Positions 1-50,400 of a DNA stretch of 50,400 nt are shown piece after piece. How positions within the stretch are numbered: position 1 is the first letter of the stretch; each line of letters opens with the position of its first letter. The DNA comes from Promethearchaeota archaeon. GTDB taxonomy: Archaea > Asgardarchaeota > Lokiarchaeia > Sigyniarchaeales > SOKP01. Both the position numbers and the translations under genes were made by a program. The stretch is taken from positions 1-50,400 of the forward strand of contig SHMW01000024.1 of assembly GCA_008080735.1 (NCBI GenBank), read 5' to 3'. The notes below the pieces were generated by a model that was not told the origin of the DNA, did not search any database, and saw only the letters and a list, made by a program, of their open reading frames with translations.

Positions 1-2
1 TA

Positions 3-143
3 GCGTTTAGGAGAGCCCCCCTTGGGTGTTCCACGTGCGGTCGGATCGATATCGACCTCGTATTTAACCCCGTGTTTAAAACGTGGTTTTGCGAGGAGTG
101 CTATGAGTTTAACAGCCAAGGTCATAAAAATTGGTATCCATAA
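3..143 (+). CDS. 3' end of a small zinc-ribbon protein (partial, starts before the window)
   Basis: Manual frame-3 translation AFRRAPLGCSTCGRIDIDLVFNPVFKTWFCEECYEFNSQGHKNWYP*: two CxxC motifs; not in the ORF track. Confidence 0.65.
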   Translation, partial: AFRRAPLGCSTCGRIDIDLVFNPVFKTWFCEECYEFNSQGHKNWYP

Positions 144-317
144 CTTTTTTTGAGGTATTCAAGGAAAAACTATAAAATGAGAGATTAATTTAAGCCAGTA
201 CCAGTTCCATTAAAATAATCATCCCCGAAGGTATAGGAAGCTCCCAAAATTTCTATCTTTTCATTAGTTTTAGTTTCTTCTATTAGATTTGAAGAGTGAA
301 GTGAAATGATATAAAAA

Positions 318-851
318 CTAAACAGAAAAATCTTCAATTACTTGCCTAAAATTATCATAAGTAGTAACACCCCCTCCTGGTTCAATAGCTTGCTCAATTG
401 GAATAGTTCGTAATTGAGGGACACCAGAACAATTATATTCTTCCATAAATGCCTCATCGAAATACTGGTCGATTAATTCTATAAACTCCTCATTTAAATT
501 ATTCAATTGATATTCGAAAAAACCAATTGCCAGTGGAGCATTCGCATAATATTTAATCTCTTTTCCATTCTCTTCTTGAACACCTCGATTGATAAGACCA
601 TCAAAATACATCCTATCCAATAGATTTTCCAACTCTTCCATGGAAATACCATCTTTTCTGACTTTTCTATAAATTTTATGAAGCGGTTGGGCCATAAACC
701 CCAGTTTAATAGCAATCTCCGCTTGCTGAGGGGAGAATAGAAGTTTTAATAATTTAATTTCAACACCTGATTCCGTTTCTGGATATCCCACAGGCATGGA
801 ATCGAGATGCTGTTGCAGTTTTCTATAAATATCAAGATTTTGTTGGCTCAT
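318..851 (-). pseudogene. C-terminally truncated 4Fe-4S-binding protein (paralog of 12259..13377)
   Basis: Colinear with 12259..13377 (HLDxMPxGYPETxSGVEIK, YANAPL, QLRTxPIEQ, TYDN) but stops before any Cys-rich segment; no continuation found in other frames. Confidence 0.75.
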
Positions 852-1177
852 TATGTTATGAAAATTTATTTATTATATAATTCTATTGATTAAGAAAAAG
901 ACTGAGAGACTATATAAAAGTATCCAATTCGCTATAATAAAATAGAGTAATACATTTTTTTTTAGAAACCTTGTTGATTTTGATTTGAAAATTAAATTAA
1001 ATTGCCAAATGTATTATTTTTTTTCTTGGCTCAATGATAATAATATAGGGGTGATATGTTGATATATAGGTTCACTCTTGAAATCAATCTTTCACGAAGA
1101 TTCTTAATAGAAAAACAAAGATTTACATTTTTTTCTATTCTGAATATTAAATAGAAAATTAGAAAATAAATAATTAC

Positions 1178-3424
1178 TTATCCAAATTTTTCTATCCATT
1201 CATCCACTTTCTCAATGAATTGAGTTCTTATCTCATCTTCCAGCGGGTCTCGGATGGATCGCAATTTACTGATATAATTCCTCATATCCCGAATTGCCAT
1301 CGCACCTTTACTCAAGAGCAAGACATCCGCAATTTCTTGTAGAAGTGAACTCAAATCCGCACCAGACAACTCGACGGATTTTTGTTTTAAATTCTCGAAT
1401 TTATCTTTCAAGCTAAATTCTTCTGTTTCCGGTTCTGAATCCTCTACTGATTGACCGACCGAAATTTCAGTGCCTTCTGAAGATTGAGTTTGATGACTTA
1501 AATTTTGTTCTTCATCCATTAGCTGTGCTTGGGATTTGACTTGCTGGGAAGACGTTTCCTTAGTTTGCGGTTCTATTAATTCTACGGGCTCTAAGATACA
1601 TTTTTTCCATTTGAGAAAATCTTTAATAATTTCCTCTTGAATAGGATCTTCTAAAAATTCCTTCATAGATGCCAATTCATCTTTCCATTTGATAATATCC
1701 GAGAATCCTTGTAATTGTAGCACTAAAATAATCATTTTCTCAATCTGTTCACTAATTTGAGTCCCCGTCAAGTCTTGCATTTTTTCAATAAATAGATCAA
1801 ACAAATGCTCTATTCGCTCTTGATCGACTGGTTCTATATCCCCGAAATTTAATTTTTCTTCAAGTTTACGCTGATATTTTTTATCTTCCTCGCTTTCGAA
1901 TGGAAAACTCTCTAATTCTGGGGATTCTTCAAGAGGTAAAGAAGTGAACTCATTGTTTAATTTATGTATAGTTTCAATAACCTTTTCCTTTAATTCATAA
2001 TCTAAGGGGCTATAGATATTTTTCAGAGTACTTAGTAATATTCTAAGTTCTAATAATTTAAGCGAAATACCTTCCTTTTGAAAAGCAATATCTAATATGT
2101 CTTCTAATTTTTGCCCGATATTTCTTCCTGGGTACTTGTTTATGTTCACAATTATATCATTGAAGCCATTTGCAATTTGTTCATTTATTTCTGGCTTAGC
2201 TTTATTCCACCGTTCTTCAAGTAAGGAAGATAATGCGTAATAAAAAGGTTCATAATTTGTCCCAATTCCTACAAGGTTAGTCATTTCCCCTTTATTTTTA
2301 TCAAGAAGGGTACCTATGATAACTCTATTATCTCCTTTTATACCAATTATGTTTTCATTGGATAAATGTTTATAATTGATATTTTTAGAAATATCCTTTA
2401 ACTTATTAACTACTTCATTATCATGTGTGAGTTCAGAAACTATTCGGATTTCACTTTCTTCTATATCAAGATTATTCTCTTCCATTTTTTCAATTAATTT
2501 TTCTAACCTACCAAAAAGGATAATAAGTATTTTAGAGTCTTTTTGGTTAATTATGCTAGATACCTCTTCAAAAAATTTTGTCTCTGTCTTGAGGAGCCAC
2601 AATCTGTCCTCAAAAATCTCCGTCTTAATAGAGGCGGATTTAACATATTCACGTAGAGCGTTTATTATGGGATCTAATCCTTTGATTTTTGGTTTATTCT
2701 CTTCATCAAGAAATTCCATTAGATTATTCTTAATAGATTCTTTAATAGTTTGTAGAAATAGAGAATCCTCCTCAAGTTGAGTTTCTACATATCCAATAGC
2801 ATATTCATTTATAATTTCATCGAACTCATCAAACATTCTATCAACAATATCGTGAGTTTCATCAATTTTTTCCGAAGTGAACTGTTCGTAAGTCGATAAT
2901 TCCGTTTTCTCGATTTTTCCTTGCTCTGCAAATTGTTTAATTAGTGCTAAAACATTATTCATTTGGACAGCAAAGAGTTTTTTTATATTATTCTGGAACT
3001 GATCTAAAAATTCTAAGCTTTCTTGATTAAGATCTCTTTCCTGTAAAGATTGAATCACATTAATTCTAACTTTTTTAATATCATCTTCCAAGTTTTGTTT
3101 TAGTGAGTGCAGTTTTTCAGAAATTTTTGTCGCTTGTATTTCTGCTGAATCCGTCTCTCCTTTTAAATTTTCTAATATTTTTTCAATAACCTTGAAAGGA
3201 GGTAAAGTAAAATAATGTGGAAGGTACTCAGAATGGCGAGACTCAATTCTGATGATTAAATTATTTTCGACTAATTTTTCAAGGATCTTCTGTATCTGCT
3301 CGTCGGATAGACCGGGTTTAAAGGAATGGATCTCTTTGAAAGTAAGGGGTATTTTATCTAAGGATTTAACATAGATATCTAACGTATCTTCATCTAAACC
3401 TAATGATTTGACTAAAGTACGCAT
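1178..3424 (-). CDS. TrmB-like wHTH protein with coiled coil and three C-terminal helical repeats
   Basis: N-terminal SLGLDE..IY..L..LT..EI..L.KL.ENNLI..YFTLPPF resembles TrmB wHTH; acidic coiled coil; three ~70 aa repeats. Confidence 0.6.
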   Translation of the reverse strand: MRTLVKSLGLDEDTLDIYVKSLDKIPLTFKEIHSFKPGLSDEQIQKILEKLVENNLIIRIESRHSEYLPHYFTLPPFKVIEKILENLKGETDSAEIQATKISEKLHSLKQNLEDDIKKVRINVIQSLQERDLNQESLEFLDQFQNNIKKLFAVQMNNVLALIKQFAEQGKIEKTELSTYEQFTSEKIDETHDIVDRMFDEFDEIINEYAIGYVETQLEEDSLFLQTIKESIKNNLMEFLDEENKPKIKGLDPIINALREYVKSASIKTEIFEDRLWLLKTETKFFEEVSSIINQKDSKILIILFGRLEKLIEKMEENNLDIEESEIRIVSELTHDNEVVNKLKDISKNINYKHLSNENIIGIKGDNRVIIGTLLDKNKGEMTNLVGIGTNYEPFYYALSSLLEERWNKAKPEINEQIANGFNDIIVNINKYPGRNIGQKLEDILDIAFQKEGISLKLLELRILLSTLKNIYSPLDYELKEKVIETIHKLNNEFTSLPLEESPELESFPFESEEDKKYQRKLEEKLNFGDIEPVDQERIEHLFDLFIEKMQDLTGTQISEQIEKMIILVLQLQGFSDIIKWKDELASMKEFLEDPIQEEIIKDFLKWKKCILEPVELIEPQTKETSSQQVKSQAQLMDEEQNLSHQTQSSEGTEISVGQSVEDSEPETEEFSLKDKFENLKQKSVELSGADLSSLLQEIADVLLLSKGAMAIRDMRNYISKLRSIRDPLEDEIRTQFIEKVDEWIEKFG

Positions 3425-3817
3425 TTTTGTGAAATATTTGAAAGTGCATATATTCTTACTTACCTTATAACAATCTTTATTTTTAATTTTAGGTAAAAAA
3501 AGTTATACATATATCAGAAAAAAAAGATATCAACATTAATTTTGGATTAGAGAATAAGTCAAAAGTTGGATTTTTGGAAAAGGTGAATTGTCATTCCCCA
3601 AAAATAAGTTTATATTTCCATCTTTAGGTTTCAGAAAACTTAAATATCACTTTTTGTATCATACATATACATTATTTCATTCATAATAAAGGAAAGTAGG
3701 GTTTTTCATCAATTGATATCATTTTATACAGAACTTATGAGTTAAACATTTTATTTAGAAAAATCAACTACAATTTTTCACGAAATTTGCCTTCAAAAGA
3801 GTTAAAGGTACTATAAG

Positions 3818-4144
3818 ATGAAATATAAAAAATTTGGTTATGAGATTACCACTTCTTACATTCTACTACAAGTATTAGACATTGCTACAACTATTTTTGT
3901 TCTTTCCAAAGGAGGCATTGAATTAAATCCAATTGTAAATTTATTCAATTTCAAAATAATTATGTTCTTAAAAATATTACTCGCTTCAAGTTTTTATTTG
4001 ATAATCTATTATTTGTCTCCCATAAAAGAGAAGCGCGTTACCCAATTTATTTTAGGTATTCTAATTGGTCTAAACATGATTTACAGTTGTATTGTGCTAA
4101 ACAATACCTTCCAAATTTTCAAAATTTATTTATTGGGATTCTAG
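3818..4144 (+). CDS. DUF5658-family small membrane protein
   Basis: LDIATT...GGIELNP motif, three hydrophobic helices, late conserved NN. Confidence 0.7.
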   Translation: MKYKKFGYEITTSYILLQVLDIATTIFVLSKGGIELNPIVNLFNFKIIMFLKILLASSFYLIIYYLSPIKEKRVTQFILGILIGLNMIYSCIVLNNTFQIFKIYLLGF

Positions 4145-5368
4145 TAATACACCCATCCCCGTTCCACCCCCCGCACATTGAGTACATATCGCATACCTCT
4201 CATCTCTTGAATTTAATGAGTATAATGCTGTCAATATCAATCTCGTGCCCGTCATTCCAGGGGGATGGCCTATGGCAATAGCTCCCCCATGGATATTTAC
4301 TATTTCAATGGGGATTTCTAATCCTCTTATACAGAACAATACTTGCTGTGCTTGAGCTTCATTTATCTCGAAAATATCTATATTGGAAAGGTTCATGTCG
4401 GTTTTGATTAACAAATTCCGTATGGCAGGGATTGGTCCAAGCCCCATATATTCGGGTTCCACATTTCCTTGTGAGAAAGCTTTTATTTCTCCTATTGGAG
4501 ATATCTCTAGCTGATTGGCTTTTTCTCTTGAAGCGAGCACCAGAGCAGCAGCGCCGTCGTTTAATGGAGGTGTATTACCCGCAGTTACCAATCCCCCTTC
4601 TCTAAAAACTGGCTTTAAATTATTGAGTTTTTCTAAGGTTAGATTTTTTCGCGGACTTTCATCATATGCAAGTTTTATAGTCCTACCATTAACATCCATA
4701 TCAATAGGAATAATCTCTTCAAAAAATCCCTCACTTTTAGCCTTAAAATATTTTTTATGACTGTTCAGTGAAAATCTATTAATTTCCTCAAAATTAATTT
4801 CCATATTGTTCAGATTGTATTTTTTACAAAGAATTCGAGCATCATTAATAATTCTTTCTGCGGTTTCTCCAACATGCCTATAATTCCCATAAACACCATA
4901 GGTATCATTAAATCCATCATAAAAAAGTGCATCGACTAATTTTTGATTATGCAAGCGATACCCCCATCGTGCATTCATTAACATATAAGGACATTGACTG
5001 TTGCTTTCCATCCCACCAGCGATGATGATGTCATGTTCTCCCATTGCGATCTGGCGATAAGCAATTTCCACAGATTTCATACCCGAAGAACATACATTAT
5101 TAACTGTGAGTGCTCCTGATGTGTGTGGAATACCCGCTTTGAGGGCAGCTATCCTTGCGGGATTGTTTCCCATCCCCTCTTGATGTATAGCACCCATAAT
5201 TACATCATCGACAAGCTTTTCCGAAATATTCGCTCTTTTTACCGCTTCTTTGATTGCTATCGCTCCAAGATCCAGCGCGGGAACATCTCGTAGGGATTTT
5301 CCGAAATGCCCGATTGGGGTTCGAGCTCCCTCAATAATAACCACATCTCTAAATTTTGGTATATTCAT
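4130..5368 (-). CDS. Thiolase (acetyl-CoA C-acetyl/acyltransferase)
   Basis: GARTPIG, NNVCSSG, GGMES, INEA, GGAIAIGHP, CAGGG motifs. Confidence 0.95.
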   Translation of the reverse strand: MNIPKFRDVVIIEGARTPIGHFGKSLRDVPALDLGAIAIKEAVKRANISEKLVDDVIMGAIHQEGMGNNPARIAALKAGIPHTSGALTVNNVCSSGMKSVEIAYRQIAMGEHDIIIAGGMESNSQCPYMLMNARWGYRLHNQKLVDALFYDGFNDTYGVYGNYRHVGETAERIINDARILCKKYNLNNMEINFEEINRFSLNSHKKYFKAKSEGFFEEIIPIDMDVNGRTIKLAYDESPRKNLTLEKLNNLKPVFREGGLVTAGNTPPLNDGAAALVLASREKANQLEISPIGEIKAFSQGNVEPEYMGLGPIPAIRNLLIKTDMNLSNIDIFEINEAQAQQVLFCIRGLEIPIEIVNIHGGAIAIGHPPGMTGTRLILTALYSLNSRDERYAICTQCAGGGTGMGVLLESQ

Positions 5369-5462
5369 TTGTCTCAGATCTTATTTCAATAGATAAATTG
5401 ATAACCCAATAATTAGATCCATTATCTAAATTCAAAAAAAAGAGATAAGATAAAAATTTTGT

Positions 5463-6002
5463 TTATTCTGTACATTTCTTAAGTTTTTCCGGACGCTGAA
5501 TACAAGAGCCTTGCTGTTTTCTTTCATAATCTTTAGGAATTCGCTTCATCCGCTCCTTTTTCCTCTGCTCAGCTTCTTTCCAACGCCTCTTTTGTTCTTC
5601 AGTTTCTAAAATTAGATCTGGTATTTTTACTGGCTGATCATTCTCATCTAAAGCAACATATGTTAAATAGGCAGATGCGATGTAGCCACGAGTTCCGGTA
5701 ATTAAGCATTCATCTTCTGCGCGTACACCGATTTCCATCGAAGTATTACCAACAAAATTTAATGAAGCTTTTACAAACACAACATTACCAACATAAGCAG
5801 GATTTAGAAAGCTAACTCGATCTATAGACGCCGTTACACAATTGCGGTGAGTATGACGGGAAGCAACGATACCTGCTGCTTGATCAATAAGCTTTAGTAT
5901 AACACCACCAAACACATTCCCCGCAGGATTCGCATCCTCAGGCATCATTAATTGAGCGATTTGAGTCTGGGATTCTGATACAGTTTTTGCTTCATCTTCC
6001 AT
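5463..6002 (-). CDS. Acyl-CoA thioesterase (hotdog fold, YciA-like), copy A
   Basis: PEDANPAGNVFGG..LKLID, VTASID, GNTSMEIGV, YVALD. Confidence 0.9.
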   Translation of the reverse strand: MEDEAKTVSESQTQIAQLMMPEDANPAGNVFGGVILKLIDQAAGIVASRHTHRNCVTASIDRVSFLNPAYVGNVVFVKASLNFVGNTSMEIGVRAEDECLITGTRGYIASAYLTYVALDENDQPVKIPDLILETEEQKRRWKEAEQRKKERMKRIPKDYERKQQGSCIQRPEKLKKCTE

Positions 6003-6037
6003 TCTTTATTAAAAACCAAATTAAATTATGATGTTAC

Positions 6038-6061
6038 ATCTATTCAAACCTAATTTAAATA
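6038..6061 (-). promoter_or_regulatory. TATA-containing promoter element of thioesterase A
   Basis: Minus strand TATTTAAATTAGGTTTGAATAGAT upstream of the ATG at 6002; 23/24 identical copy at 7590-7613. Confidence 0.55.
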
Positions 6062-6142
6062 AGCTTTTCTTATCTATTATAAAAAAATGAATAATCTCTA
6101 AAAAAGAGGAAAATTTAACTTAGGCACAATTTTTCTTAATAT

Positions 6143-7384
6143 ATGGAACCTAGGCCAAACAATACAACCTTTAAACATTATATATGTTTTTGGATTGGAC
6201 AAATCTTCTCATTATTAGGATCTTCAATTGTCCAGTTTGTTATACCAATATGGATAACGATTATATATCAGGATGAGGTTCTTACTTCTTTAGTTTATTT
6301 TGTTTCATTTATACCTCCTATAATTATTAGCCCAATAGCAGGAGTTTTTGCTGATAAAATAGATAGAAAGAAAATGATTGCATTTGCAGATACTTCTCAA
6401 GCAATTACAACTCTTGCGTTAATTATATTGTTTATGACTAATACTGTTGATTTTGCTGCTATATTGATTGTAAATTTTCTAAGATCTATTTTCCAACATA
6501 TTCATTTTCCTCCTTCGAATGCAATTATCCCTACTATGGTTCCAGAAAAGCATCTTAGTAGAGTTAATGGAATTAATTATCTTTTTACAAGTTTTATTGG
6601 GATTGTAGGACCAATAGTAGCTGGAGTTGTTATTTTCTTTTTCCCAATCGAAATTGCTTTATGGATTGACATTATTACATTCCTAATTGCTATTCTTCCC
6701 TTAATTCTTATAAAAATTCCAGATATCAGAAAAAAGGAAGATGAAAGTCTGAATATCTCCAAATTTAAAAATGATATGAAAGAAGGTATGCAAACGATAC
6801 GAATTATTCCCGGATTATTAGTTTTGTTATTTTTAGCAACATTTGCTAACTTTTTTGAGCAGCCCCTTCAAACCTTAATGTCCAATTTTATCCTTGTTGA
6901 TAATTCTGGAACTGAATTAATTTATGCTATTGTCTCAGGATCGATGAGCCTAGGAATACTAGGTGGTGCAATAATCGTCACAATCAAAAAAGAATGGGAT
7001 AGAAAAGTTCTAATAATTGTTTTTGGAATTCTTTCAGGTAATTTTGGTTATTTGGTAGTCGCCTTATCCCCATTTCAATTTTTCATTATGATGATAATTG
7101 GAGGATTCATCTATGGAATATTTTTACCCGTTGTAAATACTATGTTTTTCACACTCATTCAGACTAAAGTTCCAAAGGATAAACAAGGAAGGGTGATTTC
7201 AATTGCAATCGTAATATCCGCAGGAATTACTCCCATTTCAGTAGTTATAGCCGGTCCTTTATCACAACTTATCGGTATCTCCACATTATGGTCTTTATAT
7301 GCTATTTTTGGAATAATTATCTCTCTTATCATATGGTTTTCCACAGATTTAAAACGTATTGACAGATTTGAAAAAAACAACTAA
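6143..7384 (+). CDS. MFS transporter (MefA/DHA3-like efflux)
   Basis: FWIGQIFSLLGS, motif A GVFADKIDRKK, about 12 TM helices. Confidence 0.9.
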   Translation: MEPRPNNTTFKHYICFWIGQIFSLLGSSIVQFVIPIWITIIYQDEVLTSLVYFVSFIPPIIISPIAGVFADKIDRKKMIAFADTSQAITTLALIILFMTNTVDFAAILIVNFLRSIFQHIHFPPSNAIIPTMVPEKHLSRVNGINYLFTSFIGIVGPIVAGVVIFFFPIEIALWIDIITFLIAILPLILIKIPDIRKKEDESLNISKFKNDMKEGMQTIRIIPGLLVLLFLATFANFFEQPLQTLMSNFILVDNSGTELIYAIVSGSMSLGILGGAIIVTIKKEWDRKVLIIVFGILSGNFGYLVVALSPFQFFIMMIIGGFIYGIFLPVVNTMFFTLIQTKVPKDKQGRVISIAIVISAGITPISVVIAGPLSQLIGISTLWSLYAIFGIIISLIIWFSTDLKRIDRFEKNN

Positions 7385-7439
7385 ATCAGAAATCCCAAAA
7401 CTAATCTTAAAATGGATATTTACTTTTAAAATTTTATCG

Positions 7440-7613
7440 ATCAATTCACATAATGCATAGATCTTGAGGTTTGACCTTTCGGATCTTTTTCAATTGGTTT
7501 TTTCTTCTCTCTTCAGCCTTCTTATATCTTCTTTTCTTGTACTTCAGTTACAAAGTTAGTCTCGGAATATTTTATATTTTTCAATATAGATCTATTCAAT
7601 CCTAATTTAAATA
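7440..7613 (-). pseudogene. Internally deleted remnant of a third thioesterase copy (promoter plus 3' end)
   Basis: 7456-7568 aligns to 8839-8951 with substitutions and indels; 7590-7613 matches 6038-6061. Confidence 0.75.
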
Positions 7614-7759
7614 GACTGAATTTATCTACTATTAAATAGTTAATTTATTAATAATTCCAGCTGAATGTGTGAATTATAGATATTAAAGTAAAATAAAACA
7701 AGAATCAAATTGAGATGGTGGAAATATTGGGTCAATTCTTTTTTAAGAGAAGAAAAAAG

Positions 7760-8635
7760 CTAGATAATAGCTCCCGCGATTATATGCACGTCTTGCTTTA
7801 TTGCTAACTCAAAATTAGCTCGATTTATCTCCAAGCATGCTAATATTAATCCATCGTATTCCTTTTCTGTTAATTTATTGTATAATTCTCCCTTTTTTTG
7901 TAAATCAAAAATATCGCGATTATCAGCAGTTGATTTAACCTCCATCAAAAAGGTCTTTCCGTCTTTAATTACTATATCAACATCAGTACTATAATTTTCA
8001 AAGTATACTTCTCCTTGGCGATCTATCAAAACTTGACGAGCGATATCGCTTTTTTCTATATTTTCTTGTAATAATTTATCACTGAGCATATTTAAAATCA
8101 AGGTTTCTAACTTTTCTCCCCCTCGAGAACTAATTGAATAAATAGCAATTCGTAATGAATCTCTATCCTTTCTCGCTTCTGTAAAGCCTGTATTTACTAA
8201 ATTAATTAGGCTTTCAAATCGTTTATCCACTTGTTCGAATCGTTTATTCACTTGTTCGAATCGTTTATCCACTTGTTCGAATCGTTTATTCACTTGTTCG
8301 AATCGTTTATCCACTTGTTCGAATCGTTTATCCACTTGTTCGAATCGTTTATCCATTTGCTCGAATCGTTTATCCACTTGTTCGAACCGTTTATCCATTT
8401 GCTCGAATCGTTTATCCACTTGCTCAGTCCGTTTTTCCATTTGGTCTATTATAAATTCAAATCGCTTATCCATATGCTCGAATCGTTTATCCATAGAATC
8501 GGTAAGTTTTACAATATCATCATGAGTTGCAACTACTCCCGATAGAGCACTAATGATAGCTCCCTTTACCGTATCATTTTCCCGAATTAATTTTGGAAGA
8601 ATCTTTAATAATTCGTCAATATCGATCTTGCTCAT
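7760..8635 (-). CDS. Coiled-coil heptad-repeat protein with C-terminal PD-(D/E)XK nuclease-like domain (DUF3782-like)
   Basis: DKRFEQV repeats followed by TDVDIVI...LMEVKS. Confidence 0.75.
   Translation of the reverse strand: MSKIDIDELLKILPKLIRENDTVKGAIISALSGVVATHDDIVKLTDSMDKRFEHMDKRFEFIIDQMEKRTEQVDKRFEQMDKRFEQVDKRFEQMDKRFEQVDKRFEQVDKRFEQVNKRFEQVDKRFEQVNKRFEQVDKRFESLINLVNTGFTEARKDRDSLRIAIYSISSRGGEKLETLILNMLSDKLLQENIEKSDIARQVLIDRQGEVYFENYSTDVDIVIKDGKTFLMEVKSTADNRDIFDLQKKGELYNKLTEKEYDGLILACLEINRANFELAIKQDVHIIAGAII
8212..8424. repeat. Intragenic 21-bp tandem repeat, about 10 units, degenerate extension to about 8493
   Basis: Unit CGAATCGTTTATCCACTTGTT and variants, encoding (D/N)KRFEQ(V/M). 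Confidence 0.95.
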
Positions 8636-8816
8636 ATCTACTATCTATAAGGATATGTACTTATTTAAATCATCTCGATTAAGTTCTACATAACTCTATT
8701 TAAAAAATATGTACCCATATTATTGCGAATTTTCCTTTTTAGAATAAGACAATTTGAGAAATGATAGTATCATCCTTATTTTCCTAATCATAAAAAGAAA
8801 AAAAAGGTAATTTATT

Positions 8817-9323
8817 TTAATTCTCGATTCTCACCATACATGGACCTTGAGGTTCGATCTTTCGGATCTTCTTCAATCGATTTTTTCTTCTCTCTTCAGC
8901 TTCCTTATATCTCCTTTCTTGTTCCTCAGTTTCAAGGATCAGTCCCGGAATCCTTGATGGATTATCATTTTCATCTAAACCAACATATGTAAGATAGGCT
9001 GTTGCAACATGTGCCTTTCGACCCGTTATTAGGCATTCCGCATCGACACTTATTCCAATTTCCATCGAACTTTTCGAAACATAGTTTACTGAACCTTTCG
9101 CAATCACTACATTTCCGATGAAAACAGGTGAAAGGAAGTCTAATCTGTCGACAGAGGCGGTTACACAATTCATGTGAGTATGTCGCGAGGCCACGATCAA
9201 TGCACAACTGTCAATTATGCCCATAATCACTCCCCCAAATACATTTCCCGCGGGATTGGCGTTTGGGGGCATCATGATCTGAGAAATCTCTACTTGAGAA
9301 TCTGAAACTGGTTTTGGTTCCAT
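8817..9323 (-). CDS. Acyl-CoA thioesterase (hotdog fold), copy B
   Basis: ANPAGNVFGG, HTHMNCVTASVD, SSMEIGI; close paralog of 5463..6002. Confidence 0.9.
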   Translation of the reverse strand: MEPKPVSDSQVEISQIMMPPNANPAGNVFGGVIMGIIDSCALIVASRHTHMNCVTASVDRLDFLSPVFIGNVVIAKGSVNYVSKSSMEIGISVDAECLITGRKAHVATAYLTYVGLDENDNPSRIPGLILETEEQERRYKEAEERRKNRLKKIRKIEPQGPCMVRIEN

Positions 9324-9569
9324 ATTTTTTTACCTTCAATATTTTATATTATGAATAGTTGATGCTGATGAATATGAAAAATCTTTGGGTAATGTTAGAT
9401 AAAAAAAGTAATCTGATCTGTTAAGGATTCTTGAAATCCTAGTTTAAGAAGGTTTAGAAACATGTGAATAGTTATGAATTTATATTCACTATAATCAGAT
9501 TTTTATTCTTTAAATTAAAATTAAGATTATTTATTCACAACTTAAATATTCATTAAAAATATAAAAAGG

Positions 9570-10073
9570 TTGAAAAAAATGAGTTTTAGAGAAACATACG
9601 AAGCAATTAAAGGAGATCCTACGAAAGGAGAAAAAAACTTCAATGTAAAATGTGAAATGCTTCCAAAAGGAATGCAATGTAAGGCCACGATGGGAGCATC
9701 CAATCACGAATTTGTTATTGACGCTCCAGCAGGATTAGATGGTACAGATGAAGGTCCAAGTCCTTTATTAGCGATTTTAGCTTGTATAGGATCTTGTTTA
9801 ATAGCGGTTACACGATTTTGGGCAAAAATTATGGACATTGAGATTGAAGAGATGACTGTGTTTTCCAGAGGAAAAATCAATTTATCTGGAATTTTCGGAT
9901 TAGACGATGATGAATTACCAGGCTACAAATCCCTCGAGCCTGTAATTCGCATCAAAGCGAAAGCGCCCAAAGAAAAAGTCCAAGAAATGATGGACCAGGT
10001 TCTTACACATTGTCCTGTCATTACTAACTTCGAGGGGGCAACGCCGATTGAACCTAAGGTTCAAATTCAATAA
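9570..10073 (+). CDS. OsmC/Ohr-family protein
   Basis: IDAPAGLDGTDEGPSP, ACIGSC and HCPV two-Cys pattern; ATG at 9579 is an alternative start. Confidence 0.9.
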   Translation: MKKMSFRETYEAIKGDPTKGEKNFNVKCEMLPKGMQCKATMGASNHEFVIDAPAGLDGTDEGPSPLLAILACIGSCLIAVTRFWAKIMDIEIEEMTVFSRGKINLSGIFGLDDDELPGYKSLEPVIRIKAKAPKEKVQEMMDQVLTHCPVITNFEGATPIEPKVQIQ

Positions 10074-10127
10074 GTAGCATAAATTTCTACTTCTTCTCTT
10101 TTTTTTTATATGTTCTGTTTACTGTAA

Positions 10128-10409
10128 TTATTTTAATGGTGCCTCTTTTTTCGCTACAAAAACCGCGATTAAAAATATCGCGATTGAAAAAGCTCCAAAC
10201 CCTACCCCCAAGCTTACGCCAATTGGGAGTGGTAATATATCCCAAAGCCAGAACAAAAACCATATCAAGGAGAAATAGGCGAATTCGATTATAAGAATAA
10301 TAAGGATTCTTAAGTTCATAGGGAAATTATCCAATAAGTAGATTATAACGGGGATTTCTAACACCATCATAGCGAGGATGAACATAAGAATACTGATATT
10401 GACAAGCAT
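10128..10409 (-). CDS. Small three-TM hypothetical membrane protein
   Basis: Three hydrophobic segments, basic C-terminal tail. Confidence 0.6.
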   Translation of the reverse strand: MLVNISILMFILAMMVLEIPVIIYLLDNFPMNLRILIILIIEFAYFSLIWFLFWLWDILPLPIGVSLGVGFGAFSIAIFLIAVFVAKKEAPLK

Positions 10410-10725
10410 AATTCTTTCTCTACGACAAAATAATATTGATCTAGAAATGAAAAAAGATACTATTAAATTTTGAGCTTTTAAGTATTAGCATAAATCCATA
10501 CTCTATAATCAAAACTTAGAAAAATCCATACTCTCCATCTAATTAATAATGAAAAGTAGATATCTATGTATATATCAATTAACAAAAAGGATGCGGAGAT
10601 CCAAGGCTAAGTATCTTCCAAGCTAAATTGAATCCTAAAATGGCATTACCGATGATGCTCCCATTTTTAACCGCCTAATCGAATAATTGATTAATTTTTT
10701 TACCTAAATCAAAAGGGGAAATCCA

Positions 10726-10971
10726 TCAAGGAATGTGTGTACCAAAATAAAAAAGCAGAATAAAAGTGCTAATAAATAGTGCTATACTGATGATAGCTCC
10801 CGTGAGTTTAATCCTATTTTGACTTTTTTCGTTACATTCATAACATTTTACTTCTGAATATTGAGGAGCAATAGAATATCCATGTTCTGCATGATCTTTA
10901 CATAAGGGAATCTTACATTCAGAACATTTAGTAATCGCAGATTCATCACACTTTGCACAATTTTTACTCAT
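10726..10971 (-). CDS. B-box-like zinc-finger protein with C-terminal membrane anchor
   Basis: CxxC-x7-CxxC-x4-CxxH...CxxC then one hydrophobic helix. Confidence 0.75.
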   Translation of the reverse strand: MSKNCAKCDESAITKCSECKIPLCKDHAEHGYSIAPQYSEVKCYECNEKSQNRIKLTGAIISIALFISTFILLFYFGTHIP

Positions 10972-11180
10972 AACGAATCACTACAGTATAAATTTTCTCA
11001 TATTGGAGTTGAGCAAACAATATCCACTTACAAGATCTAATATTTCAATTATTTATAATAATTGAGTCTATAAAAAAATAATAAAAAAATATCAATCATT
11101 AGATTCAAATTATTCGAAAGCCTTTTCTGAAGATTTTTTGAAGATTTTTTGATATTTTTTATTTTGATTGGTACGTGGAT

Positions 11181-12026
11181 TTATTTTAGCGGATAATTTG
11201 GTTTTTTCTTTTTAAAAAAAGCTGTAGATGCCTCAATCATATCCTGTGAAGAAAACGCAAGGATGATTGAACTGTTTTCAAATTGAAGTACGTTATTGAG
11301 AGAGGGAGAGTCTAATGTTAAATTAATGGCTCGTTTTGTGAGACGCAATCCTAAAGGACTTTTTGTTAGCATTTCTTCTGCAATTTCAAGCCCTTTTTCT
11401 AATAGGGCTTCTTTATCAACCAAGTCTGATACTAGCCCCAGCTCTTTAGCTTCTTCTCCAGTTAAAGCTTTTCCAGTATACATAATTTCAGCAGCTTTAG
11501 ACATTCCAATAAGTCTGGGGAGAAAATAACTTGACCCCATATCAGCGCCCGTGAGTCCGATATTAATCGATGCATTGATAAATTTTGCCTCAGGAGTAGC
11601 GATCCTTATATCCGAAGCTAATATGAATCCCAACCCACCCCCGGCAGCAGATCCATGGATTAACGCAATTATTGGTTGGCTTATTTCCCGAATTTTCATA
11701 ATTAATTCGCTGATTCGCCATTGATGATAGATTTTTCTCTTTAAAGGCTCTGGAACTTCTAAATAATAAAATTGATCATATCCTTCAGGCTTCTTTTTCG
11801 AATTTAGAATTAATCCCTCTTGAAGATCCGTGCCTGCGCTAAAGATACGCCCTTCTGCTCTTAGGATGACCACTCTACAGTCTAGATTAGTTGAAAGGTT
11901 GTCCAAAAGGTCGTGAAGTTCCTCTTCCATTTGAAATGAGATTGCGTTTAGTTTATCGGGTCTATTAAGCGATAAAATACCAATACCATTCTCTCTTAGC
12001 TCAAATTTTATAGTTTCATATTCCAT
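11181..12026 (-). CDS. Enoyl-CoA hydratase/isomerase (crotonase) family
   Basis: LNRPDKLNA, FSAGTDL, GSAAGGG, LASDIRIA, LPRLIG. Confidence 0.92.
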   Translation of the reverse strand: MEYETIKFELRENGIGILSLNRPDKLNAISFQMEEELHDLLDNLSTNLDCRVVILRAEGRIFSAGTDLQEGLILNSKKKPEGYDQFYYLEVPEPLKRKIYHQWRISELIMKIREISQPIIALIHGSAAGGGLGFILASDIRIATPEAKFINASINIGLTGADMGSSYFLPRLIGMSKAAEIMYTGKALTGEEAKELGLVSDLVDKEALLEKGLEIAEEMLTKSPLGLRLTKRAINLTLDSPSLNNVLQFENSSIILAFSSQDMIEASTAFFKKKKPNYPLK

Positions 12027-12258
12027 TTTTTCACTTCTATATTTAGTCTATATTGTTAAAAATTAATTTGATATTTGAAAATAAAACTTTTTACAATTTA
12101 TCAGGATTTCACTCCTTTAAAGAAATAAATCATAAATTGGATATGGAATATAGGTATCAATTACAACCTTTATATTTGAAAATATGGTTTTTCAAAAATA
12201 GAAATCCTTTTTAATATAATTGACACATTTATACTCAATTACTTGAAATTATTTCCTT

Positions 12259-13377
12259 ATGTTCAAACAAAAGAAGGGGATATATCACAAATTAAGGGAC
12301 CATCTTGACAATATGCCCATAGGATATCCGGAAACGAAATCTGGAGTCGAAATAAAGATATTAAAAGCATTATTTACACCTCAACAAGCTTATATCGCGA
12401 CTTTTCTCAATTGGAAATGGCAAGACGTGGAAACCATATACCAATCTTTTCCGAAGAGAAAAAACATCTCACTTCGGGATTTCGAACACTTACTGAGTGA
12501 AATGGTGAAAGATGGCCTTATTAACTTTAGGCATAAAGCCAAAAAGAAACAATATGCAAACGCCCCCTTAGTAGTGGGTTTCTACGAATATCAATTAAAA
12601 CGATTAAATAAGGAACTAATTAAGGATGTTTTTCATTACATAAAAGAAGCGTTTGGCTACGAAATTATGAGAACCAAGATTTCCCAACTTCGCACCGTGC
12701 CAATCGAACAGAGTATAGAATCCAAGATAAATATATCCACATATGATAATATCCGGAAGATTTTTGACACCGCGATCCCACCATTTGCTGTAACTGATTG
12801 TATCTGCAAAATTGCTACTGATATGATCCAAAGACCATGTAAAGTAACTAAAAGGAGGGAAATATGTATGGCCGTTGATTGGATGGCTCAATTATATATT
12901 GATCAAGAATGGGGACGAGAAATATCTAAAAAAGAGGCTTTAGATATCCTTAAACAAAATGAAGAGGATGGGTTAATCTTAAATGTAGAAAATACACAAG
13001 AATCATTGTTCTTTTGTGGATGTTGTACTTGCTGTTGCGGCATTACTGCTGGTTTGAAACACCTCCATAATCCGTCAAAACTCGCCCAAAATAATTATTA
13101 TGCACTTATAGATCTGGATTCTTGTGTAGGATGCGGCGCTTGTATCGAACGATGTCAAATGGAAGCAATATCCCTTAAAGATGATAAGGCCACGATAAAG
13201 GAAAAAAGGTGTATCGGGTGCGGAAACTGTGTCTTCATTTGTCCTTCCAATGCCATCTCACTCAGATCAGTAGAGGATCATATGGTCCCTCCTGAAACCT
13301 CCGAACAACTTTATAAATCCATTTTGCTAGAAAAAAATCGGCTGAAAGAGAAGTACAAAAAATTCAAATCAATTTAG
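12259..13377 (+). CDS. 4Fe-4S dicluster protein with N-terminal wHTH-like region and Cys-rich middle domain
   Basis: CICK, FCGCCTCCC, CVGCGACIERC and CIGCGNCVFICP motifs. Confidence 0.88.
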   Translation: MFKQKKGIYHKLRDHLDNMPIGYPETKSGVEIKILKALFTPQQAYIATFLNWKWQDVETIYQSFPKRKNISLRDFEHLLSEMVKDGLINFRHKAKKKQYANAPLVVGFYEYQLKRLNKELIKDVFHYIKEAFGYEIMRTKISQLRTVPIEQSIESKINISTYDNIRKIFDTAIPPFAVTDCICKIATDMIQRPCKVTKRREICMAVDWMAQLYIDQEWGREISKKEALDILKQNEEDGLILNVENTQESLFFCGCCTCCCGITAGLKHLHNPSKLAQNNYYALIDLDSCVGCGACIERCQMEAISLKDDKATIKEKRCIGCGNCVFICPSNAISLRSVEDHMVPPETSEQLYKSILLEKNRLKEKYKKFKSI

Positions 13378-13420
13378 GATATAAATTGTTAGAGAATATA
13401 CTCTATTTTTGTTATCTAAA

Positions 13421-14395
13421 CTAAATTATAACTTTAAGGATGGTTTCCGATTCATATAATTTTTCGGGGATATAACTAATTTTGTTATTGGAAATATCTA
13501 AAACTTCGAGATGGCTCAATTTGAACAGATTTTTTGGGATGGTTTCGATAAGATTGTTGCTTAAATCCAATTTTCTTAGATAGGATAGATTTTCAATCCA
13601 ATCCGGTATGTTCATTATATGATTATTTGAAAGATTCAACTCTAAATGATTTTTTATATTCCAACTTTTAAAAATTAAAGGGAAACTTTTTAGCTCGTTT
13701 GAAGCCAGATTCAAGTATTTTAGTGATTTTAAATTGGTTAAATAATGGGGTAGCTTCTTAAGATAGTTATAGCTCAAGTCTAAAAGCTCTACTTGCGGTA
13801 ATTGAGAAATTGATTGAGGCAACTTCTTCACTAAGGAGAGGCTTAAACCCCTGATAGATTTGTCTTTCACGAGCATTATGGTGGTTGGAGGGATAAATAA
13901 AAATGTCTCTTGGTTTTCATTCCAGATATTAACACTTTCAATTGTCTCTGAAACATCCAATATAACACCTAAATCTCTACTTCTTAATTTAAGCTTAGAT
14001 GATATGCGTTCCATTCTATCTTTAAATTCGTTAAGCAAAATGGGAGCATCAATCTTGTTTAATTGTTTTCTAATAGATTTTAGAACCAAGAAAGATGCTT
14101 CATTTCTGATAGTCCACAGTATTACATTGATTGCTTTGTGTCTAAAAAATCGAATTAAGGATTCTACAGCTTTGGCCCTGATTTGGTCAAATTCATCGCT
14201 AATAACACAATATTCTAGAGCCATATAAGTTTTGTCGGATTTAGGCGCTATAGAAACTATTATTTTGAGTGATTTCAATCTTATTTTAGGGTGATAACTA
14301 TTTTCGATTAGAATTAATAATAATTCTACAGTTTTTGAGAGAGAATATCTGTTATTTTGGTAGTTATTATAAATTATATCGGGAGAGAACTCCAT
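13421..14395 (-). CDS. Leucine-rich-repeat protein with N-terminal HEAT-like repeats
   Basis: Five LxxLxLSxNxL/IxxLP repeats; helical N-terminus with IR..A..SL pattern. Confidence 0.85.
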   Translation of the reverse strand: MEFSPDIIYNNYQNNRYSLSKTVELLLILIENSYHPKIRLKSLKIIVSIAPKSDKTYMALEYCVISDEFDQIRAKAVESLIRFFRHKAINVILWTIRNEASFLVLKSIRKQLNKIDAPILLNEFKDRMERISSKLKLRSRDLGVILDVSETIESVNIWNENQETFLFIPPTTIMLVKDKSIRGLSLSLVKKLPQSISQLPQVELLDLSYNYLKKLPHYLTNLKSLKYLNLASNELKSFPLIFKSWNIKNHLELNLSNNHIMNIPDWIENLSYLRKLDLSNNLIETIPKNLFKLSHLEVLDISNNKISYIPEKLYESETILKVII

Positions 14396-14552
14396 TTGAT
14401 TCTATTACTCTTCTATTTAGTGGGCAATTTTTAAAATTAATAGGTTTTAATTTATTTTATTCCACAAGAACATAATAAGTAACACATAAAAACACTTTTA
14501 TATAGCAAATCCTAAATTAATATTAGATAATCAGCCAAAGTATGTTATTATT

Positions 14553-14681
14553 ATGAAAAATAAAAATAAGCATAACCCAATAGATATTTGGCTAAAGTAT
14601 TGTGACGAAACGATTAAAATATTAATCGAAAAGAACTCAGATGAAGCAAGAAAGGCAAAGGAAATTTCAACTCCTTATTAA
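14553..14681 (+). CDS. Unannotated 42 aa small protein
   Basis: MKNKNKHNPIDIWLKYCDETIKILIEKNSDEARKAKEISTPY*; TATA (TTTATATA) at 14497-14504, T-rich tract after stop. Confidence 0.5.
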   Translation: MKNKNKHNPIDIWLKYCDETIKILIEKNSDEARKAKEISTPY

Positions 14682-14816
14682 TCTCTCTTTTTTCTTAGCG
14701 AGTATCTGATTTTTTAAAAGTTTAGTTTCTGTAAGTATTTAAACAGCAAATTTCATAACTTTTTAATATGAAATCAAATATTTCGAATGGTGAAGATTAA
14801 AATTCCATCTTATAGA

Positions 14817-15392
14817 TTATTCTTTCTTGAATCTCAAATGAATACTATTAGATGACAATCTAGATTCTTCATTATCAATGTTATACATATAAAAATCTTT
14901 TATGAGATATTGGAGAATTTCCATAACATAAAGAGAAAAGTTCTGATTTAAGGAATGGTTTCCAAAGATTATAAAATTCTTCTCTTCTGTAAATTTATAG
15001 TTTATCCGATTAAACCACGCAAAGGATTTTTTCCCCACACCCTCGATAAAAAAATCAAGAAACTTTTCAATTGTAATATCGGTATTGTTTTCTGCTAGCT
15101 GGAATCTTATCTTCGTTCCGAGGTTTCGAGCAGTCAATCGTCCTAATTTCTTGACTCGTTCAGAATCCACTAAACTGAGCAACTTCGCGAAGAATGGTTT
15201 ACCCACAATAATTAGATTTTCTTCTAGCGCATGCCTTTTTATGGAATCCCATTCTCGGAATGCTCGTTTGAGGAGTTGGCTTTTATTTACCTTATATTTT
15301 TCCGATAATTCAATTAATTCTTCATACATCTCATGATCCATTCTTAGGCTCATTACATGCGATTCCTTCGCTTTATTAACCTTTGATGTCAT
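14817..15392 (-). CDS. Ribbon-helix-helix (CopG-like) regulator with C-terminal alpha/beta (V4R-like) domain
   Basis: VMSLRMDHEMYEELIELSEKYKVNKSQLLKRAF is a typical RHH pattern; C-domain identity is tentative. Confidence 0.7.
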   Translation of the reverse strand: MTSKVNKAKESHVMSLRMDHEMYEELIELSEKYKVNKSQLLKRAFREWDSIKRHALEENLIIVGKPFFAKLLSLVDSERVKKLGRLTARNLGTKIRFQLAENNTDITIEKFLDFFIEGVGKKSFAWFNRINYKFTEEKNFIIFGNHSLNQNFSLYVMEILQYLIKDFYMYNIDNEESRLSSNSIHLRFKKE

Positions 15393-15420
15393 TGAAAATC
15401 ATTTGGGTGGAAATTATAAA

Positions 15421-15441
15421 TTACATATGTATTACATTGTA
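15421..15441. promoter_or_regulatory. Tandem palindromes, candidate RHH operator
   Basis: TACATATGTA (15422-15431, perfect) and TACATTGTA (15433-15441) just upstream of the RHH start. Confidence 0.45.
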
Positions 15442-15504
15442 TGATAGAATTTAAATGGATTGTGAAATTCTTAAATTTAATTCTAATTAAATTTCTACAC
15501 ACTA

Positions 15505-16821
15505 ATGACTATCGAATCTTCTAAGAACAAACCTAATAAACTTAATCTCGAGAAGTATAATGTGAATGTGAAAACCGCCTTTTTTACCATTATGCTAAGC
15601 ATATTTGTAGATGTGCTTGGTTACTCGATGGTTCTTCCTTTATTGCCAAAAATTGCAAAAATTTATGGTGCCGAAGATATAATTGTTGGAGTGTTAATAT
15701 CATCAAATGCGTTTACAGCGCTCATATTCGGCCCCATCTGGGGAAAATTAAGTGATAAATATGGGCGAAAACCTATTTTAATTATTTCGCAAGCGGGTAC
15801 ATTTGCCGCATTTCTTGTCCTAGGATTATCTGATTCTCTATTAGTGATATTTTTATCAAGAATTTTAGACGGAATCTTTGGTGGGCAAATTCCAGTAATC
15901 AGGGCCTATATCACTGATATAACTACCCCAGAGACGCGATCTGCAGAGATCGGGAAAATTACGGTCAGTTATGCCTTAGGAATGATTCTGGGTCCGAGTT
16001 TAGGTGGTGTATTAGGTTCTATTAATTGGAGATACCCTGCGTTTGTTGCATGTGGGATGGCGATTACAAGTATAATTCTAACTTCAAAAGTATTAATTGA
16101 AAGTATGCCAGCAGAGAGACGAGAAGATTTAAAGCGTGAAATGACTAAAAAATTTGAATTGGAAGGAAAAAGATCCATTTGGAATAAAGGTCTTATTATT
16201 CGGCTTGTACAATTATTTATCGCATTTAGCATTACCGTGCTATTCAATTCAAGTTTAGCTCTCGTTATGGATAAGCGATATAACGCCGATCCATCAGCCA
16301 TCGGAGTAGTGATGACGTTTGGAGCGACCATCGTGATGATATATGGAGGTTTTTTGATGAAAAAAGTCATTAAGAAATTTGGGGAAAAGAACATCTATCT
16401 GTTTACTTTTGCTATGGCAGTATTAGTATCTCTTTTCTATCCATTTCTCTATGATTACTGGATGGTTTTTGTATTCGTTATCCCGTTTGGTTATGTTATG
16501 GCATTTCTGCCTCCATTAATACAATCCAATATGACCAAAGCAGTAGAATCTGACAAACAAGGCACAGCCTCAGGTTATGCGACAAATTTTCAATCCATTG
16601 CCCAAACAACTATGCCACTTATCGCAACGGGTTACTTACAAATAGGATATTTTTCATTGGCTTTCATTTCCCTCAATGCGTATGAATTAATTGGCTATAC
16701 TGCCGCGTTTTTTGGACTACTATTATTAGTCTTGGGAATCATAGATTTGAAACTGCATCCAGAACTATATGCCCATGAGAATAGAGTTAGAAAGAATAGC
16801 AAAAATGAAGCACTAAGATAA
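15505..16821 (+). CDS. MFS transporter (TetA/DHA1-like)
   Basis: GPIWGKLSDKYGRKP, RILDGIFGG, GMILGPSLGG. Confidence 0.92.
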   Translation: MTIESSKNKPNKLNLEKYNVNVKTAFFTIMLSIFVDVLGYSMVLPLLPKIAKIYGAEDIIVGVLISSNAFTALIFGPIWGKLSDKYGRKPILIISQAGTFAAFLVLGLSDSLLVIFLSRILDGIFGGQIPVIRAYITDITTPETRSAEIGKITVSYALGMILGPSLGGVLGSINWRYPAFVACGMAITSIILTSKVLIESMPAERREDLKREMTKKFELEGKRSIWNKGLIIRLVQLFIAFSITVLFNSSLALVMDKRYNADPSAIGVVMTFGATIVMIYGGFLMKKVIKKFGEKNIYLFTFAMAVLVSLFYPFLYDYWMVFVFVIPFGYVMAFLPPLIQSNMTKAVESDKQGTASGYATNFQSIAQTTMPLIATGYLQIGYFSLAFISLNAYELIGYTAAFFGLLLLVLGIIDLKLHPELYAHENRVRKNSKNEALR

Positions 16822-17457
16822 TTATTTTAAAGTATATATGCCTTCTGAGCTCCCATACTCTTCAAATCCTAAAGATTTTATAAAAGAAATTGCAACTTCG
16901 TTCTTTTCATAGACTTCACAGCGCAATTCCTTAATGCCTTTATCCTTGAAAAAATTCCACGCCTCTAGTGCCAAGTATTTTCCCAGTCCTTTCCCTTGAT
17001 ACTTTGGCAAGACACCCAAGCCAGATATAAGCCCAATCTCTCTGTTCAACTTATTAAATTCTACTAAGATAAATCCAACATCTTGAGAATCCATTTCCGC
17101 AATTAAAAAACGTGTATCTGGATCTTCAAAAATTTCCAAGAATAATTCTTCGGTTACATTTTTCATAGGAAGTTTAGAGGCAATCCATGATTTGTGGTAA
17201 ATTTCGTTGATACAAGGTATATCTTCCTTTTCTCCTTCACGCATATAAACATTTATTTTATGGTTTGCAATATAGTTTTCAAGTTTGTCAACTGCCATTT
17301 CTTCAGCTTTTGAGATTGGTAAGCTAAGCCGAACATAATCCTCATCCTCTTGATAGAGAGTGGTAAAATTTCTTTCTATACTCGAAAATAAAGATCTCAC
17401 TCGTTTTCTTAAAATAGATAATTTACTCTCATCTGATTCTGAGTTTTCATCTGCCAT
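16822..17457 (-). CDS. GNAT N-acetyltransferase
   Basis: GVLPKYQGKGLG motif A; N..A..F.KSLGF. Confidence 0.9.
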   Translation of the reverse strand: MADENSESDESKLSILRKRVRSLFSSIERNFTTLYQEDEDYVRLSLPISKAEEMAVDKLENYIANHKINVYMREGEKEDIPCINEIYHKSWIASKLPMKNVTEELFLEIFEDPDTRFLIAEMDSQDVGFILVEFNKLNREIGLISGLGVLPKYQGKGLGKYLALEAWNFFKDKGIKELRCEVYEKNEVAISFIKSLGFEEYGSSEGIYTLK

Positions 17458-17579
17458 ATGTTACATAAATACCATTGAATAATATATAAATCATAGCTAA
17501 ATGGACTTTTATCAAATCATTTTTTAAATGGGTGTCTTGGTAGTCAAGAATTTAATAAAGAAAAAGTGAGAATTTAAAA

Positions 17580-18446
17580 TTATTTTAATGGATATTCGGG
17601 TTCTCTCTTTTCAAAAAATGCTTGGACGCCTTCCATCACATCATCAGACGTTGAACAAAGCATCTGGGAACGATTTTCTAATTGAATAATCGTTTCTAAG
17701 CTGGGTGCATCCATAGAGAGGTTTATCGCTTCCTTTGTCATACGTAGACCTAATGGGCTTTTACTTAGCAGATTTTGAGCAAGGTTTAATCCTGCATCAA
17801 ATAAATCATTATCATCCCCTTTTACTACTTTTAACACCAACCCAATTCGTTCAGCTTCTTCAGCTTCTACAAAACGTCCAGTATAGAGAATTTCCGCCGC
17901 TCGTGACATCCCTATTAATCGCGGGAGGTGATAACTGCTTGCCATATCAGCACCAGAGAATCCCACTTTGATGAATGCATTATTGAATTTCGCATTCTCG
18001 CTTGCTATACGCATATCCGCAGCTAGAGAAAACGCAAATCCTGCTCCTGATGCGGCGCCTTGGATTAATGCGATAATGGGTTGACTAACCTTCCTCATTT
18101 TAACAATTAATTGACCCGTGCGCCATTGTCCGTACATTTTTGCTTTTATAATATCCTTCTCTGGCACATCGATAAAATAAAATTTTTCTTTTAATTCGTC
18201 TGGTTTTCGTTTGGATTGAAGGATTGTTGACTCTTTTAAATCTAACCCCGCACAGAATGCTCTGCCAGCTGCCTTTAAAATCAATACACGACAATTAAGG
18301 TTAACCATCAAATCATCGAATAAATTATGTAAATCCTCTATCATTTGAAAAGACATCGCATTTAATTTATCTGGTCGGTTTAGCATTAAAATACCGATTC
18401 CATTATCTTGAAGTTCAAATTTAATTGTTTCAAAGTTATATACCAT
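17580..18446 (-). CDS. Enoyl-CoA hydratase/isomerase family (paralog of 11181..12026)
   Basis: LNRPDKLNA, FCAGLDL, GAASGAG, SPLGLRMTK. Confidence 0.92.
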   Translation of the reverse strand: MVYNFETIKFELQDNGIGILMLNRPDKLNAMSFQMIEDLHNLFDDLMVNLNCRVLILKAAGRAFCAGLDLKESTILQSKRKPDELKEKFYFIDVPEKDIIKAKMYGQWRTGQLIVKMRKVSQPIIALIQGAASGAGFAFSLAADMRIASENAKFNNAFIKVGFSGADMASSYHLPRLIGMSRAAEILYTGRFVEAEEAERIGLVLKVVKGDDNDLFDAGLNLAQNLLSKSPLGLRMTKEAINLSMDAPSLETIIQLENRSQMLCSTSDDVMEGVQAFFEKREPEYPLK

Positions 18447-18599
18447 AGAATTTCAACTCTTTTTTAATGAATGTATTGCATTATAATTAGATGTATTTCT
18501 TATTAAATGGATATCCTATAATTGGATTTAGAGAGCTTTATGCAATTAATCGGTAGAAAGAAGCAAAAAAGGAAAAAAAGAAGTAATTTTTTTTATATA

Positions 18600-21566
18600 C
18601 TATCTCGAATGGAATTCTGTTCTCTCAATGATTTCTCGCTGCATGTTTTCATTTATTTTAGTAAAATATGCGTTATACCCCGAAACTCGGACTATTAACC
18701 AACGATAGTCTTCGGGATGTTCCATCGCGTTTCTGAGAGTATCGGAGGTCACGATGTTAAATTGCCATTGCATTCCACCCAAATCAATAAAACTCTGAAC
18801 ATAACTTGTAAAGAGATCTAGGGTCTGGGTATGAGAATCGGTCGCGTGTGGTACTAATTTTACGTTAAAGGATGCATTATTCGGCATTTTAAGATGTTCT
18901 AAACTCGCAATGGTCTTGATATTTTGAAGTAAAAGATCTTCTCGTCCAGGGGCGGGTGTAAGTCCATGAGTGAGAGATTTTCCTGCCTTTCTTCCAGATG
19001 GTAAAGCACCAGTTAACATTCCGTATCCAACATGATAACTAATTGACCAATAGCCGACTAAGTAATCCCCTCCCCGATAGTTCTTAGTTTTTTTGTATTC
19101 CCTGTAGCAAAAGTTAATGAGATCGTCCGCAATTTCTTTAGTTCCAGGTTCATTAGAACCAAATTTATCCACTTGTTCAATTAAATTTAATAGCTGGGCT
19201 GAACCATTTTCAAAATTATCTTTTAATGCATACAGCAATTTTGAAAAATCTAATTCCTTTTTTTTATAAATCAAATCTCTAATTACAAGTAAGCTATCAA
19301 TTACATCTGTTAAAGCAACCAAGGCAACTCCAGATGTATTATAAATTGCACCTCCTTGGATAAGATCTTTACCTTTTTCTAGCGGACCTTTATAAAAAGC
19401 GGATAATAAGGGCGTTGGATGAATATATTGGTGGGTTTTTCCCAAATAGTTATTAATTTCTATAGATTTCTGGATTACATAGCTTAGTTGAGTTTTATAT
19501 GCTTTATAAAAATCCTCAAATGTGGGAAATTTATCCAAAGATGGTAAGCCTGTTTCTGGGCCCACTTGTTCTCCTATTAAAGGGTGGATTCCGTTGTTTA
19601 GAGCCATTTCAAGCGGGGCAACAAGATTTAATAACATCGCATTCGTATGGCCGTAATGCTTACCCACTATAGTAGGTTCCACACATCCAGTTGCAGCCCA
19701 ATCACGAGCATCTTCAACTGAAAACCCTTCATTTACTAAAGCCTCGATCATAGCATTGTCATTATGGATAGAAGGAGATGAAACCATATTTACATTTACT
19801 TCCACTAAACGCCGTAAATATTCTTCCGAATTTATACCAGGATAATACCTGGCATTCATATTTGGGTCTTGGAAGCATAACATCTCATTTGTTTTTAGGA
19901 TGATAAAACTCATATCACAAACCGCATTATTACCCTCCCTATCCACGCCACCTACGGTAACAGTATCATCAGAAGAACTCCCTCCGAAAAGTTTATTTCC
20001 AATGGAGGGTACCAAGGGATCGTGGTCGTTTATCCTTAAAAATAATGATCCTATAAGTTCAATGGCATTATGTATAATTTGATTTCGTTTTTCGGGTTTT
20101 TTTGCTTGTTTAATATCATGGATAAAGTATGGCTGAAGCATTTGATCTAACCGGCCAATTGACATCGCTGAATTCGCGTTTTCACAATGGATACAAACAA
20201 AGCTTGTCCAGAGTGATTGTATAGCCTCATGAAGTGTCTCGGCGGGTTTCGCGGGGACTTTAGCGCATATTCGTGAAATTTCTTTTAATTCTTCAATTCG
20301 TTTGGCTTGATCGGGGTGTTTTGGATCTAATTTTTCTGCCATTCTCTTTGCTTCTTCACTCAGATTGTTAGAATAGCTTAAAACTCCTTCAATAGCAATT
20401 TGAATCGCTTTATAGAAATTTTTCTTATTGGCTGAGTCTGCCTTTTTCTCTTTTTCAAACGCTTCTGCTTTGATTTTCTCTAACCCTTTTCCCAAGATCA
20501 TAGGAAATCCCGGAACTGTGTGAGAAATTGCATTATTTTTCATCATAAAATAAAATACCCAACACTCCTCGAGCCATTGCGAAACAGGATCATCAAACTC
20601 CGCACGGCAATATTCCCTTACGTTTCGTTCCATCCAAAACGGAAAAACCTCTTGGCTTAAAATGTCCGCATCCTTAGGATCTATATCGTTGGGATTTAGT
20701 TTACGGTTTCCTATACTCCGCAACTCAGGCCAGACCGCAGTACCTATTAATTCAGGATAAATTGGCACGCCTACTTCTTTTGAAGTAGTTGAACCAGCAA
20801 TAAGATGATCTTTATGAATAATTGGTACTTTATTACTCATAATATAATTTACGGCTCTTGCTTGTCTTAATTCTGGATCGATTGGATTATCCTCTGGATC
20901 AGTTTCAAACCCATTTTCTATATGGTATTCTGTAAGTAATTTTGCGCGCTCGATACAAATTGCGGGTTTTAATGCTCTGCGCCTTGCTTTTAGGAGTTTT
21001 ATACGAGGAAAGTCATCTATTGAATATCTGGATAAATAAGGATCTTCTAGAAATTGTACATTATCAACTTTTCTATCCAGACTTTCATTTTCAAGTTTTC
21101 TCTTCTCCTCTCCTCGTAGGATTTCTTCGATTGAGCAGATTAATTGATTTTCTGGACCTTTATAATCTTTTATTTTTGCGCCCGTTGCTACAGTTGTGAG
21201 GTATGAAAATTTTGTGAGATAAGTCATGTTTCCTTTATAAGACATTCGATTGTCGAGCAAATATTCAAGTGTCTCGTCCGCACTCTTGTTCCAAGTTTCA
21301 GCTAAGGTTGCTTTATCTTTATAAAAAATAGTAATGTTAGGATCCTCAACCTTTCCTTCTCCTGTGCTGATCTCTCCATTATCAAAAATTAAATAAAAAT
21401 CAAATTCCCCATCACGAGTGCTAAATTGATATTTAGCATTAAAAATAAAGCCTGTTTTCTGATTTATAATTTCTTTGCGGTAGCGTTTTCGGCTAAAAAC
21501 CACATTTAATAGAGAAAGTGATTGTTTAAAGCGTTCTAATGATTCATCAATTGTTAATTCGTTCAT
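18600..21566 (-). CDS. Glycyl radical enzyme (PFL superfamily) with N-terminal SCP2-like domain
   Basis: Cys loop WAATGCVEP (C628), glycyl motif IVRVSGYNAYF (G963), SIGRLDQ; residues ~28-125 show an SCP2-like pattern. Confidence 0.92.
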   Translation of the reverse strand: MNELTIDESLERFKQSLSLLNVVFSRKRYRKEIINQKTGFIFNAKYQFSTRDGEFDFYLIFDNGEISTGEGKVEDPNITIFYKDKATLAETWNKSADETLEYLLDNRMSYKGNMTYLTKFSYLTTVATGAKIKDYKGPENQLICSIEEILRGEEKRKLENESLDRKVDNVQFLEDPYLSRYSIDDFPRIKLLKARRRALKPAICIERAKLLTEYHIENGFETDPEDNPIDPELRQARAVNYIMSNKVPIIHKDHLIAGSTTSKEVGVPIYPELIGTAVWPELRSIGNRKLNPNDIDPKDADILSQEVFPFWMERNVREYCRAEFDDPVSQWLEECWVFYFMMKNNAISHTVPGFPMILGKGLEKIKAEAFEKEKKADSANKKNFYKAIQIAIEGVLSYSNNLSEEAKRMAEKLDPKHPDQAKRIEELKEISRICAKVPAKPAETLHEAIQSLWTSFVCIHCENANSAMSIGRLDQMLQPYFIHDIKQAKKPEKRNQIIHNAIELIGSLFLRINDHDPLVPSIGNKLFGGSSSDDTVTVGGVDREGNNAVCDMSFIILKTNEMLCFQDPNMNARYYPGINSEEYLRRLVEVNVNMVSSPSIHNDNAMIEALVNEGFSVEDARDWAATGCVEPTIVGKHYGHTNAMLLNLVAPLEMALNNGIHPLIGEQVGPETGLPSLDKFPTFEDFYKAYKTQLSYVIQKSIEINNYLGKTHQYIHPTPLLSAFYKGPLEKGKDLIQGGAIYNTSGVALVALTDVIDSLLVIRDLIYKKKELDFSKLLYALKDNFENGSAQLLNLIEQVDKFGSNEPGTKEIADDLINFCYREYKKTKNYRGGDYLVGYWSISYHVGYGMLTGALPSGRKAGKSLTHGLTPAPGREDLLLQNIKTIASLEHLKMPNNASFNVKLVPHATDSHTQTLDLFTSYVQSFIDLGGMQWQFNIVTSDTLRNAMEHPEDYRWLIVRVSGYNAYFTKINENMQREIIERTEFHSR

Positions 21567-21876
21567 AGTTTTATTTTATTCCAATTATAGTTATTTATCA
21601 ATAAAATTACATATGCTGAATAAATCAATTATTTCAGATTCATTTATTAGTGAAAAAGATAACAATTTAACTATTTCTTTTTTGAACTTATAAATATTTT
21701 TGTTTACAGAGATAAGAATCAATAATTCTCTTAATTCTACTTTGAATTGGCTATAAACAGAACGAGATTATAATGGTTACTAGTAAGTAATAGTTCAATT
21801 GCAAGAAGTACTTCAGATAGAGAATATATATTTATAATAAACAAAATTATTTAAGCGAAAGGAGATGTGAAAGGTT

Positions 21877-23223
21877 ATGTCTAAACCAGTAAGTATTTAT
21901 GAGAAATACTTTAAAGATCCTAAACGAGAACCTGTTCTTATCGATTATGTTCGAACACCTATAGGCAAAAAGAGAGGGACAATAGTTCGTCATCGAGGGG
22001 ATGATTTAGTAGTACATTGCTATAGAACTTTATTAGACCGAAATGATATAGATCCGAATCTAATTGGGGATTCAATCGTATCGTGTAATTCTCAAATAGG
22101 GGATTGTGCTCTTGATTTAGGTAGGACGTGCGCTTTGGCAGCTCATTTACCCGTCAGTGTACCGGGGATGTCTTTAAACCGTCAATGTGCTAGCGGAGCT
22201 CAAGCAGTCATGCTAGCATGGCAAGCTATCGCTTCTGGGATCAACGATTGTGTGATCTGTGGGGGAGTAGAAGTTCAGAATAGATATGCAATAATGTCAG
22301 ATACTTATGTATTTGATGAAGATAAAGGTAGACCAATAATGGTTCCCCCTAACAAAAAAATTACGACTCATCCCGAAGTCATTGAAAGCGCAAAAAAATA
22401 TGACTCTCAATTCGCAGGGCAGATTAACTCCGCTCATGTTATGGGAAAAGTGTGGATGGAAAAAGCAGGAATAACCCGTGATGAGTATAGAGAAGAAGTT
22501 GATCAATTATCCTTACGATCCCATCAAAAAGCAATTAATCATTGGGAGGAACGGGGAAGAGAGATAGAACCCATCTGGTGTCCGAACTTAGATGATGAAG
22601 GAAATGCAATTTTGGATGAGAATGGTGAGATTGCTGAAAATTCCGAGTTGTCTGTGCTCACAGAACGAGATGAGACGCCAAGACCAAGTACGTCCATGGA
22701 AAAATTATCCAATTTAAGAACAATCGTAGGCAGAAGGAAATATGCATTCTTAACTGCGGGTAATAGTTGTCCCACCAGTGATGGAGGGGGGGCACAGTTA
22801 TGGATGACTCGTGGACTTGCCGAGGAATATGGATTACGCCCACGCGCGACTATTCTAAATTTTGCCGTAGTAGGAACAGATCCCGTTTTACAATTGACTG
22901 GACCAATTAAGGCTATGCCAGAAGTATTAGAACGTGCCAATATGTCATTTGATGATATGGCATATATCGAAATAAATGAAGCATTCAGTTCAGTGATCTA
23001 TGCATGTTGTTATGATTTAGGCTTAGACTGGCGTGAAGAGCGATTTAATGCATGGGGTGGTGCGATTGCATTAGGTCATCCTACTGGAATGACGGGTTTA
23101 AGGTTAATTGGAACCAATCTCCACCAGTTAGAGGATTCTAGTGAAGAGTATGCTATTTCATCAATGTGTGTAGGTCTTGGGATGTCAACTGCAACCATTC
23201 TTAAAAATGAAAACCCTAAATGA
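21877..23223 (+). CDS. Thiolase (acetyl-CoA C-acyltransferase, degradative type)
   Basis: VRTPIGK, NRQCASG, INEAF, GGAIALGHP, MCVGLG. Confidence 0.95.
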   Translation: MSKPVSIYEKYFKDPKREPVLIDYVRTPIGKKRGTIVRHRGDDLVVHCYRTLLDRNDIDPNLIGDSIVSCNSQIGDCALDLGRTCALAAHLPVSVPGMSLNRQCASGAQAVMLAWQAIASGINDCVICGGVEVQNRYAIMSDTYVFDEDKGRPIMVPPNKKITTHPEVIESAKKYDSQFAGQINSAHVMGKVWMEKAGITRDEYREEVDQLSLRSHQKAINHWEERGREIEPIWCPNLDDEGNAILDENGEIAENSELSVLTERDETPRPSTSMEKLSNLRTIVGRRKYAFLTAGNSCPTSDGGGAQLWMTRGLAEEYGLRPRATILNFAVVGTDPVLQLTGPIKAMPEVLERANMSFDDMAYIEINEAFSSVIYACCYDLGLDWREERFNAWGGAIALGHPTGMTGLRLIGTNLHQLEDSSEEYAISSMCVGLGMSTATILKNENPK

Positions 23224-23485
23224 TTTTCAAAAAATTGTGTGGAGCTTAAAATAAAAAGCCTTTTTTTCACTATTATAGTTGGTCTAAACCCAAATTATTT
23301 GATTTTAAACAATCTCCAGAGTATAGCTCGAAGGTGAAAATCTTAGAAGTTCAGAAACATCCTGTTATTTTGGAAATTAATTTCTTCTAAAAAAGAACAT
23401 CCCTTTTTTTCAATCTAGTTTTCTAAGTCTGAGGGTTTATATAGTTTATCTATTACTAGGTATACAAAAATTTAGGTCAACAAAT

Positions 23486-24892
23486 ATGAAGAGAAAAGGA
23501 TACTTCCCTTCAATACTTCTCCTTTTGGTAATTTTAGCTATCCCTCTTGGAGGAATATTAACGGGAAATGACATATTAATGAGAACACAAAACTTGACTA
23601 ACGCTTCCATAAAAACTTCAGCTACAGAATTCCATCAAAAATGGTTCGGAACTTGGGGCGGGAATGAGGAAGAATATGGAGACGGTGTGGCAGTCGCCAG
23701 CCCGGGAAGAATATATATCACCGGTCAAACGGGAAGTTTCGCAAGTCTCCACTCTGACGCTTTTACCGCAGCCTATAATAAAACAGGAGGAGAAACATGG
23801 TATAGCAGGTGGGGAAGTCAATATGGTCGTTTTTATGACGCTCGAGCAAAAGATATCGCATTAAACGATACTGGCTATATTTTCATCACTGGCAAAGACA
23901 ATAGAAGTGGAGATTATAATGCTTTTTTGGTATGTTATGATGATAAAGACGCGGATGAACCTTTATGGAATAAAACGTGGGGTACAAGCGAATATGAAGA
24001 GGCTTTCGGTATAGCTCTCGATATGAATAATAATATCTATATTACAGGAAAAACCTATAATCAAACTGATGATGATTACGACATTTTTATAGTCAAGTTT
24101 AACAATACGGGGGAATATCAATGGAATACAACATGGGATGGAGGAAATGATGATATGGGATATGGAATTGCCCTTGATGCCACGGGAAATATTTATATCG
24201 CCGGAAAGACCAATAGATCAGTAAGTGAGGATTTCGACGCTTTACTTCTTAAATTCAACAATTCAAACATTTATCAATGGAATGAAACTTGGGATGGAGC
24301 AAATACCAATGATGCAGCTTATGACTTAGTTATCGATTCTGCAGGGAATCTTGCCATAACTGGAGTCATTGATAATGATCTCTTCCTTTCTAAATATGAT
24401 GAGGAAGGAAATGAACTTATAATAGAGACTTGGCGTGGAGATGGAATCGATGTAGGATATGGAATTACCCTAGATAATTCAGACAATTTTTATGTAGCAG
24501 GAAAAACGAATAGTTCTGGTTCTCAAGATTTCGATGCATTATTGGTTCAATTTTCTAATTCAGGAACTAGGCTCCTAAATACTACTTTAGGGGGAGATAA
24601 TGAAGATATTGCGTACGATATTGCTGTCGATGATTCTTCTGGATATATTTATCTTACTGGAGGTACATCAAGCTTTTCACTTTTAACGGACACCTCATCT
24701 GTTTTTATTACGGAATATGAAATCATTGACGACGGAGGAAATGGAGGAGGTGGTGATGATACTAATGGTATTCCCGGTTATTCACCTCTCTTATTAATCA
24801 GTATTATGGGATTACTCGCATTAATCATCGGTTTAAGATTCTCAAGCAAGAATGGCAAAAGATTTTCGAATAAGGTTCGGAGGATTCATTAA
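23486..24892 (+). CDS. Secreted SBBP-repeat beta-propeller protein with Loki-CTERM-type anchor
   Basis: Signal peptide; about 7 repeats WxxTWxG..D....IALD..GNIYIxG; Gly/Asp linker, IPGY, TM helix, basic tail; many NxS/T sequons. Confidence 0.88.
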   Translation: MKRKGYFPSILLLLVILAIPLGGILTGNDILMRTQNLTNASIKTSATEFHQKWFGTWGGNEEEYGDGVAVASPGRIYITGQTGSFASLHSDAFTAAYNKTGGETWYSRWGSQYGRFYDARAKDIALNDTGYIFITGKDNRSGDYNAFLVCYDDKDADEPLWNKTWGTSEYEEAFGIALDMNNNIYITGKTYNQTDDDYDIFIVKFNNTGEYQWNTTWDGGNDDMGYGIALDATGNIYIAGKTNRSVSEDFDALLLKFNNSNIYQWNETWDGANTNDAAYDLVIDSAGNLAITGVIDNDLFLSKYDEEGNELIIETWRGDGIDVGYGITLDNSDNFYVAGKTNSSGSQDFDALLVQFSNSGTRLLNTTLGGDNEDIAYDIAVDDSSGYIYLTGGTSSFSLLTDTSSVFITEYEIIDDGGNGGGGDDTNGIPGYSPLLLISIMGLLALIIGLRFSSKNGKRFSNKVRRIH

Positions 24893-24893
24893 A

Positions 24894-25237
24894 ATGGTAA
24901 AAAGGAGTTCAATCTTTATAAATCTTAGAGAGATTTAGGATTGAATCATCCTATTTAGTATTTTTTTTCACATCGGTGTGCGAAAATTATTATTAAAGGG
25001 TCTAAAAAAAGCCCCTCCTAAATATGATATACACCTTTTTGAATTATTTCCTCTCTATATAAAAATAGATATAATACAAAATTATGAAACTCTTTTTGGG
25101 GGTGCCCTAGATATTTCGGAATATTTTTATCAATATAGGAAAATTTGGAGAGATACGCTTCCAAGAATTAAAGATAATCAATTCGATTCAATAAAAAAAA
25201 ACTTAGATTAATGGAAAATAGAAAAGGTTGGTTATAG
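24894..25237 (+). pseudogene. Decayed minimal nucleotidyltransferase (MNT) gene
   Basis: ORF 24978..25211 has APPKYDIHLFELFPLYIK...LFG..LDISEYFYQYRKIW, typical of archaeal MNT C-halves; GS/DxD part absent; apparent frameshift near 25210. Confidence 0.6.
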
Positions 25238-25290
25238 AGATTGTTATCAAACTCTTAAAATTTCTTCATTAGAGAGGATTTAAGGGGTTC

Positions 25291-25304
25291 TGGATAATTA
25301 TTCA
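25291..25304. promoter_or_regulatory. Palindromic site TGGATAATTATTCA
   Basis: 1 mismatch to TGAATAATTATTCA; upstream of DUF5320 gene. Confidence 0.55.
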
Positions 25305-25362
25305 AAAAAGATATCGTTAAGAAAGCATCCCTCTCTCAAATAAGGTATTTTTTAAGAATAAA

Positions 25363-25376
25363 TGAATAATCATTCG
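25363..25376. promoter_or_regulatory. Palindromic site TGAATAATCATTCG
   Basis: 2 mismatches to consensus; immediately upstream of TATA-like TTTTTAAAA (25382-25390). Confidence 0.55.
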
Positions 25377-25452
25377 AAATGTTTTTAAAATCCCAATACT
25401 TATTCTTAAATAGAAAAATTCAAAATAAAATTGAAGGAGTTGATATTAAAAA

Positions 25453-25842
25453 ATGCCTGGTGGAGATGGTACTGGACCTGGTGGCCAAGGGTCAATGACA
25501 GGTCGAGGATTAGGATACTGCGCAGGGTATAGTTCACCCGGATTCACAAAAGGCCCAGGAATGGGTATGGCATGGGGCTGGGGACGAGGTCGAGGTCGTG
25601 GTGCTTGGGGATATGGAAGAGGTATGGCATGGGGTCGGGGCGGAAGATTCAGAACCCCCGCTTATGCACCATATAGAGCTCCAGCGGTGACTTACAGTGG
25701 AGTTCCTCCAACATCTATGAGTGAGGAAGACCAGCTTAATATGCTCAAACAAGAGAAGGACTACTTGGAATCCGAGATGGGCAACATCAAAAACGCGCTT
25801 GAAGACATTTCTAAAAGAATTTCAGATCTAGAACAAAAATAA
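25453..25842 (+). CDS. DUF5320-family protein
   Basis: MPGGDGTGP.G.GSMTGRGLGYCAG, Gly/Arg-rich middle, C-terminal coiled coil. Confidence 0.92.
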   Translation: MPGGDGTGPGGQGSMTGRGLGYCAGYSSPGFTKGPGMGMAWGWGRGRGRGAWGYGRGMAWGRGGRFRTPAYAPYRAPAVTYSGVPPTSMSEEDQLNMLKQEKDYLESEMGNIKNALEDISKRISDLEQK

Positions 25843-25855
25843 TTTTTTTTTTTTT
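25843..25855 (+). terminator. Oligo-T terminator-like tract
   Basis: Long T run directly after the DUF5320 stop codon. Confidence 0.5.
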
Positions 25856-25881
25856 ATTCCAATTAAATATTTTTTATTGAT

Positions 25882-26265
25882 ATGAAAGAGTTAGAAGAGA
25901 GTCACGAGGATTATTTGAAGGTAATTTATCTCATCTCTAAAACTAATCGAGGTGGATGGGTTTCAAATTCTGAAATTTCCGATATGTTAGAAGTACAACC
26001 ATCCTCAGTTACAAATATGCTCTATAAGCTCAGAGATTTTAAACTTATTGATTGGGAGCCTCGCAAATCCATGAGATTAACCAAAAAAGGAAAAGAAATT
26101 GCCAAAATTATTTTAAAACGCTATGAAGTGCTTAAAGACTTTTTTATTAATGTACTTAATCTTAATGAGAACGATATGATAGATGAGATATGCTGTAAAA
26201 TTGAACACCATCTTACGAACGAAGTCTCGGAGGCGCTCTACAATCTGAGTTTAAGCATCCAATAG
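25882..26265 (+). CDS. DtxR/MntR-family metal-dependent transcriptional regulator
   Basis: EDYLKVIY, EIS..L.V.PSSVT.ML, LT.KG..IA, CKIEHH. Confidence 0.92.
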   Translation: MKELEESHEDYLKVIYLISKTNRGGWVSNSEISDMLEVQPSSVTNMLYKLRDFKLIDWEPRKSMRLTKKGKEIAKIILKRYEVLKDFFINVLNLNENDMIDEICCKIEHHLTNEVSEALYNLSLSIQ

Positions 26266-26366
26266 TTTTTATAATAAGAGTAGAGAGGCTCTTACTTTTC
26301 TTAAGCTCATTCTATTTTCAAATTAAAAGATTAAAGTTTATAAGAATACAGAAATACACTTTAAAT

Positions 26367-26522
26367 ATGACTGATAATATAAAACTGAAGATTAATGAGA
26401 AAGAAATTCCGCTGAATGAAATGATGGAAGAGATGCTCAAGAATCTACTGATGGGCTACATTAAGTCAGCAAAGGGCATTCCTAAAGATATAAAGACAAT
26501 TAACATTGATATCAAACTTTAA
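26367..26522 (+). CDS. Unannotated 51 aa protein resembling the MobB C-terminal extension domain
   Basis: MTDNIKLKINEKEIPLNEMMEEMLKNLLMGYIKSAKGIPKDIKTINIDIKL*; T-rich tract after stop. Confidence 0.75.
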   Translation: MTDNIKLKINEKEIPLNEMMEEMLKNLLMGYIKSAKGIPKDIKTINIDIKL

Positions 26523-26559
26523 TTTCCTTTTTCTTAAGTATATTATTTTATTTTTATCC

Positions 26560-27894
26560 TTACATTGCTTTTTCTGCTTCCAGTTTCATTTCCTCGGTTA
26601 ATTCCGCTTCTCCTCGCTTAACGAAAAACATCAAAATTAATGAAATTCCGAAAAATATTATCGCATTTATCAGCAGAGAAATGGGGAAGCCTGGAGTCAT
26701 CAGATCTGTAAGAGAACCCATAATAAAAGGTCCAAAAATTGCCGCCATGAAACTAAAGAAATAATATACTCCAGTATATGTTCCAATCCTCTCTTTTGAA
26801 GGAGCTAATTCCCATACTATCACAATAGAATTAACATTCACCAAAGCCCACCCTGCACCAGCAATAGCTAAGACAATCATAATTCCGATTAAACTTTTCA
26901 CTAATGCTAAAAACGTACCAATGAAGAGGGACATAATAAGGATGCAAAGCCCTATTTTTATACATAATCTCCTCCCGATCTTATTAGCTAGTTTGGAAAG
27001 AGGATACGCTGTAATGATAAGAGCTCCAGCTACGAAGAAGGGAAGAAAGCCTGCTAAATCATCACTGACCCCTAATACATCAGTTCCGAAAATAGATAAA
27101 AGAGCTACTAATCCTTGATATGCGACAAACCAAAAGAAGATAGCAAATAGAATAGCTAAAGTACTTTTATCTTTTTCCTTTAAAATATATTTTAAGCTAG
27201 CAATCAAGCCTGGTTCTTTTTCTTCTTCAAATTTTTCGTCCTTTTTTGCTTCAAATTCGAGAATCTTTTGGTAACTAAAGGATTCTGATTCTTTAACTTT
27301 CCACAGCAATACACCTAACGCAATAACCATTAAGATAGATACGACGAGAAAAGATCCTTGAAGAGTTATTATACTTGCTAAAAGACTCATCACATATCCA
27401 ATTGCAGCGCCGATTCCTCCGAAAATATTAATTATAGCGTTACCTTTGCTCCGATTTACTGGTTTAACAAAATCAGGCATTAATGATACTGCTGGTGCTC
27501 TATAAAATCCCATTGCAAGACCAAAGAAAAACATCCATATCAGTAATGTTAAAATAGAAGTTTCCCATGGTATTAATGCAAAAAAAACAGCAGCAATTGG
27601 GACTCCGATCATTAAAAATGGCATTCTTCTTCCATATTTACTTCGAGTTTTATCTGAAAGAGTGCCGGTTATAGGTTGTAATACAACTCCAAGCATATTA
27701 TCCAATGCCATTAAAATTCCAATAATCCCTAGTTGGAGCACAAGTGCCCCTGATTCATATTCAGGAAGATAATCTTTCAACAATAAAGGCACTCTAGCAT
27801 TATAAAGAGCCCAGGCTATTTCTGCTGTAAAGAAAGCAAATCCTATAAAAATTACTAACTTGACATTAAATTTTATTTTTGATTCTTCACTCAT
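26560..27894 (-). CDS. MFS transporter (maltose/SLC45-like sugar porter)
   Basis: QPITGTLSDKTRSKYGRRMPF, SLMPD, GTYTGVYYFFS. Confidence 0.9.
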   Translation of the reverse strand: MSEESKIKFNVKLVIFIGFAFFTAEIAWALYNARVPLLLKDYLPEYESGALVLQLGIIGILMALDNMLGVVLQPITGTLSDKTRSKYGRRMPFLMIGVPIAAVFFALIPWETSILTLLIWMFFFGLAMGFYRAPAVSLMPDFVKPVNRSKGNAIINIFGGIGAAIGYVMSLLASIITLQGSFLVVSILMVIALGVLLWKVKESESFSYQKILEFEAKKDEKFEEEKEPGLIASLKYILKEKDKSTLAILFAIFFWFVAYQGLVALLSIFGTDVLGVSDDLAGFLPFFVAGALIITAYPLSKLANKIGRRLCIKIGLCILIMSLFIGTFLALVKSLIGIMIVLAIAGAGWALVNVNSIVIVWELAPSKERIGTYTGVYYFFSFMAAIFGPFIMGSLTDLMTPGFPISLLINAIIFFGISLILMFFVKRGEAELTEEMKLEAEKAM

Positions 27895-28113
27895 ATATCA
27901 AACCTATTTTTTTGTTTGATTAAATAATAATTTAATATAATGTTTAGTAAGCAAATTAATATACTTTATTAGAATTTTTCTATTAATCTCTAGATTCTTA
28001 CCTAATTATTCAAAAATTCTATAAGAAATTATATACTTTTCTTTTAGCTTTTACTTTTAGCAGAATTTATACTATTTCTTTCTTTTTCTTATATAAAGAA
28101 TGTTTATCTAACG

Positions 28114-28998
28114 ATGAAGCTCGAACCCGAATGTATCGGTTGTTTATTTAATCAAGTCCTAAAAGCGTTTAAAATGCTTGAAGTTGAGGCGAATCGCGAT
28201 TTAATTATAAAAACACAAAAAAGTATAATGGAATTTCTCTTAGATAAAGATCTTGATTCTATCTCAGCACCTTTAGTGGGAAGCTTTCTCTATTCCAAAA
28301 TCGGAGAGATGTTGGGAACAGATGATCCTTATAAAGAATTAAAACACGAATATAACCATCTTGCTCTAAAATATTACGATATCACTAAAGAACATGTTTT
28401 AAAAAAGCAAGATCCTGTATTTGAGGCCTTGATTGTATCAGCTCTCGGAAATACGATAGATTTTGCCAGTCAACATAAAATAGACTTAGTGGATGATCTT
28501 GAGAATTTTTCAGCTGACAATCTCGCTATAAATGATTATCAAAAATTTAAGGCCTTACTTGAAGAGAAGAAAAAGTTGTTAATTCTTGGAGATAATTGTG
28601 GGGAGATCGTATTCGACAAATTAATGATTGAGATTCTTCAAGAAATTTATCCCAATTTAGAAATTATCTATGCCGTCAGAAGACGACCAATTATAAATGA
28701 CGCTACTATGGAGGATGCTGAAGAGATCAGTTTGACTTCATTGGTGAAGGTAATCGAATCTAGCGGAGCTCCGGGAATTGATTTAAAGGACATTACTCCG
28801 GAATTTAAAAGATATTTTTCTTCTAAAGAATATGTGATTTTATCCAAAGGACAAGGGAATTTTGAAACTTTAAATGGAGAATCAATTCCCAATAATGATC
28901 TGTTTTATTTATTAAAAGCAAAATGTGTCCTTATGAGACGTATTTTTAATGTGGAGGTGGGAAGTCTAATTTTTAAAAAGCGTGAGATAGAAGATTGA
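28114..28998 (+). CDS. ARMT1/DUF89 damage-control phosphatase
   Basis: ECIGC, DPY, GNTIDF, DNCGEIVFD, PIINDAT, SKGQGNFE, KAKC. Confidence 0.93.
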   Translation: MKLEPECIGCLFNQVLKAFKMLEVEANRDLIIKTQKSIMEFLLDKDLDSISAPLVGSFLYSKIGEMLGTDDPYKELKHEYNHLALKYYDITKEHVLKKQDPVFEALIVSALGNTIDFASQHKIDLVDDLENFSADNLAINDYQKFKALLEEKKKLLILGDNCGEIVFDKLMIEILQEIYPNLEIIYAVRRRPIINDATMEDAEEISLTSLVKVIESSGAPGIDLKDITPEFKRYFSSKEYVILSKGQGNFETLNGESIPNNDLFYLLKAKCVLMRRIFNVEVGSLIFKKREIED

Positions 28999-29014
28999 GA
29001 TCAAGTTCTTGGCA

Positions 29015-29515
29015 TTAATTCTCTCTCATCTTTTTTATTGCCTCTGTGAAGAAACCGAAATCCTTCATAGATTCTTCCTCTCTATTTTGTAAATTATGGA
29101 AATATTCTTCGATCTGCATATACAAAATTTTTTTAAATGAATCAAATTTACACACTTCAATACACTCGTCAATTTCATCTTGATACAGAGTATAAAAATT
29201 ATCAAGCGCCTTTTCCGCTTGTTCCCGTATTCCCTCCTTCACAAAATCTTTGTCTAAAATCGTAATAAGTACGAGCCTATGTTTATTCACGATGATCATT
29301 TGAACATTTAATCCCTTTATGATTATCTCTTCGATCCGCCCAAGCGAATCCTTTCCAAAAAGAGATAATGCGCCCACAAAAGAAGATAATAGGATAGGAT
29401 TGATATCTGAATCGAGAATTAAATCTACCAAATACTCTCCGGATTCTTTACATATAACAATCCCTTTCAATAAATTCATATCATATTTGGTTCTATCATG
29501 CACTTCACTTGCCAT
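29015..29515 (-). CDS. Longin-like domain protein (Asgard type)
   Basis: GIVIC.ESG..L / D..LLSSFVGAL..F / three strands / helix..F...Y / F..F pattern. Confidence 0.7.
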   Translation of the reverse strand: MASEVHDRTKYDMNLLKGIVICKESGEYLVDLILDSDINPILLSSFVGALSLFGKDSLGRIEEIIIKGLNVQMIIVNKHRLVLITILDKDFVKEGIREQAEKALDNFYTLYQDEIDECIEVCKFDSFKKILYMQIEEYFHNLQNREEESMKDFGFFTEAIKKMREN

Positions 29516-29665
29516 AATTATCCCTTGTTCCTTTTTAACTTATAAAAAACAATCGTATTGTAAAATAAATGAGATCTTTAAAACTTTATTTATACTAATT
29601 AGTCATTAGTTAATCCTAGTATCTACCAATCTATTATAAAAGCTATAATATTGAGGAATTAATAT

Positions 29666-30601
29666 TTAGGTGCTTTTTAATTTCCAAAAAACCATACCTT
29701 GATAAATATTCTTCTGTATGATTTTTTTGCCTTCTAATATGTCCAACATTTTTAATATATTTGATTCTGTGTTTTTGGATGTTTTAAATGTTTTTATTAT
29801 TTGTTCTTGCCTCATTGGATGTCGCTGTATAATTGAGAGAAATTCTTTTTCAAAATCTGAAGAAAATTTCCCAAAAGTACCCATCTCTGGAAAATTTATG
29901 TCTTTATAATCCCCAAAAATCTCATCTAAAAGTTGTAGCATATTATCTCTCGGTTTTTTAACCCATTTTTCTGCAGGAGGTCGAATGGGTACATTAATAT
30001 CAATCCTGTCTGGTTGAATGTCATCCAATCGCGATTTGATCTGTAATAATTCATCTTTAGAATCATTTGCTTCTCTTACCAACATCACTTCGATCCAGAA
30101 CTTTTTGGTAAAGCTTTCTTTAAATTCCATAAATCCTTTTATTAATTTATCAAAAGTAATTTCAGGATGAGGTCGGTTGATTAACCTAAAGGTTTTATTA
30201 TTTCCCGCATCTAATGTTGGAAGTACTAAATCTACATCTAATAAAATATCCCTCACAGTTTTCTCAGATAAGAGCGATCCATTGGTAATGACGCATATTG
30301 GCCTATTAGTTCTTTTTTTTGCAAATTGAATTAATTCACCTAAATCTTTATACAGGGTTGGCTCTCCACTCCCCACAAAAGTAAGATAATCAAAGTTATG
30401 CTCATCTTTGGTCAAAACTTTATCGATTTCTTTTATAATATCTTGTTTTGGACAGTAATTTTTACGTTCGTTGGTAAAAATCGTTGTTTTACCTAATTGA
30501 CAATAAATGCATTGATAATTACATGTTTTACTTGGAAGTGGATCAATTCCTAAGGATTTTCCAAGCCGTCTACTGGGAACTGGTCCATATACATAGTCCA
30601 T
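29666..30601 (-). CDS. Radical SAM protein (COG0731-like)
   Basis: YGPVPSRRLGKSLGID, CNYQCIYCQLG, GSGEPTL, ITNGSLL. Confidence 0.93.
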   Translation of the reverse strand: MDYVYGPVPSRRLGKSLGIDPLPSKTCNYQCIYCQLGKTTIFTNERKNYCPKQDIIKEIDKVLTKDEHNFDYLTFVGSGEPTLYKDLGELIQFAKKRTNRPICVITNGSLLSEKTVRDILLDVDLVLPTLDAGNNKTFRLINRPHPEITFDKLIKGFMEFKESFTKKFWIEVMLVREANDSKDELLQIKSRLDDIQPDRIDINVPIRPPAEKWVKKPRDNMLQLLDEIFGDYKDINFPEMGTFGKFSSDFEKEFLSIIQRHPMRQEQIIKTFKTSKNTESNILKMLDILEGKKIIQKNIYQGMVFWKLKST

Positions 30602-30749
30602 CTCTATGGAGATAAATTTAGTCTATATAATATAGGTTGTGATTATCCGTGATTTCAACTTTATTATGGTAAAAATAAGATTATAAGCTTTTAGATCTAA
30701 ATCTTTAAATATTTAGGAGTAGAATTCTAACTAATATAATTTTTGATAA

Positions 30750-32168
30750 ATGAAAAAAATGAGTAGAGAAGACACAGTTCCTTTGAAAGAAAAGGTTTCA
30801 TTCGGTTTATCAGCAATCCCAGACCAATTAACATACCAAATATTTCAATTCTTAATATTCACGTTTTATTTCACAGTAGTGAAAATAGAGTTGACATATA
30901 TGCTTGTTGCATATATAGTTTGGGGGATTTGGAATGCGATCAATGATCCATTACTAGGAGCGCTCTCAGAACGAACAAAGGCGAAAGATAAATGGGGGAA
31001 ACGGAAATATTTTCTAGTCATTTCCTTTATTCCTTTGAGTATCACAATGATACTAATGTTTTGGGTTCCATTTGAGGGGCAAATAATTAAGTTCAGTTGG
31101 TTTTTAGCGACTATTATCCTATTCGAGTTTTTCTATACATTATTTGATGTAAATGTGAATGCATTATTCCCCGAGATGTTTCCAAATGAAGAAAAGCGAG
31201 CTTCAGTGAACATCTTTATAAAAGGTACTACGATAATTGCCTTATTATTAAGCTCTCTTCTTCCAATGATTCTGGTTCCTAATTTGGTTCCTTCGAATGA
31301 TAGTGAGATTCCTGAAATTATGCCTGATTATTTTCTTATGGGTATCGTAGTTGCTATAATAATTATAGTAGTAACGATTCCATTTTTAAAATATGGAGTA
31401 AAAGAGAGAGAGGAAAAGGATGAGGATTTCGAAAAAAGACCCTCGTTTTTTGAATCTCTAAAAGTTACTTTAACTAACAAAACCTTTTTAAAATTCGTTA
31501 TAGCAAATACGATGGTGTGGTATTGCTTTAGCATCCTTCCAACTATCATCCCAATTTATGCCACCCAAATTCTTGGATTTGAAGAAGAGGGTATATTTGT
31601 TTCTCTGGGTTTAATGATCGCATTTCTAATAGCGGCTTTAAGTCTTCCAATCCACAGAAGAATGGGTGCTAAGTTTGGAATGAGGAATGCTTTTCTTATT
31701 ACTTTAGGAATATGGATATTAACGTTATTACCTTATGCGTTGATAAGAGGGGAGGTCTTTCAGATTCCATTCTTAATAATCACTGCGGCTCAAGGTTTTC
31801 CGCTCTCTGGAGCATTATTCTATGTTGATATTTTACATGGAGACGTTATTGATGAGGATGCTTTAAATTATGGTGTGAAACGCTCTGCAAGCTATTATGG
31901 TATTAATGCCTTTATCCATAGAATTTCGGTGATTCTGGTAATAGTGACCATATTCTTTATGTTTGGTAATATTGGGTGGGAAAAGAATTATGAACCTGTG
32001 GTATCGGATCCCTTATTAGTCGAATTAGGTTTAAAAGCAATAATCTTCATATTTCCAGCAATTGCATTAGTAGTTGCTATAATATTTATGAAATCTTATT
32101 CCCTTCATGGAGATAAATTGCAGAATATGCGAAAAGAGTTAGCAAAATACCCTGAATTACTAGAATAA
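30750..32168 (+). CDS. MFS transporter, GPH/MelB family
   Basis: WNAINDPLLGALSERT..KWGKRK, DVIDED...GVKR...YYG. Confidence 0.92.
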   Translation: MKKMSREDTVPLKEKVSFGLSAIPDQLTYQIFQFLIFTFYFTVVKIELTYMLVAYIVWGIWNAINDPLLGALSERTKAKDKWGKRKYFLVISFIPLSITMILMFWVPFEGQIIKFSWFLATIILFEFFYTLFDVNVNALFPEMFPNEEKRASVNIFIKGTTIIALLLSSLLPMILVPNLVPSNDSEIPEIMPDYFLMGIVVAIIIIVVTIPFLKYGVKEREEKDEDFEKRPSFFESLKVTLTNKTFLKFVIANTMVWYCFSILPTIIPIYATQILGFEEEGIFVSLGLMIAFLIAALSLPIHRRMGAKFGMRNAFLITLGIWILTLLPYALIRGEVFQIPFLIITAAQGFPLSGALFYVDILHGDVIDEDALNYGVKRSASYYGINAFIHRISVILVIVTIFFMFGNIGWEKNYEPVVSDPLLVELGLKAIIFIFPAIALVVAIIFMKSYSLHGDKLQNMRKELAKYPELLE

Positions 32169-32233
32169 AACTTAAATTTCTTTTTTTTTCTTTTTTTAAA
32201 GACTATTATTCACTAAAATAATTAATTAGAGTT

Positions 32234-33148
32234 TTATTTATTCAGATGTAATAGCTGTCGTGTCTCATCCACAGTCGCTGGTTCTCTTCCGATTTCTTTA
32301 GCTAAGCGAACCATTCTTTTAACTAGTTGGGCATTACTCTTAACTAATTCTCCTTTGTCAAAATAAATGGTATCTTCTAAACCCGTCCTAATATTTCCAC
32401 CCATACACATAGCAATAACAGTAGTTCTTAGGTTGTATTTTCCAACTGTCACAACTTGCCAAGTTGATCCTTCTGGTAATTGATGAATCATATGCATTAA
32501 ATTTTCGGGTGTTGCGGGAGCCCCTCCTTGGATCCCAAGCACTAAACTAAAATGCAGAGGAAGTTCGAGAACACCCATATCAACTAAATCCATAATGTTT
32601 GCAATGTGCCCCGAATCGTATACCTCAATTTCAATCCCGCATCCTAATTTCTTACACTTTTTCACAAAACGTTTATTAAAATCGAGAGGATTTCGAAATG
32701 TATGGCTCCCATAAGGTGTTCGAAATTCAAAGGTACCCGCATTAATCGTAAACATCTCTGGAGTGGGATCAATCGTGAGTAAATTTAATCTCTGCTTAAG
32801 ACTTGGCATTATAATCGCCTGTCCATACTTTTTACCACTACTGCTCGTTTTTACTCCATGTTCTATCCATGCGCCTATACCATTACCTATTTGAGTAATT
32901 ATCGGACATTTTTCTTTAATTAAGCGAACAGCTTTATTATACACATTTATATCTGGAGTATTTTGTCCATCTTCTCCTCGAACATGAAGATGACAAATTG
33001 ACGCTCCAGCCTCATAACATTCTAAAGCATCTTGCGCTTGTTCCTCTGGTGTAATGGGGATGGCTTCATTGGCCCATTTACCATGGATCCCTCCAGTGAT
33101 TGCGACGGTGATGATAACTTTATCCCGTGTTAAAAGATCTGGTTTCAT
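32234..33148 (-). CDS. Beta-keto acid cleavage enzyme (BKACE/Kce, DUF849)
   Basis: IITVAITG, PITPEEQ, AGASICHLHVR, EIEVYD.GH, RTGLED. Confidence 0.93.
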   Translation of the reverse strand: MKPDLLTRDKVIITVAITGGIHGKWANEAIPITPEEQAQDALECYEAGASICHLHVRGEDGQNTPDINVYNKAVRLIKEKCPIITQIGNGIGAWIEHGVKTSSSGKKYGQAIIMPSLKQRLNLLTIDPTPEMFTINAGTFEFRTPYGSHTFRNPLDFNKRFVKKCKKLGCGIEIEVYDSGHIANIMDLVDMGVLELPLHFSLVLGIQGGAPATPENLMHMIHQLPEGSTWQVVTVGKYNLRTTVIAMCMGGNIRTGLEDTIYFDKGELVKSNAQLVKRMVRLAKEIGREPATVDETRQLLHLNK

Positions 33149-33210
33149 TTTTAATCATACTTTTTCTATTTTTTACTATTCAAATAAGATTTAGTTCTTA
33201 AGATATTAAA

Positions 33211-34047
33211 TTATTTCCATTTATAAAATCCTTGACCGGATTTTAATCCCAATTCCCCTTTTTCCACTTTTTCTTTAAATTTTTCGGGTGGTTTATCTCT
33301 CGGGTCCCCACTTTCTTTATAATAGGACATTTCTACATTATAAGCTACATCTAATCCAACTCCATCCATCAATTCAAACGGTCCCATATTCATACCTGTA
33401 AAAATTTTCCATGCTGTATCAATAGTCTCCACATCTGCATTACCATTCGCCCACATATGAAGCACTTCACATTTTATCGCTCTCCAAATTCTATTGAATA
33501 CAAATCCCATTATCTCTTTTTTAACCACTAATGGAGTGCATTCAATAGACTTTATCCAATTCTTCCCAGTTTCAAAAGTCCCTTCGCTTGTTTCCGTCCC
33601 TTTCATAATATCCACCATAGGACGTAAAGGAATTGGAGGGTAAAAGTGAATATTTAAGACTTTGTCTTTTCTCGTAACTGCATCCTCAATTTTGGAAACT
33701 GGATAGGAGGAACTATTGGTGCCTATTATTGCGTGAGCTGGGGCAAGCTCGTCTATCTGGGCAAAGACTCTCTTCTTTAATTCCACATCTTCTGGAACAC
33801 ATTCAATAATAAGATCAACATCCATCAGCGCTTCAGAAAAATCGTGCGTAATATTTATATTCTGATATTTTTCCCTTTTATTTTTTGGTCGGAAGAATTT
33901 TTTTAGGAATACCTTGACATCTTCTAATACTTCTTTGCTCATATCATACAGATTTACCTTATAATCATAGAGTGCGGTTCTTGCCGCGATTTGCCTTCCT
34001 GTGAATCCTGCGCCAATGATTGCTACTTTTTTTATCTTAGTAGACAT
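33211..34047 (-). CDS. 3-hydroxyacyl-CoA dehydrogenase family
   Basis: GAGFTG, ECVPE..ELK, TNSSS, HF, GFVFNR, MGPFELMD.VGLD, G.KSGQGFY. Confidence 0.93.
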   Translation of the reverse strand: MSTKIKKVAIIGAGFTGRQIAARTALYDYKVNLYDMSKEVLEDVKVFLKKFFRPKNKREKYQNINITHDFSEALMDVDLIIECVPEDVELKKRVFAQIDELAPAHAIIGTNSSSYPVSKIEDAVTRKDKVLNIHFYPPIPLRPMVDIMKGTETSEGTFETGKNWIKSIECTPLVVKKEIMGFVFNRIWRAIKCEVLHMWANGNADVETIDTAWKIFTGMNMGPFELMDGVGLDVAYNVEMSYYKESGDPRDKPPEKFKEKVEKGELGLKSGQGFYKWK

Positions 34048-34167
34048 TTTTTCTCCCTAATTGAGTATTTAAACATTATTAAAATTAATTTTAAATTAAG
34101 AATTCAATATATTCAATTATTCAACTTATTGAATTAAAAATGTTTCTGAATTAACCCGAGAAATTTT

Positions 34168-35154
34168 TTATTGCGTTTGAACAATTTTTTCCAAAGTTTC
34201 TAGAAAATACTCATTTTCCTTCTCAAGACCAATTGAGACTCGGATGAAGCCAAAAGTAAAATAATTGGATGCATCATACACTAGAATATTTCGTTCTGCT
34301 AAACTTTTAGCGATATCTGGTATTTCTGTGTTTATTAAAACAAAGTTTGTGCTACTTGGATAAGCAGTTATATTTAGGTGGTCACATTTCTTAAGGATTT
34401 TTTGTTTTTCTCTTTTAATCAGATCTCTATACTCCTCAATATAATCTCTATGTATTAACGCAGCTGAGGCAGCTGTAACGCTTGGATATGGAAGCATTAT
34501 TTCTAAACCTTTGAATTTTTTCCTTAATTTTTCTCCCGCGATCAAATATCCTATTCCAGACCCAGCTAACCCAAAAGATTTACTTAACGTTCTTAAAATT
34601 GCTAAATTTGGATATGTATCAATAAGATCGATTACAGTATATTTTGAGAATTCAAAATACGCCTCGTCAATTAACAATGTGATATTATCGTTATTCAATA
34701 AATCTTCTATTCCCTTTTTATCTATTATCAATTTTCCTGTTGGATTATTTGGATTATCCAATACAATCAATGTGGGTTTTTCTATTTCAGAGATGAGATA
34801 ATCGTATGGAAAGTGAAAGTTAGGAGCAGATAATTTTACCTTTAAAATGGAAGAAGGAGTTTTCTCGACAGAGTTTTCAATAATAATAAACGCAGGATCT
34901 GGAATTATTATTTGATCTATGGTTGAATGCAAAAAAATGAATTCTTTAATGATGATATCGGATCCAGGACTTAAAAAAATGGCTTCTGGACTAATATTGT
35001 TATATTCGGCCAATAAGTGGGTTAATCCATCCACTTCTTCTTGGGGTGTGTATCTATTAAGATTTGTGATAGAATCCTTCATAGAATTTAAGACAACATC
35101 CGGAGGCAAAAATGGCATTTCATTTTTATCTAATCGTGCTTTCATTCTAATCAT
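34168..35154 (-). CDS. Class I/II PLP aminotransferase, HisC-like
   Basis: RLDKNE, PNNPTG, IDEAYFEF, RTLSKSFGLAG, TNF, IRVSIG. Confidence 0.88.
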   Translation of the reverse strand: MIRMKARLDKNEMPFLPPDVVLNSMKDSITNLNRYTPQEEVDGLTHLLAEYNNISPEAIFLSPGSDIIIKEFIFLHSTIDQIIIPDPAFIIIENSVEKTPSSILKVKLSAPNFHFPYDYLISEIEKPTLIVLDNPNNPTGKLIIDKKGIEDLLNNDNITLLIDEAYFEFSKYTVIDLIDTYPNLAILRTLSKSFGLAGSGIGYLIAGEKLRKKFKGLEIMLPYPSVTAASAALIHRDYIEEYRDLIKREKQKILKKCDHLNITAYPSSTNFVLINTEIPDIAKSLAERNILVYDASNYFTFGFIRVSIGLEKENEYFLETLEKIVQTQ

Positions 35155-35209
35155 CCTCAGTCCTATTTCAAAGTAGGAATTTTTATCATATTTTTAGGGT
35201 TCTCATCAA

Positions 35210-36310
35210 TTATTTCACTTCAACAAGTTCTTTTTTATTATAACCAGTAATCACTTTCATATAACCGTGAAATTCCTTATCTAAATCCGAATCTCCAGTA
35301 TCAACTCTAAGAGAATCCAATTCTTTTAGCTTAATTTCAGTTGATATGATAATAAAATTTTTAGCTCCGATTTTTTTTATCACTTCTGGAGTAAATTGCT
35401 TATTTCCTCTACCAAGAATAAATCCTTGCCCACCAATGGGAGAAATAATGGCTTTAAACTTTTTATATTTTTCGAAAAGTTTAAGTATTCCCTCTTCATT
35501 GAGATCTGTTTTTATAAGTTTTTTATTACATACAGCATCAATCCCTAAGAGAACGTATGAGAGATTTAATTCTTTAGATATGGTTTTGACGGTCGTACCT
35601 GGAGCTAATAAATAAATACAGTCTTCAACCATATTTTCAATACAGAATTGAGCAATCTCTTTTTTCATTTCGCTTATTGATTTCTCTGTCTTAGAACTAT
35701 GTTTCCCAGCTTGAATAAGGGATTGAACTTTAGGAACTTTTAGATAACCATATAGTTTTGATTGCATTTTATCATCTCGGTATGCTTCCTCATCAATATC
35801 TAAAACTTCTTTTTCCACATATTCCGTTCCATAAAAAAAACTCTCTAAGACCCCAGCAGCCGCTTTAGGACTTACAGCAAACACAGCACTGAACATTTTA
35901 ACACCAGAGGGAATGGCTATCACTGGTATCGACAACTTTATAGCATCGTAGATATCTCTGGCCGTTCCGTCACCTCCACAAAAGACTAAAAGCTCTATAT
36001 TTTCATCTTTCATTTTTTGGGCAATTCTTTTTGTGTCCGAAGCTGTTGTTTGCTTTGAAATTTCTCCAATTAGAGAATATTTGAAATGAAAGGGTTTTAC
36101 ATAATTTTCACCCATTTTCCCAGGTGCAACATAAAAATGTATGTTAAAATTTCTATTAATATGTGATAGAAAATTCTTAATTCTATTTGGAGTGACAGGG
36201 TCTGCTCCCATTTCCTCAGCCTTCTTAAATATTGTACCATCTGTGCCTTTAAGACCTACAGCTCCTCCCATACCTGCTATTGGGTTTACAATCAAACCAA
36301 TCTTTTTCAT
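35210..36310 (-). CDS. ATP-NAD kinase family protein (COG3199-like)
   Basis: VNPIAGMGGAVGLKGTDG, GGDGTARD, IPSGVKMFS, GGQGFILGRGN. Confidence 0.92.
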   Translation of the reverse strand: MKKIGLIVNPIAGMGGAVGLKGTDGTIFKKAEEMGADPVTPNRIKNFLSHINRNFNIHFYVAPGKMGENYVKPFHFKYSLIGEISKQTTASDTKRIAQKMKDENIELLVFCGGDGTARDIYDAIKLSIPVIAIPSGVKMFSAVFAVSPKAAAGVLESFFYGTEYVEKEVLDIDEEAYRDDKMQSKLYGYLKVPKVQSLIQAGKHSSKTEKSISEMKKEIAQFCIENMVEDCIYLLAPGTTVKTISKELNLSYVLLGIDAVCNKKLIKTDLNEEGILKLFEKYKKFKAIISPIGGQGFILGRGNKQFTPEVIKKIGAKNFIIISTEIKLKELDSLRVDTGDSDLDKEFHGYMKVITGYNKKELVEVK

Positions 36311-36377
36311 ATTTGTCTCTCAAATTAACTATATACAATATTATTTTTGAAGGTTTATTGAATTTAATAGGTTTTTT

Positions 36378-36391
36378 GGAATAAATATTCA
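36378..36391. promoter_or_regulatory. Palindromic site GGAATAAATATTCA
   Basis: 2 mismatches to consensus; just upstream of a minus-strand TATA-like element of the kinase gene. Confidence 0.4.
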
Positions 36392-36485
36392 TAATTCCTT
36401 ATGATAACTAAAACAATTTATTACTAAAAAAAATAAAGATTTATACAATTAAAAAAATGAAATTGGAATTAATTTAAGATAATAT

Positions 36486-37490
36486 TTATTTTTCGTAATA
36501 GTATTCTCCTTGTTTTTCATACATTAATCTAAGAAATATAGGAATCATAAGTGAAAATATGCTTTTCATTATACTCTTCCCAACTTTCCCATTTTTAAAA
36601 TTGATATATCCTTGTTGAGTTTCTCTAACTTTTTTATCTAGATCTTTCCAAGTTTTAATTATTATGTTATAAAACTTATTCTTATCTATGATATTCTGCG
36701 GCATGTTCACAGCTGCCCCTGCCTTTTCACTTTCTACCAACCGTCCTTCTTGAAGATCTTCCACATTAGATGCCTTGATATAGACATCATTATCATCGAA
36801 AATTTCTGAATGAGTTAAATACATTGGAACAAGTACGTCCCAAATATAGATATGATCTAGTTTATGAACCTTTTCGTGTAACCAGAATTCGTTTTCTAAT
36901 TTGTCTATATATATATCTGGCCAAAAATCAAGTTGCTTAAGATATTCTTTAGTTAATGGTACTTGCTTGCAGATATGACAGTTGATAATTGTCACAGGAC
37001 ACTTCGCATTCAATACTTCTAAAGCGGCTGAAAGGTCATTTCGAAGATTGACATCTTTTATCTTAGTTCTTCCAATCGTTAAGCGTTCGTCAATTATACC
37101 ACCCATCAATATGATTTCTCTGACTTTTTCAAAAAAATCTGGATCAATTTTTTGTGCAGCGTAGAGATTGGTTAAAGGCCCTAGTCCAAATATTGTAATT
37201 TCTCCCCTATTAGAATTCACTTGATCAACGAGGAACTCAGCAGCAGCAGTATTTATTTCACCTTTTTCACTAGCCCCTTTTAATAATGGTATCTTCGTTT
37301 TATTCACGGATTTTAGCAATCTTTTAGTTTGGTTATGGACATTTTTGATTGAAGAATTTCCAAAAACGGTAGTTATCCCAATTATTTCAATCTCTTCTTC
37401 ACCTAATGAATATAAAATAGCCAATCCGTCATCATTCCATCTAAAATTCATACCCATTGTATTATCGGTGTCGATAATTACTTTTTTCAA
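36486..37490 (-). CDS. Nucleoside hydrolase (IUNH family)
   Basis: IIDTD...DDGLA, TTVFGN, LGPLTN, LMGG; TTG start; WD where many homologs have HD. Confidence 0.88.
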   Translation of the reverse strand: MKKVIIDTDNTMGMNFRWNDDGLAILYSLGEEEIEIIGITTVFGNSSIKNVHNQTKRLLKSVNKTKIPLLKGASEKGEINTAAAEFLVDQVNSNRGEITIFGLGPLTNLYAAQKIDPDFFEKVREIILMGGIIDERLTIGRTKIKDVNLRNDLSAALEVLNAKCPVTIINCHICKQVPLTKEYLKQLDFWPDIYIDKLENEFWLHEKVHKLDHIYIWDVLVPMYLTHSEIFDDNDVYIKASNVEDLQEGRLVESEKAGAAVNMPQNIIDKNKFYNIIIKTWKDLDKKVRETQQGYINFKNGKVGKSIMKSIFSLMIPIFLRLMYEKQGEYYYEK

Positions 37491-37548
37491 ATCTCAATCT
37501 ATCCCCTAATTATAATTAATTTTATATGAAGAATGAAATATAGTATAT

Positions 37549-38268
37549 TTATTCTGAGGAAATCCCCGATATGAATTTATATAATTTACTTTCCTCCGTA
37601 AGAAAAAATCCATAGAGAGCAAGAAAAAGACCGAAAATCAATGCAATCCGGGCGATAATCTCAATAATAGCGTTATTTGGATCAAAAATTCCTTCATCAA
37701 TTACAAGCGAGACTCCTGCTAATAAGAATCCAATGATCAACATAATTCCACGATATTTTAGCACTTGATCTTTCGAGCGTATTGATTTGACTGCTAAAAT
37801 AGCTAAAGGAACTAATGAGACCAACATAGAAAACGCATCAAATATAAAAGCAATATCACCAACTACTTCTGCGGTTAAGTTGCTAAAAAAGACCATATAA
37901 ATAAACGAGATCTCCCAAATTATACTTAATATTAGCATAATTATCAAGAAAGCCAGCACTTTTTTTGAATCAGGATAAAGTAATTGATAGAATACATATA
38001 ACCAAGACATAACTAATAATGGGATTAATCCAAAATTTATGAAAATTAAGGTCTTATCATCGACAGAAACCTCTATTCCAAATAATCCAAGTAAAAATTG
38101 GAAGCTGAAATAGACTAATCCCCCAAGAAACGATAATCCCATCAATACTCCACCTATTAATTCTTTTTGCCCTGTATATTTGTAATTGATATAAAATTTA
38201 ATCGCCAAACCAATCATCAAGGCCATTATTAAAAAACCTAATGTATGATACACCATTTCTAAGACCAT
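37549..38268 (-). CDS. Seven-TM hypothetical membrane protein
   Basis: Seven hydrophobic segments with short loops; no soluble domain. Confidence 0.75.
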   Translation of the reverse strand: MVLEMVYHTLGFLIMALMIGLAIKFYINYKYTGQKELIGGVLMGLSFLGGLVYFSFQFLLGLFGIEVSVDDKTLIFINFGLIPLLVMSWLYVFYQLLYPDSKKVLAFLIIMLILSIIWEISFIYMVFFSNLTAEVVGDIAFIFDAFSMLVSLVPLAILAVKSIRSKDQVLKYRGIMLIIGFLLAGVSLVIDEGIFDPNNAIIEIIARIALIFGLFLALYGFFLTEESKLYKFISGISSE

Positions 38269-38274
38269 TTTTTA

Positions 38275-39138
38275 TCACTTACTCAATTTTTTAAATTTTA
38301 GAAATTCGATATTTTTGTATATATCCTTAACTTCAACACCATAATAGTTCTTAACTATGTCAAGTAAGAATTCTCCGTATCTTACATTTATCTCAACGTC
38401 AAATTCCTTTTCCAAACTTTTGATTATTTTATTGAGATTGAGATTTTTCTTTTTATTCACTAATTCTGCAACTGAATTTGAAAGAAAATAGGCATTCTTA
38501 ATCTCGTTTTTCAGATAATTTACAGATTGAACCCCAAAGTTTTCTTTGAAAAATCTTTGAGTAAACCCTCTTACTACTCCTAAGTCGGCATCAGTAATGA
38601 TTTTATCTTTGTCTTTTACAATTTCAACATCTTTAACAACTATATCAAGGTTTAAATCCTCCTTAATATGACGGTACTCATCTTCACCTATAATTTTATA
38701 TACAATTTCAAATGTCCCTGCAAAGATATATTCAAATAATGCATTATATAGTTCAGCTAAAAACTCTTTTTCTTTAATTAGGATTATGCCTATTGACTGT
38801 TTATTGAAAAAGCTTTTTAGAATATAGTTAAAAGTTAAGGGATAAAGATTTAGTTGTAACAAATCCATATCATTTTCGTTAAAAGGAACAGTCTCCACAT
38901 CCTTAATTTCAAAAGTGATACCGGGAGCGGGTACAAAATCTATTTGTTCTCTCGCGCGGATGTTAAAATTTTTATCAAGATATACGATAAATGTATGCTC
39001 GCATATAGTTTTCTCAATGGTAATAGTAGTTAATCCTTTTTGACTTGACTGTATTGGCTCTTTGGGAACCATCAGCCATCCTGATTTTTGACAGACTGGA
39101 CAGATGATATATATTTTTTGTTCATTGCTCGCCAGCAT
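38275..39138 (-). CDS. Hypothetical protein with N-terminal zinc ribbon
   Basis: CPVC...CEHTF.VYLDKNFNIR; 6 nt from the 7TM gene; AGGTGG SD-like site upstream. Confidence 0.75.
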   Translation of the reverse strand: MLASNEQKIYIICPVCQKSGWLMVPKEPIQSSQKGLTTITIEKTICEHTFIVYLDKNFNIRAREQIDFVPAPGITFEIKDVETVPFNENDMDLLQLNLYPLTFNYILKSFFNKQSIGIILIKEKEFLAELYNALFEYIFAGTFEIVYKIIGEDEYRHIKEDLNLDIVVKDVEIVKDKDKIITDADLGVVRGFTQRFFKENFGVQSVNYLKNEIKNAYFLSNSVAELVNKKKNLNLNKIIKSLEKEFDVEINVRYGEFLLDIVKNYYGVEVKDIYKNIEFLKFKKLSK

Positions 39139-39510
39139 ATTTTAACCACCTTTGAAAATGATTTGAACAACTTATCTATATACAAGAATGTGAGATGAAG
39201 ATATTTAAATTTTGGTAAAATCAGAATAATATTCCAATCTAATTCTACACATACCTAATGGAATAGTATAAAAGATTATCCGACAAAAAGGAAGACGATA
39301 AAGAATGTTCCGTGATACTCGATTTTGGAAAATATATTTATGAGGGGGAATTTGAATGAGATCTGAAATTATCACTAATGCTAATCTCCATTTATAAAGT
39401 GATATTTCAATTGTGAATTCCCTATTTACTAAATTTTCCTTTGAGAGGAGTATCATCTTATTTTGATTCTGATAAGGATGTTGCCAAAAGAAAAGAAAAT
39501 AAAAGAAATA

Positions 39511-40395
39511 TTAATCTGAAGATTTTTCTAAAGTTTCCCGAATTCTATTTACAACCTCTTTAAATGCTTTCGCACTTTCAGAATCGGGGTATTTCACTAC
39601 GAAGGGGAGGCCCTTATCTCCTTGGGTGCTAACTTCGGTTTCAAATGGTATCTTTCCTAATAATTCCACATTAAAATCATTTGCTGCTTTTTCTGCTCCT
39701 CCTGGTGGATATAAATCAATATGTTTTCCGCAATGAGGACATTTAAAACCAGACATATTTTCAATAATACCCAACACTTTCCTCTCCATTATTTGTGTCA
39801 TTTTGATGGTTTTTCTAGCGTCCATAAGTGCTACCTCCTGAGGTGTTGTCACTACAACGACATTTTCATCAGGAATCAATTGTAAAATATCCAAGGTCTC
39901 ATCTGATGTCCCTGGTGGAAGATCAAATACAATATAATCGAGGTCTCCCCATTTTGCATCGCCTAAGAATTGTCGAATTGCACCCATCTTCATGGGACCT
40001 CTCCAAATCACTGGGGTATCGGTGTCTTGGGTAAGAAATGACATACTAAGAACTTTAATTCCCATCGGACCATTTACAGGATAAAATTTTTTCTCACCCT
40101 TATCAACCATCGGTTTCAATTCATTACTGACACCCAACATTTTAGTCACATTTGGACCGGTAATATCAACGTCCATAATACCCACATCTAATCCATAACT
40201 TGCTAAGCTCATCGCAAGGTTCACAGCGACTGTAGTTTTTCCAACTCCTCCTTTTCCTGAAATAACTACAAGTTTATGGTCAATCTTTGCCATATTAGCT
40301 TCGATATCCTTCATCCTACGATCCATTTCCTCTTTCTTGCCTTGTGCGACTGTCTCATTCAAGTCTATTTCATCTGGTATTTCTTCATCCGCCAT
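39511..40395 (-). CDS. mrp: Mrp/NBP35 (ApbC) Fe-S cluster carrier ATPase
   Basis: SGKGGVGKTT, DVDITGP, VIWRGP, DLPPGTSD, VTTPQ, ENMSGFKCPHC. Confidence 0.95.
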   Translation of the reverse strand: MADEEIPDEIDLNETVAQGKKEEMDRRMKDIEANMAKIDHKLVVISGKGGVGKTTVAVNLAMSLASYGLDVGIMDVDITGPNVTKMLGVSNELKPMVDKGEKKFYPVNGPMGIKVLSMSFLTQDTDTPVIWRGPMKMGAIRQFLGDAKWGDLDYIVFDLPPGTSDETLDILQLIPDENVVVVTTPQEVALMDARKTIKMTQIMERKVLGIIENMSGFKCPHCGKHIDLYPPGGAEKAANDFNVELLGKIPFETEVSTQGDKGLPFVVKYPDSESAKAFKEVVNRIRETLEKSSD

Positions 40396-40558
40396 AATTT
40401 TTTACACTACTAAGTTTTAGTTATTTTTTCTATGTTGTAATTAATTCTCACTCTCTTTAATTCTATTGTTAATAATTTATGAAACATCTGTTAGTTTAGC
40501 ATTATTTCTATTTAAAGAGAAGCAAGAGTAATTATAGAAAATATTTTTTCTAATGATT

Positions 40559-40572
40559 TGAATGATTATTCA
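40559..40572. promoter_or_regulatory. Palindromic site TGAATGATTATTCA
   Basis: 1 mismatch to consensus; upstream of mrp. Confidence 0.55.
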
Positions 40573-40670
40573 TTAAAAAATTTTGCATTTATAAGGGATA
40601 AATGATAGGAAAAATTCTTAAAATCGATGCTAATGAAAAAAAAAGTAAAATGAAAAGATTCTGCTTAAGA

Positions 40671-41831
40671 CTATTTCTTATATTCAAGTGCGATTGAAGA
40701 ATTTGGCGGTACATTCTTTTGTAGCATTTTGAATGCATATAAAGAGGACGAAAAGGTTTTTGCGTTATATCTCTTCACCACATCATTTAGCTCATCATCA
40801 AACACACGCACGAAAATTTCAATATCAGGATATCGAGAAAAAATCTTTGCCGTCAAATATATTGCCTCATCAAATTCTAATCGGCTTGTCCAGAAAATAT
40901 ATAATTGCTCAACCTCGCTCAGATTCACATAGTCTCGAATATCACTCAAAAAGCGAGGAAAATCATTGATAATATGCAATTTTTCATTTTCAGGAAATGG
41001 AATCCCATCGTGGATATCATCAAATAAAAACACTTCACGATCATCTTGGGTTGAAATATCATAAGCGAGCCTATGACATAAGTGATCTCGCCCTATAACG
41101 ATAGCTTTTCCTTTACTTGCTCTAGACCATTTTACCACTGCATCCATCGCCCATTTCGATACTGAAAATGCAAAGACATTGAGGGGTTCTTGTTGGAGAT
41201 ATTCTCGAACGTGTCCTTCAAAAGCTCTGACATAGATGGGACATTTTTCATTATAATTACGAATTTTCTCTGAACAAATAATTGCAATCCGATAATCATT
41301 AGTACAGATGAAGATTTCTTTCGCATCCTTAATATTGAGATTTAACAAGTTTTTAGTATCGGTGGGATCCCCCACGGTCACAGCATATCCTTGATTGATA
41401 TAGTCTTCTACTTTTTCCTCATCGTCTTCGATAATACAAAATGATCGCTTATTCTCAATGCAATGTTCAATTATTCTTACCGATAAGTGGTCATATCCAA
41501 TGATAACCGTATGATTGTGTTGATGTTTACACAGAATTCTACTTGTTATTAAAGGATTATACTTTTCAAGGAGTTCCCCGATGATAAATCCAAATACAAT
41601 CACTTCTAATATAATGGGCCAAACAAGGGCATAAAATGCGGCAAAATCGCTTGTGGTGCTCGGACAACGTACGGTTAATGAGTAAAGAAATATCGCCCAA
41701 AATTCATGAATTGGTTCGGTAAAAAAGAAATAAGTAAATCCGCCCAACCAGAATAAAAATAAAAACAAAAACGGATACTTATATTGTTTTAACTTAAGAT
41801 GTATTTCAATTAAATAATTCATTACACTCAT
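40671..41831 (-). CDS. Two-TM channel-like protein with tandem RCK/TrkA-N domains
   Basis: Two TM helices flanking a short loop; NHTVIIGY, GDPTD and a second AIVIGR Rossmann-like unit. Confidence 0.8.
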   Translation of the reverse strand: MSVMNYLIEIHLKLKQYKYPFLFLFLFWLGGFTYFFFTEPIHEFWAIFLYSLTVRCPSTTSDFAAFYALVWPIILEVIVFGFIIGELLEKYNPLITSRILCKHQHNHTVIIGYDHLSVRIIEHCIENKRSFCIIEDDEEKVEDYINQGYAVTVGDPTDTKNLLNLNIKDAKEIFICTNDYRIAIICSEKIRNYNEKCPIYVRAFEGHVREYLQQEPLNVFAFSVSKWAMDAVVKWSRASKGKAIVIGRDHLCHRLAYDISTQDDREVFLFDDIHDGIPFPENEKLHIINDFPRFLSDIRDYVNLSEVEQLYIFWTSRLEFDEAIYLTAKIFSRYPDIEIFVRVFDDELNDVVKRYNAKTFSSSLYAFKMLQKNVPPNSSIALEYKK

Positions 41832-41966
41832 ATATCTATCACTTTTTTTCTATTGATAGTTATCATATAGAAAAAATAATATAAAATATTTCTCTATATT
41901 TTCTCATTTCTCAATATAGAACTATATAGTCGCTTCTGGGTAGAGACTTGATCAAAATGAAGATAT

Positions 41967-42239
41967 TCATTCCAAAGCCCCTATTATTTCCATAAGATTT
42001 TTTCTATTTCTCTCCCATCCCTTATCAACAGCGCGTTGTACAAATTTTTTCATTGTAGCTTTGACCACGGCTCTATTCAGTACAATTTTTAATTTTGACA
42101 TGACTTTTTCAACAATCAGAGATTTGATTAGATTTTCCAGAGATTCACCTTTAGAGGCTTTTTTAATAATCCGTTTAAAGGTCTTTCGAATAGCGTTTTC
42201 TACAATCTGCTCGAGGTTATCTTTTACATTAGGGGACAT
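41967..42239 (-). CDS. Small basic helical hypothetical protein
   Basis: 90 aa ORF filling the gap, amphipathic helices. Confidence 0.6.
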   Translation of the reverse strand: MSPNVKDNLEQIVENAIRKTFKRIIKKASKGESLENLIKSLIVEKVMSKLKIVLNRAVVKATMKKFVQRAVDKGWERNRKNLMEIIGALE

Positions 42240-42344
42240 TTACATAAGAGAAAATTTAGTTTTGAAAACTTAATAAATCTATTATTACTTATTTGTTTGT
42301 ATTTAGATAATATTCATAAAAATTCCCTTCAAATTCCGTTCTAA

Positions 42345-43187
42345 TTGAAAATGACATTACAAATTACTTGGTATGGAACTGCGTGTTTTATTGCTCATTT
42401 GGACGGTTCAAATATATTATTTGATCCTTTCTTCTTGAGAAATGAAAATGCGCAACCTATTATTACCACACAACCAGAAGAGATAGATGCTATTGATGCG
42501 ATCTTCATTACGCACGCTCACTTTGATCATATCACCGAAGCGGGGTTTTTTGCTGAGAAACTTAATGTCCCTGTCTATTGTTCCAGTACAGCAAAAGAGA
42601 ATATCATTCGATGGATGGATGGTGAAATAATCGAAGACCATAAAGAAGCGTTTTCTAAAAGGGCTAAGCAAAACATCAAAACGATTAATTATGAAGATTC
42701 CATAAAAATTGGGTCTGATTTAGAAATTCATCCAATTAAATCATGCCATATCTCTTTTGATGCGAAAACTATTTTGAGCCGATTATTTTCTTGGAGCTTT
42801 CTCAAACAGGTGAAGACTATATCGAAATATGGACGAGGATTCCCTCAAGGGAAAGTTTTCGGATATAAACTATTATATAAAGATCTGAGTCTCATCACCT
42901 TTGGAAGCTTATGTACTAAATACATACAAAATTTGGATCAATACAAGGGATGCGATGTACTGTTAATTCCTTATGCTGGAAATAGTACAAAGCACATGGT
43001 TAAGAAGACAATTGAATTAATTGAGGTTTTAAAGCCGAAAATACTCATCCCTCACCATTGGGATAATTTCTTTCCTCCATTAAGTCGTGAGGAAGATTTA
43101 AATCCTTTAAAAGAAGAGATTAAGCAAAATTATCCCGATATAACTCTAATAATTCTTCCTTTCGAAGACAAAACTCCAATTATTTAA
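42345..43187 (+). CDS. Metallo-beta-lactamase fold hydrolase (UPF0173/UlaG-like)
   Basis: ITWYGTA, FDPF, THAHFDH, IPHHWD; ATG at 42351 is an alternative start. Confidence 0.92.
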   Translation: MKMTLQITWYGTACFIAHLDGSNILFDPFFLRNENAQPIITTQPEEIDAIDAIFITHAHFDHITEAGFFAEKLNVPVYCSSTAKENIIRWMDGEIIEDHKEAFSKRAKQNIKTINYEDSIKIGSDLEIHPIKSCHISFDAKTILSRLFSWSFLKQVKTISKYGRGFPQGKVFGYKLLYKDLSLITFGSLCTKYIQNLDQYKGCDVLLIPYAGNSTKHMVKKTIELIEVLKPKILIPHHWDNFFPPLSREEDLNPLKEEIKQNYPDITLIILPFEDKTPII

Positions 43188-43456
43188 TCTTTATTGGATT
43201 TAACGTTCGCTTGTTTCGCACTCTTTTATTTTTAGAATTTGATACAATCTTATAATTACTCAGAATTCTCTTTTTTTGCACACTCTATTCGAATTCTATC
43301 ATTTTCTTTCTATAGCTCGCTTATCTTTTTCTTATGTTCGGTAATAATAAGATTTATTTTCAATCTTTGTAGGTAATATCTCATTTTCGTTTGGGGACCT
43401 ATTAAAATAAACCGAAAAACACTTATTAAAAAGATGAGGCTTAAATGAGAGATCTA

Positions 43457-43999
43457 TCATCTAACTTCAGAATCGAAAATCTCTTGGGCAATTCTAAGAA
43501 ACACTTTATCAATTCCTATATTTTCTTTTGCACTCGTTTCTATATAGCAACTTGCACATAATTCCTCTTTTGTTTCCAACCCTTCATCCTTTAAAATTGG
43601 TCTATTCATGTCCCCATCAACAAGATCTAACTTATTACCAACTAGAATCGAAGGTTTTTGTTTAATTACCCGCTCGATTTCTTCTTTCCACTTGGATAAA
43701 TTCATTAAAGAAAATCTGCGAGTTAAGTCAAAAGTATAAATAATACCGTGAGCTCCAGCATAAAAATTCGGTCGGACTGCGAAAAAACGCTCTTGTCCTC
43801 CAAGGTCCCAAATTTGTAAGGTTATTTGTACATTCTTATTAGGGAGGGTTATTCGTTTGATGAAGAGATTCGTCCCAATGGTAACTTTTGTATCTTCTAC
43901 GAATTTATCATCAACATATTGGTGTAGAATTGTTGTTTTACCCACCGCGCCATCTCCGACGATGCAGATTTTATAAAGACGGTTAAAATTATGCGTCAT
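43457..43999 (-). CDS. Rab-like small GTPase
   Basis: G1 GDGAVGKT, G2 TIG, G3 WDLGGQERF, G4 NKLD, G5 ETSAK. Confidence 0.95.
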   Translation of the reverse strand: MTHNFNRLYKICIVGDGAVGKTTILHQYVDDKFVEDTKVTIGTNLFIKRITLPNKNVQITLQIWDLGGQERFFAVRPNFYAGAHGIIYTFDLTRRFSLMNLSKWKEEIERVIKQKPSILVGNKLDLVDGDMNRPILKDEGLETKEELCASCYIETSAKENIGIDKVFLRIAQEIFDSEVR

Positions 44000-44289
44000 A
44001 ATTCTTGGTCCCAGTAGGTATACTCCTTTAAAATTTGGTAAATTAAGTGCTCTATCTAATTACACCTATAATAATAACCCTATAATAATTATAAAGTAAC
44101 AAAACTATTATAACTTTTACTCATTTTTTAGAAAAGAGATATTCGCAAATCCATTAATTCAAAAGAAATATCTAACTCAATGGTAATCAGAACCTTCTCT
44201 GTTAAAGAGCGAGCTTTAGAATAAATGGATATATATATCATTTTTTAATAATCAAAAATAGTAATAGTTAGATTTACAATAAATTAGTT

Positions 44290-45489
44290 TTGAGGATTAA
44301 TATGTCAGGAAAAACAGATAGAAAGTTAGATTCCTCTGGTAAACCTATGCTCGATTTTATTACAAAGATATGTGATGAAATTGGACCTCGTGTGGGGGGT
44401 TCAGAGGCGGAGGATAAAGCTGGAAATATGATTTATAAGGAAATGTCCACATTTTGCGATGAGGTAGAAAAGCAAGAATTTGAATGCCATCCTGGTGGAT
44501 TTTTAGATTATATTTGGGTCACAGCTATTTTTTATATTGTTGGAGTGCTATTCTATTTTTTTATTCCCCTACTCTCAGCGATTTTGATATTATTAGGAAT
44601 TTTAATCTATTTCGCTCAACAAGCCCTCACCTTAGAAATAATTGATTTTTTATTTCCAAAAGTTCACTCATTCCATGTAATAGGAAAGATAAAACCTAAA
44701 AATGAAGCGAAGAATTTGGTTTTGCTGGGGGGACACCATGATTCTGCCTATGAATTTCCACTATTAAGCAAGTTGGGAGGATATTCAAGATATCTTATTA
44801 TGTTAACACTGGTGATATCTATTTTAAACATAATTTTGTCGTTAGTGAATTCCATTATAGTGATACCATTTTTAGATTATATCCAAATTGGATTATTCTT
44901 TATTGGGGTCCCATTGATTCTCATAATTGCCGCATTTTTACGATCAAATAAAGGTGTACTCGGAGCAAACGATAATTTAACGGCGGTTGCCGCCATATTA
45001 GAGATAGGGAAATATTTAGCGAAAGATCAAAATCGTCCAGAAAAAACTGAAGTTTGGCTTGTAAGTTTTGCGGGAGAGGAGCATATGCGTGGCTCGAAGA
45101 GATTTGTCTCTATGAACAAAGAAGAACTCGACCGTCGAAATGCTACCCTATTTAATCTCGAATGTTTAAGTGGGGAAAGCTTCCTATTGGCTACTGCAGA
45201 GAATCTTTTTTTTGCGACACATTCAGAAAAGGTGATAAATATGGGAAAAAGAGCAGCAGATGACTTAGGTATCGATATACAAGTAGGACCTTTAAAATTT
45301 GCGGGAAGCGATTCTGCGAATTTTTCACGCAAAGGATTAGATGCATCCACTTTATTTGGAAGGGTGAAAAAAGGGACTCCCGCTGATTGGCATACCATGA
45401 GAGATACTCCAGAGCGCCTAGATGGAGAGAGTATAGCAAAAGGAGCAGAAATCGCCCTTCATTATGTGGAATTGGTAGACCAGAACTAA
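44290..45489 (+). CDS. M28-family metallopeptidase with inserted TM hairpins
   Basis: GPRVGGS.AE, GHHDS, GANDN, GEE, NLE, SD, WHT..D; ATG at 44302 is the likely start. Confidence 0.9.
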   Translation: MRINMSGKTDRKLDSSGKPMLDFITKICDEIGPRVGGSEAEDKAGNMIYKEMSTFCDEVEKQEFECHPGGFLDYIWVTAIFYIVGVLFYFFIPLLSAILILLGILIYFAQQALTLEIIDFLFPKVHSFHVIGKIKPKNEAKNLVLLGGHHDSAYEFPLLSKLGGYSRYLIMLTLVISILNIILSLVNSIIVIPFLDYIQIGLFFIGVPLILIIAAFLRSNKGVLGANDNLTAVAAILEIGKYLAKDQNRPEKTEVWLVSFAGEEHMRGSKRFVSMNKEELDRRNATLFNLECLSGESFLLATAENLFFATHSEKVINMGKRAADDLGIDIQVGPLKFAGSDSANFSRKGLDASTLFGRVKKGTPADWHTMRDTPERLDGESIAKGAEIALHYVELVDQN

Positions 45490-45671
45490 ATATCATCATA
45501 AATCTCCAACTTTTTACCCTAATTTTTTTTATTTTAATTAAAAAGACTTATGTATTTAATAGAGAAAAAGCGAGTTTAATTGAATTTAATAGTATGAATT
45601 ATCAAATCTCATAAACAACTATTAGGATTAAATTTTAATAGAATTGTGTTTTATTTTAAATAACTGAATTA

Positions 45672-45685
45672 AGAATATTTATTCA
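45672..45685. promoter_or_regulatory. Palindromic site AGAATATTTATTCA
   Basis: 2 mismatches to consensus; just upstream of TATA-like CTTAAAA before the NifX-family gene. Confidence 0.55.
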
Positions 45686-45741
45686 GAATATCTTAAAACA
45701 TATTAAAATATAATCTCAAAACGAGAGGTCAGATAATAAAA

Positions 45742-46206
45742 ATGACGATTATTGGAATTCCTTCCTTTGGAAGCGGTGGCCTAAATTCTAACCTAAATCC
45801 TCGATTTGGAAGATGTGCGGCATTTACCTTTGTCACAGTTGAAAATGGTGAAATCGAAAAGGTAAAAACAGTACCTAATAATGCTGCAAACGCTATGGGA
45901 GGCGCAGGTATTCAAGCAGCTCAAATTATAGGCAATAATGGAGCATCAGCAGTAATTGTAGGTAATCTCGGACCCAATGCCGCCCAAGCATTAGGTTCTC
46001 TCAACCTGGATATCTATCAAGCACCACCTCAACAAGTAACTGTTAAACAAGCGATCGAAAAGTTCATTAAAGGAGAACTTCAAAATATCTCGGGTGCGAA
46101 TGTCGGCGCTCATTATGGAATGGGCGGTGGTGGTCGAGGTATGGGTGGAGGAGGCGGTCGTGGAATGGGCGGAGGAATGGGAAGCGGTCGTAGAAGAAAT
46201 ATGTAA
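45742..46206 (+). CDS. NifB/NifX-family cluster-binding protein with Gly/Arg/Met-rich tail
   Basis: RFGRC..F, GGAGIQAAQ, GNLGPNA; GGGGRGMG repeats. Confidence 0.92.
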   Translation: MTIIGIPSFGSGGLNSNLNPRFGRCAAFTFVTVENGEIEKVKTVPNNAANAMGGAGIQAAQIIGNNGASAVIVGNLGPNAAQALGSLNLDIYQAPPQQVTVKQAIEKFIKGELQNISGANVGAHYGMGGGGRGMGGGGGRGMGGGMGSGRRRNM

Positions 46207-46374
46207 CTTTTTTTTCTAATCCTTTTTAATTTTTATATATTAGCAAAGTTAAATAAACTGCTTTGTAGGATTTATTTCAGATCTAATTTTATATTAAAAC
46301 AGATTGATTACCAATTAGAAAGTATTAGGAATAACTTTTTATAGGATTAAAATTTACCTTGAATAGTTGGATAA

Positions 46375-46388
46375 AGAATAATTATTCA
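46375..46388. promoter_or_regulatory. Palindromic site AGAATAATTATTCA
   Basis: 1 mismatch to consensus; upstream of the COG1149 pair. Confidence 0.55.
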
Positions 46389-46455
46389 AAATAAATAAAT
46401 TTACCAATGCTAATTTTGCATTGAAATAATCACTTTAATATATGTTTATTGAAAT

Positions 46456-47427
46456 ATGGATGATAATATGTCAATAAAGAATAAGCCTTCGGTTCAGAAT
46501 GGGCCCAAACGGATTTGTGTGACGGGAGGAAAAGGTGGAACCGGGAAAACCTTGATCGCTGTGAATTTGGCAACAATGTTCAAAAATGAAGGAAAAAAGG
46601 TACTATTGGTGGACGGAGATGTTGAGAACCCTAATACATACCTTCTACTGAATGGAAAATTAGAGAATAAAGAGCATGTTCCTTTTTTCAAGCCAGTTAT
46701 TAATGAGGAAAAGTGTTCAAAATGTGGATTATGTGCGAAAAATTGTGCTACGCATGCTTTACTCCACGTAGAAGGGCAATATCCGATACCATTTTTGAAT
46801 TTATGTTCGGGTTGTAAGCTCTGTTATAAAATCTGTCCCGAGAACGCAATTGAAGAGGATTATAAGGAGTTAGGATGGACCTATGAAACAAATGTGAACG
46901 GAATGGACCTCTTAGTGGGGGAATTAAAACCGTCTGAAGCTCGCTCTGTGGGCATCGTAGAAGCTCTAATGAACAAAATTGACCAAAGATTACAAGAATA
47001 CCCAGAACGATATGACGTAATTGTAATGGATACAGCTCCAGGTGCCCATTGTGATGTGGAATTATTATTAGAAAAGGCAGATAAAATAATTCCTGTAACA
47101 GAGCCTACGAGGTTTGGAGAATTGGATTTGATTAGGATTATCGATTTAATAGATCTTTTAAAAAAGGATTTCAGAGTGATTGTAAATAGATCTTCTTTAT
47201 TAGGATTTAGAGAAGAATTTTTGGATAAGCTTGATGAGCAAGATATACAGATTTTAGGTGATATTCCCTTGGATGATGAGATAGTGAAGTCTTACTGTCA
47301 AGGTATACCTCTTATGGAAAAGAATGGCAAATTTGATACAGAAAGTGAAGGGTATAAGGCTTTTAAGGAAATATATAAAAATCTACAAAATTGGTTAAAT
47401 GATTCACAAGTGGAGGAAAGTATATAA
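46456..47427 (+). CDS. MinD-superfamily P-loop ATPase with inserted ferredoxin (COG1149), first paralog
   Basis: GGKGGTGKT, DVENPN, CSKCGLC...C, CSGCKLC...CP, DTAPGAHC, VTEPT. Confidence 0.92.
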   Translation: MDDNMSIKNKPSVQNGPKRICVTGGKGGTGKTLIAVNLATMFKNEGKKVLLVDGDVENPNTYLLLNGKLENKEHVPFFKPVINEEKCSKCGLCAKNCATHALLHVEGQYPIPFLNLCSGCKLCYKICPENAIEEDYKELGWTYETNVNGMDLLVGELKPSEARSVGIVEALMNKIDQRLQEYPERYDVIVMDTAPGAHCDVELLLEKADKIIPVTEPTRFGELDLIRIIDLIDLLKKDFRVIVNRSSLLGFREEFLDKLDEQDIQILGDIPLDDEIVKSYCQGIPLMEKNGKFDTESEGYKAFKEIYKNLQNWLNDSQVEESI

Positions 47428-47428
47428 G

Positions 47429-48352
47429 ATGGAAGCGAAAGCTGTAGGAATAATCTCGGGAAAGGGAGGAGTTGGAAAAACCTCCTTGACCGCCTCACTC
47501 GCGAGTTTAGCAGAGAAGGATCCTGAAATAAGTCCGATGATAATGGATTGTGATGTAGATGCCCCAAATTTGGCTTTGATATTACCATCTAAAAATGATG
47601 ATAAGATAAAAACAAAAGATACATATACCACGTTGAAAGCACGTTTTAATGAAAAAAATTGCGTCCATTGTAAGCAATGCATAGACGACCACTTTTGTGA
47701 ATTTCACGCATTAAACTGGGATGAGGAGAATGAGGTTCCGGTTATTGATTATTTGGCATGCGAAGGATGTGGCGCGTGTAAAGTTCTATGTCCAGAACAT
47801 GCGTTTGAAATCAATCCCGTTAAAAGCGGAGAAATTATCTCTTACGAAACCAAATTGGGACCTCAATTAGTATACGGAAAGACAGAATTAGGCAGCACTA
47901 CCTCTGGGAAATTGGTCTCAGAAAGTAAAGAATTTGCGAAAAATCTTAATATTAATGAAGAGGTTGATTTGACCATTATCGACGGGCCACCAGGTATTGG
48001 ATGTCCTGTCATTGCCACCGTTTCAGGATTAGATTATGTAATAACTATCTGTGAACCTACTCCCTCGGGACTTCATGATGTAATTCGAGCGATAGAAGTG
48101 GTAAAGGAATTTAATATACCATTTGGAATAGTGATAAACAAAGCAGACTTGAAGAGTCCATTCCAAGATGAGTTCAAGGAATTTATAGAAAATACTGGAT
48201 ATGATATTCTTGGAAGAATTCCATTTGATCTACAGATTGCTCACGCAATGGCACACGCTGAACCTGTTGTGGATTATGCTCCAACATCAGAAGCCAGTAA
48301 GGCAATTGGAGAGATTTATAAGAATCTAAAGAAAATATTAATAGAGAAATGA
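47429..48352 (+). CDS. MinD-superfamily P-loop ATPase with inserted ferredoxin (COG1149), second paralog
   Basis: SGKGGVGKT, DCDVDAPNL, CEGCGAC...CP, SGKLV, DGPPGIGCPV; start moved from 47399 to the ATG at 47429. Confidence 0.92.
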   Translation: MEAKAVGIISGKGGVGKTSLTASLASLAEKDPEISPMIMDCDVDAPNLALILPSKNDDKIKTKDTYTTLKARFNEKNCVHCKQCIDDHFCEFHALNWDEENEVPVIDYLACEGCGACKVLCPEHAFEINPVKSGEIISYETKLGPQLVYGKTELGSTTSGKLVSESKEFAKNLNINEEVDLTIIDGPPGIGCPVIATVSGLDYVITICEPTPSGLHDVIRAIEVVKEFNIPFGIVINKADLKSPFQDEFKEFIENTGYDILGRIPFDLQIAHAMAHAEPVVDYAPTSEASKAIGEIYKNLKKILIEK

Positions 48353-48534
48353 ATTTTTCACATAACCAAAATCCATTATTAAAGTTCTATAACTAATGAG
48401 ATAATGTTTTCGGCTTCATAAATTTATAAACAATAATATAAAGAATTAATAGAATTGGGAATTTACTTCAAGTAGATAAGATTTAATCTTTATAATATTA
48501 ATAAGGTGATTAAATTATTCCGCCTCAAAATTTT

Positions 48535-49005
48535 ATGGAAATTTATAATTTTTTGCCGCAGACAAATTGTAAGAAATGCGGTAAAGATACATGCATGGCA
48601 TTCGCTCTTGAATTATTAAAAGGAAATGTGAAGATTGCAGATTGTACTCCATTAGTCGAAGAGGAAAAATATTCGGAAAAGCTTGAAAATTTGAAGGAAT
48701 TAATCGGGGACGAAGAAGGCAAGCAAAAAGAGCTTCGCATTAATGTAGATGAAGACGAGTGTGATGGATGCGGTATCTGTGTGACCGTGTGTCCTGTGAA
48801 TGCCCGTTATTGTTATTCCACCCTCAGCGGAAAAGCTCCAGACTATCCTCCCGATGAACATCAATTGTTTGTTGTAAAAGGCGGGAAATGCGAGCTTTTA
48901 AATCTTGAACATTGTAGAAGGGTTGCAGCAGAAGGGAGAGAACGGGAATGTCGAGTGTGTGAAACTTATTGTCCTCGAGAAGCCGTTAAAATAGAGTATG
49001 TTTAA
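48535..49005 (+). CDS. fwdG: Formylmethanofuran dehydrogenase subunit G-like ferredoxin with N-terminal FeS domain
   Basis: LPQTNCKKCG..TCMAFA...C; CDGCGICVTVCPVNA...GK; adjacent to fwdB. Confidence 0.75.
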   Translation: MEIYNFLPQTNCKKCGKDTCMAFALELLKGNVKIADCTPLVEEEKYSEKLENLKELIGDEEGKQKELRINVDEDECDGCGICVTVCPVNARYCYSTLSGKAPDYPPDEHQLFVVKGGKCELLNLEHCRRVAAEGRERECRVCETYCPREAVKIEYV

Positions 49006-49046
49006 TTATTAACTCATCCTTACCGATTTAAATTAATAATAAAAAT

Positions 49047-50375
49047 GTGAATAAAATGAAAAAAATAACTTGCACTGGATGTAGCCTTTTATGTGATGAT
49101 ATAATTATTGAAGAGGGAAAGGAGATTAAAGAACTCATCGGAGCATGTTTGAAAGGTCAAGATAGACTTGATCAAGTTCACTCTGAAAATAGGATCTTAA
49201 AACCCCAAATAAGAAAAGGGGAGGAATTAAAGAAGACAAATTGGAATGAAGCATTAGAAAGAACGCTTGAACTCATAAATAAAGCACAAAAACCTCTTTT
49301 ATATGGATTTTCAACTATTTCTTGTGAAGCTCAAGTAAAAGCAATCAAATTAGCAAAGAAAATAGATGGGTTTATTGACTCAAACTCCACGATTTGCCAA
49401 GGGAGAACTTTTAATGCCGCAAAAGAGACGGGTTTGACTATAAGCACATTGACAGAAGTAATTAATAAAAGCGATATCATTGTTCTCTGGGGATTTAATG
49501 CTGTAGAATCAATTCCGCGTCTACTTAATAAAGTTCTTTTTTCCAGAGGGAAATTCCGTATGACAGGGAGGGAAATTAAAACGTTAATTGTTATAGATCC
49601 GATTAAAACCGCATCGTTTAATGTTATGGGCCCAAGAGATATCGCTATACGTATCAATCCAGATGAAGATATAAAGTTAATCAGAAAATTAACCGAGATT
49701 TGCTGTAAGGATTCACAAATACCGGATGATGGTATAGCTGGCATTGATAAAGACGATCTAGAGAGATTGCTAACTAATTTGACAAATTCAGAAAATATTG
49801 CCATTTTTGTTGGACAAGGTCTTTTAAAACCTCAAAATGGGTCAGATCCCCTAAAAGAACTAATCCAATTAGTTGATGTAATAAATTCTCGCAATAAAAA
49901 GGGTCGAGCATCTCTCCTCGCCGCGGGTGGTCATTATAATATGATTGGATTCGATCATATGGCTTTAGCATCCGAGGGAAAAAACCACAGTCTCCAATTT
50001 AAGAACAATGAACTCATAGATAATGAAGAAAACATCATTTCTAAAATAAAAAAGGAAGATTTTGATTTGTCTATCGTGGTCGGGACAGATCCAATTGCCC
50101 ATTTACCCTTTGAATTAAGTAAAAAACTAGCTGCGAAACCCATTATTTTAATTGATTACTCCAAATCTGCTACTTATTTCGTGTCGGATGTGGTACTTCC
50201 TACGGCAATTACTGGGATAGAAAGTGGAGGGACAGCATTTCGACTGGATAATGTACCTATTCCTCTTATTAAATTTCTTGATCCGCCCGAAGAAGTTTAT
50301 TCAGATGAGGAGCTCTTAGATAAAATACTTATTACCCTAGATAATGGGAAGGAGGAAACCGGAAAATGGAATTAA
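49047..50375 (+). CDS. fwdB: Formylmethanofuran dehydrogenase subunit B homolog with altered active site
   Basis: CTGCSLLCDDI...ACLKG, PLLYG, CEAQ, GHYN..GF, DP.AH.P, GIE..GTAFRLD.VP; ATG at 49056 is an alternative start. Confidence 0.9.
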   Translation: MNKMKKITCTGCSLLCDDIIIEEGKEIKELIGACLKGQDRLDQVHSENRILKPQIRKGEELKKTNWNEALERTLELINKAQKPLLYGFSTISCEAQVKAIKLAKKIDGFIDSNSTICQGRTFNAAKETGLTISTLTEVINKSDIIVLWGFNAVESIPRLLNKVLFSRGKFRMTGREIKTLIVIDPIKTASFNVMGPRDIAIRINPDEDIKLIRKLTEICCKDSQIPDDGIAGIDKDDLERLLTNLTNSENIAIFVGQGLLKPQNGSDPLKELIQLVDVINSRNKKGRASLLAAGGHYNMIGFDHMALASEGKNHSLQFKNNELIDNEENIISKIKKEDFDLSIVVGTDPIAHLPFELSKKLAAKPIILIDYSKSATYFVSDVVLPTAITGIESGGTAFRLDNVPIPLIKFLDPPEEVYSDEELLDKILITLDNGKEETGKWN

Positions 50376-50400
50376 AATTAAATCCCGTCAGAATGATTGA
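50366..50400 (+). CDS. 5' end of next gene, probably fwdD (partial)
   Basis: ATG overlapping the fwdB end, SD-like GGAGG upstream, MELKLNPVRMI resembles FwdD N-termini; only 11 codons visible. Confidence 0.45.
   Translation, partial: MELKLNPVRMI

Follow-up and report, generated by a model that had tools for sequence, protein, structure and literature searches.

The window analysed here, a stretch of 50,400 nucleotides of DNA from a Lokiarchaeon, an Asgard archaeon, carries a gene (18600..21566) for an oxygen-sensitive glycyl radical enzyme (GRE), P0001, with an N-terminal SCP2-fold domain fused to it. The gene and all of its features described below lie on the minus strand. The open reading frame is free of stops, and its 988-residue product matches the Pfam families PFL-like and Gly_radical. 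The SCP2-fold domain (residues 1-130; 21177..21566), recognised with an AlphaFold2 model, Foldseek and VIA-align, is joined to the PFL-like, ten-stranded barrel core (residues 188-849; 19020..21005; PF02901, E 5e-162) by a linker (residues ~131-175; 21042..21176). This linker is poorly conserved in alignment A1 and of low pLDDT in the AlphaFold2 model (<50 at residues 133-143 and 155-175). Within the glycyl radical domain (residues 867-969; 18660..18968; PF01228, E 2e-21), the glycyl radical residue, G963 of an RVSGY motif, is encoded at nt 18678-18680. The marks of the GRE superfamily (a PFL-like barrel, an RVxG[FWY] glycyl domain and a Cys-loop cysteine) are all present, and the original prediction of a 988-residue GRE with an intact glycyl motif was borne out by the full reading frame, the Pfam matches and RVSG963Y.

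The Cys loop, G627-C628-V629-E630-P631 (19674..19688), aligns with C433 and E435 of glycerol dehydratase (GDH). As had been read from the sequence, it contains one cysteine (C628), as opposed to the CC pair of PFL, together with E630. C628-V-E630 is the CXE motif of the GRE 1,2-eliminases, a motif that also fits the GRE isomerases. The cap helix carries AISH349T (20517..20531), located by HMMER alignments to 5fay, 9ht9 and 2f3o; H349 aligns with D216 of CutC and with a histidine of A. fulgidus PFL2, and we take it to be the equivalent of GDH H164. Two further segments are an invariant polar loop, F527-GGSSSDD534 (19965..19988), placed by alignment to CutC and by family conservation, and G639-H640-T641-N642 (19641..19652), placed by alignment to 1r8w and invariant in the SCP2-GRE family. 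Among 55 archaeal and bacterial orthologues, 319 of the 988 positions are invariant when one exception is allowed, and C628, E630, H349 and G963 are identical in all 55. Of the active-site residues, the invariant ones (S530-S532, D533, D534, H637, H640, T641 and N642) are polar, which suggests that nothing but a polar head group would have access to C628. In other GREs, cap-helix residues bind the substrate, and the cap helix lines the substrate channel (PMC13450708). An argument from a hydrophobic cap helix was considered and dropped, as this helix is no more hydrophobic than in the four non-SCP2 GREs of the same genome.

A crotonase-family enoyl-CoA hydratase gene (ECH), P0002 (17580..18446, minus strand; Pfam ECH_1, E 6e-50), lies 153 bp downstream of the GRE gene, and a second copy of its subfamily is found at 11181..12026 (minus strand; Pfam ECH_1). 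A thiolase (acetyl-CoA C-acyltransferase) gene (21877..23223, plus strand; Pfam Thiolase_N and Thiolase_C) is divergent from the GRE gene and scores 316 bits to TIGR01930 (cut-off 240.55); its link to the GRE is weak, because such a neighbour was seen in this window only. A scan for sigma-70 promoters and terminators did no better than on shuffled sequences, the sigma-70 model not being applicable to an archaeon.

Family distribution and gene neighbourhood

The SCP2-GRE fusion was found at 65 species-level loci in Asgard archaea and Desulfobacterota, including the cultured Desulfatibacillum alkenivorans DSM 16219. A literature search for SCP2 or sterol carrier protein combined with glycyl radical returned nothing relevant, and the family, common to Asgard archaea and sulfate-reducing bacteria, is uncharacterised. 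The adjoining genes identified in the window and at 58 loci encode a GRE activase, an aldehyde:ferredoxin oxidoreductase (AOR), ECH and an acyl-CoA dehydrogenase (ACAD). The activase gene is directly downstream of the GRE gene at 30 of 35 archaeal loci, and AOR follows the GRE-activase pair within 6 kb at 17 of 27 archaeal loci, being absent from the other 10. Bacterial loci also carry genes for the crotonase, a long acyl-CoA dehydrogenase (FadE-type, 600 aa) and an acyl-CoA synthetase, in such orders as activase-ECH-GRE-AOR (operon L070) and ECH-ACAD-GRE (L076 and L081), while acyl-CoA synthetase-ECH-AOR lies near the GRE gene at L082. The linkage is variable, and the gene context was uninformative at the D. 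alkenivorans locus and at the Asgard locus of P0056.

The crotonase is the partner that can be followed between the two domains of life. P0002 was the best match in the whole genome for eight of the nine scored Desulfobacterota crotonases that adjoin SCP2-GREs, at 146-186 bits, as compared with at most 96 bits for crotonase paralogues outside the window. The second crotonase of the window was second-best for the same eight and best for the ninth (L080). Judging from these scores, the GRE-linked crotonase is orthologous across archaea and bacteria. The GRE-ECH order of the window recurs at two other loci, L024 and L025.

The copy in the window has lost the adjoining activase and AOR genes and kept the orthologous crotonase. 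No trace of a decayed activase gene was detected in the 153-bp GRE-ECH spacer or in the 502-bp spacer of L024. As originally stated, the window has no GRE activase gene: the radical-SAM matches on its contig (C24) are all sub-threshold. A search elsewhere in the genome, which had been proposed, yielded four activases, on contigs C4, C23, C7 and C84. The cognate activase of the closest SCP2-GRE orthologue shares 57% identity with the one on C7, which is, on this similarity, the best candidate to serve the enzyme of the window. A paralogue on C7 is adjoined by a canonical standalone SCP2 gene, and an unlinked AOR orthologue is present on contig C16.

Fold and predicted docking of the N-terminal domain

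Sequence searches of PDB chains, with residues 1-190 or with a 42-sequence profile, did not match any chain, and the SCP2 identity of the N-terminus came only from fold comparison. The Pfam SCP2 match at residues 43-122 is below threshold (15.1 bits with a cut-off of 21.3, E 0.031), and P0120, a relative of the SCP2-GRE, scores 18.2 bits to the same family (PF02036, cut-off 21.3). The domain profile also retrieved five standalone proteins of ~150 aa, which had no Pfam match and so provide no sequence bridge to PF02036. The sequence pattern quoted in support of SCP2 (YQF, FYLIFDNG, PNITI, KGNMTYLTKF) is present in the protein.

An AlphaFold2 model of the N-terminus was built from 43 homologues, and its block-mean pLDDT over residues 1-130 was 71-95, mostly 83-95. 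The model matches the SCP2 alpha/beta fold, which is defined by a five-stranded sheet and a C-terminal helix. Foldseek returned the SCP2 protein UbiJ, the SCP2 protein AF1534 of A. fulgidus and the SCP2 domain of the alkylsulfatase SdsA1, all with a probability of 1.0. In VIA-align comparisons with nine SCP2 structures, Z was 9.5-12.1 over 106-114 residues (human SCP2: Z 12.1, rmsd 2.5 A, 110 residues; YjcS: Z 11.4; mosquito SCP2 with palmitate: Z 10.6), while folds other than SCP2 gave Z values of at most 6. Residues 1-130 thus fold as SCP2 in the model, in agreement with the original prediction, and the finding that would have counted against it, an N-terminus of another fold, was not made.

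In predictions of the complex, the SCP2 domain docks onto the catalytic core. Three runs gave ipSAE values of 0.91, 0.91 and 0.90, and the best of three controls gave 0.00; of solved complexes, 58 of 80 attain this mark, as do 2 of 110 mismatched pairs, counts that are rough when alignments are user-supplied, as they were here. The runs had at least 84% of contacts in common, with partner pLDDT of at least 85. A PDB sequence search detected no known SCP2-GRE structure, so that the prediction is unlikely to repeat an already solved structure. In the predicted complex, SCP2 touches the core beside the cap helix. The contacts of lowest error on the core surface are with W279-PEL and F308-PFWMERNVREY (20610..20732), and W279-PEL and FPFWMERNVRE occur in every SCP2-bearing GRE but in none of the four non-SCP2 GREs of the genome. 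The most conserved SCP2 residues (E32, N35, F42, L104, G112 and F120) are within or beside the predicted interface segments.

Relation to characterised glycyl radical enzymes

To our knowledge, the characterised PFL-like GREs are all bacterial, and their substrates are small polar molecules. P0001 does not reach the curated NCBIfam cut-off of any characterised GRE equivalog: 419.9 bits with a cut-off of 1050 for CutC (TIGR04394) and 414.8 with one of 1100 for HypD (NF043068). For the glycerol/propanediol dehydratase subfamily (TIGR01774), the score is 560.7 bits with a cut-off of 678.2. By these tests, P0001 belongs neither to the glycerol/propanediol dehydratases nor to CutC or HypD. Its specificity residues have also changed. 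Aligned with 1r8w, W445-H446-D447 of GDH corresponds to H640-T641-N642, so that D447 is replaced by N642, while the equivalents of H164 and E435 are kept. D216 and F395 of CutC, which bind the trimethylammonium group of choline, are H349 and D533 in P0001. Scores far below the cut-offs and changed specificity residues place the protein outside the characterised small-substrate GREs, and clustering with one of these, the other outcome that would have spoken against the original prediction, is therefore not seen.

Glycerol dehydratase of C. butyricum (1R8W) and propanediol dehydratase (5I2A) have the same barrel, glycyl domain, GCVEP loop and cap-helix histidine as P0001 (full-length E-values of 3e-103 and 3e-101, respectively), and in all three cases the activase belongs to the ferredoxin-insert type. 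However, P0001 has 187 extra N-terminal residues with the SCP2 domain when compared to glycerol dehydratase, and its gene is accompanied by those for AOR and beta-oxidation enzymes instead of the 1,3-propanediol dehydrogenase of glycerol dehydratase. CutC (5FAU), whose product is an aldehyde, and HypD (6VXC) have CXE eliminase chemistry in common with P0001 (E-values of ~1e-101 to 1e-104). The closest solved relative by sequence is PFL2/PflD of A. fulgidus (2f3o, E 5e-116), the only archaeal PFL-like GRE studied structurally. It has the ISH motif of the cap helix in common with P0001, but its 776 residues do not include an SCP2 domain, and it has SGQATNQ in place of the GGSSSDD loop. Whether it functions as a glycerol dehydratase or as a MASS is under debate (PMC13450708).

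The alkylsulfatases SdsA1, Pisa1 and YjcS, as well as UbiJ, also have an SCP2 fold fused or attached to an enzyme acting on an amphiphilic or isoprenoid substrate. Their partners are unrelated to GREs (a metallo-beta-lactamase fold and the Ubi complex), and SCP2 is C-terminal or separate there, whereas it is N-terminal to the GRE in P0001. Another likeness is to BSS-beta and MASS-beta, modules above the GRE substrate channel that gate the entry of hydrophobic substrates (PMC13450708); these differ in being separate small Fe-S proteins of another fold in fumarate-adding enzymes, and P0001 has no Fe-S motif.

Proposed function and its alternatives

We think it probable that the enzyme carries out a radical 1,2-elimination on an amphiphilic alcohol and that the resulting aldehyde enters beta-oxidation. 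The fused SCP2 domain would hold the hydrophobic part of the substrate, docked on the core close to the cap helix, which forms part of the wall of the conserved GRE substrate channel. Once a radical-SAM activase has installed the radical on G963, C628 would abstract a hydrogen from the carbinol carbon and E630 would deprotonate the hydroxyl, generating a ketyl radical, upon which the neighbouring C-O or C-N substituent would leave and an aldehyde would form. In the relatives, we infer that this aldehyde is oxidised by the co-encoded AOR and then activated to a CoA ester, which the dedicated crotonase, acyl-CoA dehydrogenase and thiolase would degrade. In the present genome, the enzyme would have to borrow an activase (the one on C7 being the best candidate) and to rely on the unlinked AOR on C16.

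The original prediction had proposed an eliminase for hydrophobic substrates, and both parts are supported, the first indirectly. The eliminase class is supported by the invariance of CXE and of the cap-helix histidine in 55 members and by AOR at 17 of 27 archaeal loci; however, CXE defines GRE eliminases and isomerases alike (PMC7077986; PMC13450708), and the isomerases keep it yet yield ketones, not aldehydes (PMC13450708). A hydrophobic substrate is supported by the predicted SCP2 docking, by the cross-domain linkage to beta-oxidation genes, and by the lipid- and hydrocarbon-degrading habits of the Desulfobacterota hosts. As for the specific substrates that had been named (archaeol, alkylglycerol ethers, diols and sphingoid bases), no result here distinguishes among them.

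SCP2 domains in some proteins may be purely structural, and the substrate might be small and soluble (a short diol, polyol or amino alcohol) for a dehydratase or lyase with SCP2 as a structural or regulatory cap like BSS-beta. Such a cap could gate the channel or stabilise the glycyl radical domain. The polar nature of the invariant active-site residues suits this explanation, as do the small polar substrates of every characterised CXE enzyme and the existence of channel-gating accessory subunits (PMC13450708). A short aldehyde would be equally compatible with the AOR linkage, and the most conserved SCP2 residues are at or beside the predicted interface, not at an obvious ligand site. Nevertheless, we consider it rather unlikely, given the recurrent neighbours (the 600-aa FadE-type acyl-CoA dehydrogenase, acyl-CoA synthetase, dedicated crotonase and thiolase), the standalone SCP2 gene beside the C7 paralogue, and the best fold matches, which are ligand carriers (SCP2 with palmitate and the substrate-recruiting domain of an alkylsulfatase). 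SCP2 proteins also bind acyl-CoAs, and the enzyme might therefore act on an acyl-CoA-bound substrate, or catalyse another CXE radical reaction such as an isomerisation or ring opening, with SCP2 binding the acyl-CoA and the crotonase taking the product directly. The crotonase is indeed the cross-domain conserved partner and the sole one left adjoining the GRE in the window, and CXE is kept by the GRE isomerases (PMC13450708). We find this very unlikely, since no GRE is known with a CoA thioester as radical substrate (PMC13450708) and the presence of AOR at most archaeal loci speaks for an aldehyde in free form.

Least probable of all is an X-succinate synthase of the alkyl- or benzylsuccinate type that adds hydrocarbons to fumarate, SCP2 delivering alkanes or alkenes. 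Asgard GREs of this general kind have been annotated in Hermodarchaeota as Ass/Bss homologues close to A. fulgidus PflD (PMC8163825), and MASS is one option for the debated function of PflD itself, the closest solved relative (PMC13450708). A hydrocarbon substrate would be in keeping with a hydrophobic carrier domain and with an alkene-degrading host, and SCP2 could mimic the separate, channel-covering subunit of BSS or MASS. However, the solved X-succinate synthases rank near the bottom of the full-length PDB relatives of P0001 (MasD, E 1e-57; TutD, E 7e-54; as opposed to 1e-100 to 1e-116 for CXE enzymes), the CXE glutamate and the cap-helix histidine are invariant, and the conserved partner AOR has no role after fumarate addition. 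In a search that covered larger reading frames, the genes identified beside the GRE encode activase, AOR and ECH, and not small Fe-S subunits. For those Asgard GREs that are SCP2-GRE family members, these results speak against the alkyl/benzylsuccinate synthase annotation in the literature.

For the eliminase, one specific substrate class deserves mention as speculation, and we hold it to be distinctly unlikely: the enzyme would be an O2-independent lyase of glycerol-ether lipids, acting on an alkylglycerol, archaeol or GDGT-type core lipid held by SCP2. Attack on the free carbinol would expel the adjoining hydroxyl or alkoxy group and leave a 3-alkoxypropanal, to be converted to the acid by AOR; after CoA activation, the crotonase would free the second alcohol by beta-elimination. 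This would fit the restriction of the family to Asgard archaea and ether-lipid-making Desulfobacterota; D. alkenivorans PF2803T makes ether lipids (PMC5552659, PMC11150832). No enzyme for anaerobic glycerol-ether cleavage was found in the literature.

In a 2026 review, archaeal GREs are described as a gap still to be assigned, and neither SCP2 nor a lipid or ether substrate is mentioned (PMC13450708). As the family occurs in cultured D. alkenivorans DSM 16219, the question is open to experiment. With its built-in lipid carrier, its conservation in both Asgard archaea and sulfate reducers and its links to aldehyde oxidation and beta-oxidation, such a GRE would bring membrane-type or other water-insoluble substrates within the reach of glycyl-radical chemistry, and it would be a concrete candidate for the anaerobic turnover of recalcitrant sediment lipids. 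If the ether-lyase reading were true, it would be the first anaerobic route breaking ether membrane lipids.

The N-terminal domain and its predicted docking

The glycyl radical enzyme (GRE) gene at 18600-21566 (-) is an intact open reading frame of 988 residues. Pfam matches cover the PFL-like barrel (residues 188-849, E 5e-162) and the glycyl radical domain (residues 867-969, E 2e-21), and the first 187 residues lie outside all GRE models. Codon-by-codon translation gave a Cys loop with a single cysteine, G627-C628-V-E630-P, and the radical glycine, G963 in RVSGY; all sequence statements of the original prediction about this enzyme were correct.

Judged from sequence only, the evidence for an SCP2 domain at the N-terminus is thin: the Pfam SCP2 model scored 15.1 bits, below its cut-off of 21.3 (E 0.031), and no match was obtained when PDB chains were searched with the N-terminal sequence and a 42-member profile. 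An AlphaFold2 model of residues 1-195, with 43 homologues as input, had block-mean pLDDT values of 71-95 (mostly 83-95) over residues 1-130, with the elements in the order helix-helix, four strands, two helices, strand and long helix, and a low-confidence linker at about 133-175. When this modelled domain was compared with the PDB using Foldseek, the top matches were all SCP2 folds, each with a probability of 1.0: UbiJ-SCP2, A. fulgidus SCP2 (AF1534), the SCP2 domains of the alkylsulfatases SdsA1 and Pisa1, and SCP2 proteins of animals, yeast and insects. A second, independent comparison (all-against-representatives alignment) gave Z 12.1 for human SCP2 (rmsd 2.5 A over 110 residues), 11.4 for YjcS and 10.6 for mosquito SCP2 with palmitate, with unrelated folds at about Z 6 or less. 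As both comparisons return SCP2 rather than another fold, the assignment made in the original prediction is borne out, and the domain is, as modelled, an SCP2 fold.

A domain-only profile search recovered 341 proteins, including further GRE fusions and many standalone proteins of ~150 aa. The divergent SCP2-like domain was seen in standalone ~150 aa proteins and in one 766-aa pentapeptide-repeat protein (E 1e-14 to 1e-25; carriers by profile match are P0112, P0115, P0118, P0119, P0123 and P0147). A Pfam search of five standalone proteins gave no match whatever, and pentapeptide repeats were the only Pfam match in P0147. The domain of these proteins looks like an unrecognised SCP2 subfamily.

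Residues 1-140 and 160-988 were submitted to complex prediction with a separate alignment for each. The ipSAE scores, which express model confidence and are not measurements, were 0.91, 0.91 and 0.90 (best of three controls, 0.00); 58 of 80 solved complexes reach the mark for this score, as do 2 of 110 mismatched pairs, figures that are approximate here, as our own alignments were used. The runs had at least 84% of contacts in common, with partner pLDDT of at least 85. Recall of a solved complex is an unlikely source of the score because PDB sequence searches found no SCP2-GRE structure. The SCP2 domain is therefore predicted by the model to be docked on the core, beyond mere tethering.

The SCP2 side of the predicted interface is formed by residues 31-42, 95-106, 111-126 and the first part of the linker; the domain's most conserved residues (E32, N35, F42, L104, G112 and F120) fall within these segments or next to them. 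The core contributes residues 276-288 (W279-PEL), 304-318 (FPFWMERNVRE), 334-337, 521-525 and 663-666. Every SCP2-bearing GRE retains the two sequence motifs, distant clades included, and the genome's four GREs without the domain lack them, as would be expected of a genuine interface. The helix bearing H349 starts with residues 334-337. As described in a recent review, the GRE "cap helix" belongs to a conserved substrate channel, which is covered by BSS-beta and MASS-beta in their enzymes (PMC13450708). By our reading, the SCP2 domain would sit over the mouth of the corresponding channel.

No paper connecting SCP2 with a glycyl radical enzyme turned up in full-text literature searches. This review of the superfamily (June 2026) mentions no SCP2, ether substrate or lipid-acting GRE, and it names archaeal GREs as an open gap (PMC13450708).

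Catalytic residues

The CXE motif is described as defining GRE eliminases, among which nothing else is strictly conserved (PMC7077986). All of our enzyme's best solved sequence relatives carry CXE: A. fulgidus PFL2 (E 5e-116), then CutC, HpyG, glycerol dehydratase (GDH), propanediol dehydratase and HypD (E 1e-101 to 1e-104). Among the weakest are MasD (1e-57) and TutD (7e-54), both of them fumarate-adding enzymes. For every NCBIfam equivalog the score of our enzyme is well under the curated cut-off, and it is even under that of the PFL2-3 subfamily, so the enzyme does not group with a characterised small-substrate GRE. At residue level, C628 and E630 align with GDH C433 and E435, N642 with GDH D447, D533 with CutC F395, and H349 with CutC D216 and a His of PFL2, which we take to be the equivalent of GDH H164.

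Across 55 orthologues, with one exception allowed, 319 positions are invariant, including C628, V629, E630, P631, H349 and G963. The polar invariant set consists of S530-S532, D533, D534, H637, H640, T641 and N642; a polar head group is probably what reaches this radical, a thiyl. A divergent SCP2-GRE relative from the representative library (P0222, 985 aa) has GAMQP in place of GCVEP, having lost both the catalytic Cys and Glu while retaining the cap-helix His and the radical Gly. This protein may be a pseudoenzyme or perform other chemistry.

Distribution and gene partners

A word-indexed search returned 97 proteins of ~987 aa, the fusion being widespread in Asgard metagenomes, and a scan of one genome per species gave 65 SCP2-GRE loci. 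Archaeal sources are Promethearchaeota and Hod-, Hermod-, Odin-, Thor-, Freya- and Jordarchaeia; bacterial sources are Desulfobacterales, Desulfosudaceae and other Thermodesulfobacteriota, including the cultured Desulfatibacillum alkenivorans DSM 16219. When a FastTree tree was rooted on this genome's GREs that lack SCP2, the SCP2-GREs all fell into a single clade, with the Asgard sequences as one group nested among the bacterial ones. This topology is compatible with one fusion and one transfer between the domains.

Reference proteins were compared with all 65 loci by tblastn (50% coverage filter). A GRE activase lies immediately downstream on the same strand in 30 of the 35 archaeal loci with enough downstream sequence. 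Aldehyde:ferredoxin oxidoreductase (AOR) lies within 6 kb in 17 of the 27 with at least 3 kb downstream; 16 of these 17 are orthologous at 50% identity or more, and Pfam AFOR_N and AFOR_C were confirmed. Crotonase (ECH) lies within 6 kb in 8/15 bacterial loci. Bacterial operons read activase-ECH-GRE-AOR (L070), ECH-acyl-CoA dehydrogenase-GRE (L076 and L081; the dehydrogenase has 602 aa with Acyl-CoA_dh_C), or, in L082, acyl-CoA synthetase-ECH-AOR upstream of the GRE. Of ten GRE-linked crotonases taken from bacterial loci, nine had scored matches in the 4.1-Mb genome studied here. For eight of the nine, the top match genome-wide was the crotonase at 17580-18446, directly downstream of the GRE; the second copy (11181-12026) ranked next and was the top match for the ninth (L080). 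Scores were 146-186 bits to these copies versus at most 96 bits for paralogues outside the window. At the level of sequence comparison, the crotonase is a specific partner of the SCP2-GRE, orthologous across domains. The linked functions can be read as a pathway of aldehyde formation, aldehyde oxidation, CoA activation and beta-oxidation.

The window and the nearest relative locus, L024, share the order GRE-ECH-GNAT-MFS without an activase; the next relative, L025, has GRE-activase-ECH (84% identity over the first 195 residues, 82% over the core). No activase remnant was found in the spacer downstream of the GRE, and a thiolase lies divergently upstream. The window indeed lacks an activase, as the original prediction held, its contig having only sub-threshold radical-SAM matches; four true GRE activases are encoded elsewhere, on contigs C4, C23, C7 and C84. 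The C7 cluster (L089:12152-18689) reads, in order, a standalone SCP2 gene of canonical type (144 aa, Pfam E 3e-12), a second SCP2-GRE (P0102, 991 aa; 52% identical over the core and 31% over the SCP2 domain), then activase and short-chain dehydrogenase genes. Of the genome's activases, this one is the closest (57%) to the cognate activase of the orthologue of the window's GRE, and it is the likely activator of that enzyme. An unlinked AOR on C16 is 59% identical to the cluster type. The genome, a metagenome bin with 7% estimated contamination, encodes six GREs, all under equivalog cut-offs.

Other genes were noted in passing. On C84, a single 1091-aa open frame (L014:706-3981) fuses a GRE activase (residues ~15-252; TIGR02494, 213 bits, above cut-off) to a full PFL-like GRE (residues 265-1088); we know of no described activase-GRE fusion. 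A 372-aa protein at 12259-13377 (+), with a C-terminal double [4Fe-4S] motif as its sole recognisable feature, has homologues within ~7 kb of the SCP2-GRE in L024 (72%), L053 (45%) and L066-L068 (~30%). A gene pair encoding an FAD-dependent oxidoreductase and an FNR-like [2Fe-2S] protein occurs twice, once on either side of the GRE-activase-AOR unit, in the Asgard genome of L053, a locus from the same record as L022 (7016-9816 and 15850-18647 in L022 coordinates). The contig of L074 is labelled Thermodesulfobacteriota, and its crotonase beside the SCP2-GRE (L074:3137-3970) shares 76.5% identity with the gene at C69:7526-8356 of our genome, reflecting either one mis-binned contig or a very recent transfer. 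Lipid-metabolism genes are flanked in the window by a leucine-rich-repeat protein (13421-14395 (-)) and a beta-propeller (SBBP) repeat protein (23486-24892 (+)); such proteins are typical of Asgard genomes and these are probably unrelated to the GRE.

Candidate reaction and alternatives

The main named rival is a fumarate-adding enzyme of the Ass/Bss type, as which Asgard GREs have been annotated in print (PMC8163825); against it stand the CXE motif and the His of the window's GRE, the weak similarity of this enzyme to X-succinate synthase structures, and the AOR partner. The enzyme could also be a dehydratase of small substrates whose SCP2 cap is purely structural, a reading that we regard as unlikely. 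Newer GRE isomerases also carry CXE (PMC13450708); other CXE chemistry, or a CoA-bound substrate, seems improbable here.

The idea of an ether-lipid substrate is reasonable as chemistry, and it gains a circumstantial point because D. alkenivorans PF2803T serves as a model for the production of alkylglycerol ether lipids (PMC5552659, PMC11150832). That an ether lipid is the actual substrate is nevertheless quite doubtful; the results fit ether lipids, diols, amino alcohols and polyol lipids alike and set none apart.

The best-supported reading, to which we lean without great assurance, is that the window's GRE is a CXE-type radical 1,2-eliminase of an amphiphilic alcohol. Gene linkage, together with analogy to the SCP2 domains of alkylsulfatases and UbiJ, suggests the aldehyde product and the substrate class. 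The docked SCP2 domain would hold the hydrophobic part of the alcohol, and the aldehyde would be oxidised and then fed to beta-oxidation.

Follow-up and report, generated by a model that had tools for sequence, protein, structure and literature searches.

Metabolic reconstructions of Asgard archaea from genomes take fwdB matches as evidence of the archaeal Wood-Ljungdahl pathway. A gene close to the end of the present contig raises the question of what such a match stands for: its product, here FwdB', scores above the cut-off of the NCBI FwdB model and goes by the name FwdB in public records, although it is without the residues for the reaction with CO2. The window analyzed is the entire contig of 50,400 nt, ending at base 50400, from an assembly of 4.1 Mb that is 93% complete. 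The features concerned are the following.

45742-46206, plus strand: NifX-like (Nitro_FeMo-Co) gene, by Pfam
46456-47427 and 47399-48352, plus strand: two CbiA/ParA P-loop ATPases with ferredoxin inserts, by Pfam
48535-49005, plus strand: 156-aa Fe-S subunit upstream of fwdB' (Pfam PF04060 "FeS," 7.7e-13, and Fer4)
49047-50375, plus strand: FwdB', 442 aa from the GTG at 49047; the database protein has 439 aa from the ATG at 49056
49395-49400, plus strand: Cys117-Gln118 codons of FwdB' (canonical Cys-His)
49926-49928, plus strand: Gly294 codon of FwdB' (canonical Arg288 position)
50366-50400, plus strand: start of FwdD', first 11 codons MELKLNPVRMI, cut off at the contig end

The operon of this genome is interrupted by the contig end. 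The fwdD' ORF starts at 50366 with a 10-nt overlap with the fwdB' stop, and its first codons, in which the earlier note had correctly read LNPVR, resemble the FwdD' start of relatives (e.g., MELRLNSVRMI) where M. wolfeii FwdD has NTGRT. The fwdA' gene of this genome lies beyond the contig end, and the FwdA' data given below are those of orthologous operons; a tblastn search for FwdD' and FwdA' elsewhere in this 93%-complete assembly found none, just the canonical FwdA (27% identity). In 10 of 20 distinct related loci, by synteny, the NifX-like and ATPase genes precede the operon on its own strand, directly upstream in 5 and a few kilobases off in the remaining ones, and the module recurs upstream of the FwdB' operon in several genera. 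These genes possibly have a role in cofactor maturation, with a loose link to the operon. The two ATPase genes overlap each other by 29 nt, and the NifX-like protein (45742-46206) carries a Gly/Arg-rich C-terminal tail (GMGGGGRGMGGGGGRGMGGGMGSGRRRNM) that is unusual for its family.

FwdB' was compared with M. wolfeii FwdB (5T5I_B) in a HMMER alignment (E 9.7e-71); identity of the B subunit to canonical FwdB is 31%. The M. wolfeii motifs SVCHGPS and PMRGHYN were aligned with TICQGRT and AAGGHYN, which turns Cys118/His119 into Cys117/Gln118 and Arg288 into Gly294. The replacement of this His/Arg pair, the central claim of the earlier note, was confirmed by the alignment and by the contrast with two canonical paralogs, and the coordinates it gave (49395-49400 for Cys117-Gln118 and 49926 for Gly294) were right. 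His119 and Arg288 are each present in 17 of 17 canonical FwdB representatives and belong to the conserved metal-surrounding set common to Fmd and formate dehydrogenases (PMC11656701). The metal-ligand Cys117 and the N-terminal 4Fe-4S Cys set (C9, C12, C16, and C34) are all kept, as had also been claimed, together with His296, the retained His290 of M. wolfeii, and the nucleotide-binding motifs common with canonical FwdB (WG.N, IDP, G256, N280, D340, G390, G395, R399, and D401). With 333.7 bits, FwdB' only marginally exceeded the TIGR03129 (FwdB/FmdB) cut-off of 327.8.

Further along the alignment, WGCNPMHAHPRH of M. wolfeii FwdB stands against WGFNAVESIPRL of FwdB', with HAHPRH turned into ESIPRL. 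A clade-specific insertion of three residues, K-G-R (residues 285 to 287, 49899-49907), lies 7 to 9 residues ahead of the GGH motif; within the FwdB' clade, Arg287 is invariant (100%) and Lys285 nearly so (97%), and the pair is a candidate for a remodelled active-site loop. A Cys-Cys pair in EICCKD (residues 219 and 220, 49701-49706) is found in 96% and 91% of the clade, respectively, at positions where canonical FwdB has Leu and Arg.

Substitutions alone might come from a decaying duplicate under relaxed selection, and the earlier note had accordingly asked whether they were private to this genome. They proved to be clade-wide. In the 120 nearest protein clusters (59 to 77% identity, all Asgard-labelled), the ligand Cys was present in 120, Gln118 in 117, Gly294 in 118, ESIPRL in 120, and the Fe-S Cys set in 119. 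Position 120 was basic (Lys/Arg) in 109 of the 120, and two members had His at 118. At 50% clustering the clade collapses into one full-length representative, with the next relatives at no more than 37% identity. Among 400 species genomes of the phylum, with a presence threshold of at least 48% identity, FwdB' was detected in 113 genomes (13 genera) out of the 135 that represent one Asgard family, and in none of the other 32 families sampled. Pairwise dN/dS was 0.08 to 0.15 for FwdB', 0.02 to 0.10 for the ferredoxin, and 0.10 to 0.32 for FwdA'. Decay is refuted for practical purposes by the dN/dS of about 0.1, the same substitutions in 120 clusters and 13 genera, and the intact reading frames. 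Selenocysteine at the ligand position was considered and rejected: the in-frame stop codons flagged in some orthologues proved to be the normal ends of these genes, and thus there is no selenocysteine in the FwdB' orthologues. In two loci (L038 of G147 and L039 of G149) of the genus that is the family's most divergent, with FwdB' at 48 to 50% identity, the opposite strand carries, 3 to 5 kb from the operon, a second gene of the FwdB family that shares 32% identity with FwdB'.

The check for a canonical paralog that had been proposed gave two, each in a fwdDB pair, so FwdB' is the third FwdB copy of the genome. The canonical FwdB paralogs, at 607 and 601 bits, have the motifs CHGP, PMRGHYN, and NPVHAHPRH; each gene adjoins fwdD, and one pair (contig C46) also adjoins fwdC, the sole fwdC of the genome. 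A canonical fwdA (783 bits) and ftr are encoded, too. Having two fwdDB pairs along with fwdA, fwdC, and ftr, the genome does not depend on FwdB' to encode the Fwd step of the archaeal Wood-Ljungdahl pathway. The earlier note had seen a bearing on whether fwd genes indicate CO2 fixation in this lineage; the capacity of the lineage is not in doubt given the canonical set, and what holds of the concern is that "FwdB" annotations over-count. At least one further FwdB-family match was found in 99 of the 113 FwdB'-bearing genomes. Since the operon is limited to one Asgard family and normal Fwd genes stand alongside it, its function is probably something besides CO2 fixation.

Two further observations were made in this genome. 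Two adjoining ORFs resembling HdrA halves (C49:17882-19696, minus strand) lie 3 to 4 kb from the canonical fwdDB-polyferredoxin cluster (C49:22540-25088). An Ftr-like paralog (C4:106873-107787, minus strand; L067:374-1288) scored 203.6 bits, short of the 292.6-bit cut-off, and shares 35% identity with the canonical Ftr (C11); it occurs in about 82 of 135 family genomes at 66 to 82% identity. As a candidate partner of FwdB' it was rejected, being equally frequent with FwdB' (69/113) and without it (13/22), and no link was found.

All 20 distinct loci, drawn from 12 genera and with a closed 3.3-Mb chromosome among them, had the gene order Fe-S ferredoxin-B'-D'-A'; in one of the 20 the ferredoxin ORF was missed by the screen. 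Neither fwdC, fwdF/G, nor ftr was found in the operon in these 20 loci, and no hdrA was adjacent to it. The upstream gene had been taken for fwdG, wrongly: the 156-aa protein has an N-terminal PF04060 "FeS" domain of the RnfB/CdhE-N-terminal type (Cys12, 15, 20, and 37) followed by a 2x[4Fe-4S] ferredoxin with the Cys patterns C76-x2-C-x2-C-x3-CP and C127...C139-x2-C142-x3-C146-P, and its best NCBIfam matches are the CdhE N-terminus and RnfB. Its twelve Cys, fitting three clusters, are invariant in 18 orthologues.

FwdD' of relatives has about 125 aa (Molydop_binding) and keeps the domain IV hallmarks SIWANQ and YKN, with an N-terminus reading N-(T/S/P)-(V/I)-R. FwdA' of relatives is an amidohydrolase of about 555 aa. 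Of 138 sequences, at least 136 retain the HxH motif, the Lys, and the later His ligands, but 137 have Asn at the position of the strand-8 catalytic Asp; the His that follows is replaced by Phe or Tyr, and the invariant motifs DRR and EGD..F..R are new. The four His, the Asp, and the carboxy-Lys are perfectly conserved in all Fmd studied (PMC11656701). NCBIfam scores fall below cut-off for both FwdA' (291.5 < 392.75) and FwdD' (46.6 < 175), and FwdA' is named "amidohydrolase family protein" in public records.

The AF2 model of FwdB' (pLDDT 85.8) superimposed on FwdB chains with TM 0.87 to 0.90 versus 0.66 on FhcB (6S6Y_F). For the predicted ferredoxin-FwdB' complex the ipSAE was 0.86 (best of three controls, 0.00; 58 of 80 solved complexes attained this mark, as did 2 of 110 mismatched pairs), a pass that may in part reflect likeness to the solved FwdG-FwdB interface. 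The runs agreed in at least 97% of contacts with a partner pLDDT of at least 82. In the predicted complex the first cluster motif of the ferredoxin (residues 76 to 85) is placed against FwdB' residues 29 to 38 (with Cys34) and 153 to 169, and the modelling supports binding of the ferredoxin to FwdB'. The ESIPRL segment, previously listed among the departures from the canonical motifs, sits at this predicted interface and not in the active site.

These data bear on whether the complex could still be a CO2-reducing formyl-methanofuran dehydrogenase, an isoenzyme in which Gln118 with Lys/Arg120, or other residues, would replace the His/Arg pair. The score above the FwdB model cut-off, the full B-D-A set, the basic position 120 in 109 of 120 clusters, and the two members with His118 are in keeping with it, and Lys285/Arg287 of the insertion are further candidates for compensating basic residues. 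Position 120 varies, however, fwdC is absent from the operon, canonical copies coexist, the lost His119 and Arg288 are invariant in the 17 canonical FwdB and part of the Fmd/formate dehydrogenase set (PMC11656701), and FwdA' is without an Asp conserved in all studied Fmd, which together leave the isoenzyme improbable.

The earlier note had named as its first option an Fhc-like complex, a formyltransferase/hydrolase that releases or takes up formate, and FwdB', having lost its residues for CO2/formate redox chemistry, does recall FhcB. Fhc has lost both the D subunit and the metallopterin (PMC11656701), whereas the D subunit, the ligand Cys, the Fe-S Cys set, and a dedicated three-cluster ferredoxin are conserved here. 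The full-size fold is kept with a TM of only 0.66 to FhcB, FwdA' is without the hydrolytic Asp, ftr and fwdC are missing from the operon, and the Ftr-like paralog shows no co-occurrence with FwdB'. The formate-exchanging complex is accordingly given a very small share of our confidence.

We favor, with a probability of about 0.5, the reading of FwdB' as the pterin subunit of a ferredoxin-wired Fwd-like complex that would have been retooled from CO2/formate/formyl-methanofuran chemistry toward another substrate. The retention of the Cys and Fe-S ligands, the D subunit, the nucleotide-binding motifs, and a highly conserved ferredoxin argues for a working, electron-fed metal site, and the loss of His/Arg along with the Asp-to-Asn change in FwdA' argues against both the CO2-to-formate-to-formyl-methanofuran reaction and an Fhc-type hydrolase. 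Electrons delivered by ferredoxin would run along the three small-subunit clusters and the [4Fe-4S] cluster of FwdB' to a Cys-ligated Mo/W-bisPGD, and this site, without the His/Arg pair, would act on a substrate besides CO2/formate. FwdA' would still bind two metals, with Asn in place of the general-base Asp, and might be the site where a different partner molecule is bound or condensed, instead of acting as a formyl-methanofuran synthase or hydrolase. The CO2 step of the genome would be left to the canonical Fwd.

The alternative suggestion of the earlier note, a Mo/W enzyme with new chemistry, became the leading reading since the replacement of His/Arg, with the Cys and relay kept, is fixed under purifying selection in the whole clade; the interpretation given in the earlier note is, taken together, partly supported. 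In its more specific form, a two-site Mo/W-pterin and binuclear-metal enzyme might catalyze a reaction new to the DMSO-reductase and Fwd families, a proposal offered tentatively, at somewhat less than even odds. Just as tentatively, this reaction would be driven by ferredoxin and would convert a small molecule that is neither CO2 nor formate, with channelling between B'D' and A', and it would be specific to one large Lokiarchaeia-type family. No description of this paralog was found in the searchable full-text literature.

A catalytically silent relay or scaffold, in which the metals of B'D'A' would be structural or serve electron transfer only, on behalf of another enzyme such as an Hdr-type bifurcating complex, would explain why the acid/base residues are gone from both classical active sites. 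The nearest clades (33 to 37% identity) have the same PF04060 ferredoxin, often stand by HdrA and a polyferredoxin, and in some cases have fully degenerate A-like subunits; the loss of metal ligands in these shows that such modules can persist as scaffolds. In the FwdB' operon, however, the ligand Cys and all His/Lys ligands of FwdA' are kept at no less than 98.5%, FwdA' has gained new invariant polar motifs, and hdrA is not adjacent in any of the 20 distinct loci. We regard the scaffold as unlikely, yet as the main rival of the retooled enzyme.

The operon is a well-defined target of four highly conserved genes that a large Lokiarchaeia-type family carries in most of its genomes. In it, both catalytic centers of a well-understood two-site enzyme have been altered in a coordinated and fixed manner, which makes the operon a natural experiment on the Fwd architecture beyond CO2 fixation. 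Since FwdB' passes the model without the catalytic residues, it should be kept separate from canonical FwdB in presence/absence tables.

Within the FwdB superfamily, many clades are without the Cys, the His, or the Arg, and the nearest clades outside the FwdB' group (33 to 37% identity) are found in other Asgard families. In a FastTree tree of 93 FwdB-family rows, midpoint rooted and with long branches, the FwdB' clade was well supported (96) and stood apart from the Hdr-linked clades; support near the root was weak and sister relations are uncertain.

Compared with FwdABCDFG (M. wolfeii 5T5I/5T5M, "Ca. Ethanoperedens" 8RJA, and M. hungatei 7BKB), the B, D, and A subunits are homologous at 31%, about 25 to 30%, and about 27% identity, respectively. 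FwdB' shares with that complex the N-terminal [4Fe-4S] Cys set, the Cys ligand, His290, and the FwdB fold, and the ferredoxin-type subunit is likewise predicted beside the B cluster. Unlike FwdABCDFG, FwdB' has Gln for His119, Gly for Arg288, ESIPRL for HAHPRH, and the 3-residue insertion before GGH, FwdA' has Asn for the catalytic Asp and Phe/Tyr for the following His, and the operon has a PF04060 Fe-S ferredoxin instead of FwdC, FwdF, and FwdG.

Fhc (M. extorquens 6S6Y) is similarly derived from Fwd, with an FhcB that is without CO2/formate redox chemistry. It differs in its shorter (355 aa), pterin-less FhcB and the missing D subunit, where the FwdB' operon has FwdD', and in its active hydrolase FhcA and the presence in the complex of FhcC and Ftr (FhcD), neither of which is in the FwdB' operon.

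The Hdr-linked FwdB-like paralogs of other Asgard and archaeal lineages (L056-L063 and L066) have in common with the FwdB' operon the PF04060 ferredoxin directly upstream, the loss of Arg288, and D-like and A-like partners nearby. Their identity to FwdB' is 33 to 37%, and they often have HdrA and a polyferredoxin as neighbors. Their A-like subunits are degenerate to varying degrees, some without metal ligands, and, unlike FwdB', most of these paralogs keep Cys-His and SHPRH.
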